Translations under genes and position numbers: made by a program
Shown: one piece after another, positions 1 through 64,000 of the stretch
How the letters are laid out: each line of letters starts with the position of its first letter
Position numbering within the stretch: position 1 is the stretch's first letter
Notes under the pieces: model-generated
What the model saw: only the letters and a program-made list of their open reading frames with translations
Database searches by the model: none
What the model was told of the DNA's origin: nothing
Assembly: GCA_963666935.1 (NCBI GenBank)
Contig: OY762936.1
Coordinates: forward strand, 1,283,949-1,347,948
Source: Christensenellaceae bacterium
GTDB taxonomy: Bacteria > Bacillota > Clostridia > Christensenellales > CAG-138
Reading direction: 5' to 3'
Length of the DNA stretch: 64,000 nt

Positions 1-986
1 CGCTCTTGGCTCGCTGTGGCAAGGCGGTATGTACATATCCGGGCGGTTGCGAAATCGGCAGCCGCCCCATCGACTTGCACCTCAAGGGTCTCTCGGCGCT
101 GGGTGTGGATATCACCGAGGAGTACGGGCAAATTGTCTGCACGGGGAAGGATATGCGCGGCGCGGATATTCATCTGGACTATCCCAGTGTGGGTGCTACC
201 GAAAATATCATGATGGCGGCTACGGCGGCAAGAGGTATAACCTGGATTCACAACGTGGCTAGGGAACCAGAAATCGAGGATCTGCAGGATTTTTTAAATG
301 GCATCGGCTGCCGGGTGGAAGGGGCGGGTACTTCGGACCTCTGCATTACGGGCGGCCGTAGCGGAGGGAAAATTCGAGAGCATACCGTGATCCCGGATCG
401 GATTGTGGCAGGAACCCTCCTGGCAGGGGCAGCCATCACGGGGGGAACCATCACGCTGGAAAATGCCTGTCCGGCGTATATGGGGAGCGTGCTTGCCAAA
501 CTGGCAGAGACCGGCTCCCAAATCGAGGTCTCAAAAGATCGAATCACCATAAAAGCGCCGGCGAGGCCGAGCGAAATCAAGCTCATTGAAACAATGCCCT
601 ATCCGGGCTTTCCCACAGATATGCAGGCACAGTTTTTTGCCCTGCTGACTGTGGCAGAAGGCACGTCGGTGGTGGTGGAAAACCTGTTTGAAAACCGGTT
701 TAAGCATGGGGCGGAGATGCTGCGCATGGGCGCAAAGTTCACCCTCAAGGACCGCGCGGCTGTGATTCGGGGCGTAAGGCAGCTCCGTGGTGCCCGGGTC
801 CATGCGCAAGATCTTCGCGGCGGTGCAGCGTTGGTGCTGGCAGGGCTTTGCGCCAAAGGCGTCACTGTGGTAGAAAACGCGGAGCATGTGGACCGGGGCT
901 ACGAAAGGCTCGAGGAGATGTTGGGCTCTTTGGGCGCCCAAATTACGAGAGAAGAAGATGAAGAAGACACGGAAGAAAGAGAATAG
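1..986 (+). CDS. murA: UDP-N-acetylglucosamine 1-carboxyvinyltransferase MurA, 5'-truncated by the window edge
   Basis: Translation of ORF 6..986 (PGGCEIGSRPIDLHLKGL ... DRGYERLEEML) reads as the C-terminal two thirds of MurA. The frame is open to the window start. The C-terminus is an acidic tail. Confidence 0.9.
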   Translation, partial: LLARCGKAVCTYPGGCEIGSRPIDLHLKGLSALGVDITEEYGQIVCTGKDMRGADIHLDYPSVGATENIMMAATAARGITWIHNVAREPEIEDLQDFLNGIGCRVEGAGTSDLCITGGRSGGKIREHTVIPDRIVAGTLLAGAAITGGTITLENACPAYMGSVLAKLAETGSQIEVSKDRITIKAPARPSEIKLIETMPYPGFPTDMQAQFFALLTVAEGTSVVVENLFENRFKHGAEMLRMGAKFTLKDRAAVIRGVRQLRGARVHAQDLRGGAALVLAGLCAKGVTVVENAEHVDRGYERLEEMLGSLGAQITREEDEEDTEERE

Positions 987-2151
987 TGCCGGGACAAAGC
1001 GCCCCGGTGCAAAAAAGAATGCAAGGCACGGTGAAAGAAAAACCATCGGGTCTTCCAGAAGTTCTTCTGTGGATATTGGCCGGGCGATCGAGCGCTATGG
1101 GGCGGTTGAGGTGATGCCCACGCTGGATGAAGCAACGCCGGAAACGGTAAAGCGGACAAGCCCGGGGAAAAAGCGCGCCCCCAAAAAGGCAAAAAAAGAG
1201 CTAAACATTTTTGGGGAGGCCGAAGAGCGTATCAGTGACTTCGAGGAAAAGGAAGAAGCGAAGGAGCCGATGCACAAAAGGGCAGTGATCGGTTTGGCTA
1301 TTCTGGCATTTGTCGTCATTTTCGTGGGTGCGCTGGTGGCGCTCAACGAGATGCTGATCGTTCAAACAATTGAGGTTTCCGGAAACGTGAATCTTGAACG
1401 GGCGGAAATTCTGACCACTTCTGGAATCAATGTGGGAGAACATATGTGGCTTATAAATCTGCGCGGCACCAAGGAAGCGCTGCAGGCAGATCCGCATATC
1501 AAAAGTGCAGCCATTAAGCGGGTGTACCCAGATACGCTGCGCATCGCCATCGTGGAGCGTGTCCCGCTGGCGGCCATCGTGGGAGCCGCTTCCACTACGC
1601 TCATTGACAAAGAGGGTTACGTGCTGGACATTGAGGGCAAGGGTGAGGCGCTGGATTTGATTCAGATCTATGGGATGGGCGCGCTGGCCTACAGTGTGGG
1701 CCGAAAGATTGATACCGAGGATGAATTCAACAGCGCGACGTTGCTCACCATTCTTTCCGCCCTCGAGAGCGAAGGACTCCTTGAAAACATAAAAAGTATG
1801 GATGTCTCCCAGCCCCTGAGCATTTTGCTTTATACTCACTCTGGTTATTGTGTGCACCTGGGTCAGCCGGAGGACGTGGGAGGGAAGCTTAAAAACCTTT
1901 CAAAAGTATTGCAAACGGCGGACTCCCTGGGGCTTGCGGGTGGGACGATCGACGTGGCGGTTCTGGGCGATCCGGTGTATTCTCCGCCCGAGAATCTGGT
2001 GCCGGAAACGTCCAGCGATCTTGCAGCAACGCCTTCCAATCTCCCCGGGGAAACCCCAAATCAGGAGGCCACGCCGGGAGATCTGAACGCCCAGGGCACG
2101 CCGGCTCCGGTCACGAGTACGGGCGAGGAAACCAGCGGATTCAGCGGATGA
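958..2151 (+). CDS. ftsQ: FtsQ/DivIB-type cell division protein (POTRA domain)
   Basis: Basic N-terminus, one TM helix (AVIGLAILAFVVIFVGALVAL), then a POTRA-like segment (IEVSGNVNLERAEIL...YPDTLRIAIVERVP). It sits between murA and ftsA. Start chosen at ATG 958 (MKKTRKK); the 886 start would lie deep inside murA. Confidence 0.75.
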   Translation: MKKTRKKENSAGTKRPGAKKNARHGERKTIGSSRSSSVDIGRAIERYGAVEVMPTLDEATPETVKRTSPGKKRAPKKAKKELNIFGEAEERISDFEEKEEAKEPMHKRAVIGLAILAFVVIFVGALVALNEMLIVQTIEVSGNVNLERAEILTTSGINVGEHMWLINLRGTKEALQADPHIKSAAIKRVYPDTLRIAIVERVPLAAIVGAASTTLIDKEGYVLDIEGKGEALDLIQIYGMGALAYSVGRKIDTEDEFNSATLLTILSALESEGLLENIKSMDVSQPLSILLYTHSGYCVHLGQPEDVGGKLKNLSKVLQTADSLGLAGGTIDVAVLGDPVYSPPENLVPETSSDLAATPSNLPGETPNQEATPGDLNAQGTPAPVTSTGEETSGFSG

Positions 2152-2280
2152 ACAGAATGGAACCGATTGTGGGATATCTTGTAAAAATATAGCAGGGGAT
2201 ATTGCACAAAATATAGTGGTGTGGTATCCTAAAATTACTAGTTAAAGTATGCAAAGTTGCGTGCGGAACAGGAAGGAAGA

Positions 2281-3465
2281 ATGAGTCAGTCTACTGCTGT
2301 GCTGGATATTGGCAGCACCAAGGTTATTTGCCTCATTTGCAGTCCGGATCACCGAGGCGGCATTCTTGTTCATGGCGCGGGAATTCACGAATATGACGGC
2401 TATAAAGAAGGCGAATTTCTCTCAGAACAGAAGCTTGGTGACGCGGTAACGGATGCAGTCGCCGTTGCAGAGGGAGAGGCCAAGACGCGCATTCGCGATC
2501 TTTCCGTGGGCGTGCCCGCGGCTTTTTCGAAACTGGTGTTAAGTCAGGGCAGCGCGGCGGTGGAAAACCGCAAAGGAAAAATTGACCGACGCACGGTGGA
2601 CGAGCTCATCGGCAATTCGCTCAACTTTGAAACGCCGGATGGTTATGCGCCGATGCATTCGACGCCTTTGGAATTCCAGATCAATGATGCAAAGTTTCGG
2701 GAGGTCCCTCTGGGGCATCCTGCGGAACGGCTGGATGCCACGGTATCGCATCTCTTCGTGGCGGAAAGCTTCAGGACGGTAATCTGTAAGGTTTTGGAGC
2801 GAACGGGTCTGGAGCCGGACTTATATATCTCGGTTCCGCTCTCGGAGGCCATGTTCATCATTCCAAAAGAGGAGCGAGAGGATTGCGCAGTTCTGATCGA
2901 TGTGGGCGGAAAACAGACAGATATCAGCCTGATTCGGGGCTCTGCGCTCATCGCAATGGAAACTCTGCCGCTGGGAGGAAGTCATTTCGCGTCGGATTTG
3001 GCCTACGGGCTGAACCTGCCGGTACAAGCCGGTGAAAGCGTGAAACGGCGATATGTTTATTCCCTGGATGATCAGGACAGCATAGATACTATACGTACGC
3101 CTGACGGTGCCATGGCGGTAGAGCATTCGGTCATACAATACATTATCGAGGCCCGCACAAAGGAACTGGGCAGCATGATCCTCACCTCCCTTCAGGGAAT
3201 GGGGGTGCGGATTCATGGTAGCCTGCCGGTGTATCTGACGGGAGGCGGCGTCTCGCTTATGCGGGGGAGTTGCGAGTGCCTGGAAAAGCTCACGGGGTTG
3301 AATATCAAGGTGCGTATGCCCTGGATGCCGCGGCTTTCCTCGCCCAATTACGCGAGTGCCTTTTCGGTGATCAACTTCGTAATGCATATGGAAGATGACG
3401 AAAGCATTGTACCCGCTGCACTTACCGGCGGATTATGGAAGCAACTATTGGATTTTTTTCGATAA
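2281..3465 (+). CDS. ftsA: Cell division protein FtsA (actin-like ATPase)
   Basis: AVLDIGSTKVICLI N-terminal phosphate-1 motif, LIDVGGKQTDISL and YLTGGG motifs. Directly upstream of ftsZ. GGAAGGA lies ahead of ATG 2281. Confidence 0.85.
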   Translation: MSQSTAVLDIGSTKVICLICSPDHRGGILVHGAGIHEYDGYKEGEFLSEQKLGDAVTDAVAVAEGEAKTRIRDLSVGVPAAFSKLVLSQGSAAVENRKGKIDRRTVDELIGNSLNFETPDGYAPMHSTPLEFQINDAKFREVPLGHPAERLDATVSHLFVAESFRTVICKVLERTGLEPDLYISVPLSEAMFIIPKEEREDCAVLIDVGGKQTDISLIRGSALIAMETLPLGGSHFASDLAYGLNLPVQAGESVKRRYVYSLDDQDSIDTIRTPDGAMAVEHSVIQYIIEARTKELGSMILTSLQGMGVRIHGSLPVYLTGGGVSLMRGSCECLEKLTGLNIKVRMPWMPRLSSPNYASAFSVINFVMHMEDDESIVPAALTGGLWKQLLDFFR

Positions 3466-3483
3466 GCTGAAGGAGGATATTAC

Positions 3484-4704
3484 ATGCCTATCGGTCTGGA
3501 ACTGGATTTTGAAAGCGGACAACTTGCCCAACTGAAAGTAGTTGGCGTGGGTGGCGCAGGTAACAACGCGGTGAACCGTATGATTCAATACGGCATACGC
3601 GGCGTTGAGTTTATTTCGGTGAATACGGATAAGCAGGCGCTGTATTTGTCCCGGGCCAACCAGAAAATACAGATCGGCGAGAAGCTCACCAAGGGCCTGG
3701 GCGCCGGAGCGGATCCGGAAATGGGCCGCAAGGCGGCGGAAGAGAGCCGAGATGCCATTACGGAAGCGTTACGCGGATCCGATATGGTCTTTATTACCGC
3801 GGGTATGGGCGGCGGCACCGGAACAGGCGCGGCGCCCGTTGTGGCAGAGTGCGCCAAAGAGTTGGGAATTCTCACAATCGGCGTGGTGACCAAGCCCTTC
3901 TCCTTCGAGGGCAAGGTTCGCATGAGCAATGCGGTAAACGGAATCATCAGCCTTAAGAACAACGTGGATACCCTTATCACCATTCCCAATGACAAATTGC
4001 TTGATACGGTAGGCAAAGTGAGCATGGTGGAGGCGTTCCGCATCGCGGATGACGTGTTGCGTCAGGGCATTCAGGGCATCAGCGATCTCATCGCGGTGCC
4101 TGCGCTGATCAATCTGGATTTCGCGGATGTGCGCACTATCATGAAGGAACGGGGCATGGCCCATATGGGCATTGGTACCGCCACAGGCGAAAAGCGCGCG
4201 TCGGAAGCAGCCCGGCAGGCAGTGGTAAGCCCGCTACTGGAAACCACCATCAACGGCGCCCGGGGCGTGCTCTTAAATATTACCGGCGGCAGCGATCTGG
4301 GCATTCACGAGGTGTCCGAAGCGGCGGAAATCATCCAGCAGTACGCGGATCCTGAAGCAAACATCATCTGGGGCGCCGGAATCGACGAAGAAATGGGCGA
4401 AGGCGTGCGCATTACCGTCATTGCCACGGGCTTTGATTCCGACTATGCGCCGGGTAAGGATAAGAATAATAGCATCAAAAAGGATGTCAAAGCGTCTCCT
4501 TCCAATTCCGTGCGTAAAGAGCTCAAATTTGGGAATTTCTGGGAGCAGCCCAGAAGCAATAAAGTGCCCGAATACAAGGATTCCGATCCTGTGGAGGAAA
4601 GTGTTTCGAAGCCCTATACCAAGGACGACCTGCCCAAGACTGATTATAATCCCAAAGATCGCAGCAATTTGGATCTCCCTGCGTTTTTAAGGAATAAAGA
4701 CTAA
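3484..4704 (+). CDS. ftsZ: Cell division GTPase FtsZ
   Basis: Contains the [11 protein letters not shown] tubulin signature. [15 protein letters not shown]-terminus and a C-terminal DLPAFLR peptide. AGGAGG precedes the start. Confidence 0.97.
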
Positions 4705-4745
4705 AAAGCGGGCAGGCCCGCTATGGATTGACCGAAAGTTTTCAA

Positions 4746-4779
4746 GGGGGCGGTAGTATGATTTACCGTCCCCCGTTTT
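4746..4779 (+). terminator. Rho-independent terminator candidate downstream of ftsZ
   Basis: GGGGGCGGTA / TACCG(T)CCCCC stem with one bulge, followed by GTTTTC. Confidence 0.55.
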
Positions 4780-4803
4780 CAAATAACTGCCGGGAGCGCG
4801 GGC

Positions 4804-4833
4804 TTGCGTGGGAACAGGCCGATAGGGTATAAT
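4804..4833 (+). promoter_or_regulatory. Sigma-A-type promoter candidate for pth-mfd
   Basis: TTGCGT (4804-4809), 18-nt spacer, TATAAT (4828-4833). An imperfect hairpin follows in the leader. Confidence 0.45.
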
Positions 4834-4893
4834 ACCTGCAAGGCCCCTCATGTTGGAAATATGAGGGCTTGCGTGCGTGGAGGAAAATAAAGG

Positions 4894-5496
4894 ATGTACA
4901 TTATCGTAGGTCTGGGTAATCCCGGCAAGGAGTATGTGAATACCCGGCACAACGCGGGTTTCATGACGCTGGACATTCTGGCGGACCGATGGAGCATAGA
5001 AATAAAGAGGCACAACTTCCGTTCGGTGTTCGGGGAAGGCATTGTGGACGGAAAAAAAGTGGTATTGGCCAAGCCGGAGACCTTTATGAATCTTTCTGGC
5101 TTTGCGGTCATGGATTTGGTGAACTGGTATAAGCCGGAGCATCATGAACTCATCGTGCTCTACGACGATGCGGATATTCCGCTGGGCACAGTGCGGATTC
5201 GGAGCGGCGGTTCTTCCGGAACCCACAACGGTATGAAAAGCATCATCTACCAGCTTGGATTCGACGATTTTCCGCGGGTTCGCGTGGGCATTGGCGAGGC
5301 AGGTCAAAGGGGCATGATTGCCCATGTGCTGGGGGCGGTTTCCGGTTCAGACCGGGAAACCCTGGTCAAAGCCATGGAGGATGCTGCAACTGCGGCACAG
5401 ATGATTGCTTCAGGAAAGCTAATGGAAGCACAGGCACGCTTCAATCAGCGGCCCCCCAAAGAAAAAGGGGAGCGGGAAGAGGAGAACGAGGTTTGA
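4894..5496 (+). CDS. pth: Peptidyl-tRNA hydrolase
   Basis: MYIIVGLGNPGKEY..TRHNAGF N-terminus is typical of Pth. An extended Lys/Glu-rich C-tail overlaps the mfd start. Confidence 0.93.
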   Translation: MYIIVGLGNPGKEYVNTRHNAGFMTLDILADRWSIEIKRHNFRSVFGEGIVDGKKVVLAKPETFMNLSGFAVMDLVNWYKPEHHELIVLYDDADIPLGTVRIRSGGSSGTHNGMKSIIYQLGFDDFPRVRVGIGEAGQRGMIAHVLGAVSGSDRETLVKAMEDAATAAQMIASGKLMEAQARFNQRPPKEKGEREEENEV

Positions 5497-8400
5497 CAGA
5501 ACCGATATTGCGAATACTGGAAACCCATCCGGAATATCTGCGGCTGCGGGAAGCACTGCAGCGGGGCGAGGGCCCTGTAAGCATATTCGGGCTGGGAGAG
5601 GGAAACAAGGGGCACGTGGCTGCCGCGCTAGCGGAAAGCACAGGAATGCCTCTTGTTGTGGTGGAGCCAAACGAGGTGAGCGCTGCCCGGTTTGCCGATG
5701 ATTTTCCAGGGAAGGCGCTGCATTTCCCTGCCCGTGAGCTTCTGCTCTCTGAGCGGAGCTATGCCGTGAGCGACAACCTTCAGGCTCGGCGAGTGGCCGT
5801 GCTGTCCGCCTTGGCGGAAGGGGCCAAGCCGGTACTGGTGGTGTCGATTGAGGCGCTGCTGCAAAGGGTGGCACCGCCGGAAGCGTTCGCGGCGGCCACT
5901 AAAAGCGTTGCGCCGGGGGATGTATTACAGCCTCAGGCGCTCCTTCGAGGGCTGGTGGCGGCGGGCTACGAGCGCACGGAGCAGTGCGAGGATCGGGGGC
6001 AGGTCTGCCTTCGGGGCGGCTATGTGGATGTGTTCCCCATAAATGCGGAAAATCCGGTGCGGGTCGAGTTCTTTGATGATGAGGTGGATACGCTTCGCAG
6101 CTATGATCCCCTTACCCAACGTTCCCTTGAAACCCTTTCGGGGGTGGTAATTCCTCCGGCCACGGAGCTTCCTTTGGACGAAGGTGCCCGGCGCCGGGGC
6201 CTAGCGGCCATAGATGATAGGAAAAATTTGGAGGAAGAGGCCGAACGAATCCGGGCGGGCGGCGGGCCGAAAAATCCGGCGTTGCTGCTACCCTTCTTTT
6301 ATCCGGAGGAATATACGCTTTTAAACTATCTCTCCGGGGCAATCATCTTGCTGGATGAGCCCTCCCGCATCGAGGAGAGTGCCAAAGTAATCTACGGAGA
6401 GTTTCTGGAAACCCTGTCCGCTCTCATCCGGGCGGGCGAAGCGGAAAACGAGCAGGCAACGCTCATGTTCAGTCCGTTGGAAACCATCTCCGCCCTAGGC
6501 ACGAGGCGTACGGCGGTGCTCTCAGCGCTGAGCCGCACCTACGGGCTTATTGCACCAAAGGTGGTATGCCGGTTTGAAACCAGGTCGATCTCAAACTATG
6601 TGGGCCGGGAAGATCTGTTGGTAGAAGATATCGCGGCCTGGCGCAGAGCGGGCGTCACGGTGTTGCTTTACGCGGGCCCCCACGCCCAAAGGCTGCAGGA
6701 TGGGCTTGCGGATGCGGGCGTAATTGCGCCGGTTAAAGAGCGGCTGGATCGGGAAATCGTAAAGGGCGAGCTTCTGATTTTAGGAGAAAGCCTGAGCCGG
6801 GGTATGGAATATCCGGAGCTTTCTCTTTCGGTGGTTACGGAAAGGGAGCTGTATGGCGCGGAGCGCAAGCGGCCGGAAGGTAAGCGGCGCAAGCGGCCGC
6901 AACTGGCCTTTTCCGAACTGGCAGAGGGGGACCTCGTGGTCCATGAGCTCTACGGCGTCGGTCGGTTCAAGGGCATTAAAACTCTGACGGTAGGCGGTGT
7001 GCAAAAGGATTATCTACATCTGGTCTACGCCGGTGGCGATAAGCTCTATATCCCTACGGATCAGCTGGATCGGGTGCAAAAGTACATCGGCGGCGAGGAA
7101 GCGGATACGAGGCTTTCCAAGCTGGGCAGCGGGGAATGGCAAAAGACGGTCTCAAAAACCCGGGAGAGCGTTAAGAAACTGGCCATCGACCTTGCGAAGC
7201 TCTACGGAGAGCGAAAAAAGCAAAAGGGCTTTGCGTTTGCGCCGGACAATGCATGGCAGCGGCGCATGGAGGAAACCTTCCCCTACGAGGAAACGCCCGA
7301 TCAGCTTACCTGTATCGAGCAAATCAAGGAGGATATGGAAAGCGGCAAAGTGATGGATCGGCTGCTCTGCGGGGACGTAGGCTATGGGAAGACCGAGGTG
7401 GCGCTTCGGGCGGCCTTCAAAGCGGTGCTTTCGGGCAAACAGGTGGCAATTCTGGTACCCACCACCATTCTTGCCCAGCAGCATTACAGCACCATTGCCG
7501 CTCGATTTACAGGATTCCCAGTAAACGTGGAAATACTCTCACGATTCAAGAGCAATAAGGAACAGAAAGTTATTCTAGACGGGCTAAAAAAGGGTACGGT
7601 GGATGTGGTGGTGGGGACCCATAAGCTCCTATCCCCATCGGTTAAGTTCAAGGATTTGGGTCTACTCGTCGTGGATGAGGAACAGCGCTTCGGCGTGGGT
7701 CACAAGGAGCAAATCAAAAATATCAAACAGAATGTGGACGTGCTGACGCTTTCGGCAACGCCGATTCCGCGCACATTACATATGTCTATGACCCGTATTC
7801 GGGATATGTCCGTCATCGAAACGCCGCCGGCCCAACGGTATCCGGTGCAGACGTATGTGATGGAATATAGCAACGCCATCGTGCGTGAGGCCATTTTGAA
7901 GGAACTTGGCCGGGGCGGGCAAGTGTATTATGTTTACAATCATGTGCGTAAAATGGAGCACTTTGCCGCAGCCCTTCGGGAATTGGTGCCAGAGGCTCGA
8001 ATTGCCTTTGCGCATGGGCAGATGAACGAACGGGTACTGGAAAAAACCATGTTGGAGTTCATGGATAAGCAGTATGACGTGCTGCTGTGCAGCACCATTA
8101 TCGAAAGCGGACTGGATATTCAGAACGTGAACACTATCATCATTTACGATGCGGATGCTATGGGCCTCTCCCAGCTTTACCAGCTTCGGGGCCGCGTGGG
8201 CAGAGGCATACGGCTGGGCTATGCGTACCTCATGTTCCGCAGGGATAAAGTGCTCAATGAGAATGCGGAAAAGCGGCTGACGGCCATTGGGGAAATGACC
8301 CAGTTCGGCTCAGGCTTCAAAATCGCCATGCGGGATCTGGAAATCCGCGGCGCGGGAAACATTCTGGGGCCGGAGCAGCATGGTCACATGGCGGCGGTTG

Positions 8401-8987
8401 GATATGATTTTTATTGTAAAATCGTTGACAGCGCAGTGAAAGAGGCGCAGGGCGAGCCCGCCAGAAAAGAAGTGGATACCGTAATGGACGTTCCAATCCC
8501 TGCCAGCATACCAAGGATGTATATCCCGCGGGAAGCGGATCGGCTGGCCATGTATAAACGCATTGCCATGATTGGGGAAAAAACGGATCTTTACGACGTG
8601 CAGGATGAGCTGATCGACCGTTACGGCGAAATCCCGGCGGAGGTGGAAAACCTGCTGTACATCGCCCTTTTAAAGGTGGATGCATCCCGCGCCTATGTCA
8701 GCCAGCTTCTGGTGAAGGATGGGGAGGTGCGCCTAACGTTTCAGCCGGACGCGCCCATGGACGGCGGCAAGCTTTTGCAAACGGCGCAAAAAATTCCAGG
8801 CGCGCAGTTCCTGTTCAATGCCGAAATGCCCGCGCTGGTAATCCGCCGGAAAGCGGAAATCAAGGATTTCTTAGGGGAGTTGCCACAGATTGTTAACATG
8901 CTGTGCAATTGCATTGACTCGCAATCATGTTATAATGAGTCGAGATTAAAATCGGACACAGTCCGGGAGATGGAGAATATTGAATGA
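5493..8987 (+). CDS. mfd: Transcription-repair coupling factor Mfd
   Basis: 1164 aa. Helicase motifs GDVGYGKTEVA, DEEQRFG, TATPIPRT and QLRGRVGR, plus an N-terminal UvrB-like region. TTG start overlaps the pth stop. Confidence 0.95.
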   Translation: MTEPILRILETHPEYLRLREALQRGEGPVSIFGLGEGNKGHVAAALAESTGMPLVVVEPNEVSAARFADDFPGKALHFPARELLLSERSYAVSDNLQARRVAVLSALAEGAKPVLVVSIEALLQRVAPPEAFAAATKSVAPGDVLQPQALLRGLVAAGYERTEQCEDRGQVCLRGGYVDVFPINAENPVRVEFFDDEVDTLRSYDPLTQRSLETLSGVVIPPATELPLDEGARRRGLAAIDDRKNLEEEAERIRAGGGPKNPALLLPFFYPEEYTLLNYLSGAIILLDEPSRIEESAKVIYGEFLETLSALIRAGEAENEQATLMFSPLETISALGTRRTAVLSALSRTYGLIAPKVVCRFETRSISNYVGREDLLVEDIAAWRRAGVTVLLYAGPHAQRLQDGLADAGVIAPVKERLDREIVKGELLILGESLSRGMEYPELSLSVVTERELYGAERKRPEGKRRKRPQLAFSELAEGDLVVHELYGVGRFKGIKTLTVGGVQKDYLHLVYAGGDKLYIPTDQLDRVQKYIGGEEADTRLSKLGSGEWQKTVSKTRESVKKLAIDLAKLYGERKKQKGFAFAPDNAWQRRMEETFPYEETPDQLTCIEQIKEDMESGKVMDRLLCGDVGYGKTEVALRAAFKAVLSGKQVAILVPTTILAQQHYSTIAARFTGFPVNVEILSRFKSNKEQKVILDGLKKGTVDVVVGTHKLLSPSVKFKDLGLLVVDEEQRFGVGHKEQIKNIKQNVDVLTLSATPIPRTLHMSMTRIRDMSVIETPPAQRYPVQTYVMEYSNAIVREAILKELGRGGQVYYVYNHVRKMEHFAAALRELVPEARIAFAHGQMNERVLEKTMLEFMDKQYDVLLCSTIIESGLDIQNVNTIIIYDADAMGLSQLYQLRGRVGRGIRLGYAYLMFRRDKVLNENAEKRLTAIGEMTQFGSGFKIAMRDLEIRGAGNILGPEQHGHMAAVGYDFYCKIVDSAVKEAQGEPARKEVDTVMDVPIPASIPRMYIPREADRLAMYKRIAMIGEKTDLYDVQDELIDRYGEIPAEVENLLYIALLKVDASRAYVSQLLVKDGEVRLTFQPDAPMDGGKLLQTAQKIPGAQFLFNAEMPALVIRRKAEIKDFLGELPQIVNMLCNCIDSQSCYNESRLKSDTVREMENIE

Positions 8988-10426
8988 AAAGAACCGTTGC
9001 TCTGCTGCTTACTCTCATCATGTCGCTGTCCCTCCTTGCGGGGGGCTGCAGCATCTTGAAAAATGGGGAAGCAGCTCTGTCTGAATTGTCGAAGGGCACC
9101 CCTTCTAATGCATCCACCGCCAGTGATGACCAGCTTATTGTGGCCCAAGTGGGTGATGAAGTGGTGACCTATGACGAATATGCGGAAAAGTTCAACATGT
9201 ACGTGGCCTATTCCCAAAGCTACGGATATGATATCCTTTCCGATCCGAATAAGCTTGCGGCTACAGAAGATTCCATTATTGATATTCTAGTGGAGGAAAA
9301 AGTTCTGGCGTACCAGACTGCGCAGGCAGGCGTCGATGTCTTGGATGCCGCGCATGCCGTGGAGGTTGAGCAGAATGTAAACAATGAAATCGAGACTTTC
9401 CACGATCTCTATTTGGAGGAGGCGCAGGCTCGGGTTGCGGAGGATGCCACGCTGGATCTGGAGGAAACCATCAAAACCGTCGTGGCGGAGAATAGCGCCA
9501 TCTATACCGGGCAACTGATGTCCTATGACGCATTCATCCAATGGATTACGGACTATTACACAGATGTGTCTCTGCAGGATATGTTCCGGGAGCAATACCT
9601 TGCCGACGAGATCAATGTTACCATCAGTGATGAAGACATTCAGGCGTGGTATGAAACCGCGCTTGTGAGCACGCAGGCAAACTATGACGAGGACGGTGGC
9701 CTATATAAAGACGATCAGGAGTATGTAGAAATGTACGGCGGAGAGCCAGTGGTTTATGTGCCCGAAGGATACAGCCGCGTGCTTCATATTCTCATTGCCC
9801 CCCAGGGGGAAATGCCTGCGGAATACACCGAGAAACTCAACGCCATGGAGAATCTCAAGACTGAGTATGGCGAACTGGCCTTTAATGCCAAGTTGAGCGG
9901 TGCAGATAACGCGGCCCGCATGGATGCGGTCTTAAAGGAATATGTGCAGCTGCAAAAAGAGGCGCTGGCGATTGAGGATGCTCACTATGCCGATGCAAAT
10001 GCCCGCGCACAAGAGGCTCACGACAAGCTGGAGGCCGGAGAGGACTTTGCCTCCGTCATGGCGGAATATACCGAGGATGATTATATGCTCTCCTACGACA
10101 CTCTGGCCAAAAAGGGCCTGCTGATCAGCAACAAGTATGTGAGCGGCCTAGATTGGTCCGATGCCGTCAAGCTCGCCTTTGCGGCGCTGCGCCCGGGTGA
10201 ATACTCGAATATTATCATGGACGTTGATGGCTGCCATATCCTCTATTATCTATCCGATGAAACAGCGGGGAAAGTTTCGCTGGAGGACATTCGATCCGAG
10301 ATCACTCCTGTGCTTCTCGCAGAAGCACAGGATGCCGCTTGGAGTGAGGCTGTCGACGAGTGGAAGAATGCTGACAACGTGGTTATCAACGAAGAACTGG
10401 TGCGCAGCATCGGCGAAGTGAAGTAA
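8984..10426 (+). CDS. PrsA/SurA-like lipoprotein with degenerate parvulin (PpiC) PPIase domain
   Basis: Lipobox LLAGGC after the signal peptide. C-terminal segment FASVMAEYTEDD...GEYSNIIMDVDGCHILYY resembles a PpiC rotamase domain. ATGA overlap with the mfd stop. Confidence 0.6.
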   Translation: MKRTVALLLTLIMSLSLLAGGCSILKNGEAALSELSKGTPSNASTASDDQLIVAQVGDEVVTYDEYAEKFNMYVAYSQSYGYDILSDPNKLAATEDSIIDILVEEKVLAYQTAQAGVDVLDAAHAVEVEQNVNNEIETFHDLYLEEAQARVAEDATLDLEETIKTVVAENSAIYTGQLMSYDAFIQWITDYYTDVSLQDMFREQYLADEINVTISDEDIQAWYETALVSTQANYDEDGGLYKDDQEYVEMYGGEPVVYVPEGYSRVLHILIAPQGEMPAEYTEKLNAMENLKTEYGELAFNAKLSGADNAARMDAVLKEYVQLQKEALAIEDAHYADANARAQEAHDKLEAGEDFASVMAEYTEDDYMLSYDTLAKKGLLISNKYVSGLDWSDAVKLAFAALRPGEYSNIIMDVDGCHILYYLSDETAGKVSLEDIRSEITPVLLAEAQDAAWSEAVDEWKNADNVVINEELVRSIGEVK

Positions 10427-10441
10427 TTCGGAAAAGAAAAA

Positions 10442-10472
10442 GGGGCGGGCTATCCGCCCTCTTTGTTTTTTT
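10442..10472 (+). terminator. Rho-independent terminator
   Basis: GGGCGG / CCGCCC stem with a 5-nt loop, followed by TCTTTGTTTTTTT. Confidence 0.6.
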
Positions 10473-10519
10473 GGATACATATGGTATGCTGTTTTTAACA
10501 ATGCGCAAGGAGGAATTGC

Positions 10520-10771
10520 ATGCGTCTTGACAAATATCTGAAGGTATCCCGCATCATCAAGCGCCGCACGGTGGCAAACGAAGCCTGCGGCTTGGGCCGG
10601 GTGCAGATTAACGGGCGGCCGGCCAAAGCCGGTGCTGAAGTCAAAGAAGGCGATGAACTGGATATTCTCATGGCCGGCAAACATTTTACGGTACGGATCA
10701 CTTCCGTGCGGGAATATGCGGGCAAGGCCGACGCTTCTGAGATGTATGAAGTGATCTCAAAGGGGGAATAG
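10520..10771 (+). CDS. yabO: S4-domain RNA-binding protein (YabO/Hsp15-like)
   Basis: MRLDKYLKVSRIIKRRTVA...V.INGRPAKAG is the S4 alpha-L motif. 83 aa. Confidence 0.8.
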   Translation: MRLDKYLKVSRIIKRRTVANEACGLGRVQINGRPAKAGAEVKEGDELDILMAGKHFTVRITSVREYAGKADASEMYEVISKGE

Positions 10772-10773
10772 GC

Positions 10774-11889
10774 ATGAAAGTGGCGGCCGTATTACTCGCC
10801 GCGGGTTCTTCTTCACGGATGGGTCGGGATAAGCTTACTTTAATCATCGGGGGCGAGAGCGTGCTCTCTCGTTCCTTTATGGCCCTGCGTGCGGCGGGGA
10901 TTTTGGATGTTGTGATCGTGGTGTCACAAACCACGCAAAAAGAGGCACAGCGGCTGCAAAGGGAATGCGGTGCCCAGCTGGCGCAAGGCGGGGCGACCCG
11001 CGGTGAGTCCGTGCTCAATGGCCTTCGTGCCGTGGACCATGCGGATGTGGTGGTGATTCACGACGGTGCTCGGTGCCTTGTAAGCCCTGAAATCATCAAA
11101 GCAAGCGTGGATTCTGCCGCAGTGTGCGGCAGCGGTGTGGCGGCGCTGGACGTCCGAGATACCATCAGGGATCGGGAGGGCGAAAGCCCAGATCGGAGCC
11201 GGCTACTGGTAATGCAGACCCCACAGTCCTTTGATTATCAAAAAATACTTGCCGCTTATGAATATGCCTTCGCGCAGGGGTTGGAGGCGACCGATGACTG
11301 TACCCTTTATGAGCGCATGTGGGGCGCGCCGCAATTTACGCCGGGAGGGCTGCTGAATCAAAAGCTAACCTGTCTGGAAGATCTGAATTTTTTCGAAGCC
11401 GTATTGGAAAAGAAGTGTATGAGAACGGGATATGGAGAAGACACCCATCGCCTGGTTGCCGGGCGGAAGCTGATCTTAGGTGGCATGGAACTACCATATG
11501 AAAAAGGGCTAGAGGGCCATTCGGATGCGGATGTGCTGACCCATGCGGTGATTGATGCGCTGTTGGGCGCGGCGGCGCTGGGGGATATCGGCAGGCTGTT
11601 TCCGGATAGCGACATGGCATATCAAGATATCTGCTCCCTGCTGCTGCTCAAGCGCGTGGGGCAGATGGTGCGGGAAAAGGGCTATGAAATAGCCAATGTG
11701 GACGTCACCGTCGTGGCCCAGGAGCCCAAACTCGCGCCGCATATGGAAAAGATGCAAAGCAATTTGGCGGCAGTTCTGGGCCTTTTGCCGGATCAGGTGA
11801 GCGTCAAGGCCACCACTCCGGAACATATGGGCCCAGAAGGAAATCTGGAATGCATCACCGCTCGGAGCGTGTGCTTGTTGGAGCAGTAA
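10774..11889 (+). CDS. ispDF: Bifunctional IspD/IspF (MEP cytidylyltransferase fused to MEcPP synthase)
   Basis: N-terminal half AAVLLAAGSSSRMG...VVIHDGARCL matches IspD. C-terminal half RTGYGEDTHRL...GHSDADVLTHAVIDALLGA matches IspF. Single uninterrupted 371-aa ORF. Confidence 0.9.
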   Translation: MKVAAVLLAAGSSSRMGRDKLTLIIGGESVLSRSFMALRAAGILDVVIVVSQTTQKEAQRLQRECGAQLAQGGATRGESVLNGLRAVDHADVVVIHDGARCLVSPEIIKASVDSAAVCGSGVAALDVRDTIRDREGESPDRSRLLVMQTPQSFDYQKILAAYEYAFAQGLEATDDCTLYERMWGAPQFTPGGLLNQKLTCLEDLNFFEAVLEKKCMRTGYGEDTHRLVAGRKLILGGMELPYEKGLEGHSDADVLTHAVIDALLGAAALGDIGRLFPDSDMAYQDICSLLLLKRVGQMVREKGYEIANVDVTVVAQEPKLAPHMEKMQSNLAAVLGLLPDQVSVKATTPEHMGPEGNLECITARSVCLLEQ

Positions 11890-11891
11890 AA

Positions 11892-11912
11892 AAAAGCGCC
11901 TCGGGCGCTTTT
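11892..11912. terminator. Bidirectional terminator shared by convergent ispDF and rarD
   Basis: AAAAGCGCC-TCG-GGCGCTTTT, a palindromic GC stem flanked by an A-run and a T-run. It overlaps the rarD stop codon. Confidence 0.6.
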
Positions 11913-12816
11913 AAGGGGTTTCTTTTGAGAGAATGGCTGGCTTTTTCTTTCGTTCCCGAATGATGAGGTCGGCGCTGTAAATCACAAGGGCTGCCAGCGT
12001 GAAAATAAAGGGCAGTATCTTCTCCGGCGTGAGGGTCTCTCCGCTCAGAAGCCCGCACAGCAGGGTCAGCGTGGGCGAAATGTACATCACCATGGAGATG
12101 GATAGATAGGGCGCCTTGTTCACACCGTTTGAAAAGAGGATCAGGGGAATCGCTGTGGCCGGGCCGGTTATCAGGAGCAGAACCAGCTGACCTCCCGAGA
12201 GGGAGTGTATAGTATCCATGTGAAAGATCAGTGCATATAGAATGGCAAATGGCACAGCAATGAGGCATTCGATGGCAGTTCCGGCTATGGGATCCACGGA
12301 AACACATTTTTTAACCGCGCCATAGGCGGTGAATGTGATTGGCAGTAACATTGAGAGAATCGGGAAGGTGCCATAGCGCAAAATTGTGAGAATTATGCCA
12401 ATTGCGATGATGCCCAAAGCAACCACCTGCATTGCGGTTCCCTTTTCTTTGAAGATGAGAAGGCTTATGACAAACACCATAAGCGGATTGATGTAATAGC
12501 CCAAACTTGCGTCCAAAGTGTGCCCGGAAGATATGGCATAGATGTAGAGGCCCCAGTTGAGCGTCACCAGAACGGAAGCAAGTACAAGCTGTTTCATGGC
12601 GGCTCTGTCCTTTAACACATCGAAGAACACCTTCAGCCGTTTCTGCAGGAAGAGCACCAAAAGCGCAAATATAAGCCCCCATAGGATGCGGTTGCAGAGC
12701 ACAAATATGGAAGAAAAGCCTGCGAGGAAATGCCAATACAGAGGCAAAAGCCCCCATATGATGTAGCCGAGCGCAACGGACGCAATGCCATTATTTTTCA
12801 ATCGTTCAAGATTCAT
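11911..12816 (-). CDS. rarD: EamA/RarD family (DMT superfamily) transporter
   Basis: About 10 predicted TM helices. N-terminus GIASVALGYIIWGLLPLYW is typical of RarD. Start chosen at ATG 12816 (MNLERLK) rather than the 12948 extension. Confidence 0.75.
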   Translation of the reverse strand: MNLERLKNNGIASVALGYIIWGLLPLYWHFLAGFSSIFVLCNRILWGLIFALLVLFLQKRLKVFFDVLKDRAAMKQLVLASVLVTLNWGLYIYAISSGHTLDASLGYYINPLMVFVISLLIFKEKGTAMQVVALGIIAIGIILTILRYGTFPILSMLLPITFTAYGAVKKCVSVDPIAGTAIECLIAVPFAILYALIFHMDTIHSLSGGQLVLLLITGPATAIPLILFSNGVNKAPYLSISMVMYISPTLTLLCGLLSGETLTPEKILPFIFTLAALVIYSADLIIRERKKKPAILSKETP

Positions 12817-13020
12817 AACGCGCACCCTACCAAGAAGATTCAAGATCCAGCCTATCATAACACATTTTGCGCCGCTTTGTAACCTGGATTCGATCTTTTC
12901 AAAGAAAACAATGCTTGGTATAATGATCAATAAGCAGTCTGCAACCATTTCTCCCCCCGCTTCGTATATAGAGTAAACTGTCAGGTAAAAAGAGGCAATA
13001 AAAAACGGAGGTAAGTCCCT

Positions 13021-14034
13021 ATGAAAAAGAGTATTTGCATTCTAATCGTACTTTTGATGACTACTGCGGTGTTTGGCTGCGCTGCAATAAGCAAAAATGA
13101 AACAAGCTCCGTGGCACCCGCGCCTTATGAACAGCCCGGTACGGCTGTCGGGGCTGCTGATTATGCCGGGGAGCAAAAATATGCGGCTGAAGACAGCAGC
13201 ACGTCTGGGGCTCCCGTAAATGACGAAGGCTCCAATCTGGGATCGGATGTCAATTATGGCAACCATAAGATCATTTCCACCTACACCATGGAGATGAACA
13301 CCGATGAGTTCGATACGCATTATCAGATGCTCAAAGATAAGTGCACTGAGTTGGGCGGCTATGTGCAATCTTCCAGCATCAACGGAACCAAACCCGAGGC
13401 GTATGGCGATCCTGGCCGGCGTGCCAGCATTACCTTCCGCGTTCCTTCGGATAAGGCGGAGGAGTTCGTAGCGATTACCGGCGGCACGGGCACCATTACG
13501 TACAGCAACAACAATACTCAGGATGTTTCGTTGGAGTATTTCGACAGCGAAACCCGGCTTGCGGTGCTAAAAACCCAGCTCTCTAGGCTAGAGAACATTC
13601 TGGTGAAGACGGATAACCTAGCGGATATCATCGAGCTGGAAAAGGAAATTGCGCGGGTCACCACCGAAATCGAGGGGATGACCACGCAGCTCCGCAAATA
13701 TGACGACCTGATCGACTATACCACCGTATATGTGAACATCAATGAAAACCAGCTTTCGCAGGGCCCCGCGGCTATGATGACCATGGGCGAGCGCATTTCC
13801 AAGGGCTTTGCGGATACCATGAATGGGCTGGGCGTGTTCTTTGAGAACTTTGCGGTGGGCTTCATCGTGGCGTTGCCCGTCATCCTTGTGGTACTGATCT
13901 TCATTGCGGCAGCGGCATTCATCGTCTGGTGGATTGTGCTGCTGATTCGGGGCATCAGTAGGACGATGAAGAAAAACGGGGAAAAACGCCGGGCGGCCCG
14001 GGCACTTCGGGATGCGCAAAGGATACGGAAATAA
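13021..14034 (+). CDS. DUF4349-type lipoprotein/membrane protein
   Basis: Lipobox VFGCAA. The HKIISTYTMEMNTDEFD...GGYVQSS core, a coiled-coil segment and C-terminal TM helices match my recollection of DUF4349 architecture. Confidence 0.65.
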   Translation: MKKSICILIVLLMTTAVFGCAAISKNETSSVAPAPYEQPGTAVGAADYAGEQKYAAEDSSTSGAPVNDEGSNLGSDVNYGNHKIISTYTMEMNTDEFDTHYQMLKDKCTELGGYVQSSSINGTKPEAYGDPGRRASITFRVPSDKAEEFVAITGGTGTITYSNNNTQDVSLEYFDSETRLAVLKTQLSRLENILVKTDNLADIIELEKEIARVTTEIEGMTTQLRKYDDLIDYTTVYVNINENQLSQGPAAMMTMGERISKGFADTMNGLGVFFENFAVGFIVALPVILVVLIFIAAAAFIVWWIVLLIRGISRTMKKNGEKRRAARALRDAQRIRK

Positions 14035-14058
14035 GGCACACAAGGAGAATAATTAGTT

Positions 14059-14841
14059 ATGAAGTTAAAGCAAATCATGATATTGCTCTTGGCTTTGGCG
14101 CTGGGGCTTGGTGTGGCCGGTTGTAAGAGCGAAGAGCAGATTCAGCAGGCGCAGAGCCAATCCAATCTCACCGAACAGGGAGACACCTATATCAACGTGG
14201 ATATGCGCAGTACCTTGTCCATTGCGGGTGAGGGTACAATCGAAGTAACGCCACAGGAGGCAACTGTGACCTTTGGGGTATCTGCTTATGCTGAAAGTGC
14301 GGAGGAAGCCCAGCAGAAAAACGCGGAAACTCTCACTGCAGTCACAACGTGTGTCAAGGGCTATAGCATCGGCGAGAAGGATATTTCTACCGGGGAGATC
14401 AGCGTACGCGAGCAGTATGACTACAAAGCGAATCCGCCTAAGCTGACAGGATATGAGGTTTATGCCGATCTTAAGGTTACCGTTCGGGATATGACTATTT
14501 TGGGAGACCTCATCAGCGATGCCTTTGCCGCAGGCGCTACGAACATCAACGGCCCGGAGTATTCCGCCGGGGATACAAATGTGCTGTATCAGCAAGCGCT
14601 TGCACAGGCGGTAGAAAACGCCAAGCAGAAGGCGGACATCATTGCCCAGAGTGCTGGCGTCGTCCTCTCCGTCGTGCCTATTTCCATTACGGAGCAAAGC
14701 GCCCAGAACAATCCAATTCTTTATTCCACCAGAGCAGTTGGCGAAACTTCCGATGTAAATGCGTCTGTGTCGGCGCCCATCGAGGTGCCTGAAATGGAAG
14801 TCACCGCTCAGGTGAATGTTGTGTACGAGATTACAAAATAG
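14059..14841 (+). CDS. SIMPL (DUF541) domain lipoprotein
   Basis: Lipobox GVAGC. LSIAGEGTIEVTPQEATVTFGV...AVENAKQKADIIAQSAG is typical of the SIMPL / 26-kDa periplasmic immunogenic protein family. Confidence 0.7.
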   Translation: MKLKQIMILLLALALGLGVAGCKSEEQIQQAQSQSNLTEQGDTYINVDMRSTLSIAGEGTIEVTPQEATVTFGVSAYAESAEEAQQKNAETLTAVTTCVKGYSIGEKDISTGEISVREQYDYKANPPKLTGYEVYADLKVTVRDMTILGDLISDAFAAGATNINGPEYSAGDTNVLYQQALAQAVENAKQKADIIAQSAGVVLSVVPISITEQSAQNNPILYSTRAVGETSDVNASVSAPIEVPEMEVTAQVNVVYEITK

Positions 14842-14850
14842 CTATACTGA

Positions 14851-14879
14851 AAGGGCGCGTTAACGCGCCCTTTTGTGTT
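14851..14879 (+). terminator. Rho-independent terminator
   Basis: AAGGGCGCG-TTAA-CGCGCCCTT 9-bp stem followed by TTGTGTT. Confidence 0.65.
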
Positions 14880-14906
14880 GCAAAAAATGGGAAAAGCACA
14901 TACAAT
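14878..14906 (+). promoter_or_regulatory. Sigma-A-type promoter placed for a leaderless transcript of the DUF2156 gene
   Basis: TTGCAA (14878-14883), 17-nt spacer, TACAAT (14901-14906). The ATG at 14913 lies only 6 nt after the -10 element and no SD is present. Confidence 0.45.
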
Positions 14907-14912
14907 ACAAGA

Positions 14913-15800
14913 ATGAGTATTTTATTTAAAGATGTGAATTTGAGCCTGAAGGAAACTGTTCAGAAATATACAAAAGCTCTGAGAATACAGAATTCCGAAT
15001 ATACGTTTACTAGTATGCTGATGTGGGGCGGCGACGGCAAGATTGCCATTGCAGAAGAAGAAAATACGCTTTTTATCCGCTACACATACCCTAAATTTCC
15101 CCTATTTGTGCTTTCCCCGCTGACTTTTGGGCCGCTTGAACCGGCGGTGAAGCAGGCGGAAGCGGAAATGAAACGTCAGGGGGCAACACCTCAGTTTCGC
15201 GGCATTCAAAAGAAGGACAAAGGTGTTTACGAGGCACTGGGGTATGCGGTTCGACCGGACCGCAGCAATTTCGACTATGTGTACAGCGAGGAGAAACTAA
15301 GGACGCTGGCAGGCAAGAAACTCCATGGCAAGCGCAACCACATCAACCGATTTTTGGGAGAAAACCCCAGCTGGGAATACGTGAAAATTGACGAAAGAAT
15401 GCTGGAAGAATGCCTGGCCGTTTACAACGAATGGTGCCAGGGAAAGAGTGAAGACGACCCGGACTGCGTGGGGGAGGCGTACGCGATTCGCATGGGGATC
15501 ACCCATATGAAAGCGTTGGGGCTTGTGGGTGGCGGCATCCGCATCGATGGGAAGCTGGCGGCGTTCACCTTGGCAGAGCGCATTGATTCGGAGATGGCGG
15601 TGGTACACATTGAAAAGGCGGACGGCAAGTTCAATGGGCTTTATCCTTTTATCAACCAGCAGTTTGTCACCCGTGAGCTTTCCGATGTGTTATGGATCAA
15701 CCGTGAGGAAGATATGGGCATCGAGGGCCTCAGAACTGCGAAACTTTCTTACCGCCCGGATAGAATGATTGAAAAATATGAGGCGATTTTTGAAAATTAG
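14913..15800 (+). CDS. DUF2156 domain protein (stand-alone homologue of the MprF C-terminal aminoacyl-transferase domain)
   Basis: FDYVYSEEKLRTLAGKKLHGKRNHINRF ... VVHIEKA...GLYPFINQQF ... NREEDMGIEGLRTAKLSYRP reads as the DUF2156 signature. No TM segments. Confidence 0.8.
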   Translation: MSILFKDVNLSLKETVQKYTKALRIQNSEYTFTSMLMWGGDGKIAIAEEENTLFIRYTYPKFPLFVLSPLTFGPLEPAVKQAEAEMKRQGATPQFRGIQKKDKGVYEALGYAVRPDRSNFDYVYSEEKLRTLAGKKLHGKRNHINRFLGENPSWEYVKIDERMLEECLAVYNEWCQGKSEDDPDCVGEAYAIRMGITHMKALGLVGGGIRIDGKLAAFTLAERIDSEMAVVHIEKADGKFNGLYPFINQQFVTRELSDVLWINREEDMGIEGLRTAKLSYRPDRMIEKYEAIFEN

Positions 15801-16596
15801 ACACATCGAAAGAGAGGAATATGCGGCGGCCCAAACAGTATGGGATGTCTGCTTTCCGGAAGACGCAGATGGGTTTTCCGCTTATTACTTTCAAAAGCGG
15901 ACATGCTTCCAAAACGTGATCGCCGCCTTTGACAGGGACGTGATGGCGGCATGCTTGCATGTCTTGCCTCAGCAGATTTGGGTAGGTGATAAGGCGCAAT
16001 CGGTGGGATTCATCGCGGGTGTGGGCACGCTGCCCCGTTACCGGATGCAGGGCCTGGCCAAGGAGCTTCTTCGCTTTGCCGCGCAGGAGGGGAAAGAGAG
16101 AAACGATTACGCGCTGATGCTCAAACCGGTGGATCCACGGTATTACACCGGCTTCGGCTTTGTGCCCTATGTGGTGAAAAATCGCTTTGAGGCGACGGAC
16201 GCCTTCTGCCCCGGGACGGAGCTTCTGTCGCCAACGGTCGAGGCGCTTCATGGGTTTTATTCTGCCTTTGCGCAGCAATTCGACGGGATGCGGCTGCGGA
16301 GCCTTGCGGATATGGAGTTGCTCCTGGAGGAATGGAACATGGTGGGCGCGCGGGTGTTTATGAGCAGGCGCGGCTATGTGGTTTGCGCCGTGGAAGGGGG
16401 AGACCTTTTGGAAGTGGAAGCTGCCGGCGATAGCCTGCCGATTCTGTCCGATTTGGCCAAAAAAGAGGGAAAAGTGACTTTCTATGCCATGGACGGAGGC
16501 GGGGCGGCCGAGATGGGCGGCGAGGTGTTTACCATGATTTACCATCTGGCTTCGCCGGAGGAAAAACGACCGGCGTGGTCGCTGGAGTATTACTAA
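15769..16596 (+). CDS. GNAT-family (Eis-like) N-acetyltransferase
   Basis: IRHIEREEY...VWDVCFPED N-terminus and the RMQGLAKELL acetyl-CoA-binding loop. Overlaps the DUF2156 3' end by 32 nt. Alternative starts are ATG 15778 and TTG 15790. Confidence 0.65.
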   Translation: MKNMRRFLKIRHIEREEYAAAQTVWDVCFPEDADGFSAYYFQKRTCFQNVIAAFDRDVMAACLHVLPQQIWVGDKAQSVGFIAGVGTLPRYRMQGLAKELLRFAAQEGKERNDYALMLKPVDPRYYTGFGFVPYVVKNRFEATDAFCPGTELLSPTVEALHGFYSAFAQQFDGMRLRSLADMELLLEEWNMVGARVFMSRRGYVVCAVEGGDLLEVEAAGDSLPILSDLAKKEGKVTFYAMDGGGAAEMGGEVFTMIYHLASPEEKRPAWSLEYY

Positions 16597-16679
16597 AGCA
16601 AGATGGTTACCATTCTATTCCTTTTGGCTTTGCCGGATGGAAAAAGGCCGGTATAGCCGCACGTATTGCTAAAAAAAAC

Positions 16680-16708
16680 TTGACGGACAAGTGGATGTAA
16701 GCTAATAT
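16680..16708 (+). promoter_or_regulatory. Sigma-A-type promoter candidate for yajC
   Basis: TTGACG (16680-16685), 17-nt spacer, TAATAT (16703-16708). Confidence 0.5.
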
Positions 16709-16745
16709 GGTTATACGTATTATATAAAAAGGATGGTAGGATTGA

Positions 16746-17081
16746 ATGAGTTCTGATGCACTGTCTGGAATTTCCAGCTTTTTTTCCAACGGCGGGCTTT
16801 TGATTCTTCTTCTGGTGGCCATGTTCGCCATCATGATTATTCCCCAGCGTAGGCGGGACAAGAAAATTAAGAACATGCTTAGTGCCCTTAAGGTTGGCGA
16901 CCGTGTTCGTACCATCGGTGGCATCTACGGCACCGTATCCACGATTAAGGATGACATTCTGACCCTTTCCGTGGGACCCGATAAAGTGCGTTTGGTATTT
17001 GCCCGCGGCGCCATCGCCACTGTGGAGAATGTTGCGCAGGAGGGTGCGGCGGTGGAAAACACCATCGAAGACCAGAAATAA
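16746..17081 (+). CDS. yajC: Preprotein translocase subunit YajC
   Basis: Single TM helix followed by MIIPQRRRDKK...LKVGDRVRTIGGIYGTV, the YajC signature. Confidence 0.9.
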   Translation: MSSDALSGISSFFSNGGLLILLLVAMFAIMIIPQRRRDKKIKNMLSALKVGDRVRTIGGIYGTVSTIKDDILTLSVGPDKVRLVFARGAIATVENVAQEGAAVENTIEDQK

Positions 17082-17095
17082 TCTAGAATCCAACA

Positions 17096-17127
17096 ATGCC
17101 CGCGAAAGATCGCGGGCATATTTTTTT
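17096..17127 (+). terminator. Rho-independent terminator after yajC
   Basis: ATGCCCGCGA-AAGA-TCGCGGGCAT 10-bp stem followed by ATTTTTTT. Confidence 0.7.
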
Positions 17128-17162
17128 GGGGTGACGCATATATATACCCATGATGGGGGGGG

Positions 17163-17561
17163 ATGATGGTGCGCACTGCAAGAGCTGTGGAAAAAAATCC
17201 GGTGATGCCGGTGGAAATGATCAAGGCGGGATTTTTAGCGTCTCTGGTAAGTTTGGGGCTGGTGATCCTTTACGCCGTGGCGCTTAAGGAACAGATCCTA
17301 CAGGCGTCTACCATGAGCGTGTTCACTTCGGTGATTAAAGTGCTCAGCGGTTTTGTGGCGGGACTTTTGGCGTCCCGGAAATCCAAGAGCAGAGGATGGC
17401 TTTGGGGGATGTGCGGCGGCGCTGTTTACGCACTGATGGCATTTGTGATTTTTTCTATCATTGCAGGCGCGTTCAGTTTTTCTGCGGCATTGCTGTCGGA
17501 TGTGGGGATGTGTGCCGCTGCGGGAGCACTGGCGGCCATGGTGAGGCGGATGCTCAAATAG
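17163..17561 (+). CDS. Small polytopic membrane protein, about 4 TM helices (possibly the TIGR04086-like family)
   Basis: Hydrophobic stretches AGFLASLVSLGLVILYAV, VFTSVIKVLSGFVAGLLA, GGAVYALMAFVIFSIIAGAF and VGMCAAAGALAAMV. The family assignment is from memory only. The start codon is uncertain. Confidence 0.5.
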   Translation: MMVRTARAVEKNPVMPVEMIKAGFLASLVSLGLVILYAVALKEQILQASTMSVFTSVIKVLSGFVAGLLASRKSKSRGWLWGMCGGAVYALMAFVIFSIIAGAFSFSAALLSDVGMCAAAGALAAMVRRMLK

Positions 17562-17564
17562 TCC

Positions 17565-17593
17565 TTGTACAGCACCTGGTTTTGATGTATAAT
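17565..17593 (+). promoter_or_regulatory. Sigma-A-type promoter for the SCIFF precursor gene
   Basis: TTGTAC (17565-17570), 17-nt spacer, TATAAT (17588-17593) with TG immediately upstream. Confidence 0.55.
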
Positions 17594-17630
17594 ATTCGCA
17601 ATCGTTAGTTCAATATGGAGGATTATGAAT

Positions 17631-17774
17631 ATGAAGCACATTGAAACCATCCAGAAGCCTTGTATAAATACAAAGAGCAATTCAGGCTGTGGCGAATGCC
17701 AGGCATCCTGCCAGTCAGCCTGCAAGACTTCCTGTACTGTCGCAAACCAGAAGTGCAAGAGGGAAGGAAAATAA
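17631..17774 (+). CDS. scfA: Six-cysteine ranthipeptide precursor SCIFF (47 aa), not in the ORF track
   Basis: GGAGGA (17617-17622) lies 8 nt before ATG 17631. Translation is MKHIETIQKPCINTKSNSGCGECQASCQSACKTSCTVANQKCKREGK, ending at TAA 17772-17774. The GCGECQxSCQSACKTSCTVxNQxC core and MKHI N-terminus match the SCIFF family as I remember it. It lies immediately upstream of a SPASM radical-SAM enzyme. Confidence 0.85.
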   Translation: MKHIETIQKPCINTKSNSGCGECQASCQSACKTSCTVANQKCKREGK

Positions 17775-17791
17775 TTTCGATTCAAAATGCG

Positions 17792-17835
17792 CATGAGCAG
17801 TATTCCCTCAAGGGAGTTACTGCTCATGTTTTGTT
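17792..17835 (+). terminator. Intrinsic terminator/attenuator between scfA and scfB
   Basis: CATGAGCAGTA (17792-17802) pairs with TACTGCTCATG (17818-17828). An inner TCCC/GGGA extension is present, followed by TTTTGTT. Confidence 0.6.
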
Positions 17836-17851
17836 CATATAGGAGCCGAAT

Positions 17852-19195
17852 TTGATACATGCATTTAAGTTTAAAGAACTCAACCTGGTGCTGGACGTGG
17901 AAACCTCCGCGCTGCATCTGGTGGACGATACAGCGTTTGAAGTGATTTCTATGATGGAGCGGGGCGGCGACATCTATGCGTTGCCGTATCCCGAGCGCCA
18001 GATCCGGGAGATCGAAGAGGAGGCAAAAATCCTTCAAAACGAGGGTAGCCTGAATACGCCCGAGGCAGAGGTGCCCACGGGCATTTCAAAAGAGCAGGTG
18101 ATCAAATCTATGTGCCTGCACATCGCCCACGACTGCAACTTGCGCTGCCGTTACTGCTTCGCAGACAGCGGAGAGTACCAGCAGGGCCATCGAGCGCTGA
18201 TGAGCGCCGAAGTAGGGAAAAAAGCGCTGGAATTCCTGATAGAGCACGCTGGACGACGGCACAATCTGGAGGTTGACCTCTTTGGCGGGGAGCCGCTGAT
18301 GAACTTTGCCGTTGTGCAGGAAATCGTTGCCTATGGCCGAGAGCTGGAGAAACGATACGACAAGCAAATTCATTTTACGATTACCACCAACGGGTTAGGA
18401 CTTTCGCCGGACGTGATTCAATACCTTAACAAGGAAATGTCCAATATTGTGCTGAGTTTGGATGGACGGAAAGCGGTGCACGATTTCATGCGCCCCGCCC
18501 CCAACGGCAAGGGTTCTTACGACTTGTGCGTTGACAAGTTCAAACGGCTGGTCCAGTCCCGGGACAAGGATAAGGATTATTATGTTCGAGGCACCTATAC
18601 CAACCGGAACTTAGATTTTACCGAAGATGTAAAGCACTTTGTTGAACTTGGATTCGACCAGCTTTCAATGGAACCGGTGGTGCTGCCAGAGGAAAGCCCC
18701 TATGCCATTGTCGAAGAGCACGTGCAGGCGGTGCTAGAAGAGTACGACCGACTGGCGGACTACATCATCGAGAGCCGAGAGAATGGGAAATGGTTCAACT
18801 TCTTTCATTTTATGATCGACCTTTCCGGCGGCCCGTGCTTGAAAAAGCGTATCGCGGGATGCGGAGCGGGCGTGGAGTATGTGGCAGTGACCCCAGAGGG
18901 CGACATCTATCCCTGCCATCAGTTTGTGGGAATGCCACAGATGAAGATGGGGTCCGTGCTCAGCGGAGAACTTGATCAGAGCATCCGAGAAAAATTCGAA
19001 GCCTGTACGGTGCTTTCAAAACCCATATGCCGGAATTGCTGGGCGAAATACTTCTGTTCCGGCGGCTGCGCAGCCAATGCCTACAAGTACAACGGAGATA
19101 TTGCCATACCATACGAGATGACTTGTAAGTTTTTAAAGAAACGGACGGAGATCGCGGTGGGTCTCTATGCGAAAGAAACCATGGAAGGCGAATGA
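17852..19195 (+). CDS. scfB: Radical SAM/SPASM thioether-forming SCIFF peptide maturase
   Basis: CNLRCRYC (CX3CX2C) radical-SAM motif. C-terminal Cys-rich SPASM region (CGAG...YPCHQF...CRNCWAKYFCSGGCAANA). TTG start lies 6 nt after AGGAG. Adjacent to the SCIFF peptide. Confidence 0.88.
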   Translation: MIHAFKFKELNLVLDVETSALHLVDDTAFEVISMMERGGDIYALPYPERQIREIEEEAKILQNEGSLNTPEAEVPTGISKEQVIKSMCLHIAHDCNLRCRYCFADSGEYQQGHRALMSAEVGKKALEFLIEHAGRRHNLEVDLFGGEPLMNFAVVQEIVAYGRELEKRYDKQIHFTITTNGLGLSPDVIQYLNKEMSNIVLSLDGRKAVHDFMRPAPNGKGSYDLCVDKFKRLVQSRDKDKDYYVRGTYTNRNLDFTEDVKHFVELGFDQLSMEPVVLPEESPYAIVEEHVQAVLEEYDRLADYIIESRENGKWFNFFHFMIDLSGGPCLKKRIAGCGAGVEYVAVTPEGDIYPCHQFVGMPQMKMGSVLSGELDQSIREKFEACTVLSKPICRNCWAKYFCSGGCAANAYKYNGDIAIPYEMTCKFLKKRTEIAVGLYAKETMEGE

Positions 19196-19198
19196 AAA

Positions 19199-21559
19199 TT
19201 GCGGATTTACCAGGCAACCAGACAACAATATGACGACGTGCCGCGAGCTGAGGGGATGACTCCGCGGCTGGCGGCGCTTCTGTATAACAGGGGCTGCAAA
19301 ACCGCACAGGAGATGGAGCGGTTTTTAAACCCATCGGAAGAACAACTCTTTGACGCGACACGCTTCCTCGACATGGACAAGGCGGTGGAGCGGATTCGCA
19401 CTGCGATCGACAAAGGGGAACGGATCTGCATCTTTGGCGACTATGATACGGACGGCGTTGCCGCCACGGCGATCCTCTACGACTCCATGAGGAAAGCGGG
19501 GGCAACGGTTGCTTACCGAATTCCCTCCCGCCGTGGCGACGGCTACGGGCTGAGCAAAAACGCGGTTGAGGAGCTGGCACAAGAGGGGACTGCCCTCGTC
19601 ATTACGGTGGATAATGGTGTGAAAGCCAACGAGGAGATCGCGCTGGCAAAAACATATGAAATTGATGTGGTGGTGACGGATCACCACCAGTGCGGGGAGA
19701 GCCTGCCCGTTTGCGCGGCAGTGCTTTGCGCTACACGGGGAGACAACACATACCCCAACCGGGACTTGGCGGGGGCGGGCGTGGCTCTAAAACTATGCGA
19801 AGCCCTTTTCGGCCGGGAGACGGCACGAAAATACATTCCGCTGGCGGGGCTTGCCACGGTAGCGGACATGGTGCCGCTGCTGGGGGAGAACCGGGCGCTG
19901 GCCGCGCTGGCCCTTAAAATGATTAATCGGGAAGAATGCCCGCTAGGCCTTACTGTATTGGGAAACCACGTAAACGACGGCAGCCGGGCCTTTGGTTCCC
20001 GGGATTTTTCCTTTGGCTTTGCGCCGCGGATCAACGCAGCGGGACGCATGGAAGAGGCGGGAATTTGCGTGGAACTTCTTTGTACGGACGATGGGGCACG
20101 GGCCTTTGAAATTGCAGAAAAATTGGAAGAATTCAACCGACTGCGCCAAGCTGAGGAGAGCCGGATCACGGAGGAAGCCGTTGCACGCATTGAGGAGACG
20201 GACCTGACCGAGAGGCGATCCATCGTTCTTTTTGACCAGAGCTGGAACGTGGGAGTGGTGGGTATCGCCGCCAGCCGGATTGCGACACGGTATTTCCGCC
20301 CCACCCTCCTTCTGACACAGCGGGACGGGCTTCTTACGGGCAGCGCCCGGAGCATCGAAGGGGTAGACCTCTACGGGGCGCTTGCCACCAATGCTGCACA
20401 CTTCGTCCGCTTCGGCGGCCATGCATATGCCGCCGGCGTCACTTTGGAACCGGACAGGCTAAAAGACTTTCAGACAGACTTGGAAACTACCCTTTCGGAT
20501 TTGCCGGCGGAGTTTTTTCTGCCGCGGACGTTTTATGAGTGTGAGGCAGAACTTGAGGAACTGACGCTGGATCTGGCGGATGAGCTGGCATTGCTTGCAC
20601 CCTTCGGGGAAGGCAACCCCCTGCCCACATTCCGAACGGACGGCTTGCTAATGAGCGGGCTGCGCAGGATCGGAAGCGACGCCACCCATCTGAAAGCCAA
20701 GGCCTCGAAGGGCGGCCGCTTTGGGGAAGTGATTGCCTTCGGTATGGGGTACCGATTTGAGGAGATCAGCGACATGGAGCGTTGCGACATGGTTTATGCT
20801 GTGGACGTGAACGAGTGGAACGGCATGCGCAGCCTGCAGATGCGCGCGCAGGAGATCCGAGGCACGCTTATTGCGGACTCTCGCCAATACGTTCTGCGGC
20901 ACGGCGAAAAATTTGCGGATGCATTTTGCCGTAACTTGGCGTATAATAGTTGCGGTGTGCGAGTAGAAACCGACGAAAGGGAAACACTAGCCGCGTTTTT
21001 ACAGCCCTGCGCGGGGACGCTGATTCTGGCGTTTACACCGCAAGGCGCGCAGGACCTGCTGGACGCACTGGCTGATAAGGCGATGAGCGGACTACCGGTG
21101 AGCTTTTTTAAAACCCATAAAAGCCCCGCCGCTTACCATGAGGTCGTGCTGGCTCCGGCACTGGATGCGCTTGACATCAGCCGGTTTCGGCGGATTTTGC
21201 TTTACGACTGCGCAGATTCCGGCGTGATTGCGCGGCTCCAAGAACTGGCCCCTGGGGCGAAGATCGCAGCGGGGCGCCACCGTCAATTCAAAGTCGCTTT
21301 TTCCAGAGAAGACGCCGCTGTCTTTTACCGGGCCGTTGCCGCAACAGGGCGGAGCTTTCACAGCCTTGAGGAGCTATTGGACTATCTGGCCCGAGTTACC
21401 GGGCGCCCACGCCACGAGGCAAAGCTTTCGGCAGATATATTTATGGAACTGGGATTGATGCGATTGGAAGGGGACGTTGCCTTGCTTTCGAGCGAAGAAC
21501 GGCGCGACCTCATGGACAGCCCCACCTTTGCGAAGCTAAAAGAGGTTGCGGGCATATAG
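19199..21559 (+). CDS. recJ: Single-stranded-DNA-specific exonuclease RecJ
   Basis: DHH motifs (IFGDYDTDGV, VITVDNG, VVVTDHHQ) and a DHHA1 region (GGHAYAAG). 786 aa with the long C-terminal extension typical of Firmicutes RecJ. Confidence 0.9.
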   Translation: MRIYQATRQQYDDVPRAEGMTPRLAALLYNRGCKTAQEMERFLNPSEEQLFDATRFLDMDKAVERIRTAIDKGERICIFGDYDTDGVAATAILYDSMRKAGATVAYRIPSRRGDGYGLSKNAVEELAQEGTALVITVDNGVKANEEIALAKTYEIDVVVTDHHQCGESLPVCAAVLCATRGDNTYPNRDLAGAGVALKLCEALFGRETARKYIPLAGLATVADMVPLLGENRALAALALKMINREECPLGLTVLGNHVNDGSRAFGSRDFSFGFAPRINAAGRMEEAGICVELLCTDDGARAFEIAEKLEEFNRLRQAEESRITEEAVARIEETDLTERRSIVLFDQSWNVGVVGIAASRIATRYFRPTLLLTQRDGLLTGSARSIEGVDLYGALATNAAHFVRFGGHAYAAGVTLEPDRLKDFQTDLETTLSDLPAEFFLPRTFYECEAELEELTLDLADELALLAPFGEGNPLPTFRTDGLLMSGLRRIGSDATHLKAKASKGGRFGEVIAFGMGYRFEEISDMERCDMVYAVDVNEWNGMRSLQMRAQEIRGTLIADSRQYVLRHGEKFADAFCRNLAYNSCGVRVETDERETLAAFLQPCAGTLILAFTPQGAQDLLDALADKAMSGLPVSFFKTHKSPAAYHEVVLAPALDALDISRFRRILLYDCADSGVIARLQELAPGAKIAAGRHRQFKVAFSREDAAVFYRAVAATGRSFHSLEELLDYLARVTGRPRHEAKLSADIFMELGLMRLEGDVALLSSEERRDLMDSPTFAKLKEVAGI

Positions 21560-21593
21560 TGTGATTTAAATTGCGGGAAGGGAGGGAAAGTGT

Positions 21594-23780
21594 ATGGAAC
21601 ATCTGTTGGAGCTGTGCAGGCCGCGGTTCTCCGAAGAAGAGATGCAAAGCCTGGTTAAAGCATGTGAATTTGCGCAAAAAGTGCACGAAGGGCAGCGTAG
21701 ACAAAGCGGCGAACCATACATTACCCATCCTATTAAAGTGGCTGAGATGCTGGCGGAGATGGGAATGGATCCCAGCACCATCATTGCGGGGCTGCTCCAC
21801 GATACCGTGGAGGACGGCAAAGACATTACCACGCAGATACTGGAGGACCAGTTCGGCAAAGACATTGCCGAGATGGTGGATGGCGTCACCAAGCTGACGC
21901 AGTCCAGCAACAAAAGCGCCGTGAACCGCGAAGAGGTTCAGGCAGAAAACATGCGCAAGATGTTCCTTGCAACTGCCAACGACGTGCGGGTGGTGATCAT
22001 CAAGCTTACGGATCGGCTGCATAACATGCGCACGCTGCAATACTGCAGCGAAGAAAAACGAATTCGAAAAGCCCGGGAAACACTGGAGGTCTATGCGCCG
22101 CTGGCCCACCGCTTTGGCATGGGTGCGATGAAGTGCGAGCTGGAAGACCTTTGCTTCATGTATTTGTACCCGGACGATTACAAAAAGCTGAAAGACGCCA
22201 TGATCCCCTACCAGCAGCAACGGATGCAGCTGTTGGAATCTGCCATTAAAACCATTAATGAGAAGCTTAATGAGGCGGGAATCGAAGCCACCATTAACGG
22301 ACGACCAAAGCACCTTTTCAGCGTATATAGAAAGACCATTAGGCTCAATACCAGCATTGATGAGATCTACGACCTCGTCGCCATTCGCGTCATCGTCAAC
22401 ACCATCAACGACTGTTACGCGGCCTTGGGCATTATCCATTCTGTTTGGAAGCCCATGCCCGGCCGGTTTAAGGATTATATCGCCATGCCCAAGCCCAATA
22501 TGTACCGCTCCCTGCATACGACCTTGTTTGCCGGGGAGGGCGGGATGCCCTTCGAGGTGCAGATTCGCACGCCGGACATGCACCGGGCGGCGGAATATGG
22601 CATTGCGGCCCACTGGATGTATAAAGAGGGCCGAAAAGACCAAGATGAGCTGGATAACAAAATGGCATGGCTCCGGGAAGCGTTGGAGATGGAGCACTAC
22701 ACCGACAATACTCGCGAATTCATTGAGAACGTTCGTAAAGACTTTTTCGGAGACTACGTGTATGTGCTCACACCGCAGGGGAAGATTATCGACCTGCCTA
22801 CGGGCTCCACGCCGCTGGACTTTGCCTACCGCATCCATTCCAACATCGGCAACCGCACCCAGCACGCCAAGGTGAACGGCGCCATCGTGCGGCTGGATTA
22901 TAAGCTTAAGACCAACGATGTGGTGGAAATTATTACATCCTCTAACGCCGCACCCAGCTTGGACTGGCTTAAGGTGGTCAAGACCCAACAAGCCAAGGCG
23001 AAGATACGCCAGTGGTTCAAAAAGACAAACCGGGAGGAAAACATTCAGCGGGGCCGCGACATGCTCAGCGAGTCCATCCGGCGTCAGGGCTTTCAGCTTT
23101 CTGACTTGGACAAGGACTGCTTTGCGGATTTGATCAAACGGTTCAATATGTCCGAGGTGGAGGATGTGTACGCAGCCATCGGCTACGGCGGGATTACCAC
23201 GGCACAGGTTACCCACAGGCTGCTGGAGAATGTACGCAAGGTCCAGCGGGAGGCGGAACTCAAGGAAAAGCTGGATAAGCTGAGCAAGGGAGAGGAAGAA
23301 CCCCAGCCAGCAAGGAGCGCAAACACCGACGTTGGGAACGGCGTGATCGTGAAGGGCTGCCCCAATATCGCGGTTCGTTTCGCTCGGTGCTGCAGCCCGC
23401 TGCCCGGGGATGCCATTATCGGCTACCTGACCAGAGGTCGGGGCGTTTCCGTTCACAGGAAGGATTGCCCCAATATTGGGAATTTGATGATGGAACCGGA
23501 TCGGGTGGTGGAGGCACAGTGGGCGGAGCACGTGAAGAGCTCCTACTTGGCCACCATACAGGTGGTGGCGAGCGAGCGCACGGGACTGCTCATGGAGATT
23601 TCCCAGGTACTGGTGGGCATGAATATCTCCATTACATCCATGACCGCGAAGACGGATCCCAACAGTATGGTATATACCCAGTTGTCCTTCGAGGTGAAGG
23701 ACGCAAATCAGCTGGATTCCATCACAAAGAGCATTCGGAAGATACACTCGGTGAAGGACGTATTCAGAATAAAGGCATAA
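21594..23780 (+). CDS. relA: Bifunctional (p)ppGpp synthetase/hydrolase RelA/SpoT (Rel)
   Basis: HD domain (HPIKVAEML...LLHDTVEDG), synthetase motif (YRSLHTTL), and TGS and ACT C-terminal domains. 728 aa. Confidence 0.95.
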   Translation: MEHLLELCRPRFSEEEMQSLVKACEFAQKVHEGQRRQSGEPYITHPIKVAEMLAEMGMDPSTIIAGLLHDTVEDGKDITTQILEDQFGKDIAEMVDGVTKLTQSSNKSAVNREEVQAENMRKMFLATANDVRVVIIKLTDRLHNMRTLQYCSEEKRIRKARETLEVYAPLAHRFGMGAMKCELEDLCFMYLYPDDYKKLKDAMIPYQQQRMQLLESAIKTINEKLNEAGIEATINGRPKHLFSVYRKTIRLNTSIDEIYDLVAIRVIVNTINDCYAALGIIHSVWKPMPGRFKDYIAMPKPNMYRSLHTTLFAGEGGMPFEVQIRTPDMHRAAEYGIAAHWMYKEGRKDQDELDNKMAWLREALEMEHYTDNTREFIENVRKDFFGDYVYVLTPQGKIIDLPTGSTPLDFAYRIHSNIGNRTQHAKVNGAIVRLDYKLKTNDVVEIITSSNAAPSLDWLKVVKTQQAKAKIRQWFKKTNREENIQRGRDMLSESIRRQGFQLSDLDKDCFADLIKRFNMSEVEDVYAAIGYGGITTAQVTHRLLENVRKVQREAELKEKLDKLSKGEEEPQPARSANTDVGNGVIVKGCPNIAVRFARCCSPLPGDAIIGYLTRGRGVSVHRKDCPNIGNLMMEPDRVVEAQWAEHVKSSYLATIQVVASERTGLLMEISQVLVGMNISITSMTAKTDPNSMVYTQLSFEVKDANQLDSITKSIRKIHSVKDVFRIKA

Positions 23781-23789
23781 GGACAAGAA

Positions 23790-24236
23790 ATGCGAGCGGT
23801 TGTACAGCGGGTTGCCGGTGCTTCGGTGACTATTGACGGGAAAATAGCGGGGGAAATTGACAAGGGCTGCATGGTGCTTCTGGGCGTTGAGGACATTGAC
23901 GAACAGGAGGACTTGGATTATATCTGCGACAAACTCATTGGGCTGAGGATTTTTGAAGATTCTGACGGCAAGATGAATCTTGATATCCAGGACGTGGGGG
24001 GCGGCATATTGCTCATTTCTCAGTTCACCCTCTTGGGGGATGCCCGTAAGGGTCGGCGGCCGGGCTTTACAAAGGCGGCGAGGCCGGAGAAGGCGATCCC
24101 TATGTATGAGGCGGCCGTTGCGAGGCTCCGCGCAAGCGTTTCGGTAGAAACCGGGCGGTTTGGGGCGGATATGAAGGTGGCGCTGGTGAATGATGGGCCT
24201 GTCACAATACTTTTGGATAGCAAGAGGACGTTTTAA
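23790..24236 (+). CDS. dtd: D-aminoacyl-tRNA deacylase
   Basis: MRAVVQRV...ISQFTLLGD...RPGF...NDGPVT are canonical Dtd motifs. Confidence 0.93.
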   Translation: MRAVVQRVAGASVTIDGKIAGEIDKGCMVLLGVEDIDEQEDLDYICDKLIGLRIFEDSDGKMNLDIQDVGGGILLISQFTLLGDARKGRRPGFTKAARPEKAIPMYEAAVARLRASVSVETGRFGADMKVALVNDGPVTILLDSKRTF

Positions 24237-24872
24237 ATGGAATTGGTTACAATGATCACAGGACCGCTGGAAGTGAACACGTATATCCTGAGCAACAAGG
24301 TGGGGGAATGCGTGGTGATCGATCCGGCAGATGCGAAAAGAACTCGGGAATTGCTCAAAGAGCATGGCCTGATCTGTACGCACGTGCTGCTGACCCACTG
24401 TCATTTCGATCACATCACAGGTGCTGCGGAGATGCAGCGGCAGGGGGCCAAGATTTGCATTTCAGCCATCGACGCGCCGGGCTTGGAAAACGACAATTTC
24501 AACCTGAGCTTGGGCAACATGTTTCGGGTTGAGCACTGCGTGGCGGATGTTCTATTGCATGACGGGGATATTTTGGAGGCGGCGGGGGTAAAGATTCACG
24601 TCATTGCCACGCCGGGACATACCAGAGGAAGTCTGTGTTTTCTTTTGGAAGAGCAGCGCATACTCTTTTCCGGGGACACTCTATTTTTCCAAAGCGTAGG
24701 GCGCTGTGATTTCCCAAGCGGGAGCGCCTCGGATTTGATGACCTCCATCCAGAATCGGCTTATGACCTTAGAGGGAGATTATAAGGTGTATCCCGGCCAC
24801 GGGGAAGAGACTATGCTCCAAAGAGAAAAGAAGTTTAACCCGTATTTGAAGGTAGATGTTTCGCAATGGTAA
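24237..24872 (+). CDS. MBL-fold metallo-hydrolase (glyoxalase II-like)
   Basis: THCHFDH metal-binding motif, ...TPGHTRGS..., ...GD.LF. 211 aa. Confidence 0.8.
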   Translation: MELVTMITGPLEVNTYILSNKVGECVVIDPADAKRTRELLKEHGLICTHVLLTHCHFDHITGAAEMQRQGAKICISAIDAPGLENDNFNLSLGNMFRVEHCVADVLLHDGDILEAAGVKIHVIATPGHTRGSLCFLLEEQRILFSGDTLFFQSVGRCDFPSGSASDLMTSIQNRLMTLEGDYKVYPGHGEETMLQREKKFNPYLKVDVSQW

Positions 24873-26353
24873 CCCTCTTCACAAATCACGCTGAATTTGC
24901 AAACGACATTGCGGAGGAGATTCGGCTGTTTACGGACACATCGCAAGCCGTGACCGTATCTCCCTTACCCGCGGTATGCAAAGATGGCATGACTGTGACG
25001 GCGGAACTCGTGGAAAATGCTGATGTCTGGACCGCACGGGCAAGGGCGGCCGCAAACGGAAAAATCGGAGACTATACTTATGTTTGCAAAGCGGTGGAGG
25101 GCGGCGATCTTTTGAAAAAGCGCTACCGGAAACGTGCTCTTAAGATTGCGGTATTCCGCGCCATGCGGCAGGTGTTTGATGCGTTTACCCCATGGGGTTC
25201 TTTGACGGGAATCCGGCCCACGCGGCTGCTTCGGGAACTTTCCGAACAGATGGGGGAGCAGGAGGCCCTTCGTTTTCTGGAGGAGGAATTCGACGTCGCT
25301 CCCGAAAAGCTGGCTCTGGCTCGGGAAATTGCGCAGATTCAGCGGCCCATACTGGCACAAGGCCACTGGCGGAGGGATTTAGATGTTTACATTGGCATTC
25401 CCTTCTGCAAAACCCGGTGCCTTTACTGTTCCTTTGCATCGGAAGTGCGAAGGAAGGATACGGATATGGCGACGTACATTGCCGCGCTAAAAGAGGATAT
25501 CCGACTGGGCGCGGCGGCGGCGCAGGAGAACGGATACCGCATTCGGAGTATGTACATGGGCGGCGGCACGCCCACCGTGCTCACCGAGGAAGAACTTACG
25601 GATGTGCTTTCCTGCGCGCTGGCAGCTTACGGCGGCTTTGGGCGGGAACTGACGGTGGAGGCGGGCAGACCGGATACCATTACGAGGGGCAAGTTGAGAG
25701 CAATCAGAGAACTGGGCGCCGGGCGGATTTCCATAAACCCCCAGACCATGAACCCTTTTACCTTAGAGATCATCGGCAGAAATCACGGCCCCGAGGAAGT
25801 GCATACGGCGTATCAGACCGCCCGGGACATGGGATTTTGCATTAATATGGACCTCATCGCGGGGCTCCCCGGCGAGGATGCGGAAGACGTGAAACGCACG
25901 CTGGATGAGATTGTGCGTTTGGCTCCGGACAACATGACCATGCATACCCTGGCATTGAAGCGATCTTCTGTACTCAAAGAGCGGCTGAGCGAATTCCAGC
26001 CGGCACCCGCCGAAACGGCGGACGAAATGGTGCGGCTGGGTGCGGCGGCGGCGGAACGTATGGGTATGCGGCCCTATTACATGTACCGGCAAAAGTACAT
26101 GCGGGGCAATCTGGAAAACGTGGGTTACGCGCTGCCGGGGAAGGAATGCCTCTACAATATCGACATGATGGAAGAGACTACGTCCATTATGGCGCATGGG
26201 GCAGGATCTATGACAAAACGCATCTTTGGCGGCGAACAGCGGGTGGAACGGATCCCCAGCCCCAAGGATATCGGGACCTATATCGCCAAGGTGGAGACAC
26301 TTTCAGCGCACAAGCGGGCGTTGTTTGGCGCAGGGGATGCTCTTGCCCCGTAG
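24866..26353 (+). CDS. hemZ: Radical SAM coproporphyrinogen-dehydrogenase-like protein HemZ
   Basis: IPFCKTRCLYCSF radical-SAM motif. N-terminal extension and length (495 aa) fit the HemZ subfamily. Located upstream of hisS. Confidence 0.7.
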   Translation: MVTLFTNHAEFANDIAEEIRLFTDTSQAVTVSPLPAVCKDGMTVTAELVENADVWTARARAAANGKIGDYTYVCKAVEGGDLLKKRYRKRALKIAVFRAMRQVFDAFTPWGSLTGIRPTRLLRELSEQMGEQEALRFLEEEFDVAPEKLALAREIAQIQRPILAQGHWRRDLDVYIGIPFCKTRCLYCSFASEVRRKDTDMATYIAALKEDIRLGAAAAQENGYRIRSMYMGGGTPTVLTEEELTDVLSCALAAYGGFGRELTVEAGRPDTITRGKLRAIRELGAGRISINPQTMNPFTLEIIGRNHGPEEVHTAYQTARDMGFCINMDLIAGLPGEDAEDVKRTLDEIVRLAPDNMTMHTLALKRSSVLKERLSEFQPAPAETADEMVRLGAAAAERMGMRPYYMYRQKYMRGNLENVGYALPGKECLYNIDMMEETTSIMAHGAGSMTKRIFGGEQRVERIPSPKDIGTYIAKVETLSAHKRALFGAGDALAP

Positions 26354-26398
26354 GCGGTTTTAGGGTATGATAATAGGATCGAACGGACGAGGTGAACT

Positions 26399-27664
26399 AT
26401 GGCAATACAGGCGCCGAAAGGCACAAAGGACGTAACCCCGGCGGAGAGCTACAAGTGGCAGTACATTGAAAAGCTGGCTCGGGAGATTTGCGATGATTTT
26501 GGATACAGCGAGACCCGTACGCCGGTAATCGAGCATACGGAGCTCTTTTTGCGGGGCGTGGGAGATACCACCGATATCGTGCAGAAGGAGATGTACACCT
26601 TCGACGATAAGGGAGGACGGTCCATTACGCTCAAGCCGGAAGGCACCGCGGGCGCAGCCCGAATGTTTTTGGAAAACAGCCTTTTTAACGAACCGCAACC
26701 CACGAAGATGTATTACCTTTACTGCCCGGTATTCCGCTACGACAAGCCCCAGGCGGGAAGACTTCGGGAGCACCACCAGTTCGGCGTGGAAGTTTACGGT
26801 GCACCTTTGGCCAGTGCGGACGCGGAGTGCATCCAATTGGCGCTGACTCTGCTCAACCGGGCCGGGGTCAAAGGCCTTAGTGTGAACATAAACAGTATCG
26901 GCTGCCCCAGCTGCAGACCTAAATATAACGACAGGCTCAAGGAATACCTCGGGAGCAATTTTGACGGGCTGTGCGCGACCTGCAAAAGCCGCTTCGAGAA
27001 GAATCCGCTGCGGATACTGGATTGCAAGGAAGAGAAATGCAAGACCATCTGCAAGGGTGCGCCCACCATACTGGATTGTCTGTGCGACACATGTGCCGCG
27101 CATTTTGAGGAACTCAAAGCATGCCTTGCGGGCATCGACGTGGAGTATCAGGTGGATCCCTTTATCGTGCGAGGGCTGGACTACTACACCAAGACGGTAT
27201 TTGAGATCATCGCGCAGAGCGAAAGCTATTCGGGCACGGTTTGCGGCGGCGGCCGGTATGACGGTTTGTTGGAACAGCTGGGCGGCCCAGAGATGCCGGG
27301 CATAGGCTTCGGCATGGGCATGGAACGGCTGCTGCTCATTGCTGAACTTTCCGGAGCGCATTTCCCGCTGCCCCGGCAGACGGAGGTCTATATTGCGACG
27401 ATGGGCGAAGAGGCCCGAAAGGTGGGGTTCACCCTTGTGAACAACCTTCGGGTAAAGGGCGTGAAGGCGGAATTTGACCATGTGGGTAGGAGCTTTAAGG
27501 CCCAGTTCAAGTATGCAAACAAACTGGGGGCCCGGTTCGTGGCCGTGCTAGGCGACGATGAACTTGACCGAGGTGCCGTAAAACTCAAAGATATGAATAC
27601 CAGTGAGGAAGAATATGTCAACATTCCCGCCCTCGCGAAAACCATAAAAGAACGATTAGACTGA
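26399..27664 (+). CDS. hisS: Histidine--tRNA ligase
   Basis: Class II motifs (FRYDKPQAGRLREHHQFGVE, GGGRYDGL) and an anticodon-binding C-terminus. Confidence 0.95.
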   Translation: MAIQAPKGTKDVTPAESYKWQYIEKLAREICDDFGYSETRTPVIEHTELFLRGVGDTTDIVQKEMYTFDDKGGRSITLKPEGTAGAARMFLENSLFNEPQPTKMYYLYCPVFRYDKPQAGRLREHHQFGVEVYGAPLASADAECIQLALTLLNRAGVKGLSVNINSIGCPSCRPKYNDRLKEYLGSNFDGLCATCKSRFEKNPLRILDCKEEKCKTICKGAPTILDCLCDTCAAHFEELKACLAGIDVEYQVDPFIVRGLDYYTKTVFEIIAQSESYSGTVCGGGRYDGLLEQLGGPEMPGIGFGMGMERLLLIAELSGAHFPLPRQTEVYIATMGEEARKVGFTLVNNLRVKGVKAEFDHVGRSFKAQFKYANKLGARFVAVLGDDELDRGAVKLKDMNTSEEEYVNIPALAKTIKERLD

Positions 27665-27682
27665 CGAAGGACGGTATCAGAT

Positions 27683-29476
27683 ATGGCAGAACTGCTTAAA
27701 GGCTGGAAACGCACTCATTACTGCGCGGATCCCTCACAGGCCCAGGTAGGACAAGAGCTGCTGCTCATGGGATGGGCGGGAACATGGCGCAATCTTGGTG
27801 CGTTGATTTTCATTGGCCTGCGGGACCGCACCGGCGTCATGCAGGTGACCTTTGACGAGAGCACGCTCCCCAAAGAGACATTCGCTCTTGCGGAAACCAT
27901 TCGCAGCGAATATGTGATTGCGGTCAAGGGCGTTTTGCAGCGGCGCGCGGAAAATATGGTCAACCCCAACATGAAAACCGGTGCCTATGAACTTTTGGCC
28001 ACAGAGCTAAAGATTTTGAGCGCGGCGCAGACGCCGCCCATCTATATAGAGGATGATTTAGATACGCAGGAGCAGGTGCGATTAAAGTACCGCTATTTGG
28101 ATCTGCGCCGGCCCTGCATGCAAAAAAACCTGATTATACGGGACAAGGTGGCGCGGATTGCCCGCAATTACTTTGCGGAAAACGGGTTCCTTGAGATTGA
28201 AACTCCTATGCTCCAGAAATCCACCCCCGAAGGCGCTCGGGACTACCTTGTGCCCAGCCGGGTGCATCCAGGGAAATTTTATGCGCTGCCCCAAAGCCCG
28301 CAGCTCTTTAAACAGCTTTTAATGCTTTCGGGCTACGACCGCTATATACAGATTGCCCGGTGTTTTCGGGATGAGGACCTTCGGGCGGATCGCCAGCCGG
28401 AATTCACCCAGATCGACCTGGAGATGGCCTTTGTGGACCGGGAAGACGTGATGGCGGTAAACGAGGGGTTCATGGTCCGGCTGCTCAAAGAGACGCTGGA
28501 CGTGGACGTGAAGCTGCCCCTTAGGCGGCTTACATGGCAGGAGGCCATGGACCGGTTTGGCAGCGACAAACCGGACACCCGCTTCGGCCTTGAGCTTACG
28601 AATATTTCTGACATCGTAAAGGACTGTGGCTTTGGCGTGTTTACCGGCGCGCTGGCGCAGGGCGGCAGCGTCCGCTGCATCAACGTAAAAGGTGGCGTGG
28701 ACAGACTGCCCCGCAAGAAGATCGACGAACTTACAGAGTTTGTAAAAACATATCGCGCCAAGGGATTGGCCTGGATGAGCATGAAGCCGGAAGGCATGCA
28801 GTGCTCCTTTGCCAAGTTCCTGACGGAAGACCAGCTTGCGGGCATTGTGAAGCGGACCAACGCCGAAACGGGCGACATCCTGTTTTTCGTGGCGGACGCC
28901 GACAATGTGGTTTATGCTTCTTTGGGCGCGCTGCGTTTGGAAGTGGCAAAACGGCTGGAGCTGATCCCCAAGGATTCCTATGACCTGCTTTGGATCACGG
29001 AATTTCCGCTCTTGGAATACAACGAGGACGAACGCCGCTTTGTAGCCATGCACCACCCCTTCACCAGCCCCATGGATGAAGACATCGAATATTTGGATTC
29101 CGATCCGGGTAAGGTTCGAGCCAAGGCATACGACATGGTGATGAACGGCAGCGAGATTGGCGGCGGTTCCATCCGTATCCATTCGGCAGAGCTGCAGGAA
29201 AAGATGTTTGAGACGCTGGGCTTTACAAAAGAGGAAGCATGGAAGCGCTTCGGATTCCTTATGAACGCCTTCCAGTACGGTACGCCGCCCCACGGCGGCC
29301 TTGCATACGGGCTGGACAGGCTGGTGATGCTTATTTGCGGCGCAAGTAGCATTCGCGACGTGATCGCGTTCCCCAAAGTGCAAACCGCGGCCTGCCTCAT
29401 GAGCGGCGCACCCGACGAGGTGGATGACAAGCAGCTGGATGAGCTGAGCATTGCCTGCACCCGGCGGGAAGAATAA
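27683..29476 (+). CDS. aspS: Aspartate--tRNA ligase
   Basis: OB-fold N-terminus (GWAGTWRNLGALIFIGLRDRTG), QSPQLFKQLLM, FRDEDLRADRQPEFTQID, and GGLAYGLDRLVM motif 3. Confidence 0.95.
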   Translation: MAELLKGWKRTHYCADPSQAQVGQELLLMGWAGTWRNLGALIFIGLRDRTGVMQVTFDESTLPKETFALAETIRSEYVIAVKGVLQRRAENMVNPNMKTGAYELLATELKILSAAQTPPIYIEDDLDTQEQVRLKYRYLDLRRPCMQKNLIIRDKVARIARNYFAENGFLEIETPMLQKSTPEGARDYLVPSRVHPGKFYALPQSPQLFKQLLMLSGYDRYIQIARCFRDEDLRADRQPEFTQIDLEMAFVDREDVMAVNEGFMVRLLKETLDVDVKLPLRRLTWQEAMDRFGSDKPDTRFGLELTNISDIVKDCGFGVFTGALAQGGSVRCINVKGGVDRLPRKKIDELTEFVKTYRAKGLAWMSMKPEGMQCSFAKFLTEDQLAGIVKRTNAETGDILFFVADADNVVYASLGALRLEVAKRLELIPKDSYDLLWITEFPLLEYNEDERRFVAMHHPFTSPMDEDIEYLDSDPGKVRAKAYDMVMNGSEIGGGSIRIHSAELQEKMFETLGFTKEEAWKRFGFLMNAFQYGTPPHGGLAYGLDRLVMLICGASSIRDVIAFPKVQTAACLMSGAPDEVDDKQLDELSIACTRREE

Positions 29477-29499
29477 AGAGGACCCACAGGAGGAAAACT

Positions 29500-29937
29500 A
29501 TGAAAGACGATGTTTGCCAGACGGGAAAAGTGATGGAACTCAAGGGCGATATAGCGGTGATCCGTTTCCACCGTAGCGACGCCTGTGGACACTGCAACGC
29601 TTGCTTCCGCTTCGGATCCAACGAGGCGGACATTGAGATTGAAAACCGTGCCAACGCGGAAGCGGGCGATACCGTTGTGATTGAGCTTTACGGCGGCAGC
29701 ATGTTTAAGGCCAGCGCCATTATGTACGGCGTTCCCCTGATCGGTTTGGTTGTGGGAGTGGCTATCGGCAGTACGCTGGGTGACGTGTATGCGGCGGTGG
29801 GCGGCATTCTCTTATGTGCGGGGGCGTTTTTCATCATCCGGGCTTTTGAACCCAAGTTCCGCCGCATGAACGAATTTAAGCCCCGGATGGTAGAGGTTGT
29901 GAAACCGACAGAAGGACAGAAGAAAGAGGAGGAGTGA
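29500..29937 (+). CDS. RseC/MucC (SoxR-reducing system) family membrane protein
   Basis: N-terminal Cys motif (SDACGHCNAC) followed by two TM helices. Architecture typical of the RseC family. Confidence 0.6.
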   Translation: MKDDVCQTGKVMELKGDIAVIRFHRSDACGHCNACFRFGSNEADIEIENRANAEAGDTVVIELYGGSMFKASAIMYGVPLIGLVVGVAIGSTLGDVYAAVGGILLCAGAFFIIRAFEPKFRRMNEFKPRMVEVVKPTEGQKKEEE

Positions 29938-29939
29938 AT

Positions 29940-30257
29940 ATGCTGATCCACGTAACCCAGAAAGACTTTGATGAGAAAGTACTCAAGAGCAAAATCCCAG
30001 TGCTGGTGGACTTTTGGGCACCCTGGTGCGGCCCCTGCCGTTCGTTGGGCCCTGTGATGGAGAAACTGGCGGAAAAGTACGATGGCAAGGCGCTTGTCGC
30101 TAAGGTGAATGTAGATGAGAATACAGAACTTGCCTCCCAATACCGGATCATGAGCATCCCTGCGGTGTACCTGTTCCAAGGCGGAAGTTCTGTAAACAAG
30201 CTGGTGGGTGCTTATCCCATTGAAGCTTACTCTGAGATGATTGATGGAATCAAATAA
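29940..30257 (+). CDS. trxA: Thioredoxin
   Basis: VDFWAPWCGPC active site. ATG 29940 follows GAGGAGGAG. The GTG 29934 alternative overlaps the upstream stop. Confidence 0.92.
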   Translation: MLIHVTQKDFDEKVLKSKIPVLVDFWAPWCGPCRSLGPVMEKLAEKYDGKALVAKVNVDENTELASQYRIMSIPAVYLFQGGSSVNKLVGAYPIEAYSEMIDGIK

Positions 30258-30277
30258 AACTTGGGGTAAAATATGGG

Positions 30278-30305
30278 CGCGGCGGTTGTAATTCCGCCGC
30301 GTTTT
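30278..30305 (+). terminator. Rho-independent terminator after trxA
   Basis: CGCGGCGG-TTGTAATT-CCGCCGCG followed by TTTTC. Confidence 0.65.
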
Positions 30306-30376
30306 CATTATAATGAAGGCTGTGAATATAACCTTTTGAGGGATTTTCAATAAAATATGCCTAAAGGAGTGAAAAA

Positions 30377-31621
30377 ATGATTCAATTTGATCTCATTCGC
30401 GCTACGGCACCCGACGTGGCGGAAGCAATGGAGCTGGAGCTTAAGCGCCAGCGCACCAACATTGAGCTGATCGCATCGGAAAACTTTGTTTCAGAAGCAG
30501 TGATGGCGGCCATGGGCAGCCATTTGACCAACAAGTATGCGGAGGGCTACCCAGGGAAGCGGTATTACGGCGGCTGCGAATACGTGGATATCGTGGAAAA
30601 CATTGCCCGGGACCGCGCTTGCGCACTTTTCGGTGCGGAGCATGCCAACGTGCAGCCCCATTCAGGCGCCAGTGCCAACGTTGCCGTATATTTCGCCCTA
30701 CTCAATCCTGGAGATACCGTGATGGGAATGAACCTCTCCCATGGCGGACACCTAACCCACGGCAGCCCCGTAAACCTTTCCGGAAAATACTTTAACTTTG
30801 TGCCTTACGGCGTCATGCCCGACACAGAGATGATTGATTACGATAACATCCGCGCCATTGCCAAAGAGTGCAAGCCCAAGATGATCGTGGCGGGCGCCAG
30901 CGCCTATGCCAGATCTTTGGATTTTACCAAGTTCCGTGAAATTGCTGACGAGGTGGGCGCACTCTTAGTGGTGGATATGGCTCACATTGCGGGCCTCGTG
31001 GCCACGGGTCAGCACATGAATCCCGTGCCCTATTCCGATATTGTCACCTCCACCACCCATAAGACTTTGCGCGGGCCTCGGGGCGGATTGATCCTTTGCA
31101 AGGAGCAATATGCCAAGGCCATCGACAAGGCCATATTCCCCGGCATTCAGGGCGGTCCGCTCATGCACGTCATCGCCGCAAAAGCCGTATGTTTTGAGGA
31201 AGCGCAAAAACCTGAGTTCCAGGCTTATGGCGCGCAGGTTCGCGAGAACGCCGTTGCTCTTTCCCAGAGCCTGATGGAAAACGGCGTCAAGCTGGTTTCC
31301 AACGGCACCGACAACCACCTGATGCTTGTTGACCTTGGTGCCGACGGCCTCACCGGCAAGGAGCTGGAGAACCTGATGGACGAGGCGCATATCACCGCCA
31401 ACAAGAATACCGTTCCCAACGAGACCCGCAGTCCCTTTGTGACCAGCGGCGTTCGGCTGGGCACGCCTGCTGCGACCTCCCGGGGCCTTCAGGAAGATGA
31501 TTTCAGGCAGGTGGGCAAGTTCATCGCAAAAATCATTCACGAAGGGGAGGCTGCCGTTCCTGCAGTGCGGGCCGGCGTCGCAAAGATTGCGGAGAAATAT
31601 CCTATGTACCCCAATTCCTGA
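30377..31621 (+). CDS. glyA: Serine hydroxymethyltransferase
   Basis: [20 protein letters not shown], and the [15 protein letters not shown]-lysine motif. Confidence 0.96.
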
Positions 31622-31631
31622 GCAAGGACAA

Positions 31632-31658
31632 AAGAGGCGCGTATGCGCCTCTTTTTTT
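31632..31658 (+). terminator. Rho-independent terminator after glyA
   Basis: AAGAGGCGC-GTAT-GCGCCTCTT followed by a T-run. Confidence 0.75.
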
Positions 31659-31666
31659 GCGGAAAA

Positions 31667-31697
31667 AATAATTCCAAGTAATATAGTAGGAATTATT
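31667..31697. promoter_or_regulatory. Perfect 9-bp inverted repeat, candidate Rrf2/IscR operator
   Basis: AATAATTCC (31667-31675), 13-nt spacer, GGAATTATT (31689-31697). The right arm overlaps the -35 hexamer by 2 nt. Confidence 0.4.
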
Positions 31698-31724
31698 GAC
31701 AAGCCACTTAGGGTATGCTATAGT
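31696..31724 (+). promoter_or_regulatory. Sigma-A promoter for iscR-nifS-nifU
   Basis: TTGACA (31696-31701), 17-nt spacer, TATAGT (31719-31724). Confidence 0.6.
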
Positions 31725-31769
31725 GTGCGAGGAAATCCGAGCAATCAAGTTGGAATTGGAGGAAAGCGC

Positions 31770-32204
31770 GTGCGGTTATCGACTCGAGGCAGATACGGGC
31801 TGAAGGCTATGGTAGACCTGGCGATGGCCTACGGCGACGGAAACATGAACATTGGCGCACTGGCGACCCAACAGGGAATTAGCGACGCTTATCTGGAACA
31901 GCTGGTTGCCTCCTTAAAAAGGGCAGGCTTGGTGAGTTCGGTGCGGGGTGCCCAAGGCGGATACTCCCTTTCCCGGGAGCCTTCACAGATCAACGCAGGG
32001 GATATTCTGCGGGCGCTGGAAGGCAGCACAGACATCATGGATTGCGTTGGTACGACCCATGTGGGCTGCGATTCCGCATGCACCTGTTCCGCGCGGCCTC
32101 TTTGGCTCAAGCTGCAAAAGCGCATCGACGAAGTATTGGACAACACGTCTTTGGCCGACATGGCCGAGGATTATAAAATACAGAAGAATCGAGGTAACGT
32201 ATGA
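31770..32204 (+). CDS. iscR: Rrf2-family transcriptional regulator (IscR-like)
   Basis: VRLSTRGRYGLKAMVDLA winged-helix N-terminus and a C-terminal Cys cluster (CVG...GCDSACTC). GTG 31770 follows GGAGGA. The 31497 extension in the ORF track would run through the glyA end and its terminator. Confidence 0.8.
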   Translation: MRLSTRGRYGLKAMVDLAMAYGDGNMNIGALATQQGISDAYLEQLVASLKRAGLVSSVRGAQGGYSLSREPSQINAGDILRALEGSTDIMDCVGTTHVGCDSACTCSARPLWLKLQKRIDEVLDNTSLADMAEDYKIQKNRGNV

Positions 32205-33358
32205 GAAAAGTATACATGGACAACGCCGCCACCACGGCGTTGATGCCACAAGTGCTTGAAAAGATGATGCCGTATTTTACCCTGTTTTACGGCAACCCTT
32301 CCAGTGTGCATGAGTTCGGCCGCAAGGCGAAGGAAGGGCTGGATTTGGCCCGAGAGCAGGTTGCCAAGGCGTTGAACGCTTCCGCTGACGAAATTATTTT
32401 TACGGGCTGCGGCACGGAGAGTGACAACACGGCGCTTATTGGCTGCGTGGAGAAATATAAGGGAAAGGGAAATCACATCATCACCACCGCGGTGGAGCAC
32501 CACGCCATTCTTCACACCTGCGAATATTTGGAGAAGCGTGGGGTGGAAGTAACCTACTTACCGGTGGACGAATACGGCATGGTAACGGCGGCGCAGGTGG
32601 AAAATGCCATACGGGACAACACGATTCTGGTATCGGTGATGTTTGCCAACAACGAGATCGGCAGCATCAACCCCATCGCGGAAATCGGAGCCGTATGCCA
32701 CGAAAAGGGCGTACTATTCCACACCGATGCGGTACAGGCCGTGGGCCACGTGCCCGTGGACGTGAAGGCCATGAACATCGACATGCTTTCCCTGTCTGCC
32801 CATAAGTTCCATGGCCCAAAGGGCGTGGGCGCACTGTATGTGAAGAAGGGACTGCGCCTTCCCAGCTATATCATGGGAGGGGGACAGGAGAAGGGTCGCC
32901 GGGCCGGCACGGAAAACACCGCAGGTATTGTGGGCCTTGGCGGGGCCATTGAGCTGGCAGTTTCTCATATGGAAGAAAACGCCAAGAAGATGATCATATT
33001 GCGGGACCGGCTTATGGCGGGTATTGAAAAGATTCCAGAAGTGAAGCTCAATGGTCACCCGACCAAACGGCTTCCCAACAACGTGAATTACAGCATCAAA
33101 TACATCGAGGGCGAGTCCATACTGCTGATGTTGGACCTTAATGGCATTGCGGCATCCTCGGGTTCCGCCTGTACCTCGGGATCCTTGGATCCTTCCCACG
33201 TGCTGCTGGCCATAGGGCTCTCTCACGAGATTGCCCACGGCTCTCTTCGCCTGACGCTGGGAGACGAGACGACGCAGGAAGATGTAGATTATGTGCTGGA
33301 AGTACTTTATCAGACCACAGACCGGCTTCGCGCCATGAGCCCCCTATACAAAGGTTAA
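32201..33358 (+). CDS. nifS: Cysteine desulfurase (NifS type)
   Basis: YMDNAATT, SAHKFHGPKG (PLP-binding Lys), and the SSGSACTS active-site Cys loop. Confidence 0.92.
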   Translation: MRKVYMDNAATTALMPQVLEKMMPYFTLFYGNPSSVHEFGRKAKEGLDLAREQVAKALNASADEIIFTGCGTESDNTALIGCVEKYKGKGNHIITTAVEHHAILHTCEYLEKRGVEVTYLPVDEYGMVTAAQVENAIRDNTILVSVMFANNEIGSINPIAEIGAVCHEKGVLFHTDAVQAVGHVPVDVKAMNIDMLSLSAHKFHGPKGVGALYVKKGLRLPSYIMGGGQEKGRRAGTENTAGIVGLGGAIELAVSHMEENAKKMIILRDRLMAGIEKIPEVKLNGHPTKRLPNNVNYSIKYIEGESILLMLDLNGIAASSGSACTSGSLDPSHVLLAIGLSHEIAHGSLRLTLGDETTQEDVDYVLEVLYQTTDRLRAMSPLYKG

Positions 33359-33371
33359 GGAGAAAACGCAT

Positions 33372-33749
33372 ATGTATACAGAGAAAGTATTGGATCACTT
33401 CAAGAATCCCCGCAACATGGGGGAAGTGGAAGGCGCCAACGGGGTTGGTATGGTCGGCAATGCCAAATGCGGCGATATTATGCAGATGTTTTTAAAGATT
33501 AATGACGACGGCGTGATCGAGGATGTGGGATTCAAAACATTTGGCTGTGGCGCGGCCATTGCCACCAGTTCCATTGCCACTGAGATGGTTAAGGGGAAAA
33601 CGGTGGACGAAGCGCTCAAGCTTACCAATGCCGCTGTGGTAGAGGCGCTGGAAGGCTTGCCGCCTGCGAAGATTCACTGCTCCGTACTGGCCGAAGAGGC
33701 CATTAAGGCGGCGCTGGAAGATTATGTGAAACGCAAGGCGGAGAAATAA
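33372..33749 (+). CDS. nifU: Fe-S cluster assembly scaffold NifU/IscU
   Basis: HFKNPRNMG...GNAKCGD...FKTFGCGAAIA...IHCS carries the three conserved Cys of U-type scaffolds. Confidence 0.92.
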   Translation: MYTEKVLDHFKNPRNMGEVEGANGVGMVGNAKCGDIMQMFLKINDDGVIEDVGFKTFGCGAAIATSSIATEMVKGKTVDEALKLTNAAVVEALEGLPPAKIHCSVLAEEAIKAALEDYVKRKAEK

Positions 33750-33770
33750 CTGAAGGAAAAAGAAGAAAAT

Positions 33771-33794
33771 AAAAAGGCGCGACTGCGCCTTTTT
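33771..33794. terminator. Bidirectional terminator between nifU and the convergent 88-aa ORF
   Basis: AAAAAGGCGC-GACT-GCGCCTTTTT, symmetric with an A-run and a T-run. Confidence 0.7.
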
Positions 33795-33809
33795 AATATG
33801 TTGTTTCTA

Positions 33810-34076
33810 TTAGCGCTTGCTTTTTTCTTCCCGGGAGGCAAGCCAGAAATCCAAAAAACGCAGCGCATCCAACTGGGTCTGCGCCTGACAGTCTTCTGCA
33901 GTGATATATCGGATGGCACTGTTCCAAGCCCCGAGAGGAAAGCTGGATGGATCCATTTTTTTGATTGCGGAACGGATCTCTTTGGCATAACGTGCCAGGT
34001 GCAGGTCTGAAATATATGAACAGCCGGATAAAGATTGTAACTGATCTAGAAGGTCGGACATATCATGGAGCGCCAT
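33810..34076 (-). CDS. Hypothetical 88-aa protein (no family recognised)
   Basis: AAGGAG (34092-34087, minus strand) lies 10 nt before ATG 34076. The ORF ends just before the bidirectional terminator. No motif recognised. Confidence 0.45.
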   Translation of the reverse strand: MALHDMSDLLDQLQSLSGCSYISDLHLARYAKEIRSAIKKMDPSSFPLGAWNSAIRYITAEDCQAQTQLDALRFLDFWLASREEKSKR

Positions 34077-34356
34077 TCAACTCTTACTCCTTTGCAAGCT
34101 GTTCGTATATAACTAATGTTAATATTACATGGATGGATTACAATAAAAAAAGACAAAATTCGCCAAAAACAATCAAAATAACTACTGCTTTTAATTATAA
34201 ACGACCGCTATATCCTTGTCTACTATTTTGCATAGTTTTTTTAAAATTATGAATAGTATTATGGGAGCCGGTGGAAAAAAGAGCTGAAATTGGCATCTCG
34301 CTCAAGAAAGATTTCGGGCAAACTATGCATAAAGGATTGTGAAAGGAGCGATACCC

Positions 34357-34518
34357 ATGAAAAAAATGGCATTTGTTGTAGGGCTTGCTGCAGGCATGGC
34401 AGCCGCGGGCGCGGTACTTACATCCATGTATCCCGACGTATCCCGCCGTCTCGTGAAGGACACTCGCAAGGCCGTGCGCGGCGGGCGCAAAGTGTTTGGC
34501 GGCATGTTTGGCGGCTGA
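34357..34518 (+). CDS. Candidate 53-aa small membrane protein (not in the ORF track)
   Basis: AGGAG (34344-34348) lies 8 nt before ATG 34357. Translation is MKKMAFVVGLAAGMAAAGAVLTSMYPDVSRRLVKDTRKAVRGGRKVFGGMFGG, with one hydrophobic helix and a basic tail. A CCCCCTT/AAGGGGG hairpin lies downstream at 34569-34588. Confidence 0.4.
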   Translation: MKKMAFVVGLAAGMAAAGAVLTSMYPDVSRRLVKDTRKAVRGGRKVFGGMFGG

Positions 34519-34596
34519 AAAAAGAGAATTCAGAGCGGCGCCGCCCTGAAAAAATTGAAGCGTAGAGGCCCCCTTGGTTAAAAGGGGGATTCTCTA

Positions 34597-34625
34597 TTTA
34601 CAAAGGATACGTGTCGGTTTATACT
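34597..34625 (+). promoter_or_regulatory. Sigma-A-type promoter candidate for ireB-ruvX-DUF1292
   Basis: TTTACA (34597-34602), 17-nt spacer, TATACT (34620-34625). Confidence 0.45.
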
Positions 34626-34639
34626 AAGGATAAAAGAGG

Positions 34640-34933
34640 ATGGAGGTGGGGGCCGTGACAGATGATACCAGCAGAACCGTACACTTTCAAATCAAGAAAG
34701 AGCGCACACATGCGGGGGATGTGCTCATGCGCGTTTATCAGGCCATGGCGGAAAAGGGATACGATCCTATCAACCAGATCGTAGGATACCTTATTTCTGG
34801 CGATCCTACCTATATCACAAGCTATAATAACGCCCGATATCTGATCCGCATGATCGAGCGGGACGAGCTTATTGAGGAGCTGGTTCGGTTTTTCGTGGAG
34901 GAAAACGGAGAAGAGAGCAAAGTAGAAGTTTAA
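34640..34933 (+). CDS. ireB: IreB-family regulatory phosphoprotein (UPF0297/YrzL)
   Basis: VLMRVYQAMAEKGYDPINQIVGYLISGDPTYITSYNNARYLI is the UPF0297 signature. GTG 34655 (after GGAGGTG) is a plausible alternative start. Confidence 0.85.
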   Translation: MEVGAVTDDTSRTVHFQIKKERTHAGDVLMRVYQAMAEKGYDPINQIVGYLISGDPTYITSYNNARYLIRMIERDELIEELVRFFVEENGEESKVEV

Positions 34934-34991
34934 AAAGCGTTGAAATCCTGCGCCGCGCTCCGTGCGCGGCCTTTTTCTGGAGGAAGATAAT

Positions 34992-35414
34992 ATGAAGCGA
35001 GTACTGGCTCTTGACGTGGGCGACAGACGAATCGGAATTGCGGTAAGCGACCCGCTGGGGTTCACGGCGCAGCCGCTGGAGACCTATACACGCACGGGAG
35101 AAATAGAAAAAGACACGGCCTATATTTTGCGCATGGCGGAGGGGTATAAACCCGTTCGGTTGCTGTTCGGAATGCCCCGAAATATGGACGGTAGTTATGG
35201 CTTCCAGAGTGAAAAGGTGAAGGAGTTCGCCGAGGCGGTTCTGGAGAACTGGGATGGAGAGCATGTATACTACGACGAGAGGCTCACTACCGCAGCGGCA
35301 GAACGGGTGCTTATGGAAGCGGAGCTGGATTGGAGAAAACGCCGCAAGGTGGTAGATAAGGTGGCGGCCGTGGTCATCCTGCAGGGATACCTAGCCACCA
35401 ATCCTAAACTGTAA
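34992..35414 (+). CDS. ruvX: Holliday junction resolvase-like nuclease RuvX (YqgF)
   Basis: MKRVLALDVGDRRIGIAVSD N-terminus and ...DERLTT...A. ATG 34992 follows GGAGGAAG. Confidence 0.9.
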   Translation: MKRVLALDVGDRRIGIAVSDPLGFTAQPLETYTRTGEIEKDTAYILRMAEGYKPVRLLFGMPRNMDGSYGFQSEKVKEFAEAVLENWDGEHVYYDERLTTAAAERVLMEAELDWRKRRKVVDKVAAVVILQGYLATNPKL

Positions 35415-35485
35415 AAAGGTGGTAGATAAGGTGGCGGCCGTGGTCATCCTGCAGGGATACCTAGCCACCAATCCTAAACTGTAAA
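35346..35485 (+). repeat. Perfect 70-bp direct tandem duplication (2 copies) covering the ruvX 3' end and stop codon
   Basis: 35346-35415 and 35416-35485 are identical base for base: AAGGTGGTAGATAAGGTGGCGGCCGTGGTCATCCTGCAGGGATACCTAGCCACCAATCCTAAACTGTAAA. Confidence 0.95.
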
Positions 35486-35501
35486 GAGGAGAAGATAAGA
35501 T

Positions 35502-35780
35502 ATGGAAGAAGTGCTCAACGATATTGTATTGCTGGACGAGGACGGCCAGCCCAGCCGCTTTAAGCACCTGCTGACCTTCGATTACGAAGGCGCGCGGTTC
35601 ATCGCCCTCACGCCGTTTTCGGAGCAGGAGGACGTGGAGGAAGAAGTGATCATCCTTCAGGTGAAGCAGAAAGACGGCGAGGATGTTTATACGACGGTGG
35701 AGAGCGAAGTGCTGCTGGAGGAAGTGTTTGATCAGTTTCTGGAGCTGATGGACGAAATCGAGGAAGAGAGCGACGACTGA
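35502..35780 (+). CDS. DUF1292 (UPF0473/YrzB) family protein
   Basis: IVLLDEDG...F..L.TFDYEG..FIAL.P and an acidic C-terminus. Conserved position after ruvX. Confidence 0.85.
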   Translation: MEEVLNDIVLLDEDGQPSRFKHLLTFDYEGARFIALTPFSEQEDVEEEVIILQVKQKDGEDVYTTVESEVLLEEVFDQFLELMDEIEEESDD

Positions 35781-35832
35781 ATTCAAGGGCGTGATTTTTC
35801 ACTTTTTCCCTGATAAATAGGCAAATAATGTC

Positions 35833-35861
35833 TTGCAACAGCAAAGACGTTGTGTTATAAT
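35833..35861 (+). promoter_or_regulatory. Sigma-A promoter for rpsB-tsf
   Basis: TTGCAA (35833-35838), 17-nt spacer, TATAAT (35856-35861). This implies a leader of roughly 125 nt. Confidence 0.6.
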
Positions 35862-35993
35862 TCCATGCGTATGGGTATGCGTATGGAACGCATAAATCAC
35901 ACACCCGTGTGGATCCGCCGGTTCGTGCCTTTGACATGGGTCTCCGGCAGGAGAAGAAGCGCGGGGAGGAATAAAAACGAGGAGGATATTGTT

Positions 35994-36728
35994 ATGTCAG
36001 TTATTTCCATGAAGCAACTATTGGAGGCCGGCGTACACTTCGGCCACCAGACCCGCCGTTGGAACCCCAAGATGAAGGAATACATCTTCACCGAGCGCAA
36101 CGGCATCTACATCATCGATCTGCAGAAGACGGTGAAAAAGGCGGAAGAAGCATATAACTTCGTTCGCGAGCTCTCCGAAAACGGGGAAGATCTCTTGTTT
36201 ATCGGTACAAAGAAGCAGGCGCAGGAGTCCATTGAGCAGGAAGCTCGGCGCTGCGGCATGTACTTCGTAAGCCAGCGCTGGCTGGGCGGCATGCTCACCA
36301 ACTTCAAGACCATCCAAGCCCGCATTGGACGGCTGCGCAGGATCGAGAAGATGGAAGCAGACGGCGACTTTGCCCTGCTGCCCAAGAAGGAAGTTATCAA
36401 GCTTAAGGCCGAGCAGGCAAAGCTGGAAAAGAACCTTTCCGGTATCAAGGAAATGAAAAAGATTCCGGGTGCAGTATTTATCGTGGATCCCCGCAAGGAG
36501 CATATCGCCATACAAGAGGCTCGTACACTGGGAATTCCCGTGGTGGCCATCGTGGATACCAACTGCGATCCCGACGAGGTGGATTACCCTATCCCCGGCA
36601 ATGACGACGCTATCCGCGCGGTGAAGCTCATCTCTTCCAAGATGGCGGACGCCATTATTGAGGGCCGTCAGGGCGAACAGATGGAAGCGGCTGCCGCCAA
36701 CGAAGCGGAAGAAGCAGACGAGTTTTAA
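35994..36728 (+). CDS. rpsB: 30S ribosomal protein S2
   Basis: [30 protein letters not shown] 35994 follows GAGGAGG. The upstream part of ORF 35850.. is leader sequence. Confidence 0.96.
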
Positions 36729-36763
36729 TATTGACTGTATCTGATCAGGAGGTTTATGCATAG

Positions 36764-37660
36764 ATGTTTACTGCGAAAGACGTAATGACGCTGCGCGAAA
36801 TGAGCGGAGCTGGCATGATGGACTGTAAAAAGGCCCTCGTAGAGTGCGATGGCGACATGGATAAGGCCATGGATTATCTCCGGGAAAAGAGCCTGGCCGC
36901 TTCCGCTAAGAAGGCTGCCCGCATCGCCGCGGAAGGCATTGTATCCGGATATGTATCCGACGATGCCAAGCTGGGCGTGATCGTGGAAGTGAATTGTGAG
37001 ACCGACTTTGTGGCCAATACCGACGACTTTAAGGCTTTGGTGGCCTCTGTGGCTAAGTTGATTGCACAAAAGAACCCTGCGGATGTGGACGCTCTGATGG
37101 CGACCGACTGCGGTGACGGCACCGTTTCCGACATGATTACCCGCGCTGTGGCCAAGATCGGCGAAAAGATTAGCATCCGCCGCTTTGCCCGTGGTGAAGT
37201 GCAAAACGGCTGCGTGGATACTTATATCCACTTGGGCGGCAAAATTGGCGTTCTCCTAGAGGTTGCTACGCCCGATCCCGAAAAGGTCAAGGCTGTTATC
37301 CACGACGTTTCCATGCACATTGCAGCGGCGAAGCCCACTTGCCTCAACCGCGACAACGTGAATCAGGAGGATCTGGAGAAAGAAAAAGAGATCCTTAAGG
37401 CGCAGGCGCTCAACGAGCCTAAGCCCAAGCCCATTAACATCATTGAAAAAATGGTGGAAGGCCGCATCGCCAAGTATCTTAAGGAAGTATGCCTGCTGGA
37501 GCAGCCTTTTGTAAAGGACCCTGACCAGAGCGTCGGCCAGATGCTGAAGGCTGCCGGCGACGTGGAGATCATCCGGTTCTATCGCTTTGAGATGGGCGAA
37601 GGCCTTGAAAAGCGTCAGGATAACTTTGCCGATGAAGTAATGGGACAGATGAATAAATAA
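36764..37660 (+). CDS. tsf: Translation elongation factor Ts
   Basis: [22 protein letters not shown]-like N-terminus and ...HIAA.KP... core. Confidence 0.95.
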
Positions 37661-37683
37661 AAGAAGACAAATAAGACGGTATA

Positions 37684-37714
37684 AAAAATCCCTCGGCGAC
37701 GCCGGGGGATTTTT
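37684..37714. terminator. Bidirectional terminator between tsf and convergent gtrA
   Basis: AAAAATCCCTCGGC-GAC-GCCGGGGGATTTTT, a 14-bp stem (one G-U pair) with A/T runs on both sides. Confidence 0.75.
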
Positions 37715-38126
37715 AATCTCGAAAAGCGAAGAAGCGCTGACCTAGGTAATTGACGACGGAGGAGAGGAACATTCCCGCCATCATGGCGAGGTCGTCCCGC
37801 ATAGTCAGCGTGAGATCGGAGAGGATCCAGCGGACCAGCGGCTTTGCAAAGCCGAACCCCACGAAATACGCCGCTACGGTTACAATGAGGTAGGGTACTA
37901 CCTGCTTGATGAAACGGCCCTTACTTTTAAAGGTGAAGTATTTGTTGAGAATAAAGTCGCATATGCACATCACCACATAATTGGCCGCTGTGGAAAACCA
38001 ATAGCTCAGGTGCAGCAAGTTATAGAGCACAAACATAATGGCGGCACCGAGAACGGTGTTAAAGAGCCCAACCATAGCAAAGCGAAAAATTGAGGAATCC
38101 AACCATTTTTTTGCGGGCTCTTTCAT
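37713..38126 (-). CDS. GtrA-family membrane protein
   Basis: FRFAMVGLFNTVLGAAIMFVL N-terminal GtrA motif, 4 TM helices. AAGGAGAG lies 7 nt before the ATG. Confidence 0.75.
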   Translation of the reverse strand: MKEPAKKWLDSSIFRFAMVGLFNTVLGAAIMFVLYNLLHLSYWFSTAANYVVMCICDFILNKYFTFKSKGRFIKQVVPYLIVTVAAYFVGFGFAKPLVRWILSDLTLTMRDDLAMMAGMFLSSVVNYLGQRFFAFRD

Positions 38127-38242
38127 GCAGTCACTCTCCTTACACGCCTTCTATTGTATGAAAAATTGCGGCGTTCGTCAATAAGTTTGAGTAGAAGCGT
38201 ATCGGTAAATATGATACAATACAGAAAAACAAAAGGAAAGAA

Positions 38243-38965
38243 ATGAATATGACGAATGGATTGCGATACAGGCGAATCTCCCTGAAGCTTTCTGGCGAGG
38301 CCATGGGCGGCAACGGGGAAACGCTGGACTTTTTAAAGGTTGAGGAGATCGCGCTCCAGCTCCTTCGGCTACAGGAATACGGTGTGGAGATGGGCGTTAC
38401 CATTGGCGGTGGAAATATATGGCGCGGCCGCTCCGGCGGAAAGATGGAGCGAAACCGGGCCGACCATATGGGAATGTTGGCCACGGTGATCAACGCCCTT
38501 GCGTTGCAGGACTGCCTTTTGCAGCTAGGTGCTCCAACACTTGTGCTTTCCTCGGTGGACATGCCTCGCGTTGCGGACAATTATTCTTCTCGGGCGGCCA
38601 GGGCCGCGCTGGGTATGGGCAAGATTGTGATTTTCGCGGGCGGGAGCGGCCTCCCTTTCTTTTCTACGGACACCGCGGCGGCGCTTAAGGCTGCGGAAAT
38701 CGACGCGGATGTGCTGCTTCTCGCCAAGAACGTGGATGCGATTTACTCAGCGGATCCCAAAGTGGATCCAAATGCCGTGCGCTACAGCCACCTAAGCTAC
38801 GACCAAGTTATAAAAAACGAACTGAAAGCCGCGGATCTTACTGCCATTACGATTTGCAGGGGGCAAAACATTCCCATTTTGGCGTTTGCCATGGCGGGAA
38901 ACGACAACATCCTGCGTGCGGTGAAAGGTGAACAAATTGGCACGCTGATTGACAACCAAGGATGA
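38243..38965 (+). CDS. pyrH: UMP kinase
   Basis: YRRISLKLSGEAM, GGGNIWRG, and FAGGSGLPFFSTDTAAAL motifs. Confidence 0.95.
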   Translation: MNMTNGLRYRRISLKLSGEAMGGNGETLDFLKVEEIALQLLRLQEYGVEMGVTIGGGNIWRGRSGGKMERNRADHMGMLATVINALALQDCLLQLGAPTLVLSSVDMPRVADNYSSRAARAALGMGKIVIFAGGSGLPFFSTDTAAALKAAEIDADVLLLAKNVDAIYSADPKVDPNAVRYSHLSYDQVIKNELKAADLTAITICRGQNIPILAFAMAGNDNILRAVKGEQIGTLIDNQG

Positions 38966-39026
38966 GGTTTAGTAAAATAAATTCGATGCACAAAGGGAAT
39001 GAAAGTTCAAAACAGGAGGCAAGACG

Positions 39027-39578
39027 ATGGATACTGTTGCAATTGCAAAGGATAAAATGATGAAGACCATTGGAGTGCTGGAACGGGAACTGGCCGGGCT
39101 TCGTGCGGGTCGGGCTAATCCTCAGGCGCTGGATCGCATTATGGCGAATTATTACGGTACACCCACCCCCATTAACCAGATGGGCAACATTTCCTCACCA
39201 GAGCCAAGACTGCTAACGATCACTCCATATGATGCATCCATGATCAAGGAGATTGAGAAGGCGATCCAGAAATCGGATCTGGGCATCAACCCCGCCAATG
39301 ACGGCAAGTTTATCCGGCTGGTGTTCCCTGAACTCACGGAAGAGCGCCGCAGAGAACTTGTGAAGGTTGTGCACAAGAAAGGTGAAGAGGTCAAGGTAGC
39401 CATTCGTTCTATTCGCCGGGATGCGAACGACCACATCGACAAGCAGAAAAAGGACGGAGAGCTTACCGAGGACGACCAGAAACAGATGAAGGATCAGGTG
39501 CAGAAGGTTACAGATTCTTACATCAAGGACATCGACAAGATCCTCGCCGACAAGGAAAAGGAGATACTTGCGGTTTGA
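39027..39578 (+). CDS. frr: Ribosome recycling factor
   Basis: [14 protein letters not shown]...YYG..TP and ...[10 protein letters not shown] motifs. Confidence 0.95.
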
Positions 39579-39769
39579 TTTCCGTATTGGGATATGAGCT
39601 TGCCCACGCCATTGAACTGCTGGAAGCGGAAGGCTATACGGTGACCTGTGTGGAAACCCGCAGCCGCAAAGGGGTGGAAGGCAACGAAGCGCGGGTGGTG
39701 CGGGAACGTATTTCACACGGCCAAGCTGAACTGGTTTACGCGGTCTTTTTGACCGAAATTGGGGGATAG
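39575..39769 (+). CDS. Hypothetical 64-aa protein, translationally coupled to frr
   Basis: TTG 39575 overlaps the frr TGA (39576-39578). Sequence [24 protein letters not shown]... resembles a small PASTA-like alpha/beta module by eye only. Confidence 0.35.
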
Positions 39770-39815
39770 GGGAAAGCTATCCCTCTTTTCATCATAGAAT
39801 AGGGACTGGAGCATT

Positions 39816-40535
39816 ATGGCGAGAATTGATCCGAAGACGCTGGGTTTGGCACCGTCGCTACCCGGGCATGTTGGCATCATCATGGACGGCAACGGACGCT
39901 GGGCCACAAAACGCGGACTCCCCCGTAAACTGGGGCACCGGGCAGGCTTGGAGCGGCTTCGCGGTCTGATTCGGCTGTCCTCAGACATGGGCATTGAGGT
40001 GCTTTCGCTTTACGCTTTTTCCACGGAAAACTGGAAACGGGGTGAGATGGAGCTTCGCGCGCTGTTCGCCCTGTTTATGGAGTACTTCCTTTCTGAGCTG
40101 GAGGAGCTACACAAAGAGAACGTATGCATCCGTATTTTGGGAGACATGAGCGCCTTTTCACAAAATATGCAGCGGGCCATGGCGGAGGCCGAGGCAAAGA
40201 CCCGGGCGAACACGGGGCTGAAGCTGAACATTGCCCTCAATTATGGCAGTCGGGCGGAAGTTGTGCGGGCGGTGAACCTGCTGATAAAAAAGGGAGAAGA
40301 GGCGGACGATGCGGCGCTTATGGGAGCGCTATACACCGCAGGACTTCCCGATGTGGATCTAGTGATCCGCACAGCGGGAGAGCAGCGCCTCTCCAATTTT
40401 ATGCTGCTGCAGGCAGCCTACGCGGAGCTTGTGTTTGCCCCGGAGACCTTTCCGGATTTTTCGGACGAAGCGTATATCCGCTGCATCAAGGAATTTCAGA
40501 CGCGCACACGAAGGTTTGGCGCGGTGGTGGAGTAA
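39816..40535 (+). CDS. uppS: Undecaprenyl-diphosphate synthase (isoprenyl transferase)
   Basis: HVGIIMDGNGRWA, ...YAFSTENW.R, ...IRTAGEQRLSNF. Confidence 0.95.
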   Translation: MARIDPKTLGLAPSLPGHVGIIMDGNGRWATKRGLPRKLGHRAGLERLRGLIRLSSDMGIEVLSLYAFSTENWKRGEMELRALFALFMEYFLSELEELHKENVCIRILGDMSAFSQNMQRAMAEAEAKTRANTGLKLNIALNYGSRAEVVRAVNLLIKKGEEADDAALMGALYTAGLPDVDLVIRTAGEQRLSNFMLLQAAYAELVFAPETFPDFSDEAYIRCIKEFQTRTRRFGAVVE

Positions 40536-40538
40536 ACT

Positions 40539-41678
40539 ATGAAAAGAATTGCGGTGCTAGGTTCCACAGGCTCCATCGGAAGGCAAACGCTGGACGTGGT
40601 GCGGGCGAACCCGGATGAATTTAAAATCATTGCCCTTTGCGCGGGTACCAACGCGGCGCTCCTCGCCCGGCAGGCGGAGGAATTTTGCCCTGTGTACCTC
40701 GGCATGACGGAGGAAACGGCCCATAGTGCGCTTATGGCCAACCATGTGCGGGGCGAGCTGATTGTTGGCCCCATGGCGGCGGAAACCATTGCGTCGCTGC
40801 CAGAGGCGGATTTGATCGTAAACGGCATCAGCGGGTTTTCCGGCATGGCACCGCTGCTTGCGGCGCTGGAGGCGGAAAAGACCGTTGCGCTGGCCAACAA
40901 GGAGAGCATCGTTTGCGCCCACGCGCTGGTGGATGAAGCCCTGAAGCGGGGCGGGCAGATTTTGCCAGTGGACAGCGAGCAGAGCGCCATCTTCCAGTGC
41001 CTGCAGGCGGGAAGGAAAGAGGACATTGCGCGGCTGATTCTCACCGCTTCCGGCGGCCCTTTCTGGAACCTTACCAAAGAACAGCTTCGAGAAGTTTCGC
41101 CTGAGCAGGCGGGAAAGCACCCCACTTGGAACATGGGGAAAAAGATTACTATCGACTCGGCCAGTCTCTTCAACAAGGGGCTGGAGATTATGGAGGCCAG
41201 CTATCTTTTCGGCATCGGCGGCGAACGGATTTCCGTACTGGTACATCCGGAATCCATCGTACATTCTCTGGTAGAATATCAGGACGGCAGTACGCTGGCA
41301 CAGCTGTCACGGCCGGATATGCGCTTAGCCATCCAGTACGCGCTGACCTATCCGCACAGGCAGCCTTCCGATTTTGGCAGGCTGCGGTTGGAGGAGGCGG
41401 GAACGCTCACCTTCTTCGCGCCGGATAGAGACCGATTCCCGGCGATTCCGCTGGCTTATGAAGCACTCCGGGAAGGAGCGGTGCTGCCCATCGTATACAA
41501 CGGCGCCAACGAGGCGGCGGTGGCGGCATTTTTAAGGGGGGAAATACGCTTTACGGACATTTCCGTATGCGTGGAATATGCTATGGCGCACATCCGGGCA
41601 CAGAGGCCCAAATGCGCAGGCGACATCTATGAAATTGACAGACAGGCGAGGGAGCTCGCCGGAAAGGCAAACCATTGA
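40539..41678 (+). CDS. dxr: 1-deoxy-D-xylulose-5-phosphate reductoisomerase
   Basis: IAVLGSTGSIG NADPH motif, LANKESIV, SGGPF, and HPTWNMG. Confidence 0.95.
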   Translation: MKRIAVLGSTGSIGRQTLDVVRANPDEFKIIALCAGTNAALLARQAEEFCPVYLGMTEETAHSALMANHVRGELIVGPMAAETIASLPEADLIVNGISGFSGMAPLLAALEAEKTVALANKESIVCAHALVDEALKRGGQILPVDSEQSAIFQCLQAGRKEDIARLILTASGGPFWNLTKEQLREVSPEQAGKHPTWNMGKKITIDSASLFNKGLEIMEASYLFGIGGERISVLVHPESIVHSLVEYQDGSTLAQLSRPDMRLAIQYALTYPHRQPSDFGRLRLEEAGTLTFFAPDRDRFPAIPLAYEALREGAVLPIVYNGANEAAVAAFLRGEIRFTDISVCVEYAMAHIRAQRPKCAGDIYEIDRQARELAGKANH

Positions 41679-42709
41679 CAAGCGTAATTTCAATTATTGG
41701 CGCACTGCTGGTGCTGACGGCACTGGTATTCGTGCATGAACTGGGACATTATACGGCGGGCCGGATCCTTGGGTTCCGGATTCTTGAATTTGCCATCGGC
41801 ATGGGGCCCGTGATCCTGCACAAGGAAGTGGGCGGGATCAGCTATGCTGTGCGGCTGCTCCCCATCGGCGGGAGCTGCAAGTTCCACGGGGAGGACGAGG
41901 GCGTTTCAGATTCCACCTCCTTCAATGCGCAGAAGGTTTGGAAGCGCATGATCGTGGTGCTGGCGGGACCGTTTATGAACGTGGTATTCGCCGTGCTCAT
42001 CGCCATGGCTATTTTGATGAGTTATGGGGATTACATGGGCGAGATTCTGGAATTTAACAAGGAGAACGCCCCGGCGCAGGAGGCCGGAATGCAGGTGGGG
42101 GATGTGATTGTGGCCATAGATGGCAAGGAGATCATGTACTACGCCTTGACCATTGACGCCATTATGGCTGCGGACAGCGACGAGGCGCGCATTACCGTGC
42201 TGCGGGATGGGGAGCGGCTTACCTTCACAGCACACAACATCTACGACCAGACACAAGGGAAAAACGTGCTGGGCATCACCATATCGCCCGTGCGCATCAG
42301 CTACGGATTTTTTGGCGCTGCAAAACACTCGGTGGCTTACGTTTGGGCCATGCTGCAAGAGATGCTTCGCTTTTTGGGCAGCATATTCACCCAAGGCATA
42401 AGCCGGGGAGAAATTGCGGGTCCAGTGGGAACCATCAGCATCATCGGCCAGGCGGTGCGGGATGGGGTTGAAACGGTACTTCGCATCGGCGTGCTCATCA
42501 GCGCAAACCTGGCGCTGATCAATGTGCTACCTCTGCCTGCGCTGGACGGGGGCCGGTTTATATTTATGGTGGTGGAGCTCATACGGGGCAAACCGGTGCC
42601 GCCGGAAGCGGAAGGCAAAATTCACTTCGCGGGGCTGATGCTGCTTTTTGCGGTGCTCATCTTGCTGACGGTGCAGGATATTTCCACGATCATAGGAGGA
42701 TTCAGATGA
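41675..42709 (+). CDS. rseP: RIP site-2 zinc metalloprotease RseP/RasP
   Basis: HELGHY zinc motif in TM1, central PDZ domain (GMQVGDVIVAIDG), and C-terminal NLLPLPALDGG motif. Confidence 0.92.
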   Translation: MTSVISIIGALLVLTALVFVHELGHYTAGRILGFRILEFAIGMGPVILHKEVGGISYAVRLLPIGGSCKFHGEDEGVSDSTSFNAQKVWKRMIVVLAGPFMNVVFAVLIAMAILMSYGDYMGEILEFNKENAPAQEAGMQVGDVIVAIDGKEIMYYALTIDAIMAADSDEARITVLRDGERLTFTAHNIYDQTQGKNVLGITISPVRISYGFFGAAKHSVAYVWAMLQEMLRFLGSIFTQGISRGEIAGPVGTISIIGQAVRDGVETVLRIGVLISANLALINVLPLPALDGGRFIFMVVELIRGKPVPPEAEGKIHFAGLMLLFAVLILLTVQDISTIIGGFR

Positions 42710-43755
42710 CCAAACGCGTGATGGTGGGGGCTGTGCCCATCGGAGGAGGCGCACCCGTTAGCATCCAATCCATGACTAATACAGATATGGCGGATGTTGC
42801 CGCTACCGTAAACCAGATCCTGGGCCTGGAGGCAGCTGGCTGCGAGATCGTACGCGCATCGGTATACGACGAGGCCTGTGCCAAAGCCATCGGTGAAATC
42901 AAAAGACAGATTCACATTCCCCTCGTAGCGGATATCCATTTTGATTACCGTCTGGCAATTGCCGCCGTGGAAAACGGCGCGGACAAGCTGCGGTTCAACC
43001 CGGGGAACATCGGGGGTGAGGCAAAGGTGCGGGAACTGACGGCCGCGGCAAAAGAGCATGGCGTGCCCATTCGCATCGGTGTCAACGCGGGCTCACTGGA
43101 AAAGGACCTTCTGCGGCGCTATGGGGGGCCTACACCGGAGGCCATGGTAGAAAGCGCTCTAAACCACACGGCGATTTTAGAGCGGGAGAATTTTGAAGAG
43201 ATCATCATCTCCCTCAAGGCATCCAACGTGCGTGATACGGTTTCGGCCAATCGGCTGATTCGAACCCGGTGCAGCTACCCGTTACACATCGGCATTACAG
43301 AGGCGGGAGCGGGGGAAAGCGCTGTGGTGAAATCCGCCTGCGGCCTGGGCGCCCTGCTGATGGACGGCATTGGCGATACCATACGGGTTTCCATTACCGG
43401 AGATCCTGTACAGGAAGTAGAGGCCGCAAAGCTGATCCTCAAATCCATGGGCCTTCGCAAAAAGGGCTTAGAGGTGATTTCCTGCCCCACCTGCGGACGA
43501 ACCTGCATAGACCTTCTTGCCGCGGTGCAAAAGGTGGAACGGGAGCTTCATGTGGAAGAAGGATATTTGAAGGTGGCGGTGATGGGGTGCGTGGTAAACG
43601 GCCCCGGCGAGGCTAGAGAAGCGGATATCGGTGTGGCATTCGGCAAAAGCGGCTGCGCCATGTTCAAGAACGGGGCACAGTACCGGACGGTGCCCATGGA
43701 GACTGCTGTGGACGAACTGATTCAAGATGCAAAGGAGCTGCTCAAAGAGCGTTAA
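42706..43755 (+). CDS. ispG: 4-hydroxy-3-methylbut-2-en-1-yl diphosphate synthase (flavodoxin-type) IspG
   Basis: VSIQSMTNT, ADIHFDYRLA, RFNPGNIG, and SCPTCGR...GCVVNGPGE Fe-S motif. Confidence 0.95.
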   Translation: MTKRVMVGAVPIGGGAPVSIQSMTNTDMADVAATVNQILGLEAAGCEIVRASVYDEACAKAIGEIKRQIHIPLVADIHFDYRLAIAAVENGADKLRFNPGNIGGEAKVRELTAAAKEHGVPIRIGVNAGSLEKDLLRRYGGPTPEAMVESALNHTAILERENFEEIIISLKASNVRDTVSANRLIRTRCSYPLHIGITEAGAGESAVVKSACGLGALLMDGIGDTIRVSITGDPVQEVEAAKLILKSMGLRKKGLEVISCPTCGRTCIDLLAAVQKVERELHVEEGYLKVAVMGCVVNGPGEAREADIGVAFGKSGCAMFKNGAQYRTVPMETAVDELIQDAKELLKER

Positions 43756-43764
43756 TCGGAATAG

Positions 43765-46700
43765 ATGGAAGAGGGATTGAAAGAACTGTTTGAACGTGCG
43801 GGCATCGTGGGGGCGGAATTGCTGGATGCTCGGCTCATCAAATCAGAACAAAAGCTCGCGGTGACAATTAGAACCAGCGGGCTTGTGTCAATGCAGAAAA
43901 TTGAGGCGGCCAAGGCCGCCGTGAAAGAGGCATCCGGTTTTGAGGCGGAGCTGCACCTATGTTGCGAGGGCGTGGAAGAGAAGCTATGCATGAACGACAA
44001 GGCTACGCTTAACGTGCTGAAGGACGCATGGGGGAGAATTCTACCTGTGGCGCGGCCCGCGCTTGCTTCTTCTTGCTGGCAATGGCAGGAGGGCGTGCTT
44101 ATGGTATCCGTGGCGAAGGGATTTTCTGCGCTGGCGGACAAGCCGGAATGGGTGCGTGCGGCGGAGAAGCTTTTTGCATCCGCTTATGGCATGAACCTCA
44201 AAATACGGGTGATCGAGGATGCGCAGATCCAACCGGAGCTGCCTCAAAGCCAGCCGGAGCCGAAACCTGTTCAAAGGAAAAAGGCCGAGCGACAGCCGGC
44301 CGACGCGGAGAAGGCCAAAGTGATATTGGGTAAGGCGATCAAGAAATCCGCGATACACAAGCAGCATGAGCTTGTAGAGAGCATGGGCACGGTTACCATT
44401 TCTGGCGAGGTGCTCTCCATAGAGACCATGGCGCGAAAGGGCGGTGGAAACATCCTCACCGTCATCATCAGCGATCATACCGGCACGCTACCCTGCAAGC
44501 TGTTTTTGGAAGTTTCCGATACAAAGACGGCCAAGGCACTTCAAAGCGTAAAGGAGCGGGGAGATTACCTTGTGGTTTCCGGCCGCTATGGCATGGATCA
44601 ATGGCTCAAGCGCATGTGTGTCTATCCCAAAGATATCGGATATATGGCGGTTCTTCCCAGAATGGACAGGGCTACGGAGAAACGGGTGGAACTGCACTTG
44701 CATACCAAGATGTCCGCCATGGACGGGTTGCTGAATGTGAAGGAGGCGGTGAAGACCGCTGCCCGGTGGGGGCATAAAGCCGTAGCCATTACCGACCACG
44801 GCGTAGTGCACGCCTTTCCGGACGCGGTGAACGCCGCCAAAAAGTGTGGAATCAAGGCGCTTCTGGGTGTGGAGGGATACCTGCTGCCGGACAGCGAACT
44901 CATTGAAAGACCCCGGGAATACACGGCGATTTACGTAACCATGGCAGACGGAATCAAGCTGCCGGAGGTATTCGAGATTGCCGCATGTCGCTTTACGGAA
45001 AACGAAATCCTCGACGCCATGGATGTGCTGGTGGATACTGGCGCGCTGCTGTCGCAGTCGCTGGCGACGGAAACAGGCCTTACCATAGAAATGCTGCATA
45101 CGGGGGTGCCCATAGCGGAGGCGCTTGGAACGCTTATACAATTCGCCGGAGAGTCCGTGAAAGTGCTCCATGACGCACAGCAGCTTAAGGCCCTTTATGA
45201 ATACGGCCTGCGCTTCAACATGGAGCTGAACTCCAAGTTGGTGAGCACGGGTATGCTTTCGCACTACCTTCACAGAGAAGTGAAGGAGCCCACGCTTTTA
45301 GCCATGTGCAAAAAGGACGGAATACTTTGCGGCGGCCGGGCGAAGGATCGGGCGGCGGCTACGGCCAGACTGATGCAGAATCTTTTGCGCACGCTCGACG
45401 GCAAAGGTGTTACGACATTACCCCTGACGAATGCGGTTCCTGCGGAAAAGGTTAAGGGAAAGCGGGGCAACTACCATATCATACTGCTGGCGAAGAATCC
45501 GGAAGGATTGAAAAACCTATACCGTCTGGTATCTTACGCCCATATGGAATATCTGAAAAAAGTTCCGCAGATTCCACGAAGCCTTCTTTCGGTGTACCGA
45601 GAAGGGCTGATTGTGGGCTCGGCATGCGAGGCAGGGGAGTTGTTCCGCGCGCTGCTTTCCGGCGCAGGGGAAGAGCGGCTCATGCAAGTGGCGCAGATGT
45701 ACGACTTCTTAGAGATACAACCTATCGCCAACAATGGATTTTTGATGCGCAACGGTACCGTTGCGGACGACGATGGCCTTAGGGAACTGAACCGCCGGAT
45801 TGTGGCGCTTGGAGAGCGGATGGGCAAACCTGTGGTGGCCACGGGCGATGTGCATTTTTTGGAGCCGGATCACGCAATTTTCCGCAGCATTATCATGCAT
45901 GCGAGGGGATTTGAGGACGCGGAGGAACAGGCGCCGCTGTACTTTAAAACCACGGATGAGATGCTGGAAGAGTTTTCCTATCTGGGAGAGGAGAAGGCCA
46001 TGGAAGTCGTGGTCGAGAATCCCGGCCACATTGCGGACAGCTGCGAGAATCTCAAACCGTTCCTTTCGGAGAAAAGCACCTATGCGCCCACCTTTCCGGG
46101 CGCCAACGAGGAGCTGCGAGATATGGCCCTTGTACGTGCCCATGAGATCTACGGCGACACGCTGCCTGATGTGGTGCAAAAGCGGCTGGACAAGGAGCTC
46201 AATTCCATCATCGGCAACGGATACGCTTCCCTTTACCTCATGGCCCAGCGGCTGGTATACAAATCCTTAAACGACGGGTATCTTGTGGGGTCTCGGGGTT
46301 CCGTTGGGTCTTCCTTAGTGGCGCATTTGGCGGGTATTACCGAGGTGAATGCTTTGCAGCCCCACTACGTTTGCCCCAGCTGTCGCCACAGCGACTTTGA
46401 CGTGGATCGCAGCAAATACGCCTGCGGCGTGGACATGCCGGACAAAGATTGCCCAGTATGTGGTGCAAAATACAAAAAGCTGGGGTATGAGATTCCCTTT
46501 GAGGTCTTTTTAGGCTTCAAGGGCGACAAGACTCCGGATATTGACTTGAATTTTTCCGGCGAGTATCAGCCAGTGGCCCATAAATTTACGGAAACAATGT
46601 TTGGCGAGGGGCATGCCTTCCGGGCGGGCACTATTTCCGGCGTGAAGGACAAAACCGTATACGGCTACGTAAAGGCCTACTGCGAGGACAACGGAATTCA

Positions 46701-47955
46701 GATCACCAAGGACGAGATGGAGCGGCTTGTGAGCAACTGCGCGGGGGTTAAAAAGACCACGGGTCAGCACCCCGGCGGCATTGTCATTGTGCCGGAGGAA
46801 AACGACATTATGGAATTCACCCCCATTCAGTACCCGGCGGATCGGTCGGAGGGGAAGACCGTTACCACCCACTTTGACTTCCACGCCATGGACGACCGGC
46901 TGGTGAAGCTGGACATACTGGGTCACGACGACCCCACGGCTTTGCGCATGCTTCAGGACATCACGGGGCTGGACCCCCGGTCCATTTCGCTGGATGACCC
47001 CGATACCATGAAGCTTTTCTCCAGTAGCGAGCCTTTAGGTGTGAGCCTCCCGGAATTGGACTGCGACGTGGGCAGCATCGCGATTCCGGAATTTGGCACC
47101 ACCTTTGTGCGACAGATTCTGAAAGATACGCGGCCTACCACCATGGAGGAGCTGGTACGGATTTCCGGCATTTCTCACGGCACAGACGTTTGGGTGGGAA
47201 ACGCACAGGATCTGATTTTAAGCGGCACGGCCAGCCTTTCAGAGGTGATCTGTACCCGGGACGACATTATGAATTACCTGATTCTCCGAGGCGGCGACCC
47301 CTCTATGTCCTTTAAAACCATGGAGAATGTGCGCAAAGGCAAGGGCGTTACGGAGGAGATGGAGACGCATATGGCGTCCATTGCCACGCCAAAGTGGTTT
47401 GTGGCTTCCTGCAAGAAGATCAAATACATGTTCCCCCGGGCGCATGCCGCGGCCTACGTGATGATGGCGTTTCGGGTAGCGTATTATAAGGTGCATATGC
47501 CGCTGGCGTTTTATACCGTATACTTTACCGTTCGCGCCGACGCCTTCGACATTGCGGCGGCGGAAGGCGGCGCCGACAGGGTGCTCAAAAACATCAAAGA
47601 CCTCAAGAAAAAGGGTAACGATATGGATAACAAGGAAGCCGATCTGCTTACCATTCTGGAGGTTGTGTATGAGATGAACAAACGGGGAATCGAACTGCTG
47701 CCCATCGACCTTTACAAGTCCGAAGCCCGGGAATTCAAAATCGAAGACGGAAAGATCCGGCCGCCATATTCTTCCATCGCGGGGGTGGGTGCGGCGGCGG
47801 CGGAGGGGATCGCACAGGCTGCCCGGGAAGGCGCTTACTCCTCGAAAGAAGATTTTAGGCGCAGGAGCGGCGCAAACAGCGCCGTTGTGAAAGCGTTGGA
47901 GGAGCTGGGCTGCATGGAAGGAATTCCTGAAACCGACCAGCTTTGCCTGTTTTAG
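43765..47955 (+). CDS. polC: DNA polymerase III alpha subunit, PolC type
   Basis: 1396 aa. PHP domain (VELHLHTKMSAMDG) with an inserted exonuclease-like domain, a Zn-finger region (CPSCRHSDF...CPVCG), and the pol core (GIVIVP...TTHFDFH). Confidence 0.95.
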   Translation: MEEGLKELFERAGIVGAELLDARLIKSEQKLAVTIRTSGLVSMQKIEAAKAAVKEASGFEAELHLCCEGVEEKLCMNDKATLNVLKDAWGRILPVARPALASSCWQWQEGVLMVSVAKGFSALADKPEWVRAAEKLFASAYGMNLKIRVIEDAQIQPELPQSQPEPKPVQRKKAERQPADAEKAKVILGKAIKKSAIHKQHELVESMGTVTISGEVLSIETMARKGGGNILTVIISDHTGTLPCKLFLEVSDTKTAKALQSVKERGDYLVVSGRYGMDQWLKRMCVYPKDIGYMAVLPRMDRATEKRVELHLHTKMSAMDGLLNVKEAVKTAARWGHKAVAITDHGVVHAFPDAVNAAKKCGIKALLGVEGYLLPDSELIERPREYTAIYVTMADGIKLPEVFEIAACRFTENEILDAMDVLVDTGALLSQSLATETGLTIEMLHTGVPIAEALGTLIQFAGESVKVLHDAQQLKALYEYGLRFNMELNSKLVSTGMLSHYLHREVKEPTLLAMCKKDGILCGGRAKDRAAATARLMQNLLRTLDGKGVTTLPLTNAVPAEKVKGKRGNYHIILLAKNPEGLKNLYRLVSYAHMEYLKKVPQIPRSLLSVYREGLIVGSACEAGELFRALLSGAGEERLMQVAQMYDFLEIQPIANNGFLMRNGTVADDDGLRELNRRIVALGERMGKPVVATGDVHFLEPDHAIFRSIIMHARGFEDAEEQAPLYFKTTDEMLEEFSYLGEEKAMEVVVENPGHIADSCENLKPFLSEKSTYAPTFPGANEELRDMALVRAHEIYGDTLPDVVQKRLDKELNSIIGNGYASLYLMAQRLVYKSLNDGYLVGSRGSVGSSLVAHLAGITEVNALQPHYVCPSCRHSDFDVDRSKYACGVDMPDKDCPVCGAKYKKLGYEIPFEVFLGFKGDKTPDIDLNFSGEYQPVAHKFTETMFGEGHAFRAGTISGVKDKTVYGYVKAYCEDNGIQITKDEMERLVSNCAGVKKTTGQHPGGIVIVPEENDIMEFTPIQYPADRSEGKTVTTHFDFHAMDDRLVKLDILGHDDPTALRMLQDITGLDPRSISLDDPDTMKLFSSSEPLGVSLPELDCDVGSIAIPEFGTTFVRQILKDTRPTTMEELVRISGISHGTDVWVGNAQDLILSGTASLSEVICTRDDIMNYLILRGGDPSMSFKTMENVRKGKGVTEEMETHMASIATPKWFVASCKKIKYMFPRAHAAAYVMMAFRVAYYKVHMPLAFYTVYFTVRADAFDIAAAEGGADRVLKNIKDLKKKGNDMDNKEADLLTILEVVYEMNKRGIELLPIDLYKSEAREFKIEDGKIRPPYSSIAGVGAAAAEGIAQAAREGAYSSKEDFRRRSGANSAVVKALEELGCMEGIPETDQLCLF

Positions 47956-47975
47956 CCGCTTTCGCCGAATAATGC

Positions 47976-48005
47976 TTGCATTGTTTCGGATTTCTGTGAT
48001 ATAAT
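47976..48005 (+). promoter_or_regulatory. Sigma-A promoter (extended -10) for the rimP-nusA-infB operon
   Basis: TTGCAT (47976-47981), 18-nt spacer, TGaTATAAT (TATAAT at 48000-48005). Confidence 0.55.
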
Positions 48006-48040
48006 TTAGCCGTTGGGCAGCGTGAAACTGCAGAAGTGTA

Positions 48041-48074
48041 AAAAGAGTGGGGCAAAACCTCGCTCTTTTGTTTT
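48041..48074 (+). terminator. Terminator-like hairpin in the rimP-nusA leader (candidate attenuator)
   Basis: AGAGTGGGG (48044-48052) pairs with CCTCGCTCT (48058-48066), with 2 G-U pairs and loop CAAAA. An upstream A-run is present and TTTGTTTTG follows. Confidence 0.5.
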
Positions 48075-48099
48075 GAAGGGGACATGGAAAAGAGAAAGA

Positions 48100-48579
48100 A
48101 TGAAACTTGCGGATAGGATTGACGCGCTGCTCCGCCCGGTAATCAAGTCGCTTGGCTACGAGCTGGACGAAGTGGAATATAGTAAGGAATACGGCAGCTG
48201 GGTGCTGACAGTGTACATCGAGCGCGAGGATGGCGCCAGTGCGGATTTGGACGACTGCGAAAAGGTAAGCAGGGCCGTGGATCCGGTGCTGGATGAAGCG
48301 GATCCCATAGAACAGGAATATTTTTTGAGTGTGTCCTCCATTGGACTGGACCGCCCCATAAAAAAAGACAAAGACTTTCAGCGAAATCTGGGCAAAATGG
48401 TGACAGTTAAGCTCTATGCGCCTTTGGATGGGAAGAAGGAATACATGGGAACGCTTAGGGCATTTGATGATGATACATTTACCATTTTTGTCGAAGACAA
48501 AGAACGAGTGATTGGCCGCAAGGATGCCGCCGGCATCAGGCCTCACATTGATTTCGACGGTCTTGAAAAGCAAAATTAA
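48100..48579 (+). CDS. rimP: Ribosome maturation factor RimP
   Basis: LGYELDEVEY.KE...VL.VYI.......DLDDCEKVSR.V...LD is typical of RimP. ATG 48100 chosen, because the upstream part of ORF 48013.. covers the leader hairpin. Confidence 0.88.
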   Translation: MKLADRIDALLRPVIKSLGYELDEVEYSKEYGSWVLTVYIEREDGASADLDDCEKVSRAVDPVLDEADPIEQEYFLSVSSIGLDRPIKKDKDFQRNLGKMVTVKLYAPLDGKKEYMGTLRAFDDDTFTIFVEDKERVIGRKDAAGIRPHIDFDGLEKQN

Positions 48580-48619
48580 TGGAATTATTTATGAAGTTAG
48601 AAGTTAAGGGAGAGAGAGA

Positions 48620-49744
48620 ATGAACGCCGAATTCATTGAGGCACTGAACGCCATTGAAAAAGAACGGGGAATCAACAAAGACCTCCTCATAGAAGCTTTT
48701 GAGTCCGCTTTGGTGGCGGCATATAAACGGAATTGCGGCGGCGTGGGCAACGTGCGCGCCATCGTGGACCGCGAAACCGGCGAGGTACAGATTTTTGCCT
48801 CCAAGAGCGTGGTGGAAAATGTGGAAAACCCCAATTTGGAGATTTCCGTGGCCGACGCAAAAAAGGTGAACGCCCTTTTCGAAGAGGGTGACGTTTTGGA
48901 AGAGGAAGTGGATCCCCGCAAATTCGGCCGCATTGCCGCGCAGACGGCAAAACAGGTTGTTGTGCAGCGCATTCGCGAGGCAGAGCGCGGCGTGATATTC
49001 GATGAATTTGTGGAGAAAGAAAACGAGGTACTTACAGCGATCGTTCAGCGTACGGAGAAAAACGGCGTGTACGTGGAGCTGGGCAAGACTGACGGACTTT
49101 TGGCGACATCGGAGACCATAGCAGGAGAGACATACAACAATTCCGACCGCATTAAAGTTTATGTGCTGGAAGTGCGCAAGACCAGCAAGGGACTGCAGGT
49201 TATGGTATCCAGAACCCACCCCGGGTTGGTGAAGCGGCTCTTTGAGCTGGAAGTCCCGGAAATTCAGTCAGGCATAGTGCAGATTAAGTCCATTGCCCGG
49301 GAAGCCGGCTTTCGGACTAAGGTGGCGGTATTTTCCACCGATCCCCAGGTGGACGCCGTTGGCGCATGCGTGGGCCAGAAGGGAATCCGTGTGGAACGGA
49401 TCGTAAACGAGCTGCACAATGAAAAAATCGACATTATCGAATGGGATTCCGATCCCGCTGTATATATTGCCAAGGCGCTGAGCCCTGCCCGAGTCATGAT
49501 GGTATACATCAACGAGCAGGAGAAGGCGGCAAAGGTCATTGTGCCGGACAATCAGCTTTCTTTGGCAATCGGCAAGGAGGGGCAGAACGTACGCCTGGCG
49601 GCTAAGCTGACTGGCTGGAAGATCGACATCAAGAACCAGACACAGGCGGAGCGGGACATCGATATCAACGCCGCCAACGAGCAGGAAGCGTATGCAGATG
49701 AGGATGAGTATCAGGAGCAGGACGAGGCACGTTCGGAGGAATAA
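48620..49744 (+). CDS. nusA: Transcription termination/antitermination factor NusA
   Basis: N-terminal domain (FIEALNAIEKERGI), S1 domain, two KH domains (GACVGQKGIRV, LAIGKEGQNVRLA), and an acidic tail. Confidence 0.95.
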   Translation: MNAEFIEALNAIEKERGINKDLLIEAFESALVAAYKRNCGGVGNVRAIVDRETGEVQIFASKSVVENVENPNLEISVADAKKVNALFEEGDVLEEEVDPRKFGRIAAQTAKQVVVQRIREAERGVIFDEFVEKENEVLTAIVQRTEKNGVYVELGKTDGLLATSETIAGETYNNSDRIKVYVLEVRKTSKGLQVMVSRTHPGLVKRLFELEVPEIQSGIVQIKSIAREAGFRTKVAVFSTDPQVDAVGACVGQKGIRVERIVNELHNEKIDIIEWDSDPAVYIAKALSPARVMMVYINEQEKAAKVIVPDNQLSLAIGKEGQNVRLAAKLTGWKIDIKNQTQAERDIDINAANEQEAYADEDEYQEQDEARSEE

Positions 49745-49747
49745 CCC

Positions 49748-50014
49748 ATGAAGAAGATACCGATGCGCATGTGCGTGGGCTGTCGGGAGATGCGCCCTAA
49801 GAAGGAACTGCTGCGCATTGTCCGCACGCCGGACGGGAATATTATTGTGGATAGAACCGGGAAGGCGTCAGGCCGCGGGGCGTATATTTGCCCGTCGGTA
49901 GCCTGTTTGGAGAAGGCGGAGAAAATTCGGGCATTGGAGCGGGCGCTGGAGCATAGCGTTGATTCCCAAGTGTTTGCAAGGCTTCGCTCCGAAATCCAGC
50001 CGGACGACGGCTGA
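49748..50014 (+). CDS. ylxR: YlxR/RnpM family (DUF448) RNA-binding protein
   Basis: PMRMCVGCREMRPKKELLRIV...GRGAYIC is the DUF448 signature. Conserved position after nusA. Confidence 0.88.
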   Translation: MKKIPMRMCVGCREMRPKKELLRIVRTPDGNIIVDRTGKASGRGAYICPSVACLEKAEKIRALERALEHSVDSQVFARLRSEIQPDDG

Positions 50015-50021
50015 ACGAGAA

Positions 50022-50324
50022 ATGCCTATGAATGAAATAAAACTCTTAGCCGCACTGGGATTCGCCATGAAGGCAGGGAAATGCCTTTGCGGAGATTTTA
50101 TCAGTGAGAAGGCATTGAAGGGCGGAAGGGCAAAGCTGATTATCCTGGATGATTCCGCCTCACAAAATACCCGGGAACGCTACCAAGGCATGTGCGCGAG
50201 GGAGAACACCCCGTTGCTATGCATCAAGGAATTGGACGCCGCCATCGGCAAAGAAGGCCGAAAGGTCGCGGCGATAACGGACGGCGGATTTGCCCGCCTG
50301 ATTATTGAAGCACGGGAGTGCTGA
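50022..50324 (+). CDS. ylxQ: L7Ae/L30e-family RNA-binding protein (YlxQ-like)
   Basis: LGFAMKAGK...G...........AKLIILD.S with conserved nusA-ylxR-ylxQ-infB order. Start is ATG 50022 or 50028. Confidence 0.75.
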   Translation: MPMNEIKLLAALGFAMKAGKCLCGDFISEKALKGGRAKLIILDDSASQNTRERYQGMCARENTPLLCIKELDAAIGKEGRKVAAITDGGFARLIIEAREC

Positions 50325-50353
50325 CAACGCTAATACACACGGGGGTATGATAA

Positions 50354-53209
50354 ATGGCAAAAGCAAAGGCATTGGATACGGCAAAGGAGCTTGAAGCACA
50401 GGCAAAAGATTTGTCTGAGCGAATTATAGGCTTGCAGGAAACGCTTTCTGAGACGCTCAACGCAGTGCGAAGCGCCGAAGGCAGGCTTGCAGAAAAAGAA
50501 AAAACCGAGGAGAGAACCCGGGCGGAACGTGAAAAAGCGGAACGCCTCCGGGATATTCTTGCTTCGGAAGAGAATCTGGCGTTTCACGTTGGTGAAGATC
50601 AGCCGGAGGAAACGGCGACACCGGCTTTTGAGGAACCTCGGGCTAAGGAGACCCAGCCCGCTGAGGCAAAGGAAAAAGCTCCTGAGTATGCTGCCCAAAA
50701 GTCAGAGGAAACGGCACAGAAATCTGCGGCTACAAAAGCGGAAAAAAGCGCCGAAGTACCGTCGGAAACACCCCCCGTTTCATCGGTTCAAAACCGCACC
50801 GTTCAGGGCGCAGGCCGGCCCTCGCCGCGTGGTGAGCAGCCGCAGGGACAACAGCCCCAGAGATTCAACGACCGTCCGCAGGGACAACAGCCCCAGAGAT
50901 TTGGCGACCGTCCCCAGGGACAACAGCCCCAGAGATTCAACGACCGTCCCCAGGGACAACAGCCCCAGCGATTCGGCGACCGTCCGCAGGGACAACAGCC
51001 CCAGAGATTCAACGACCGTCCCCAGGGACAACAACCTCAAAGATTCGGCGACCGTCCCCAGGGGCAACAGCCCCAAAGATTCGGCAACCGTCCGCAGGGA
51101 CAACAGCCCCAGAGATTTGGCGACCGTCCGCAAAGCAATCAATTCCAGCAGAGGCCTGGCATGCCCGCCGGCCAGGATAAATTCGACAGGCCAAAGACGG
51201 GCTATCAGGCCCATCCTGCCGCTCGAACCGTGGCGGGACCTTTGGGGAAGGATAAAGATAGACGCCCTGTCAGCCCTGTTAGCAACAACAATAACAATAA
51301 TAGTAACAAGAGCCGGGAAGAAGAGCGGAAGGCAAAGGCGCGCAAGAGCCTCATCAAGGAAGAACGCCTGAGACCTGATGACGATTCGCCTATGGGCCGC
51401 AGGATTCGGAGGCAGAAGCAGCAGGTGGTCCGTCGGCCGGAGCCTATAAAAATTGAAAAGGCCATTCTTACAGCGGAGAACACCACTGTAAAGGAACTTT
51501 CGGAAAAGATTGGAAAGCCTGCGGCGGAAATCATCAAGAAACTATTTATTCTTGGGATTATGGCCACCATCAATCAGGAGCTTGATTTTGATACCTGCTC
51601 CCTGGTGGCGTCAGATTATAATATCGAGCTGGAATTGAACGTGGCCAAGACAGCGGAAGATGTGCTGCAAGAGAGCATAGATGAAGAGGACGTGAAGGAG
51701 AGCCTAGTGCCTCGTCCGCCTGTGGTGACCATCATGGGCCATGTAGACCACGGCAAGACCTCCCTGCTGGATGCCATCCGGCAGAGTAGCATCACTGATG
51801 GAGAAGCCGGCGGTATTACCCAGCATATCGGCGCCTATACCGTGACTTGCCACGACCAGCTGATTACGTTCATCGACACGCCGGGCCACGAGGCATTTAC
51901 TTCCATGCGTGCTCGCGGCGCACAGGTGACGGACATTATCATTCTGGTGGTGGCGGCGGACGACGGCATTATGCCCCAGACCGTTGAGGCCATCAACCAT
52001 GCCAAAGCGGCAAAGGTTCCAATTATCGTGGCCATTAATAAGATGGATCGAGAAACCGCCAATCCCGACAGGGTGAAGCAGCAGCTCACCGAGCATGGTT
52101 TGGTATCCGAAGAATGGGGCGGCGAGACAATTTGCGTCCCGGTTTCTGCGAAGACCAGGGCCAATTTGGATACATTGTTGGAGATGGTCCTTTTGCAGGC
52201 GGACGTACTGGAGCTCCGCGCTAATCCCAATCGCAGCGCGAAGGGTACCATTATTGAGGCGGAGCTGGACAAAGGCAGAGGCCCCATCGCTACCGTATTG
52301 GTGCAGAACGGAACATTGAAGGTAGGCGATCCCATTGTGGCAGGAATGACTTACGGGCGAGTACGCGCCATGATGGACGATAAGGGAAAGCGCGTTATGG
52401 AAGCTGGCCCCAGCCAGCCGGTAGAGGTATTGGGCTTCTCTGAAGTTCCAGCGGCCGGCGATATGATGAACGTTTCAGAGGTCGACAAGCTATCCCGCCA
52501 GGTTGCCGAGGAGCGCCGTGACAAGCAGAAAGCGGAGCAGCTGAAGAATATGTCCAAGGTTTCTTTGGACGATTTATTCACCCAGATTGCGGCGGGCAAT
52601 GTGAAGGATCTGAACGTCATCGTCAAGGCAGACGTGCAGGGCTCCGTGGAAGCGGTCAAGCAGGCGCTGGAGAAGCTTTCCAACGAGGAAGTGCATGTGC
52701 GCTGCATTCATGGCGGCGTGGGAGCAATCACCGGCTCCGATATCATGTTTGCGTCCGTGTCCAACGCCATCGTCATAGGCTTCAACGTGCGCCCGGATAA
52801 CATGGCGAGGGAGATGGCGGAGCGCGAAAAGGTGGATGTACGTATGTATCGGATTATCTACACCGCTATCGAAGACATCGAAAAGGCCATGAAAGGCATG
52901 TTCGCTCCGGTATTCAAGGAAACGGAGCTGGGCCACGCGGAAGTGCGCAATACCTTTAAGGTCAGCGGCGTCGGCACCATTGCCGGTTGCTACGTTCAAG
53001 ACGGTAAAGTTAACCGCAATGCCAAGGTGCGCGTGGTGCGCGGTGGCATAGTGGTCCACGAGGGGAAAATCGCTTCCCTCAAGCGCTTTAAGGACGACGC
53101 AAAGGAAGTGGCGGCCGGTTACGAGTGCGGCATCGGGGTTGAAGGCTTTAACGAAATTCGCGAGGGCGACGTGATTGAAGCCTTCGTAATGGAAGAAGTA
53201 GAAAGGTAA
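50354..53209 (+). CDS. infB: Translation initiation factor IF-2
   Basis: GTPase domain ([29 protein letters not shown]) and C-terminal domains. Long low-complexity N-terminus with tandem repeats. Confidence 0.96.
50846..51133 (+). repeat. Eight in-frame tandem 36-nt repeats inside infB encoding GQQPQRF(N/G)(D/N)RPQ
   Basis: GGACAACAGCCCCAGAGATTC(AAC/GGC)GACCGTCC(G/C)CAG is repeated 8 times with few substitutions. The protein reads [26 protein letters not shown]... Confidence 0.95.
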
Positions 53210-53214
53210 CTGTT

Positions 53215-53562
53215 ATGTCCATTCGCTATGACAGGATGAGCGAGGAGATTAGAAAGACCATTTCCGAAATCATCCGCGACATGAAGGACCCCAGGCTTTC
53301 GGACATGACCACCATCTTATCGGTGGATGTGGCTAGCGATCTGAAGCTGGCAAAGGTGAAGGTCAGCGTCTACGACAAGGACGACGCAGTGCGGGAGGCC
53401 TCCGTGGAGGCCCTGAACCATGGCAGCGGGTTCATCACCCGGGAACTGGGCAGACGCATGGATCTGCGCTCGCTCCCCAAATTTAAGTTCGTCTTAGACA
53501 CTTCTAGTGAATACAGCGTGCGGATCGCCGAGATCATAGACTCACTGCACAAGGACGATTAG
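53215..53562 (+). CDS. rbfA: Ribosome-binding factor A
   Basis: R..R....I...I..I......DPRL......T...V..DL..A.V is the pattern (RKTISEIIRDMKDPRLSDMTTILSVDVASDLKLAKV). Confidence 0.92.
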   Translation: MSIRYDRMSEEIRKTISEIIRDMKDPRLSDMTTILSVDVASDLKLAKVKVSVYDKDDAVREASVEALNHGSGFITRELGRRMDLRSLPKFKFVLDTSSEYSVRIAEIIDSLHKDD

Positions 53563-53569
53563 GGAACAG

Positions 53570-53596
53570 AGGCGATGAAGTTCTCATCGCCTTTTT
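53570..53596 (+). terminator. Terminator-like hairpin after rbfA
   Basis: AGGCGATGA-AGTTC-TCATCGCCT followed by TTTTG. Confidence 0.5.
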
Positions 53597-53624
53597 GATC
53601 AGATCAGGATATAGGGAGATGCGC

Positions 53625-54578
53625 ATGCGGAAAGAAATATGTGATTTTTTAATGGGCGACGGATTTACCATCCTATGCCATTCCCTGCCGGACGGCGATA
53701 CGCTGGGCAGTGGGATGGCACTGTTCCTTGCATTGGGGAATCAGGGGAAAAGGGTGGAACTCCTATGCCATGACGCTGTCCCCTCGGCTTATTACTGCAT
53801 GCCCGGCACAGAACGAATTTTAAAGCCGCAAGCAGCTGTTGGCTATAAAAACGTCATCACTGTGGACTGCGCGGATGCAGAGCGGGTGGGAGACGGGCTG
53901 CCGATGCTTCAAAGGGCTATACACACCCTAAACATCGACCATCATATGACCAACACCTCCTATGCAGAGATCAACCTTGTGGACCCATCGGCCGCGGCCA
54001 CCGCGGAGATCGTGTACCATGTGTTGCGGGAAACCGGAATGGAAATCGACCGACCCATTGCCGCCTGCCTCTATGTGGGCATGATGACGGATACCGGTTC
54101 CTTCGCCTATGCCAATACTACGCCGAAAACCATGCGTGCAGCGGCGGATATGATGGCGACAGGGATTAATCACAACGCATTGAATACGGCAATATTCCGC
54201 AACGTGCCCGTGGGGAAAAAACGGCTGTTGGCTTTGGCGCTTACGAACATGACGCTGTTCGCGCAGGGCAAAGGAGCCATTACCCATATATCGTTGGAGG
54301 AAATGCGGCACGTGGGCGCTATGGAGGAATACACAGAGGGTATTATCGACCACCTTCGGGATATCGACACGGTGGAAGTGGCGATTATGGTTCGCGAGAG
54401 CGAAGAAGGGACCAAGGTAAGCCTGCGCTCCAAAGGCGCAGTGGACGTGGCGCAAATTGCGGCGCGGCAAAATGGCGGCGGCCATATGCGAGCGTCGGGA
54501 TATACCGCTTCGGGCGGTCTGGATGAGGTTTTCTTGGAAGCGCAGAGGGTGGCCGAGGCATGCTTGAAGGAGTCGTAA
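53625..54578 (+). CDS. nrnA: DHH-family phosphoesterase (NrnA-type oligoribonuclease/pAp phosphatase)
   Basis: DGDTLGS, IDHH, TDTGSF, and GGGH motifs (DHH plus DHHA1). ATG 53625 lies 6 nt after AGGGAG. Confidence 0.85.
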   Translation: MRKEICDFLMGDGFTILCHSLPDGDTLGSGMALFLALGNQGKRVELLCHDAVPSAYYCMPGTERILKPQAAVGYKNVITVDCADAERVGDGLPMLQRAIHTLNIDHHMTNTSYAEINLVDPSAAATAEIVYHVLRETGMEIDRPIAACLYVGMMTDTGSFAYANTTPKTMRAAADMMATGINHNALNTAIFRNVPVGKKRLLALALTNMTLFAQGKGAITHISLEEMRHVGAMEEYTEGIIDHLRDIDTVEVAIMVRESEEGTKVSLRSKGAVDVAQIAARQNGGGHMRASGYTASGGLDEVFLEAQRVAEACLKES

Positions 54579-55450
54579 ATGTATTGAAGCCGCCCGGCCT
54601 CACGTCCAGCGATGTTGTGACGGATTTGCGGCACATATTTTCTATGAAAAGGGTGGGACATACTGGCACGCTGGACCCCGGCGCGGCTGGCGTGCTGCCT
54701 GTTTGCATTGGCCGCGCCACCCGGCTCTTTGATTATCTGGTGGACAAGGATAAAGAGTACCTCGCCGAAATCCACTTTGGCGCCGCCACGGACACACAGG
54801 ATTCCTATGGCCAAATCACGCAGCGCTTGGAAAAAACGGTGACGGAAAAGCAATTTTTAGAGTTGCTGTGCACTTTTCAGGGAGAGCAGGATCAGGAAGC
54901 GCCAGTGTATTCCGCGGTGAAGCAGGACGGCAAAAAGCTCTATCAGTTGGCGCGGGAGGGCAAGGAAATCATACCAAAAATCCGGCGCATCAACCTACAT
55001 AGCTTGGAATTGGTCAAAGGCGAGGGAGAGCGCAGTTTTTTATTTCGGGTTTGCTGTTCAAGGGGCACTTATGTACGGACCTTATGCCATGATATTGGAA
55101 GGGCGGCCGGTGTGCCGGCTCATCTGTCTTTTCTGCTACGAACCAGATCCGGAAACTTCAGAATTCAGGACGCTTACACGATTGGAGAGCTGCAGAAATT
55201 GAAGGAAGCGGGGACGCTTGCTTCGGCCGTAACCTCTATGGAACAGGCGTTATCGGGATTAGACGAACTGCGGCTTGCGCTGCCCGAGCGGGAGGGAACA
55301 CTGCTGAAAAATGGCGTTTCACTGGCGGTTCCGGAGGCAAAGGCGGGAATTCCTTACAGGCTTTACTGCAACGGCAGCTTTCTCGGAATCGGGAAAGTGG
55401 GGGTTGAGGGCGTGCACATCTGCGCGTATTTATGCGATGATCAAGGATAG
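54560..55450 (+). CDS. truB: tRNA pseudouridine(55) synthase
   Basis: G..NV.KP.G.TS.DVV...R......KVGHTGTLDP.A.GVLPV.IG.AT. Confidence 0.95.
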   Translation: MLEGVVNVLKPPGLTSSDVVTDLRHIFSMKRVGHTGTLDPGAAGVLPVCIGRATRLFDYLVDKDKEYLAEIHFGAATDTQDSYGQITQRLEKTVTEKQFLELLCTFQGEQDQEAPVYSAVKQDGKKLYQLAREGKEIIPKIRRINLHSLELVKGEGERSFLFRVCCSRGTYVRTLCHDIGRAAGVPAHLSFLLRTRSGNFRIQDAYTIGELQKLKEAGTLASAVTSMEQALSGLDELRLALPEREGTLLKNGVSLAVPEAKAGIPYRLYCNGSFLGIGKVGVEGVHICAYLCDDQG

Positions 55451-56345
55451 CGTGGTGGCTCTTGGTACATTTGATGGGGTTCACCGGGGGCACAGAAAAC
55501 TCATATGTCAGGCCATAGCGCTGGCTTCCCAGCGCGGTTTTGCGCCGCTCATCTACACATTTTCCAACCATCCCATGGAGGCTTTCGGCAGGGCACCGGT
55601 GCGGCTAATGCCGGACGCGGTGCGCTTAGCGGCACTTTCGGAATTCTGTACAGTGAGTACGGATGTGTTTGACCTACGGTTCGCGGCAATGTCGCCGGAG
55701 GGCTTTGTCCGCATGCTTATCGCCCGGTTCAATATGCGCGTGGCGGTGGCGGGATTCAATTATACCTTCGGGAAGAGTGGCATTGGGAATATGGAAACCC
55801 TTCGCTACTACGGGGAGAAATACGGCTTTGAAGTAGTGGAGATTCCGCCGGTTCGATATGGCGTCTCTCCCATTTCCAGCACCCGCATCCGTACGGCCAT
55901 AGAGGCGGGAAACGTGGCAGATGCCGCCGAGATGCTGGGGCGGGAATACCGGCTGTCTGGTCCGGTTGTTATGAACCGACGGTTCGGGCACACCCTTGGT
56001 TTCCCCACGGCAAATATAGACCCACCTGCTTCCCTTGTGATGCCCCGTTTTGGCGTGTATGCTACTTGGGCGGAAGTGGGAGATGCGATCTACCCCGCGG
56101 TGACGAATATCGGAGAGAACCCCACGGTTCAAGGAGACAAGGTGACCATCGAAACCCATCTGCTTGGGTTTAACGGAGATATTTACGGCGAGAAGCTGTC
56201 GGTGCGTTTTATGACCAGACTTCGGGGAGATGTGAAGTTCTCCAGCACCCACGAGCTGGTGCAACAGATCCATCAGGATGTGAGCCGGGCGAAGAGCCTG
56301 TTGAACGTATCCGGCCAAATCCCTGCAAAATCAGGAAGGAAATAA
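55437..56345 (+). CDS. ribF: Bifunctional riboflavin kinase/FMN adenylyltransferase
   Basis: ALGTFDGVHRGH, GFNYTFG, ISST.IR, and the C-terminal kinase domain (GFPTANI...E.HL..F.GD.YG). ATG 55437 overlaps the truB end. Confidence 0.92.
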   Translation: MIKDSVVALGTFDGVHRGHRKLICQAIALASQRGFAPLIYTFSNHPMEAFGRAPVRLMPDAVRLAALSEFCTVSTDVFDLRFAAMSPEGFVRMLIARFNMRVAVAGFNYTFGKSGIGNMETLRYYGEKYGFEVVEIPPVRYGVSPISSTRIRTAIEAGNVADAAEMLGREYRLSGPVVMNRRFGHTLGFPTANIDPPASLVMPRFGVYATWAEVGDAIYPAVTNIGENPTVQGDKVTIETHLLGFNGDIYGEKLSVRFMTRLRGDVKFSSTHELVQQIHQDVSRAKSLLNVSGQIPAKSGRK

Positions 56346-56348
56346 CTG

Positions 56349-56377
56349 TTTACAGGGGAATTGTCATATGATATAGT
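56349..56377 (+). promoter_or_regulatory. Sigma-A promoter (extended -10) for rpsO
   Basis: TTTACA (56349-56354), 17-nt spacer, TGaTATAGT (TATAGT at 56372-56377). This leaves a leader of about 88 nt. Confidence 0.55.
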
Positions 56378-56465
56378 GTATAAGAACCAAGGGCTGTGTT
56401 TTGCGATTTGCCAACGCATGGCGTGGTCTTTTGGCGATTATATTAAGTTTTTAGGAGGCAATACC

Positions 56466-56723
56466 ATGAAAACAAAGGCGGAAATTATCGAGGAATATAA
56501 GGTTCATGACGGTGATACGGGTTCTCCCGAAGTTCAGATCGCCCTCTTGACCGAGCGGATCAACCACCTTAACGAGCACCTCAAGGAGAACAAAAAGGAC
56601 TTTCATTCCCGCAGGGGCTTGCTGAAGATGGTCGGGCGCCGTCGTGGTCTGCTCAACTATCTCAAAGAAAAAGATATTGAGCGTTACCGCTCTATTATTG
56701 CGAGATTGGGCCTGCGCAAATAA
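56466..56723 (+). CDS. rpsO: 30S ribosomal protein S15
   Basis: [50 protein letters not shown] lies ahead of ATG 56466. Confidence 0.96.
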
Positions 56724-56740
56724 CAGCATCAAGAGCCTTT

Positions 56741-56773
56741 CGCGGAAGTGCAAAACACTTCCGCGCTTTTTTT
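56741..56773 (+). terminator. Rho-independent terminator after rpsO
   Basis: CGCGGAAGTG-CAAAA-CACTTCCGCG followed by CTTTTTTT. Confidence 0.8.
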
Positions 56774-56809
56774 ATTTTGGCAAAGGGAGGATGGATTGTC
56801 AGATTTTCG

Positions 56810-56838
56810 TTGCGGCGAATTCTATAATAATGTATAAT
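56810..56838 (+). promoter_or_regulatory. Sigma-A-type promoter candidate for pnp
   Basis: TTGCGG (56810-56815), 17-nt spacer, TATAAT (56833-56838). Confidence 0.4.
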
Positions 56839-56879
56839 AAACTGATTTAGAATGATTATAAGAGAAAGTAAAGGAGCAT

Positions 56880-58982
56880 GTGAACGTGCAGGGAAGAACT
56901 TACAAAATGGAAGTGGCGGGCAAAGATCTCGTCATTGAAACTGGGAAGTACTGCGAACAGGCCGGCGGTAGCGTCGTTGTCCGCAGCGGCGATGCGGTGG
57001 TTCTGGTAAGCGCCACCGTAGCGAAAGAAGCGAGGGCGGGCACGGATTTTCTTCCGCTGTCCATTGAATTTGAGGAGAAGATGTATGCCGCAGGCAAGAT
57101 CCCCGGCGGATTTATCAAACGGGAAGGCCGCCCGTCCGAAAAGGCGGTTCTTGCTTGCCGGTTGATTGACAGGCCTCTTCGTCCGCTGTTTCCCAAGGGC
57201 TTTTACAACGACATTCAGGTGATTGCTACCGTGCTGAGCATGGATCCTGACGTGCAGCCGGAGATTCTGGGCATGATTGGCTCTTCGGTAGCCTTGTGTA
57301 TCAGCAATGCGCCCTTTGCCGGCCCCACGGCAGCTGTGGCGATTGGTTACGTGGACGGAAAGTATATCATTAACCCCACCGCAAGTGAGCGGGAGCAAAG
57401 TCGCCTGCAGCTGACGGTGGCGGGCACCCGGGATGCTGTGATGATGGTGGAAGCCGGCGCCAACGAAATTTCCGAGAAAGAAATGCTGGATGCCATCCTT
57501 CTGGCGCATGAAGAAATCAAGAAAATTGTGGACTTTATCAATGAAATTGTGGCGGCGGAAGGCAAGCCCAAGCTGGAAGTGAACATCTATAAGCCTGACG
57601 CAGCGTTTACGGAATTGGTTCGAGCGTATGCCAGAGACAAAGTGGAATGGCAGCTGGATACCTTTGACCGCAAGGAACGGGAAGCCCGTTCCGAGCAGGT
57701 TAAGAAAGAAACCATTGAGTATTTTGCAGAAACGTATCCCGACAGCGCATCGGATATTGACGCGATTTTATATACCCTTACGAAGGAGATCGTGCGGGAC
57801 AAGATCATCAACCGCAAGATCCGCCCTGACGGACGCGCACAAGACGAGATCCGCCCCATTTGGAGCGAAGTGGGAATTTTGCCCCGGGTTCACGGCAGCG
57901 CCGTATTCACCCGCGGCCAGACCCAGGTGATGAGCATTGTTACGCTGGGCTCCCTCAGAGAGGGACAAACCCTTGACGGTATTGATAGCGCGACGTTCAA
58001 GCGCTATATGCACCAGTACAACATGCCGCCTTACAGCGTGGGCGAAGTGCGCCGCGTTGGTAGCCCCGGACGCCGGGAAATCGGCCATGGCGCGCTGGCG
58101 GAGCGGGCGATTTTACCTATGCTGCCCAGCGAGGAAGAATTCCCCTATGCCATCCGTGCGGTGTCGGAGGTGGTCAGCTCCAACGGTTCTACCTCACAGG
58201 CCTCTGTGTGCGCTTCCGCCATGTCACTCATGGATGCCGGCGTACCGCTGAAAAAGCCCGTGGCCGGCGTGGCGATGGGTCTGATCAAGGATGAGGCTAA
58301 CGGCAATATCGCTGTTCTGACGGATATTCAGGGTCTTGAGGACTTCTTGGGTGATATGGACTTTAAGGTGGCGGGTACCCGGGAGGGCATTACCGCTATT
58401 CAGATGGATATCAAGATCAAGGGCATTAACGAGGAGATCCTCACCCGGGCGCTGGACCAGGCCCGACGCGGACGCATGTTCATTTTGGACAAGATGATGG
58501 AGACTATCAGCGCGCCCAAACCCGAGCTTTCCCCTTACGCGCCCCGGATTCTGCAGTTTACGATCCATCCGGACAAGATCCGCGAGGTTATCGGCAGCGG
58601 CGGGAAGACCATCAACCAGATTATTGCCGATACCGGCGTAAAGATTGACATCGAGGACGATGGACGGGTATTCATTGCATCACCGGATCAGGAAGCGGCC
58701 GCCCACGCAAAGCAGATGATCGAGACCATCTGCCACGACATCGAGATGGGAGAGGTCTTCTTGGGCAAAGTGGTGAATATATTGCCTATCGGCGCGCAGG
58801 TTGAGCTGAAACCCGGCAAAAAGGGCCTTGTACACATCAGCCGCCTGGCCAACCACAGGGTAGAAAAGGTGGAGGACGAAGTCAAGATCGGCGATGAAAT
58901 TCTGGTGCGCGTAATTGCCATTAAGCCCGACGGAAAGATCGACCTCACCCGTAAAGAGCTTTTGCCAGACGCGAAAAATTAA
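56880..58982 (+). CDS. pnp: Polyribonucleotide nucleotidyltransferase (PNPase)
   Basis: Two RNase PH domains (...FTRGQTQV..., GDMDFKVAGT), KH (GSGGKTIN) and S1 (GKVVNI...GAQVEL) domains. GTG 56880 or GTG 56886 follows AAAGGAG. Confidence 0.95.
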   Translation: MNVQGRTYKMEVAGKDLVIETGKYCEQAGGSVVVRSGDAVVLVSATVAKEARAGTDFLPLSIEFEEKMYAAGKIPGGFIKREGRPSEKAVLACRLIDRPLRPLFPKGFYNDIQVIATVLSMDPDVQPEILGMIGSSVALCISNAPFAGPTAAVAIGYVDGKYIINPTASEREQSRLQLTVAGTRDAVMMVEAGANEISEKEMLDAILLAHEEIKKIVDFINEIVAAEGKPKLEVNIYKPDAAFTELVRAYARDKVEWQLDTFDRKEREARSEQVKKETIEYFAETYPDSASDIDAILYTLTKEIVRDKIINRKIRPDGRAQDEIRPIWSEVGILPRVHGSAVFTRGQTQVMSIVTLGSLREGQTLDGIDSATFKRYMHQYNMPPYSVGEVRRVGSPGRREIGHGALAERAILPMLPSEEEFPYAIRAVSEVVSSNGSTSQASVCASAMSLMDAGVPLKKPVAGVAMGLIKDEANGNIAVLTDIQGLEDFLGDMDFKVAGTREGITAIQMDIKIKGINEEILTRALDQARRGRMFILDKMMETISAPKPELSPYAPRILQFTIHPDKIREVIGSGGKTINQIIADTGVKIDIEDDGRVFIASPDQEAAAHAKQMIETICHDIEMGEVFLGKVVNILPIGAQVELKPGKKGLVHISRLANHRVEKVEDEVKIGDEILVRVIAIKPDGKIDLTRKELLPDAKN

Positions 58983-59003
58983 TTTTTCAAAGATTTTATC
59001 CGG

Positions 59004-59031
59004 CAAAGCATAACCCAAAGGTTATGCTTTG
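59004..59031 (+). terminator. 12-bp hairpin after pnp (weak U-tract)
   Basis: CAAAGCATAACC-CAAA-GGTTATGCTTTG followed by CTTGTAT. It may be an RNA-stability or terminator element. Confidence 0.35.
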
Positions 59032-59097
59032 CTTGTATAATTGGTGGACAGGACGAATACCCATATACTAACACGCGAGCGATTCGGAGGTTGGGTT

Positions 59098-59775
59098 ATG
59101 GGGATTCGAAGGATTATCCGGGGAATCATTACAAACGTACTGTTGGCGCTGCTTATTTTGGGGCTGTATATCGGAACCACGGAGCCCAAAGTGATTAGCG
59201 TATTCGCGCCGATATACCGCGGGCAAGCAGAGGACAAGGTAGCCCTGCAGTTTGCGGTAAGCTGGAACGCCGCCGCGCTTGGCGAAATATTGGACACGCT
59301 AAAGGAAAACGGCGTGACCGCTACCTTTGCTGTGAGCGGACAATGGGCAAAGGACAACCCAGATCTGCTCAGGCGCATGGTGTCAGAAGGGCATGAGATC
59401 GCTACCATGGGTCAATATCCGGACATGGAGGGAAACCTCTCCTGGACCATGGAGGACATTTCTGCGGCGGCAGAAACCATTGAGACTCTGTGCGGCCAAA
59501 GACCACAACTCTACTATGCGGGCAGCCGTAGCATGCTGATTTCTTCCTGGGCGGCAAAAAAGCTGGGAATGACGCATGTATCCTGCACCTTGGATTTGTT
59601 AAGCGCAAAAGGGACTGCGGAGGATATTATTAATCGAGCTGCACAGCCTATTGACGGCGGCATCTTTCTACTGCTGCCCACGGCGGCCTGCAACGAGGCG
59701 CTTCCTGGGCTGCTGAAACTTTTAAACGGGAAAGGATTACAGGTCACATCCGTAGGAGATGTGCTGGAATTATGA
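59098..59775 (+). CDS. Polysaccharide deacetylase family protein (YlxY-like)
   Basis: N-terminal TM anchor, then a NodB-like core (VALQFAVSWNAA...GVTATFAVSGQWA...GHEIATMG). Same pnp-downstream position as B. subtilis ylxY. GGAGG lies 7 nt before ATG 59098. Confidence 0.75.
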   Translation: MGIRRIIRGIITNVLLALLILGLYIGTTEPKVISVFAPIYRGQAEDKVALQFAVSWNAAALGEILDTLKENGVTATFAVSGQWAKDNPDLLRRMVSEGHEIATMGQYPDMEGNLSWTMEDISAAAETIETLCGQRPQLYYAGSRSMLISSWAAKKLGMTHVSCTLDLLSAKGTAEDIINRAAQPIDGGIFLLLPTAACNEALPGLLKLLNGKGLQVTSVGDVLEL

Positions 59776-59776
59776 A

Positions 59777-61041
59777 ATGACGATTGTTAGGAAACTGAAA
59801 AATGGGATCACGGTGGTAGCGGAACATATGCCATCTTTCCGCTCCCTTGCCATCAATGTATGGTCCGGTGCGGGGGCGATCTACGAGACTGCCGAAGAGG
59901 CCGGGATTTCGCATTTTATTGAACATATGGTCTTCAAAGGCACAAAAAAGCGCACTGCGTCTCAGATTGCGTCGGAAATGGATGCGGTTGGCGGAAACGT
60001 CAACGCCTTTACCGCCAAAGAATGCACCTGCTTTTACGCCAAAGTGCTGGGCGAGGACATGGAACTAGCCTGTGATATTCTCAGCGATATGGTCTATGCG
60101 CCCCTTCTCGCGAAGGCAGATATTGAGAAGGAAAAAGGCGTGGTGACGGAGGAGATTCTCATGCTTCAAGACAACCCGGAGGACCTGGTTCACGAAACAC
60201 TGTGCGAGACGATTTATGGCGGCGCGCCTCTGGCCAGCCCCATTCTGGGCACGGAAGCCACGGTTCGCTCGTTTACCCGGGATAAGATAATAAACTATAT
60301 GGGCAGCCATTATGCTCCGGAAAACATGGTGATTTCCTGTGCGGGTAACTTCGATGTGGACAAGCTGGAGAATGTTTTGGAGCGGTGGTTTTCCGCCCAT
60401 TGTCCCGGAGAGAAGCGGCAGGCACCCGGGAGCAAGTTGATTGGGCAGCGCGCTTTCAAGGCGGTGGAGCGGGACGTGGAGCAGGTACATATCTGTATAG
60501 GCTTTCCGGGCTTTGCTACCGATACCCCGGAACAGTTTCCCCTGTATGTGCTCAACAACGCCCTTGGCGGCAGCATGAGTTCACGGCTGTTTCAGAGCAT
60601 CCGGGAGGAAAAGGGACTGGCGTATTCTGTTTATTCTTATCCGGCCTGTTACGGTGACACGGGCTATTTTGCCATGTATGCCGGCACAGGGGAAAAGCAG
60701 GCAGCCCAAGTGGTGGAAATGATGCTCGACGAGGTGGACAAGTTCAAGAAGAACGGGCTTACCGTCGAAGAGTTTCAAAGGAGCAAGGATCAGCTTAAAG
60801 GGGGATACCTTCTTGGCAGGAGAGCACGGCTTCCCGGAGCAGTGCCATTGGCAAGGCGCAACTTTTGACGGGCAAGATCCGCAGCGAGCAGGAGGTCCTG
60901 AAGAAGATCGAGAGCGTTACCATGGAGGATGTGGCGGCCATCGCGCCCTATATTCTGAATTATGACCGCATGGCAGGTGCTTTTGTGGGGCGGATCAACA
61001 AGCGGGAAAAAGAAGTGAAGAAAGTATTTGAGGGCAGATAA
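59777..61041 (+). pseudogene. M16-family zinc peptidase (MlpA/YmxG-like) interrupted by a 1-nt frameshift near 60815-60817
   Basis: HFIEHMVFKG (HxxEH) motif. Frame 1 ends at TGA 60866-60868 after the aberrant tail ...LLGRRARLPGAVPLARRNF. The frame opening after TAA 60796-98 reads QESTASRSSAIGKAQLLTGKIRSEQEVLKKIESVTMEDVAAIAPYIL...VFEGR* to 61041, which is the normal family C-terminus. Confidence 0.8.
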
Positions 61042-61042
61042 T

Positions 61043-61402
61043 ATGGACAAGCTGGATCGGATATTTGAACTGCAGGAAATGCTGGATACGGACATTGCCA
61101 CTCGGCGGCATTTGAATTATACGCCGGAAGAATGGATCCAAAAGGACGTGTTGGCTATTACCGCGGAGTTGGGCGAGCTGCTCAATGAAGTAAACTTCAA
61201 ATGGTGGAAAAATCCTAAGGAAATGGACGCCGCCGCCATCAAGGAAGAACTCATCGATGTACTGCACTTTTTTGTGAGCATGTGCATCCGCGCCGGTATG
61301 AGTGCCGAGGAGATGTATCAGATCTACTGCGGCAAGAATCAGGAGAATTTCGACCGTCAGTACGGACGATCCGAAAAAAAGGGCTACGAAGTAACGGAGT
61401 AA
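61043..61402 (+). CDS. All-alpha NTP pyrophosphohydrolase (dimeric-dUTPase/MazG-like) family protein
   Basis: ITAELGELLNEV (ExxE) and KEELIDVLHF (ExxD) metal-binding helices. 119 aa. Start is ATG 61043. Confidence 0.55.
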   Translation: MDKLDRIFELQEMLDTDIATRRHLNYTPEEWIQKDVLAITAELGELLNEVNFKWWKNPKEMDAAAIKEELIDVLHFFVSMCIRAGMSAEEMYQIYCGKNQENFDRQYGRSEKKGYEVTE

Positions 61403-61405
61403 GAC

Positions 61406-62590
61406 ATGGCGAGAAGAAGAAAACGCAGAGAGGATGCATATGGTAGGCTGGTCGCGCTCAGTGCGCTGGCTTTTTTGGCAGTAGCTGGCGTCATTGCGAT
61501 AATTGTTGCCGGCAACGGCACATCCCGGGCGGCGGAGGGTAGCATGAAGGCCGCCATCTCAGCCTCTGCGGTCATTATACGGGATGAGGTCAGCATGACT
61601 GTGGAAAAATTCGATCATATCGTATACGAGGTCAACGAGGGCGCTCAAGTGAATGCGGAAATGCCGGTAGCCGTGGTGTACAAGTGGGGTTACAGCGACG
61701 ACGTCACACAATCCCTGCTTGACATTCAGCAGCAGATCTATGATAAACAGGTGGCGATTATGGACGGTGTGGAGAGTGCGGAGCTCACCTCCCTCAACAC
61801 CCAAATTTCGGACGTGCAGCAGCGCATCCGCGGCAGTATTTCTGGAAATAACCAGGAAAACCTGCTGACGCTGGAAAACAATTTGATAACCTTGTTGGGC
61901 CAGCGTATCACCCTCCTAAAAAATAGCGTTCAGGCGGATGCAGAACTCACGGCGCTTTACGCGGAGGAAGTGACCAAACAGGCGCAAATCGCGGAATACA
62001 CCAGCGAGGTCTCTGTCAAAAGCACGGGTATCGTCAGCTTTTACTTCGATGGGTATGAGGATGTACTTTCGGTGGATAAGCTGGACGTAGTCAATGCGGA
62101 TTTGGTGAACAGAATTGCCGGCGGGGCGGATGGAAGCACCGTGGCGATCTCTGAAAACGGCCTGTACAGGCTCGTGAATCCCGACAGGTGGTACGCTGCG
62201 TTCGTTTCCTCCACTTCCGATCCGCTTGTGCTGGCCGAAGGGGAGAGCTACAGCGTTGTGTTTGAAGGGTACCCGAATACCGTGTATACCGGCAAGGCCG
62301 TAAAGAGCACTGCCTCGGATTCCAAAGTGCTCAATATGTTTGAGTTCAATGAAAACATCGGCGAGCTGATTGACGTTCGCACGGCAAAGGCTACAATTAC
62401 CGCGGAGCTGACGGGGTTTAAGGTTGCTGTTTCGGCCATTAATACCAAGAATGGCGTCTCCACCGTCAAATCCGCAGAAACGGGTGAAAATGTGGAGGTC
62501 CGGGTTCTTGCTATAGAAAATGATCTTGCCCTGGTGCGCGCTGTAGACGGCAGCAGCGTATACGCGGGAATGCGGTATAAAAAGGGCTGA
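61406..62590 (+). CDS. HlyD-like membrane-fusion-type protein (N-terminal TM anchor plus coiled coil plus beta domains)
   Basis: Basic N-terminus, one TM helix (LVALSALAFLAVAGVIAIIVAG), a central heptad-rich region (LLDIQQQIYDKQ...LTLENNLITLLGQRITLL), and a beta-rich C-terminus. The family call is by architecture only. Confidence 0.4.
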   Translation: MARRRKRREDAYGRLVALSALAFLAVAGVIAIIVAGNGTSRAAEGSMKAAISASAVIIRDEVSMTVEKFDHIVYEVNEGAQVNAEMPVAVVYKWGYSDDVTQSLLDIQQQIYDKQVAIMDGVESAELTSLNTQISDVQQRIRGSISGNNQENLLTLENNLITLLGQRITLLKNSVQADAELTALYAEEVTKQAQIAEYTSEVSVKSTGIVSFYFDGYEDVLSVDKLDVVNADLVNRIAGGADGSTVAISENGLYRLVNPDRWYAAFVSSTSDPLVLAEGESYSVVFEGYPNTVYTGKAVKSTASDSKVLNMFEFNENIGELIDVRTAKATITAELTGFKVAVSAINTKNGVSTVKSAETGENVEVRVLAIENDLALVRAVDGSSVYAGMRYKKG

Positions 62591-62614
62591 TCGTGATGAG
62601 ATGGAGGCTTGATT

Positions 62615-63301
62615 ATGTGCATACGTGATAACTACTTTTGTATTTTGGAAGGCATGGCGGACGCTTGCGCTAAGGCTAACCGCCGGATGGAGGACGTTGA
62701 GCTGGTTGCGGTTACAAAATTCATACCGGTGGAGCGGATCGATGAGGCGGTGAAACTGGGCATAAAGAGCGTGGGGGAAAACCGGGTTCAGGAGCTTAGG
62801 GAAAAGCTGGAGTATTTCAATGCGCAGGATTTAAATGTGCATTTGATTGGACAACTGCAAACAAATAAGGTAAAATATGTAATAGGCAAGGTCAAGCTGA
62901 TCCAGTCCGTGGATCGGGAAGAATTGGCTGCGGAAATCAGCCGCCTTGCGGTGCGAAACGGCGTCGTGCAGGATGTGCTCGTTGAGGTGAACATCGGCGA
63001 CGAATCGCAAAAGGGCGGTGTTCCGGTTTCGGAACTTTCGCATTTTCTACAGTTGATGTCCGGCATGCCCAATGTGAACACAAAGGGGCTGATGTGCATT
63101 CCGCCTGCAGTGGGTGCCGACGAAGCACGTCCCTACTTTGCGAAGATGCGCAAGCTTTTCGACGATTTGGGAAGGGCAAACCTTTCAAACGTGGAGATGC
63201 GGGTGCTTTCCATGGGTATGAGCGGGGATTATACAGCCGCAATTCAGGAGGGCGCAACGATGGTCCGAGTGGGAACGGCGCTGTTCGGAGCGCGCAAGTG
63301 A
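62615..63301 (+). CDS. yggS: YggS/YlmE-family pyridoxal-phosphate homeostasis protein
   Basis: LVAVTK (PLP-binding Lys), GENRVQEL, HLIG.LQTNK, LSMGMS.DY, and VRVGTALFG. ATG 62615 lies 7 nt after GGAGG. Confidence 0.9.
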   Translation: MCIRDNYFCILEGMADACAKANRRMEDVELVAVTKFIPVERIDEAVKLGIKSVGENRVQELREKLEYFNAQDLNVHLIGQLQTNKVKYVIGKVKLIQSVDREELAAEISRLAVRNGVVQDVLVEVNIGDESQKGGVPVSELSHFLQLMSGMPNVNTKGLMCIPPAVGADEARPYFAKMRKLFDDLGRANLSNVEMRVLSMGMSGDYTAAIQEGATMVRVGTALFGARK

Positions 63302-63419
63302 AGCGGCAGCGGAGCGGGCGTAGATAGATAGAAGCCTGACCGTAGATGGAAAAAGGCAAATGCAGTGTTTTCTCCAAGCGCCAAGTTAAAATTATTTTAA
63401 TGAATTGGAGGAAAAAAGC

Positions 63420-63863
63420 ATGGCAGGAATTTTGGACAAGCTCATGGGATTTATCGGTTTTGAGGAAGTGGATGAAGGGTACGAAGAGGATTACTTTGAC
63501 GGCCCTACTGCGGAAGATACCGATCATGTTTTAAACCTGAGCAATCGCGGCAGGAAAAAAGCCGCCGGCAGCAATGTGGTAAGCCTTCCCACCGTGGCGC
63601 AGAACAAGATGATCGTCTACCATCCTGTAAGCTATGAGGATACGCAGAACATCATCGACAATCTGAAAGCCCGTAAACCCGTTATCGTCAACATGGAAGA
63701 GCTTGAGATCGATTGTGCCCAGCGCATACTGGACTTTATGGCAGGCGCAATTTACGCGCTCAACGGCACGATCTACAAGATCTCCCGGGGTATTTTCGTC
63801 GTGGCACCCGCGAACTACGATGTAATCGGCAACGAAGAAAGTGATTCTGTTGGCGTAATGTAA
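63420..63863 (+). CDS. sepF: Cell division protein SepF
   Basis: MAGILDKLMGFIG N-terminal membrane-targeting helix. C-terminal core P.SYEDTQNIIDNLKARKPVIVNMEELE...AQRILDF..G..YAL.G. Confidence 0.92.
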   Translation: MAGILDKLMGFIGFEEVDEGYEEDYFDGPTAEDTDHVLNLSNRGRKKAAGSNVVSLPTVAQNKMIVYHPVSYEDTQNIIDNLKARKPVIVNMEELEIDCAQRILDFMAGAIYALNGTIYKISRGIFVVAPANYDVIGNEESDSVGVM

Positions 63864-63880
63864 TGGCCGCATTGAAACCA

Positions 63881-63916
63881 AAGGATACGGAGCCGTTTTT
63901 GCGGCTCCGTATCCTT
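63881..63916 (+). terminator. 15-bp hairpin after sepF (no clear U-tract)
   Basis: AAGGATACGGAGCCG-TTTTTG-CGGCTCCGTATCCTT. Confidence 0.4.
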
Positions 63917-63935
63917 AAGGCGAGGGGAACGCAAT

Positions 63936-64000
63936 ATGAAGAAGCAGGATATTATTCAAAAACAATTCAGCCGCGCTTTTCGTGGGTATGAAATCGGCGA
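63936..64000 (+). CDS. divIVA: DivIVA-domain protein, 3'-truncated by the window edge
   Basis: MKKQDIIQKQFSRAFRGYEIG matches the DivIVA N-terminal lipid-binding domain consensus (..DI..K.F...FRGY). Only 21 codons are visible. Confidence 0.55.
   Translation, partial: MKKQDIIQKQFSRAFRGYEIG

Follow-up and report, generated by a model that had tools for sequence, protein, structure and literature searches.

The two adjacent genes described here, scfA and scfB, very probably form a canonical SCIFF ranthipeptide pair in a bacterium of the class Clostridia, an assignment made from sequence and family models. They lie within the window, that is, the whole stretch of 64,000 nucleotides that was analysed (Table 1). 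The initial annotation had proposed a SCIFF precursor and its maturase among housekeeping genes, and the HMM searches it suggested placed both proteins above the curated TIGRFAM/NCBIfam cutoffs. The nearest reference genomes are those of Christensenellaceae and other Clostridia MAGs (identity at most 67%), and the exact scfA and ScfB proteins are both already present in an NCBI record. The locus is real but ordinary and already known, as the SCIFF system occurs in nearly all Clostridia, at about one copy per genome, and existing annotation models (NCBIfam, Pfam) recognise SCIFF and ScfB. Potentially useful by-products for SCIFF work are a structurally conserved hairpin or attenuator between scfA and scfB, the placement of the pair within a yajC-(DUF3792)-...-secDF-recJ-relA arrangement, and a seven-Cys subfamily.

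Table 1. Features of the scfAB locus and its immediate context (window coordinates).
Feature	Coordinates	Strand	Evidence or details
yajC (context)	16746..17081	+	TIGR00739, 59.6 bits (cutoff 44.2)
Strong terminator after yajC	17096-17119		10 bp stem, 7 GC pairs, T7 tail
DUF3792/TIGR04086 small membrane protein, 131 aa	17166..17561 (ATG 17166)	+	TIGR04086, PF12670
Sigma-70-like promoter of scfA	17565..17593	+	-35 TTGTAC/TGTACA (17565-17571), -10 TATAAT (17588-17593)
scfA Shine-Dalgarno GGAGGA	17617..17622	+	Read from sequence, 8 nt ahead of ATG 17631
scfA, 47-aa SCIFF precursor	17631..17774	+	Family HMMs; exact sequence in NCBI
Terminator-like hairpin and T-run between scfA and scfB	17791..17836	+	Folding, comparative conservation
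scfB Shine-Dalgarno AGGAG	17841..17845	+	Read from sequence, 6 nt before TTG 17852
scfB, 447-aa radical SAM/SPASM SCIFF maturase	TTG 17852..19195	+	TIGR03974, CteB alignment
recJ (context)	19199..21559	+	TIGR00644, 478.7 bits (cutoff 396.9)

The precursor gene was read as initially annotated, with its ribosome-binding site and ATG opening a small ORF whose product is MKHIETIQKPCINTKSNSGCGECQASCQSACKTSCTVANQKCKREGK and whose stop codon is TAA at 17772-17774. Its absence from the original ORF track was rightly ascribed to a 60-aa cutoff, which conceals scfA until it is dropped to 30 aa; that such a cutoff hides genes of this kind is a recognised problem of SCIFF annotation (PMC5300114). The 30-aa listing extends it to a 49-aa ORF with an in-frame ATG at 17625, only 2 nt from the ribosome-binding site; the 8-nt spacing of ATG 17631 and the family-consensus MKHI beginning that it provides mark 17631 as the true start, in keeping with the 47-aa length of the protein from NCBI. 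The peptide comprises a leader (residues 1-19, including Cys11), a core with the six cysteines that define SCIFF, spaced C20-x2-C23-x3-C27-x3-C31-x3-C35-x6-C42 within the 47 aa total, and a KREGK tail. This core cysteine pattern is found in 78/80 relatives, across which the core ...SACKTSCTVANQ.C is invariant, and the CKTSCT donor/acceptor segment is retained. Two curated models independently recognise the peptide, TIGR03973 with 65.8 bits (cutoff 50, E = 2.4e-18) over model positions 1-43 of 43, and PF13165 with 70.6 bits (cutoff 27, E = 1e-19); among its 2,372 homologues, those that are named are called 'six-cysteine ranthipeptide SCIFF'.

The product of scfB scored 619.7 bits against the SCIFF maturase model TIGR03974 (cutoff 425, E = 3e-186), which aligns from residue 2 of the ORF, while the alignment with CteB starts at residue 1; the SPASM model TIGR04085 gave 70.9 bits (cutoff 27). 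The CNLRCRYC motif and Cys-rich C-terminus reported previously are both present, the former as the CX3CX2C radical SAM cluster motif C95-NLR-C99-RY-C102. Mapping onto CteB, based on the residues given in PMC10177961, assigns C337/C355/C406 to auxiliary cluster 1 and C393/C396/C402/C425 to auxiliary cluster 2. All ten Fe-S ligand cysteines are conserved (10/10; CteB C104/108/111, C344/362/413 and C400/403/409/432), leaving the three [4Fe-4S] sites intact. Residues 1-85 are colinear with the N-terminus of CteB, where the RRE of that enzyme lies (PMC8172795), and matched no Pfam RRE model. The two genes lie on the same strand with a 77-nt spacer, well inside the distance of about 500 bp from a ScfB radical SAM gene by which SCIFF precursors are recognised (PMC5300114), and a homologous peptide ORF directly precedes the enzyme gene in 78/80 related loci.

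The retained CKTSCT segment and the homology with CteB at 50% identity suggest ranthipeptide chemistry, i.e. a beta- or gamma-carbon thioether, for the scfA peptide. Since the peptide shares the core of CteA, its Cys31, Thr33 and Thr36 correspond to Cys32, Thr34 and Thr37 of CteA. From the homology with CteB/CteA and with Tte1186/Tte1186a, the MKHIxTIQ leader would be bound by the N-terminal domain of ScfB, and the enzyme's radical SAM cluster would split SAM to yield a 5'-deoxyadenosyl radical. This radical would then remove hydrogen from the side chain of either Thr33 or Thr36, and Cys31, probably held on auxiliary cluster 1, would form a Cys-S-to-Thr-C-gamma thioether. CteA itself carries one Cys32-Thr thioether, at C-gamma rather than C-alpha (PMC8326336, PMC8172795), and the literature is split on the acceptor, Thr37 in vitro and Thr34 in E. 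coli.

Putative regulatory features of the pair recur in related loci. The initial annotation described a near-consensus promoter belonging to the peptide gene; the site is there, with 10/12 matches and a spacing of 16/17, the best within 16500-19400, but it is not a local peculiarity, as sites with at least 9/12 matches occur within 120 nt 5' of scfA in 66/78 related loci, compared with 6/78 control segments inside scfB. Two of these loci, L002 and L006, have hexamers identical to those of the window. Downstream of scfA, a 39-nt hairpin (17791-17829, about -25.5 kcal/mol) runs into TTTTGTTC (17829-17836), and for the 80-nt spacer the folding energy is -29.3 kcal/mol (z = -5.2), a value reached by 0/200 shuffles. 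Defined by dG <= -10, at least 5 T in 8 nt and a position no more than 150 nt after scfA, a hairpin with a T-run follows the peptide gene in 67/79 loci, compared with 1/79 and 10/79 control segments; the stems are unrelated, with about 50 different sequences among the loci.

A simple terminator scan of the window did not report this hairpin, whose T-run is imperfect, and an Rfam scan of the whole window returned no known RNA family, so that the hairpin and the scfA 5' UTR both fall outside the described RNA elements. No candidate promoter for scfB turned up in the 20 nt or so beyond the hairpin, which is compatible with read-through while falling short of proof. We regard the hairpin as probably a leaky terminator through which the ratio of peptide to enzyme is set. 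As judged from its anatomy, such a terminator, or alternatively a transcript-stabilising 3' end, would leave far more peptide mRNA than enzyme mRNA, and read-through would feed scfB and perhaps also the housekeeping genes beyond it. To our knowledge, an attenuator hairpin has not previously been described for SCIFF loci.

The flanking genes named at the outset were borne out by family models for yajC and recJ, whereas the 'small membrane protein' proved to belong to a named family, DUF3792/TIGR04086 (TIGR04086 64.7 bits, cutoff 30; PF12670 66.6 bits, cutoff 31.3; database copy 131 aa). The TIGR00644 alignment of recJ begins at residue 22 of the long ORF, and its start is probably ATG 19256, after GAGGGG. 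As no terminator-like site was found between scfB and recJ in 19195-19400, the two are probably co-transcribed; relA, dtd, an MBL-fold hydrolase gene and hemZ come next. A candidate second RiPP maturase at 24866-26353 was rejected, the gene being HemZ. In related loci, recJ lies downstream of scfB in 57 of the 68 with enough flank, at about 55-95 nt in 43/58, and the conserved block reads yajC-(DUF3792)-scfA-scfB-(secDF)-recJ-relA-dtd. The gene upstream of scfA varies (ackA in 40/77 loci, DUF3792 in 14/77).

Because tblastn under-detected yajC and DUF3792, Pfam and local profiles were used in its place, and in a word-indexed search the DUF3792 protein retrieved just three near-identical proteins. 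A local iterative HMM search over 80 loci placed DUF3792 copies 35-189 nt upstream of scfA in 17/17 cases (the window and 16 related loci); the family is absent within 6 kb in 62/79 SCIFF loci examined. DUF3792 is a lineage-specific upstream neighbour of scfA and a candidate component. The housekeeping surroundings constitute an inherited synteny block and, taken alone, are weak evidence of function.

Among possible roles, that of a signalling or regulatory peptide rather than a bacteriocin appears most consistent with published knockouts in other species. The earlier statement that the physiological role is not established in any organism is outdated, since PMC8326336 and PMC8102284 attribute a quorum-sensing and sporulation-linked phenotype to C. 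beijerinckii knock-outs and a C. ljungdahlii study (Chen et al. 2020). The initial annotation had favoured an intracellular or housekeeping-linked role over a bacteriocin. The case against a bacteriocin dates from 2011, when Haft and Basu, as related in PMC8326336, reasoned from the lack of an exporter; the neighbourhood argument is weakened by the inherited nature of the block. No species has more than one copy of the system, which is conserved between Clostridia orders (bioRxiv 10.1101/2025.02.12.637840), and the family's wide distribution in Clostridia argues against an antimicrobial role.

An unlikely alternative is that the peptide acts mainly as an intracellular metal- or Fe-S-binding or redox peptide in which the single thioether is incidental, the placing of scfA between genes for Sec accessory functions and the stringent response reflecting a housekeeping role; this sharpens the suggestion made in the initial annotation. 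Only one of the six cysteines is cross-linked in characterised homologues (PMC8326336), a non-cross-linking cysteine of CteA is seen crystallographically as a ligand of auxiliary cluster 1 (PMC10177961), no exporter is present and the yajC-...-secDF-recJ-relA position is conserved, all of which would fit. That conservation, however, is accounted for by vertical inheritance of an ancestral block whose gene upstream of scfA is inconstant, the published knockout phenotypes point to signalling (PMC8102284), and the peptide's matches in the PDB are limited to ferredoxin-motif resemblances that are not significant (E 0.3-0.9).

Two features of the peptide initially taken as local, a seventh cysteine (C11) and a Lys/Arg-rich tail, turned out to be clade-wide: Cys11 lies in a P-C-[I/L/M] motif in 149/174 distinct nearby SCIFF peptides, for which basic, Lys-terminated tails are also typical, and the loci lacking Cys11 (about 9/80) are phylogenetically clustered. 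Seven-Cys SCIFF peptides that share this conserved leader motif, P-C-[I/L], make up a large subfamily. It is quite unlikely that in this Q-x-P-C-[I/L] subfamily, typical of Christensenellales-like Clostridia, the leader cysteine does what classical six-Cys peptides cannot, and that the SCIFF pair, with DUF3792, is functionally tied to YajC-SecDF or recJ-relA. Were it so, Cys11 might form a further, seventh thioether, tie the leader to the core or act as a ligand of a metal or an Fe-S cluster; scfAB and DUF3792 might work together with the translocon accessory genes of YajC-SecDF or with the recJ-relA operon, and under the second option read-through at the scfA hairpin would link peptide output with stringent-response gene expression.

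It is very unlikely that the product of scfAB is a secreted antimicrobial of the classical kind, a sactipeptide or bacteriocin whose thioethers are at C-alpha, with DUF3792 serving as immunity protein or exporter. SCIFF was at first taken for a sactipeptide (PMC8172795), ScfB has a weaker similarity to sactipeptide maturases and the small membrane protein gene adjoins scfA wherever present; yet every sactisynthase-type model scores far under its cutoff (RumMC 107 vs 720, GggB 64 vs 650), the CteA thioether is not at C-alpha, and most SCIFF loci lack a nearby DUF3792. No protease, exporter (including ABC exporter) or receptor gene was found among the family-model matches in the flanks, which agrees with the initial annotation in respect of protease and exporter, and conservation across orders at no more than one system per species is unlike that of bacteriocins. 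The last alternative, an orphan ScfB-like or other SPASM enzyme (anSME, QhpD-like, not_ScfB) with a different substrate and an incidental 47-aa ORF, is effectively refuted by the family-model scores and the synteny of the peptide, even though QhpD and anSME models also match and the raw score of the exception model NF040492 (not_ScfB, orphan ScfB-related) is high at 526.8 bits, well under its cutoff of 855.

A SCIFF ranthipeptide system, as preferred here, is best compared with CteA/CteB (thermocellin) of Clostridium thermocellum (PDB 5WGG/5WHY), with which the locus has its two-gene architecture in common. CteB (5WGG) aligns with ScfB over residues 1-442 with E = 3.9e-144 and 50% identity, and CteA and the scfA peptide share the core CGECQ.SCQSACKTSCT.(A/G)NQ.C. 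The leader of the scfA peptide is one residue shorter than that of CteA and belongs to the Q-x-P-C-[I/L] subfamily, its Cys11 position being occupied by N, S, T or A in classical SCIFFs; in the core an Ala replaces a Thr of CteA, at QASC, and the basic tail differs from the ENK-type ends of classical SCIFFs. Tte1186a/Tte1186 of Caldanaerobacter subterraneus belong to the same family; Tte1186a forms a single Cys32-Thr37 thioether in vitro and Tte1186 holds three [4Fe-4S] clusters (PMC8326336, PMC10177961), and, by literature description, Tte1186a has a classical six-Cys leader, unlike scfA.

More distant are PapA/PapB (freyrasin) of Paenibacillus polymyxa, in which PapB, a homologous radical SAM/SPASM ranthipeptide maturase, forms six Cys-Asp C-beta links on CX3D repeats; the scfA peptide has no such repeats, and ScfB scores 269 bits against the PapB model NF047865, under the cutoff of 340. 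Other RiPP operons, e.g. nisA-nisB and sboA-albA, have a stem-loop attenuator separating the precursor gene from the modification gene. The SCIFF locus differs from these in that the evidence for its hairpin is purely comparative, lying in the conservation of structure, and resembles them in having no separate enzyme promoter evident at scfB and a strong hairpin just past the short precursor gene, before the enzyme gene.

The locus is a real SCIFF peptide/maturase pair, as the initial annotation had proposed, and both proteins score above the cutoffs of their family models. Measured against a curated cutoff of 50 bits, the peptide scored 65.8 on TIGR03973 (six-cysteine ranthipeptide SCIFF), and with 70.6 bits it also cleared the cutoff of 27 for Pfam PF13165. 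The maturase ScfB, at 619.7 bits, lay above the 425 required by TIGR03974 (thioether cross-link-forming SCIFF peptide maturase). Direct reading of the region 17400-19400, with ORFs listed down to 30 aa, bore out the described anatomy as written, i.e. a ribosome-binding site (RBS) before a 47-aa ORF (the precursor gene scfA, encoding MKHIETIQKPCINTKSNSGCGECQASCQSACKTSCTVANQKCKREGK) and, after a spacer of 77 nt, a gene (scfB) coding for a CNLRCRYC motif and a Cys-rich C-terminus. The start of scfA was placed at the second of two in-frame ATG codons because the first lies too near the RBS (2 nt), MKHI is the family-consensus N-terminus, and the NCBI copy has 47 aa. An identity as ScfB-like orphan was rejected (the exception model NF040492 gave 526.8, far below its cutoff of 855), as were those of other RiPP maturases (PapB, nif11, QhpD, CcpM, RumMC and others), for which every model remained under cutoff.

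Features of the SCIFF locus and its surroundings (window positions)
Feature	Position	Details
421-aa ORF	886-2151	No NCBIfam match at E <= 1e-20; amid ftsA/ftsZ/mfd/ispDF housekeeping genes
480-aa ORF	8984-10426	As for the 421-aa ORF
LPG_synthase_C (DUF2156) gene	14913-15800	Stand-alone; overlaps the next gene by 32 nt
GNAT acetyltransferase gene	15769-16596	Acetyltransf_9
Intrinsic terminator	17096-17119	Directly after yajC; 10-bp stem, 7 GC pairs, T7 tail; strong
DUF3792 gene	17166-17561	
scfA RBS	17617-17622	GGAGGA
Alternative scfA start	17625	ATG
scfA	17631-17774	ATG start; stop 17772-17774
Intergenic hairpin	17791-17829	17-bp class; element with T-run 17791-17836
scfB RBS	17841-17845	AGGAG
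scfB	17852-19195	TTG start; 447 aa
recJ ORF opening	19199	TTG; RecJ model aligns from residue 22 onward
Probable recJ start	19256	ATG preceded by GAGGGG; 60-nt gap after scfB
967-aa open frame	21510-24413	Minus strand, opposite relA and dtd; most likely an artefact of GC-rich coding composition

This is a known, automatically annotatable system, whose supposed special features are norms of its family or clade. The exact sequences of both proteins were already present in an NCBI record, where they lie on a contig of 2.44 Mb. A search of 5.8 billion proteins returned 2,372 SCIFF relatives, the named ones as 'six-cysteine ranthipeptide SCIFF', and one at the level of representatives yielded 1,211 clusters (50% identity). 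Because of their small size SCIFF peptides are easily missed in gene calling, yet they are readily recognised by TIGR03973 (PMC5300114), and their clusters are conserved across orders of Clostridia, with at most one per species (2026 preprint, bioRxiv 10.1101/2025.02.12.637840).

ScfB homologues were gathered from 80 species-representative genomes (loci L001-L080; best 67% identical), mostly Christensenellaceae, Christensenellales and other Clostridia MAGs, and in 78 of them the enzyme gene was directly preceded by a SCIFF ORF. Nearly all of their peptides contain Q-x-P-C-[I/L], and when they were pooled with the listed database matches, 149 of 174 distinct peptides carried Cys at position 11. 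In a more diverse set of 137 representatives of 50% clusters, 45 had a leader Cys (about 27 of these at position 11), whereas classical SCIFFs have N, S, T or A at the place of Cys11, followed by L or I. These frequencies identify Cys11 as the hallmark of a large subfamily rather than the local peculiarity it had been taken for, and the Lys/Arg-rich tail, likewise singled out, is also usual there: as a rule, tails in this subfamily are short and basic and have K as their last residue (AKEEK, QKEKK, KREGK and others). Ser replaces Cys11 in two peptides inside this clade (KPSI; L041 and L050), which suggests that the leader Cys is not strictly indispensable. A subgroup of the SCIFF peptides (L043, L045, L048, L054, L060, L062, L067, L069, L071, L076-L078 and L080) bears a long conserved C-terminal extension, about 20 residues past the last Cys (e.g. 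...CANKENxxVLAGxEGKLNHxFGK), which could serve as a follower or for recognition. The near-consensus promoter attributed to scfA does correspond to a promoter-like site (TGTACA-16-TATAAT, 10/12 matches, the best of the region) but is no local feature, as sites with at least 9/12 matches precede scfA in 66/78 relatives versus 6/78 control segments. What novelty remains belongs to the little-studied Cys11 subfamily, to the conserved hairpin with its putative attenuator role and to the unexplained adjacency of DUF3792, all of them properties of the family and not of the window.

The hairpin, absent from the initial annotation, occupies the scfA-scfB spacer and is followed by TTTTGTTC. The spacer, folded as 80 nt, had a minimum free energy of -29.3 kcal/mol (z = -5.2), with no shuffle equally stable. 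Within 150 nt after scfA, 67/79 loci had a hairpin with dG <= -10 and at least 5 T in the 8 nt behind it, compared with 1/79 and 10/79 in two control sets of segments inside scfB. Since these loci display around 50 unrelated stem sequences, the element is conserved in structure, not in sequence. The scfB RBS follows after just ~20 nt, an interval in which no promoter-like site for scfB was found, so that scfB would be expressed by read-through. We infer that the hairpin is a leaky terminator or a transcript-stabilising element keeping peptide mRNA above enzyme mRNA; attenuation at this point would set the scfA:scfB stoichiometry. Such elements are known from other RiPP operons and, to our knowledge, a conserved attenuator between scfA and scfB is undescribed for SCIFF loci.

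The window covers a housekeeping stretch of the chromosome, with the gene order ftsA, ftsZ, mfd, ispDF, EamA transporter (minus strand), DUF4349, SIMPL, LPG_synthase_C protein, GNAT, yajC, DUF3792, scfA, scfB, recJ, relA/spoT, dtd, MBL-fold hydrolase, hemZ, hisS and aspS. Within it, the SCIFF pair belongs to an inherited block yajC-(DUF3792)-scfA-scfB-(secDF)-recJ-relA-dtd, and yajC...secDF-recJ-apt-relA-dtd is likewise syntenic in Bacillus. The location among housekeeping genes was correctly described, but because vertical descent can explain such positional conservation, it argues only weakly for the housekeeping role drawn from it.

The gene next to scfA on its upstream side encodes acetate kinase in 40/77 loci and DUF3792 in 14/77. 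A local iterative profile search detected DUF3792 in the window plus 16 related loci (L001, L005-L008, L015, L016, L035, L040, L051, L053, L062, L063, L069, L076 and L077), in each case on the same strand as scfA, at a distance of 35-189 nt (mostly 70-87 nt) upstream, and usually after yajC, and found none within 6 kb in 62 of the 79 SCIFF loci examined. A search of the accessible literature returned nothing on DUF3792 or TIGR04086 in bacteria; this membrane protein may be an accessory component or simply be syntenic with yajC. The strong terminator behind yajC predicts that DUF3792 and scfA are transcribed separately from yajC. The overlapping LPG_synthase_C and GNAT genes recur as a pair in a few of the closest relatives only, and their products had no NCBIfam match at E <= 1e-5.

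Downstream of scfB, 57 of the 68 loci with sufficient flank carry recJ-relA-dtd-MBL. The start of recJ lies ~55-95 nt past the scfB stop in 43/58 loci, a terminator-like site intervenes in only 8/58, and none was found before recJ in the window; from this arrangement, read-through transcripts could reach recJ-relA. The remaining 15 of the 58 loci hold inserts of 2.3-5.4 kb. Comparison of the insert ORFs of five loci with Pfam gave secD/secF in four and a glycoside hydrolase in one (L073), and most of the other inserts have a two-ORF layout like the secD/secF cases. The Pfam-confirmed secD/secF loci are listed as L013, L020, L040, L068 and L072, and similar two-ORF inserts as L014, L019, L024-L028, L050 and L053. 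In those relatives the SCIFF pair is therefore flanked by yajC and secDF, genes that many bacteria have in a single operon; in the lineage of the window, secDF is absent from this position.

As to function, Haft & Basu (2011), who described SCIFF, took its near-universal presence in Clostridia as an argument against an antimicrobial role (as relayed in PMC8326336). The claim that the product has no established physiological role in any organism holds only in part: according to PMC8326336 and PMC8102284, Chen et al. (2020), who also studied C. ljungdahlii, disrupted the locus in C. beijerinckii, observed lower expression of sporulation genes and higher expression of agr, and proposed a role in quorum sensing.

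Characterised counterparts are the C. thermocellum peptide and maturase, CteA and CteB, and the homologous maturase Tte1186. Both Tte1186 and CteB form a single thioether with Cys32 as donor (PMC8326336, PMC8172795), assigned by Hudson et al. (2019), as given in the same sources, as a C-gamma link to Thr, with Thr34 and not Thr37 as acceptor upon expression in E. coli. The leader of the window peptide is one residue shorter than that of CteA, so that Cys32 and Thr34/Thr37 correspond to its Cys31 and Thr33/Thr36, which lie within the invariant CKTSCT segment. By homology, the leader would be bound by the N-terminal domain of ScfB, SAM would be cleaved to yield a 5'-deoxyadenosyl radical, hydrogen would be taken from Thr33 or Thr36, and a Cys31-S-C-gamma thioether would form with the help of auxiliary cluster 1 (AC1), to which a non-cross-linking peptide Cys is ligated in the CteB crystal structure (PMC10177961). 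CteB also has a solved structure (5WGG/5WHY), which matches ScfB over residues 1-442 with 50% identity (E = 3.9e-144), and its ten ligand cysteines (radical SAM C104/108/111; AC1 C344/362/413; auxiliary cluster 2 C400/403/409/432; PMC10177961) are all kept in ScfB as C95/99/102, C337/355/406 and C393/396/402/425, respectively.
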